DNA of 7,681 nt. Origin: Candidatus Heimdallarchaeota archaeon. GTDB lineage: Archaea > Asgardarchaeota > Heimdallarchaeia > Heimdallarchaeales > Heimdallarchaeaceae. A program made the position numbers and the translations under genes. The stretch lies in contig DAOVER010000089.1 in the NCBI GenBank assembly GCA_030668875.1, forward strand, positions 1 to 7,681. Reading direction: 5' to 3'. The notes below the pieces were generated by a model. That model saw only the letters and a list, made by a program, of their open reading frames with translations, was not told the DNA's origin and searched no databases. This document shows, one piece after another, positions 1 to 7,681 of the stretch; position 1 is the stretch's first letter, and every line of letters begins with the position of its first letter.

Positions 1-1551
1 TATCGTGATAACGAATCTTATCTCATTGTAACCATTATATAGATTGATATCACCAGTAATTTCTGCTTGACCTGTCTCCCTAATTGATTTTGTAAAAGCT
101 ATATTGCTTCCCGATTTAACAGTAATCGTGATACTGTCAAAATTTATATCAGAACTGATGAACATTGAGAAATTACAACTGTAATAAACAGCTGAATCTT
201 CTAGATAAACTACATCATAGAAACTTTTGCTAATAGCTCCTATCATGGGAGTGCTGATTTCTGTTTCAGAGACTAGTTGTTTCTCATATGTTTCTTGATC
301 GAAATTAATTATCTCAGATATGCTAATAGATGAAATATTGTAAAGAAATATAGTTCCTGAACCAGAGTTAATTGCACTTAAATGTAGAAATAAGTCTGAA
401 TTATAACTTTCTGTATAAGTTATGATTTCTATAGTTTGTTGAGAACTACTTTGCTTACTGGCGGTTATGATTCCAGATTCCAAAGAAATACTGTTTTGAG
501 TAATCTCAAAGTCTATACCAGAATAGATTGTTGTTCCTTCAAAACTGAATACTAACTGTAAGTTTAGAATATTTGCAGTTTGAATTGAAAAGGGTTTGAA
601 ACTGGATATGTCAATGGTAGAATCAATTGCATCTTCCCAGCTAATTTCTTGAAAAACCTCATTTGAAGGAGTTATCTTTGGTACTAATTTCCCAGTAGAT
701 TTTAGATTAGAAATTTGAATTATATCAGTTGAAATCTCTATGTGAAAAATGAGTGTTATAATATTGATGCCTTCTTCTAATGACAGAGTAAAAACAAAAT
801 CGTTTTCTTGATCAGAATCAATTGTTCTTGTATCTTGAACCTGCGAGTTAATGGATACAGATAATTCTTCTACAAAAGAGTTGAAGTCATTTGTTGTAAA
901 ATTTATTGATAATTCTAAGGAATAGGTGACATTATCGGTACAATTAACAGCTGATAAAATCGCATACTCTGATGTACCCAGCATCTCACCCTCGAACATG
1001 AAATATTCTGGAAGAAATGTTATGTCTTGGAAAGTGGTATTTAGTGTTGTAAGAGGTAGATTTTCTATATTACTAGTAGAGAATATTTTGATAACTCCAC
1101 TTTTTCCATATGAAGCTAGTCCTGAAATTATCACAGTAATGTTTACGTCACTTGTTAAATCGGCTTCAGAATAGAAACCTTGGGTAATTGAATGATTAAC
1201 ATTGTCTTGGTAAATTCTTTCAATAGTAAAATCAACTTCAACGTCTAAGATTTGAAAAGTAATAGCTATTCCAGCACTAGTGGATTTGTCTCCTTCAACA
1301 ACAAAACTAAGATTGAGAACATTCAGAGCTGAAAGTGTAAGATTAGTTAAAATAAAATGTTGAACGCTTTCGACAGAGCTATCATTGAACTCGTATGATA
1401 TTTCTTGATTTATTGTCTGTGAAAGCGTTCGAGTGTGTGATGAGTCAGTTGGTGAGTTCGACAAACTTAACCCACTACCCGCTAGCATAACCATTAGAGT
1501 GATGCAACTTACTATTAGTAAGTTATTGTAGTGTCTAGTGAATGTGACCAT
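1..1551 (-). CDS. Large secreted/surface protein, 3'-truncated by the window edge (>=517 aa), predicted all-beta Ig-like domains
   Basis: Hand translation from ATG at 1551 to base 1 has no stop codon. It starts MVTFTRHYNNLLIVSCITLMVMLAGSGLSLSNS (signal peptide or anchor). The rest is S/T/I/N/E-rich with alternating beta-strand patterns, including LSLEEGINIITLIFHI and INLYNGYNEIRFVITI (Ig-like 'L..G.N.I.I' motif). 11 N-x-S/T sequons counted. Confidence 0.93.
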   Translation of the reverse strand, partial: MVTFTRHYNNLLIVSCITLMVMLAGSGLSLSNSPTDSSHTRTLSQTINQEISYEFNDSSVESVQHFILTNLTLSALNVLNLSFVVEGDKSTSAGIAITFQILDVEVDFTIERIYQDNVNHSITQGFYSEADLTSDVNITVIISGLASYGKSGVIKIFSTSNIENLPLTTLNTTFQDITFLPEYFMFEGEMLGTSEYAILSAVNCTDNVTYSLELSINFTTNDFNSFVEELSVSINSQVQDTRTIDSDQENDFVFTLSLEEGINIITLIFHIEISTDIIQISNLKSTGKLVPKITPSNEVFQEISWEDAIDSTIDISSFKPFSIQTANILNLQLVFSFEGTTIYSGIDFEITQNSISLESGIITASKQSSSQQTIEIITYTESYNSDLFLHLSAINSGSGTIFLYNISSISISEIINFDQETYEKQLVSETEISTPMIGAISKSFYDVVYLEDSAVYYSCNFSMFISSDINFDSITITVKSGSNIAFTKSIRETGQAEITGDINLYNGYNEIRFVITI

Positions 1552-1571
1552 GTCTGTCAACTATCTTATAC

Positions 1572-1590
1572 TGAAATTACTATTTATAGT
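1572..1590. promoter_or_regulatory. Archaeal BRE/TATA-like box, possibly bidirectional
   Basis: + strand: GAAA followed by TTTATAGT (1583-1590). - strand: TATAAATA (1588-1581), 37 nt before the ATG at 1551. Confidence 0.45.
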
Positions 1591-1606
1591 CGGTAAAAGT
1601 TAACTG

Positions 1607-1637
1607 AAAGTTATTGTCGGAATTTAACAATAGCTTT
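1607..1637. promoter_or_regulatory. Inverted repeat (operator-like or RNA hairpin) in the divergent promoter region
   Basis: AAAGTTATTGT-N9-ACAATAGCTTT, 10/11 complementary; the one mismatch is a T.G wobble on the + strand. AAAGTTA also occurs 11 nt upstream (1596-1602). Confidence 0.5.
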
Positions 1638-1718
1638 TAACGCCCTAGTAGTACCCCGTCTCAGCGGCTATAACACTCTTTGATTAAATATTCAAAAGCA
1701 CATCCCAAATAATTAATA

Positions 1719-2258
1719 ATGATTAAACAATTATTCTCAAGAGACTTTACACAAGTGAAAAACATGAGAGACGAAAAAAAGAAGAAAAGAAAGAGAGAAA
1801 AGAAACAAAAATTTGATTTTAACAACTTTGTTGGAAAACAATTAGCACGATTGCGTTTTGGTGTAACTTATATTCAGATGTTGTATTATGCAGCTGTTAT
1901 TTTAGGTGCAATAGTCTTAGTTATCGATAATATTTTTGGTGAGGGTATAATAGGTTGGTTAGATTCAATTACTATCCTATTGATAATATTCATTTTTGAA
2001 TGGTGTATAGGATACTACACAGAAAAAACAGGTATTGTAAAAAAAGACAGAACACTAGGAAGCTTACAAAACATACCCGCTGCAAAAATTGTTCAAAGGG
2101 AGGTTTCTAAAGAAGTTTACAGAGAAGTTATTATCCCTCAAATGGAAGAAATGTTCGAAAGAGTATTAATGAAAACCTTGGGCAACATAAGTATTCTGAA
2201 TAAGGAAAACTTGATTAAAGAGGTAAAACGATCTATTAAAGAGGAAACAACGAGGTAA
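1719..2258 (+). CDS. Hypothetical 2-TM membrane protein with a very basic N-terminus (alternative start ATG 1764)
   Basis: 179-aa ORF. Basic tract KKKKRKREKKQK, then two hydrophobic segments (aa ~47-73 and ~77-100), then a charged helical C-terminus. TTAAATAT at 1684-1691 upstream; TAA stop. Confidence 0.85.
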   Translation: MIKQLFSRDFTQVKNMRDEKKKKRKREKKQKFDFNNFVGKQLARLRFGVTYIQMLYYAAVILGAIVLVIDNIFGEGIIGWLDSITILLIIFIFEWCIGYYTEKTGIVKKDRTLGSLQNIPAAKIVQREVSKEVYREVIIPQMEEMFERVLMKTLGNISILNKENLIKEVKRSIKEETTR

Positions 2259-2290
2259 AACTTATTTCAATAATTCGTGCAACAACTCTA

Positions 2291-2356
2291 TGAAATTCAT
2301 TTATGTAAATGGTAAGAATCAAATGAAAGTCATTGTTGGGATTTTGGCTACCCTTT
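2291..2356 (+). repeat. Degenerate intergenic repeat, copy 2 (partner at 1572-1637)
   Basis: Core tgaaagtcattgttgggattt (2324-2344) vs tgaaagttattgtcggaattt (1605-1625): 18/21 identical. Confidence 0.7.
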
Positions 2357-2430
2357 CTTGAATTAGAACGCAACTAATACCACTAATATTTAGGTAGGAA
2401 GTAAAATAGACACTAAAGTGTTTGTAATTC

Positions 2431-2438
2431 TTTAAATA
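2431..2438 (+). promoter_or_regulatory. TATA box for a leaderless transcript of 2460..3641
   Basis: TTTAAATA begins 29 nt before ATG 2460, matching canonical archaeal TATA-to-start spacing. Confidence 0.6.
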
Positions 2439-2459
2439 TAATGATGTGATTTTTTATAT

Positions 2460-3641
2460 ATGAATTCTGAAGAAGAGAAGAATGATTTTGTTTCTTCTTC
2501 TAAAATAGAAGAAATGGGGAAGGAGAAAGTGGTTGTTGACTCAAAAAAAGAGAAAGTCTTAACTCCATCTGAAATCAAAGAAAAGAAAACGTTTGGTGTA
2601 ACTTACTTCATCTTGGAAACGCTAGTAGTCATTGCAACAGTTTTTGTTTTTATAGTACCTCTAATTGATATCAATACTTCTAGTTATTATTTCTCCGATA
2701 TTGCTGTCATTTTCATGGTTTTTCTGGCTGCATTTGGTCTTCTTAATACTTACTTCTATCTGTTTAAACTAGATTCAAAATATAGGACTACAGCTTTCGT
2801 ACTTAGATTTAGCTTAGTAATCATCTCACTACTCATGTTTGTGATATTAGCTTATTATTCCTATATGTCAGATATACATGTTACATCTATGTTAATTTCT
2901 ATCTATGCCCTTTCTTCACAAATGATACTGAAAATCTACCTCCTTACTTCAAAGAAAACCATCAAGGAGAGATTATTCAGAAGAGCTGTTGCTGGTTCTC
3001 CTTCCGAGTTAGAATGGAGAAAATTCGACGTATTGTCAGGATATCTAGCAATAATTCTTGGTATTTTTGTTCTACAGATTTTCTGGCTCATTTATCATGG
3101 AATAATCCGAAAACCTGTTATTGAACGAACTAAGAAGAAACTAATTGTTGAAAGCCTAGTATTTGGAAAAGAGGTTAACCTTACTTCAGTTGCTTTGGAA
3201 ATAGGTGTTTCTTTAGAAGAAGTTATTTTCAAGCTTAAACAACTTTCGCTTAAAGGACATTTGAGGATAGAATTCACTCGATATGGGGCAGTTCTTAATG
3301 AAATTAGATCACCCAAATGGTATTCTAATGCTATGCATGAAAAGTATGAAAATTTTCTACATGGGCAGAAGGAATCTGAACTAGAAATTAAAGTAAACAA
3401 GTTTATCGAGTTGGCTGCAAGGGATAAAATTACAGGCAGTGATTTCAGAATGATAATGGGAATAAATCCTGATTATCCTATTAAAAGCCTTGAATTGCTC
3501 TTGCCCAATAAAGTTATAGATGTCAGAAAGCCGATATTTTCCAAAATGTCCTGGGTCTATATCAGTCTAGAACACGCTATGCTCAAAAGAGAGAAAATAG
3601 TCAGCATTTTCATTGATAACAGTGAAGAATTATTTGGTTAA
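2460..3641 (+). CDS. Polytopic membrane protein (~5 TM) with C-terminal winged-helix / PCI-like domain
   Basis: 393-aa ORF with five hydrophobic segments in aa ~45-216. EVNLTSVALEIGVSLEEVIFKLKQLSLKGHLRIEF (aa 238-272) fits the winged-helix pattern of PCI-type domains (I.L..IA..L..S.EEV...L..L...G.I.G.I). TATA-like TTTAAATA starts 29 nt before the ATG. Confidence 0.9.
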   Translation: MNSEEEKNDFVSSSKIEEMGKEKVVVDSKKEKVLTPSEIKEKKTFGVTYFILETLVVIATVFVFIVPLIDINTSSYYFSDIAVIFMVFLAAFGLLNTYFYLFKLDSKYRTTAFVLRFSLVIISLLMFVILAYYSYMSDIHVTSMLISIYALSSQMILKIYLLTSKKTIKERLFRRAVAGSPSELEWRKFDVLSGYLAIILGIFVLQIFWLIYHGIIRKPVIERTKKKLIVESLVFGKEVNLTSVALEIGVSLEEVIFKLKQLSLKGHLRIEFTRYGAVLNEIRSPKWYSNAMHEKYENFLHGQKESELEIKVNKFIELAARDKITGSDFRMIMGINPDYPIKSLELLLPNKVIDVRKPIFSKMSWVYISLEHAMLKREKIVSIFIDNSEELFG

Positions 3642-3656
3642 ATTCTGAACATTCTG

Positions 3657-3674
3657 TTTTTTTCTTTTTTTCTT
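3657..3674 (+). terminator. Archaeal-type oligo-T terminator
   Basis: T7-C-T7-C-TT starting 16 nt after the stop at 3641, with no preceding GC hairpin. Confidence 0.65.
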
Positions 3675-3688
3675 ATGATTTACCGATA

Positions 3689-3705
3689 TGAAATATATTT
3701 ATATT
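3689..3705 (+). promoter_or_regulatory. BRE + TATA box for the propeller gene
   Basis: TGAAATA followed by TTTATATT (3698-3705), 30 nt before ATG 3728. GGGAG at 3712-3716 could alternatively be an RBS. Confidence 0.55.
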
Positions 3706-3727
3706 AAAGTCGGGAGAATAATATTAT

Positions 3728-6163
3728 ATGAAAAGAAATAATTCTGTTCTTTTAGTATTCATTTTGCTTGGAACACTAAGTTTTTTCCCTACTCATGATT
3801 TTACTAAAGGACTTACCTATGATGATCAAAATATCACTTCTTCTTTAAATAATGGTAATGATGCTTTTAATCAAATTTATGGGAATCCAGGGTATACTGC
3901 TTTGGCAATTAGCGAAGAAGATAATCTAATATTCACAAACTCTTACAAAGGTTTAGCACTCTTTCAATTGGATGACCTATTAAACTCCTCTCACTATGGT
4001 ATAGAGATAGGCTTATCTGAAGCGACAATTTTTGACTTAGAAATTGACGAAGACCTCAAACTCTTGTACATCTCTACTATTGGTAATGTGGATATCCTAA
4101 ACTATTCTGTTTTCCCTCTACAAGCAACATCTATCGCCACAGGTAATTTTGGTGTTTTCGACTTAACAAAAAATGTTGTAGTTGATCACAATACAAACAT
4201 AGCCTGGATTAGTAGCTATGATGGCTTAAGTGCTTACGACCCAATAAAAGGCTCTTTTCTTGATACATCTGGTTATCCTGTCCCTTCATCTGGAATTTTA
4301 ACTTTGGATCTATATGATAACTATCTGTTCATTGGTGCAGAAGATGGTTTTTACTGGATAGATATGCTAACAAACACCTCACAGAAGTATACTACAACTG
4401 AGGGTTTACCTTACAATAAAGTCAGTTTAGTGAAATACTATCCAACAGAAAATAGGACATTTATCACGACAAAAGATCCAACACCTAATACTGGATTAGC
4501 TGGAGGATTAACTGTTATTTTCGAAAATGAAACCGTAGAATCATATAACTTGACAGAAGTAGGTTATAACCCTCTTCCTGTTATTGATATAGCATTTGAT
4601 TCTAGTAGAGAACTTGGATATATCGCTTCATTCATTAGTGCTAATACCGAATGTGGTTTATATATTTTCAATGCTTCTTCGCTAGAAGGAATAGCTCGTT
4701 CTGCTCAAGGGACTGGTGGCTCTTCTAGTTTACCTTATATAACTGCAGATTACTCGGTTGAGGGACTTTTAGCAAGTGTTGAGATAAACGAGTTGACAAA
4801 TGAAGCAATACTTGGTACAATACAAAGGTTACAAATATTGAATTTTGTTGATCCCCTCACTCCTGCAAGTAACACTGTCATAAGTGGCCCAATTCTAGGT
4901 ATGTATCATAATATGGCTTCTGATGTTCATTACGATCCTATCGATGAAACTGTTTATGTTTCTACCTTACTGGGTCTAAACAGATTCAGTATATATTCCG
5001 CAAATGAAGATAACCTTGAATATCTGTTGAACGTTCCTGGTGCTGGTGGAAATACTGCCGGTGAATTATTAGTTAATTCTCGATTAATGTTCCATCATCG
5101 GTACCTATACAATATCTCTGATGATGGTGTAACTGATATGAGCACAATTCTCCCATTAGATGAGTACAATCATATCCGTGACATATCTTCTTCCCCTAAT
5201 GAATCTGTGATTTACTATTCAGTTGGTAGAGATGAAAATGGTAACGGTTCTCTAATTATCTATAATTGGCAAACTGGTAACTATTCAGTTCATGATTTGG
5301 GTTACGATAGAACTGATTTGGAATTAAACGAAGTCTTGCACGACCCAACAAGAGACGTTCTCTACATTGCAACTAACAAAAGCCTGGTAATGTTCAACCT
5401 TACAACTCGTGAAGTTATTAAAACTTTTGGAGAGGTTGAAGAGTGGGATATTCGTTCATTAACATGGATAGATGGTAAAATATGGGTAGGTCTAGAACAA
5501 TCTCCCCATGTAAAAATCTTTGATCCTATTTCAGAAACTTTTGAGGATTTCACTCAAGCTGCTTTATGGATACCTACGATCAATGATATTGTACATATTT
5601 CAGAAACTAATGAAATTATGTTCACGTCTAATAGAGGTGTTTATCTTTATAACATGACTAATGAGCAGATTAAGTTTGAAGGTGAATCAGAAGGTTTGTC
5701 TAGCCTCTTCGTTGCCCGCGCAGACTATAGCCCAATAACAGGAAAAATGTACATAGGAACTTATTTGGGTTTGAATGTTTATGATCTCAACTTCGATGAC
5801 AAATTACCTGAGATAGAAATTGATCAGTTTGTTTATGTCTCTGGAAATTTTGCTTTTGATGTAGGAGCAAAAGATTATTCAGGTATCAAAAATATAACTG
5901 TGGAACTGTGGAACTCAACTTGGAGAGCAATTTGGGTGGCGATGAGTGAAGTAGTCCTTTCGATAAATATTGATACTACTCAATATGACGATGGAGATTA
6001 TACATTAACAGCTTATGTTACAGACTGGAATGATCTATTGAATACATCATCCCAAATTATTCAGATTGAGAATGTAGTCATAGGAGAATACTCTGCTCTA
6101 ACTGCCTTGTTCATATTCCCAGTAATTGCTTGCATTGTTTATTTAAACAAAAGGAAGAGATAA
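3728..6163 (+). CDS. Cell-surface double beta-propeller protein (Reg_prop / two-component-regulator-propeller-like blades) with Ig-like domain and C-terminal TM anchor
   Basis: 811 aa with N-terminal signal peptide MKRNNSVLLVFILLGTLSFF. About 14 blade repeats of the type D....LY(I/V)(S/A)T..GL..(F/Y)(N/D). Reg_prop-like motifs: KYTTTEGLPYNKV (nt 4385-4423), LGMYHNMASDV, FEGESEGLSSLFV (nt 5675-5713). Bacterial Ig-like motif DTTQYDDGDYTLTAYVTD (nt 5972-6025). Ends in a TM helix plus KRKR. About 18 sequons in the mature chain. Confidence 0.93.
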   Translation: MKRNNSVLLVFILLGTLSFFPTHDFTKGLTYDDQNITSSLNNGNDAFNQIYGNPGYTALAISEEDNLIFTNSYKGLALFQLDDLLNSSHYGIEIGLSEATIFDLEIDEDLKLLYISTIGNVDILNYSVFPLQATSIATGNFGVFDLTKNVVVDHNTNIAWISSYDGLSAYDPIKGSFLDTSGYPVPSSGILTLDLYDNYLFIGAEDGFYWIDMLTNTSQKYTTTEGLPYNKVSLVKYYPTENRTFITTKDPTPNTGLAGGLTVIFENETVESYNLTEVGYNPLPVIDIAFDSSRELGYIASFISANTECGLYIFNASSLEGIARSAQGTGGSSSLPYITADYSVEGLLASVEINELTNEAILGTIQRLQILNFVDPLTPASNTVISGPILGMYHNMASDVHYDPIDETVYVSTLLGLNRFSIYSANEDNLEYLLNVPGAGGNTAGELLVNSRLMFHHRYLYNISDDGVTDMSTILPLDEYNHIRDISSSPNESVIYYSVGRDENGNGSLIIYNWQTGNYSVHDLGYDRTDLELNEVLHDPTRDVLYIATNKSLVMFNLTTREVIKTFGEVEEWDIRSLTWIDGKIWVGLEQSPHVKIFDPISETFEDFTQAALWIPTINDIVHISETNEIMFTSNRGVYLYNMTNEQIKFEGESEGLSSLFVARADYSPITGKMYIGTYLGLNVYDLNFDDKLPEIEIDQFVYVSGNFAFDVGAKDYSGIKNITVELWNSTWRAIWVAMSEVVLSINIDTTQYDDGDYTLTAYVTDWNDLLNTSSQIIQIENVVIGEYSALTALFIFPVIACIVYLNKRKR

Positions 6164-6179
6164 AACACTCTTCTACTAC

Positions 6180-6190
6180 TTTCTTTTTTT
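6180..6190 (+). terminator. Oligo-T terminator between convergent genes
   Basis: TTTCTTTTTTT about 17 nt after the stop at 6163, overlapping the stop codon of the convergent gene. Confidence 0.55.
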
Positions 6191-6806
6191 AAGCTACGTT
6201 TCTCTGTTTATCCTCGTCATCTCTCTTCACTTTTCCAGAAAGAAGCTCTTTGATGACGGAATCTTGCCGTCGAATTTTTCTTAAGATAAAGAAAGTTGCA
6301 ACACCAACACCTATAGCTAAAGCTCCCCCTACTCCTACAATCGTATAAATCAGCTGACGTTTAACATTAATATCTATTCTTCCTACTTCGTCGTAGTACT
6401 CAGCTAAACCAAGGTAATCAGTTATGAAAGCAGAAACATCATTTGAAGCATGGATTTCAATACGACATTCAGTTACATAGACACCCTCTAGATCAAAATT
6501 AAATGAAACAACGAAATAATTGTCTTCTGCAATAGTACCAGTACCGTCTATGGTATCAATTCCTTCTTCAGAGAAACTTATACTATAGATAACATAAGAA
6601 TCATATCTATCATAATCATCTGTTACTACTCCTGTATTGTCAATAACAAGGAAATAGTACCCTTCCTCTATGATGCAATTAGATAAACCATAGCGCCTAT
6701 CTTTAATTAACGAACCTGGAACGTAGCTAAAAGAAATAGCTTGACCAATATGAGGTGCTAATAGAAGCATTAGAAATAGACAGAACACAAGTGATTTTTT
6801 CTTCAT
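6189..6806 (-). CDS. Type I single-pass membrane protein with a small beta-rich ectodomain
   Basis: The track starts it at TTG 6821, but ATG 6806 follows GAGGT and gives a clean signal peptide MKKKSLVFCLFLMLLLAPHIGQA. Acidic/aromatic ectodomain, Gly-rich TM LIYTIVGVGGALAIGVGVATFFIL, and basic cytoplasmic tail starting RKIRR. Confidence 0.88.
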   Translation of the reverse strand: MKKKSLVFCLFLMLLLAPHIGQAISFSYVPGSLIKDRRYGLSNCIIEEGYYFLVIDNTGVVTDDYDRYDSYVIYSISFSEEGIDTIDGTGTIAEDNYFVVSFNFDLEGVYVTECRIEIHASNDVSAFITDYLGLAEYYDEVGRIDINVKRQLIYTIVGVGGALAIGVGVATFFILRKIRRQDSVIKELLSGKVKRDDEDKQRNVA

Positions 6807-6900
6807 TTCAACAAACCTCAAATTATAACAAATTTTTTGGTTATTATGACTCTGAATTAAATCTTTATCAATATTGTGTAATGAAAAGAATATTTGTCGT

Positions 6901-6930
6901 CTATCTTTTTTACTTTTAACTATCTTTTTT
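6901..6930 (+). repeat. 11-nt direct repeat CTATCTTTTTT x2
   Basis: Exact copies at 6901-6911 and 6920-6930, just upstream of the GC-rich structured island. Confidence 0.5.
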
Positions 6931-6945
6931 CTAATTAGTTTAGAT

Positions 6946-7057
6946 GGAAAAATAGGGGGAATAAACCCCCCGGGTGTGAATGAAGGTTTTGGGTTGGGGG
7001 AATTATCTTCCCCCCTGTGGAAGAGAGGTCTCTAAAAAGAGGCTTCTCTCATTTTCC
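6946..7057. ncRNA. Candidate structured non-coding RNA / cis-regulatory element of unknown family
   Basis: 50/96 G+C at 6955-7050 versus 20/100 at 6841-6940. Hairpins: GGGGG-AATAAA-CCCCC (6955-6970), GGGGGAA-TTATC-TTCCCCC (6996-7014) and AGAGAGGTCTCT-AAAA-AGAGGCTTCTCT (7022-7049; 12 bp with 2 G.U pairs on the + strand). These are closed by GGAAAA (6946-6951) / TTTTCC (7052-7057). Confidence 0.5.
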
Positions 7058-7072
7058 TATAGGAGAATTGAG

Positions 7073-7080
7073 TATTTAAA
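7073..7080 (-). promoter_or_regulatory. TATA-like box pointing into the GC-rich element
   Basis: TTTAAATA on the - strand (7080-7073), the same octamer as the 2431 box, 28 nt before the - strand ATG at 7052. No clear BRE. Confidence 0.35.
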
Positions 7081-7129
7081 GTAGGCAAGAGAGTCAACTG
7101 TGTAAGTGAAATAAATCTAGGATAGAGAC

Positions 7130-7141
7130 AATTTATAAATT
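7130..7141. promoter_or_regulatory. Palindromic TATA box upstream of 7185
   Basis: Perfect palindrome AATTTATAAATT containing TTTATAAA (7132-7139), flanked by an 8-bp inverted repeat TAAGTGAA (7103-7110) / TTCACTTA (7145-7152). Confidence 0.55.
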
Positions 7142-7184
7142 ATATTCACTTATTCTATCATGAAAATAAACCCTTGTTGATTGA

Positions 7185-7681
7185 ATGAAATATCTTAGAA
7201 TTGTATGTGTCATCCTTGTCATGTCCTCTTCCTTTCACCCTTTGTTTCATTTTGCTACAGCTAATTCTAGTAGTTTTTGGGGCGAGTATCAAGATGAATA
7301 TGAGTATGATTATTTAAAACAATCAACTATTTTTGATATATTTGATCCCGAGAAAGAAAGTAGATTGGAGACTAAGGAAGATACTTATTCTTTCTATAAC
7401 TTAACAACTAATGGATCTGATTTATTTTTTAGAACTTCAGAATGCAGGAGTCCTCTAGAGTTCATTAAATGTTACGATGAAGAGTGTTATAATTATACAA
7501 TTTACAAACAATTCGATTATGATCCCCAAACTGAAACAATTAAGTTAGGTTTTAGATATAATGAAACAACTGGATGCTACGATGTTTTAGATGGGGAGGA
7601 AAAGATTTTTGCAGATATTTACGATTATACTATGCCTTTCGATATGATTAAACTATTCTGGTCAAATTACTTCTGGCATGG
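7185..7681 (+). CDS. Secreted hypothetical protein, 3'-truncated by the window edge (>=165 aa)
   Basis: Hand translation is open to the edge: MKYLRIVCVILVMSSSFHPLFHFATA|NSSSFWGEYQDEYEYDYLKQ... It has a signal peptide with an A-x-A cleavage site, is Y/D/E/F-rich, and has 5 sequons (NSS, NLT, NGS, NYT, NET) and 4 Cys in the mature part seen. Confidence 0.88.
   Translation, partial: MKYLRIVCVILVMSSSFHPLFHFATANSSSFWGEYQDEYEYDYLKQSTIFDIFDPEKESRLETKEDTYSFYNLTTNGSDLFFRTSECRSPLEFIKCYDEECYNYTIYKQFDYDPQTETIKLGFRYNETTGCYDVLDGEEKIFADIYDYTMPFDMIKLFWSNYFWH

Follow-up and report, generated by a model that had tools for sequence, protein, structure and literature searches.

The GC-rich island analysed here is best read as the gene of a non-coding RNA of about 100 bases, which would be transcribed from the minus strand by its own promoter, end at its own terminator and serve as a stand-alone regulator. 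From the comparison of related genomes, we give this reading a probability of roughly 0.6. The RNA family appears to be undescribed and confined to two genera of Heimdall-group Asgard archaea. Across the copies found, the elements of the unit were conserved, the promoter lay at a fixed spacing, a T-run was shared, the ability to form hairpins was retained and no coding potential was detected. Support for the promoter and the terminator is good, and that for the structure is moderate.

The window, that is, the whole stretch of 7,681 bp that was analysed, is an entire contig (C55) of a metagenome-assembled genome (MAG) of 3.23 Mb with a mean G+C content of 33.8%. In 100-nt windows, the G+C content was 49% at positions 6950-7049, compared with 22-29% on either side, which bears out the island that had been picked out from the sequence alone. 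DNA of the locus was present in 16 public runs, which are sediment, seep, vent or marine metagenomes; no RNA sequencing run was among those listed. Besides the gene of a 205-aa protein described below, the contig carries five ORFs, at 1-1560 (minus strand), 1719-2258, 2460-3641, 3728-6163 and 7185-7679 (plus strand). None of these five reached a Pfam threshold, with DUF4271 and a WD-repeat family only hinted at below it. The ORF starting at 7185, which is divergent from the RNA, encodes a signal-peptide-like N-terminal segment and is conserved in genome G016.

A BLAST search recovered a copy with 93% identity from G016, together with partial matches from G001 and G015. The order was also searched for the 205-aa protein, and inspection of the DNA upstream of each match gave 12 loci with the conserved block. 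A first covariance model built from these 12 synteny-found loci added four copies, one from another species of genus g1 and three from genus g10. In all, 16 copies were found in 15 Candidatus Heimdallarchaeota MAGs, AB_125 among them, with covariance-model E-values from 2e-7 to 2e-23. The RNA was present in 13 of the 24 genomes of genus g1 (the host included) and in both genomes of g10, one of which (G041) carries two of the three copies there. The sequence-only reading had named a search for further copies as a check: homologues occur in related genomes, and none further was found in the host genome, where the RNA is single-copy by both BLAST and the covariance model, as it is in almost all other genomes.

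Beyond these copies, a search of 82 genomes of the class with a second covariance model added no credible match; its two weak class-level matches both lay within coding sequence and were rejected. Neither of the two closed genomes from the sister genus contained the RNA, and a pattern scan of IMG/VR found none on viral contigs. A scan of JGI metagenomes with the linked protein returned two loci, both duplicates of known variants. Because 11 of the 24 g1 genomes (again counting the host) are without it, the RNA is dispensable. Between the host genome (G000) and G016, the RNA and its promoter are 86-90% identical, compared with 72-75% for the flanks.

All copies share one layout when read on the minus strand of the window, which is also the strand of the 205-aa gene. 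The archaeal TATA box (TTTAAATA) lies at 7073-7080 on this strand. Across the homologues, the box reads TTTAWATA (TTTTTATA in one paralogue). Its first base lies exactly 27 nt ahead of the model match in 16/16 copies, without any indel across the two genera, and its bases are invariant in alignment A3. In archaea, transcription starts ~26-27 nt after the TATA centre. When this textbook spacing is applied to the invariant TATA position, transcription is predicted to start at 7050, at a G preceded by T, and this position coincides with the first base of the first hairpin (hairpin A) in most copies.

An upstream promoter box was found at 7097-7116 on the minus strand, in which CACTTACACAGT comes after a T-rich run; relatives have the consensus T-run plus ACTTTCA(G/A)T. 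The box stands ~50-59 nt before the predicted start and ~20 nt before the TATA box, and this distance to the TATA box is fixed in 15 of the 16 copies and in both genera. It is predicted to be a regulator-binding site. Within the host genome, the box and TATA at this spacing occur at the RNA locus only. When the genomes were searched for a regulon with the same pair of elements, only the RNA loci stood out; the other matches were at the level of the reversed-pattern control and preceded unrelated sequence. One match, at G040:C1:97780-97813 (L077), reads ACTTTCAGT, 17 nt, TTTAAATA and is located 19 nt before an ATG, which opens an ORF resembling the TnpB type by eye only. It is probably a chance match, as its spacing differs from that of the RNA promoter.

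At the other end of the unit, the RNA is predicted to terminate at an oligo-T signal, the U-run UAUUUUU (6948-6954, minus strand), which would form its 3′ end. In 15/16 copies, the tail or the second module described below is followed by at least four consecutive T residues. The RNA of the window is thus predicted to extend from 7050 to ~6948, a length of ~103 nt, and the predicted units range from 58 to 116 nt over the copies. A second run of five U residues lies in the loop of hairpin A (7034-7038); it is absent in G016 and could itself terminate transcription. When the copies were compared with the known form of intergenic archaeal sRNA genes, the TATA spacing was found in all 16 and a T-run closing a noncoding unit in 15. 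The sequence-only reading had left the strand undecided and had offered a minus-strand transcript of ~105 nt, with a TTTAAATA box at 7080-7073 and a hairpin followed by UAUUUUU, as one of two options. Both elements are present and conserved, and it is this comparative evidence that favours the minus-strand option.

The gene downstream of the RNA (6189-6806, minus strand) encodes a 205-aa membrane protein. In 12 genomes, an orthologue follows the RNA on the same strand at a distance of 81-173 nt, and within g1 the RNA adjoins this gene in 12 of 13 genomes. The protein had no match to a Pfam family. In its structure model, a signal peptide is followed by a beta-sandwich ectodomain (residues ~30-130), which was predicted with high confidence, and then by a single transmembrane helix and a basic tail; weak fold matches of the ectodomain were carbohydrate-binding modules (CBM16 and a Ruminococcus CBM) and the periplasmic sensor domain of RetS. 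Most orthologues have a conserved K-F-K-N-I-G-type C-terminus, and three have a cytoplasmic zinc ribbon (loci L018-L028). On the far side of the RNA, the gene of an MFS transporter ends just upstream, on the same strand, at 7/16 loci in both genera, which suggests an old order of transporter, RNA and surface protein. The island had been described as lying in a spacer between divergent genes. This holds only for the host genome and its closest relative; in other genomes the far-side neighbour differs, while the RNA and the 205-aa gene still point the same way.

This arrangement raises the question of whether the RNA is instead the 5′ leader of the 205-aa mRNA, controlling it by attenuation or read-through at the U-run, or by translation control in cis. 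We regard this as unlikely, although it has real points in its favour. The RNA lies upstream of the gene, on its strand and at the close range given above, and in 12 g1 genomes the RNA and close orthologues of the gene occur together or are absent together. Runs of four or five T residues are weak archaeal terminators, so read-through is plausible. However, four of the 16 copies retain the promoter and precede other genes or none. The RNA and its promoter are kept where the downstream gene differs or lies on the opposite strand (G040, G041a, G041b, G003), with different neighbours beside them in G040, G041a and G003. In each genome, TATA-like boxes, although common in AT-rich DNA, were found between the RNA and the gene, so the 205-aa gene probably has a promoter of its own. 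The spacer between the two is also far less conserved than the RNA (72% versus 90%). Control in cis by base pairing found no support either: the RNA tail showed no co-varying complementarity to the start region of the 205-aa gene, with average energies of -10.4 kcal/mol for own pairs and -10.2 kcal/mol for swapped pairs. Finally, the two plain hairpins have no junction or pocket of the kind typical of ligand-binding leaders. Since the promoter is kept beside unrelated genes and TATA-like boxes intervene, an independent RNA gene is preferred over a leader.

The RNA might still be co-regulated with its neighbour. At L020, L021, L022, L023 and L025, TTTCA(G/T)T abuts an ATTTAA(A/G) TATA-like box just past the RNA terminator, and degenerate forms of this motif are seen in G008 and G015. 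TTTCAGT is common to the upstream box of the RNA and to this post-terminator motif, and therefore one regulator might act on both promoters.

With an independent gene as the preferred reading, the TATA box, aided by the upstream box at ~7097-7116, would direct initiation at ~7050, and the transcript would fold successively into hairpin A, a CCAC linker, hairpin B, a C-rich stretch left unpaired and, for this species, another G/C hairpin before ending at the U-run at ~6948. Hairpin A (7021-7050, minus strand) pairs a purine-rich 5′ arm with a pyrimidine-rich 3′ arm (CUCUCUU), which is the most conserved stretch of the RNA. It is followed by the unpaired linker CCACA (7016-7020; CCAC in most copies) and by hairpin B (6996-7015), in which a G-run and a C-run form 7 pairs. 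Next come an unpaired C-rich tail or spacer (6972-6995) with a CCCAAACC-type motif, here CCCAAAACC, and hairpin C (6955-6971), the second G/C hairpin, with 6 pairs. All of these are read on the minus strand. The three hairpins that had been described from the sequence alone are present at their positions, and the 24-nt linker at 6972-6995 is real as well, being a C-rich single-stranded spacer on the minus strand. The CCCAAACC motif is conserved in both genera, and the tail is single-stranded in nearly every fold of the gene strand.

Hairpin C belongs to a second module, which consists of a pyrimidine stretch, CCAC, a G/C hairpin, a C-rich motif and a T-run and is a tandem partial duplicate of the first. 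Six copies carry it, namely those of the window, G016, G014, G003, G006 and G004, and the same covariance model matches it with a weak score. In the window the module spans 6948-6995, and it was also noted at L027:867-907, L028, L024 and L045. A hint of alternative folds comes from G014, where the duplicated pyrimidine stretch offers the 5′ arm of hairpin A a second pairing partner.

A hairpin A of 8-13 bp can form in 16/16 copies, with at least eight different apical sequences. The basal arms are kept, whereas the apical part is lineage-specific but self-complementary each time, as in CUCU/AGAG, UUG/CAA, GGUUAG/CUAACC, UAG/CUA, AGAGU-CUUU/AAAG-ACUCU, GGG/CCC and AUAGGA/UCCUAU. Hairpin B was likewise found in 16/16 copies, with 5-9 pairs, and its upper pairs change on both sides, from A-U to U-A in G015 and to AUG/CAU in g10. 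A count by alignment columns was far less distinct. In the model alignment, 5 of 13 pairs changed on both sides and 77.4% of the cells were paired, compared with 72.9% after shuffling, and slid controls scored nearly as well. The column-wise covariation signal is blurred because the purine/pyrimidine helix slips register between lineages. Hairpin A was not recovered by RNAalifold on a MAFFT alignment, which is not structure-aware.

Inverted repeats could also act as DNA. The island might be a DNA-level element that needs no functional RNA, such as palindromes bound by a regulator, a promoter or insulator between the MFS and 205-aa genes, or a terminator of the upstream gene. The MFS gene that ends just upstream on the same strand at seven of the 16 loci would fit a terminator or insulator, and the conserved upstream box does resemble a protein-binding site. 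Nevertheless, the repeat arms change in sequence and length and yet stay complementary, which fits RNA helices better than an unchanging site recognised by a protein, and several copies have G-U pairs on the gene strand. The TATA box stands at an invariant distance before the first hairpin, as expected of a start site, and a hairpin is unnecessary for termination in archaea. A purely DNA-level role thus seems distinctly improbable.

The folding energies of the window copy are less decisive about the strand. Compared with dinucleotide shuffles, the fold had z scores of -2.71 on the plus strand and -2.66 on the minus strand, which are modest and do not decide between the two. This copy folds more stably on the plus strand (-44.8 versus -35.4 kcal/mol). 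Its hairpin A has 12 pairs on the plus strand, including two G-U pairs, compared with 11 pairs and two A.C mismatches on the minus strand, so the two wobble positions favour the plus strand. Such values are in line with a plus-strand RNA of ~112 nt (6946-7057), in which three hairpins would be closed by a terminal stem to give a multiway junction with a G/U-rich linker. Several observations make this structure very unlikely. The closing stem of 6 bp (GGAAAA at 6946-6951 with UUUUCC at 7052-7057), which the sequence-only reading had taken as the frame of the RNA, is kept in no homologue beyond the near-identical G016. One of its arms lies upstream of the predicted start at 7050 and the other inside the T-run terminator, and in the folds of more distant homologues the 5′ flank and the 3′ tail are largely unpaired. 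As the closing stem is not kept beyond G016 and straddles the predicted ends, the multiway junction is not supported, and the RNA is better described as hairpins in a linear row, with a C-rich tail that stays unpaired.

A promoter for a plus-strand transcript was not conserved either. The candidate TATA box on that strand (TTTTAACT, 6914-6921) is already altered in the closest relative, and the plus strand has neither a conserved TATA box at a fixed distance nor a conserved T-run. Over the 16 copies, the mean z score of the fold was -2.38 on the gene strand compared with -1.44 on the opposite strand. The stability of the plus strand stems from promiscuous G-U pairing of its G-rich stretch. The argument from G-U pairs for the plus strand is correct for this copy, but it does not extend to the others, several of which show G-U pairs on the minus strand. 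The minus-strand call is accordingly based on the promoter and the terminator, and the wobble pairs are not its basis.

To place the RNA among known families, the window was compared with Rfam release 15, and no family reached its gathering threshold. Permissive Rfam scans of 6800-7200 and seven homologous loci gave only chance-level matches (E above 1), none of them recurring at the RNA. ARAGORN found no tRNA or tmRNA in the window. Archaeal C/D guide RNAs have a C box (RUGAUGA) near the 5′ end and a D box (CUGA) near the 3′ end; the C box and CUGA were absent from all 16 RNAs. In archaeal H/ACA guides, the hairpin contains a large internal pocket, and an ACA (ANA) box comes after it. Here, ACA was missing in 7/16 copies and stood at no conserved place in the others, and no pocket of this type was found, the hairpin bulges being only 1-2 nt. 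The earlier view of a structured RNA without the hallmarks of tRNA, guide RNAs or a family in Rfam is thus supported by the Rfam, ARAGORN and motif searches, and the Rfam comparison it had proposed matched no known family at the locus.

A housekeeping RNA was also considered and rejected, in view of the 11 g1 genomes and the closed genomes of the sister genus that are without the RNA; archaeal SRP RNA was found elsewhere in the host assembly. The reading as a gene of a small protein was rejected as well, since short ORFs differ between copies in start, frame or stop, or are missing. At L021, L022, L025 and L019 (AB_125-type and related loci), the 5′ arm of hairpin A contains GGAGG with an AUG 4-7 nt later, opening frames of 8 or 27 codons that are not conserved in other copies. 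These frames look like by-products of the purine-rich arm and not like genes of small proteins.

As a stand-alone regulator, the RNA may use its exposed C-rich and pyrimidine-rich strands to pair in trans with G-rich, Shine-Dalgarno-like stretches of other transcripts. Alternatively, it could act by binding a protein. Two known sRNAs are instructive here. In the archaeon Methanosarcina mazei, the intergenic sRNA41 masks ribosome-binding sites (PMC5867862). Like such archaeal intergenic sRNAs, the RNA described here is a short unit with a basal TATA promoter and a narrow taxonomic range, and by analogy its exposed single strand could pair with purine-rich ribosome-binding sites. Unlike sRNA41, it belongs to a different phylum, has no homology to it in sequence or structure, and carries an additional conserved upstream box. 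In the literature searched, we found no described sRNA or other regulatory RNA of Asgard archaea.

In Firmicutes, the duplicated C-rich motifs of the sRNAs RsaE/RoxS pair with G-rich Shine-Dalgarno regions (PMC6158497). The RNA of the window resembles them in having ~100 nt, unpaired C-rich motifs between stem-loops and an end formed by a hairpin and a U-run, and its C-rich motif is likewise duplicated in some copies, namely those with two modules. However, RsaE/RoxS are bacterial and not homologous to the RNA here, which had no Rfam match, and its motif is CCCAAACC instead of UCCC or CCCC. The likeness to RsaE/RoxS and to sRNA41 would therefore concern the working principle only.

In composition, the locus recalls the Hgc RNAs, GC-rich ncRNA genes that Klein, Misulovin and Eddy reportedly found in 2002 by composition screens of AT-rich hyperthermophiles. 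Both are GC islands in an AT-rich archaeal genome that encode, or here would encode, a small hairpin-rich RNA. The present host, however, is a marine-sediment Asgard archaeon and not a hyperthermophile, and the Hgc families in Rfam were not matched. In the host genome, in contrast to those screens, only about a fifth of the GC islands correspond to known RNAs.

The order of the promoter elements also invites comparison with eukaryotic type 3 RNA polymerase III promoters (U6, 7SK), which have a proximal sequence element at about -55, a TATA box at about -30 and termination at a T-run. At the RNA locus, a box at about -59 to -50, a TATA box at -30 to -23, a purine start and a T4-T5 end are found, and as in the U6 and 7SK genes the product would be a short structured RNA. 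By analogy, one might propose a dedicated small-RNA promoter laid out like type 3 Pol III, driving the first Asgard riboregulator with duplicated C-rich motifs. If this were true, the closest archaeal relatives of eukaryotes would have a specific factor that binds a proximal element at about -55. We consider it a long shot, however. The RNA has no features of U6 or 7SK, each genome has one box-bearing locus, and the remaining layout is ordinary for archaea, in which a TATA box at such a distance and termination at a T-run are usual for the RNA polymerase.

Asgard archaea are mostly uncultured and known from metagenomes. In this setting, the RNA would offer a concrete object for metatranscriptomes of sediments and for enrichments, with predicted ends and an exposed motif. 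Its fixed genomic partner is a membrane protein whose outer domain is sugar-binding-like, and an MFS transporter gene is often found upstream. For in vitro work on regulated transcription in this lineage, the invariant spacing of box, TATA and start would provide a clean template. If the RNA is a plain lineage-specific sRNA, it would be a routine addition to RNA family databases.

Possible targets were sought in the host genome and around the locus, and no conserved one emerged. No pairing with the MFS gene was found. Among 13,229 start regions of the host genome, an IS5-like element gave the best duplex (-30.1 kcal/mol), through its right end. Over 20 positions, the spacer at 6972-6995 matches the complement of this end at 17; the element is of the IS4/IS5 type and has a DDE_Tnp_1 transposase. 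The assembly contains three such sites (G000:C62:8284-8424, G000:C83:38825-38965 and G000:C2:13236-13375), and each spans the transposase stop codon and a terminal Shine-Dalgarno-like AGGAGG plus ATG. Genomes G016, G021, G009 and G010 have this IS end as well; the complementarity to the RNA is confined to G000 and G016. The IS was detected in only two other RNA-bearing genomes. This complementarity is an unexplained observation, which may reflect chance, a scar of the IS or a real target. Together with a TnpB fragment beside the G003 copy, this complementarity to a sequence present three times in the assembly might suggest that the island is itself mobile-element debris or an element end, for example a miniature repeat or an IS remnant. 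That is scarcely credible, given that the RNA is single-copy here and in almost all other genomes, has no flanking transposase or terminal repeats, keeps an orthologous position in 12 genomes, and resembles the IS over only 20 nt, in a set where just two other RNA-bearing genomes have that IS.

Other GC-rich stretches of the host genome were recorded as well. Genome-wide, G000 has 115 ORF-free stretches with at least 50% G+C over 80 nt, of which 23 overlap tRNAs and 2 overlap SRP RNA. About 90 carry no annotation here, among them contig ends, IS ends and, where C9 begins, a probable rRNA fragment; some of these stretches may be further RNA genes.
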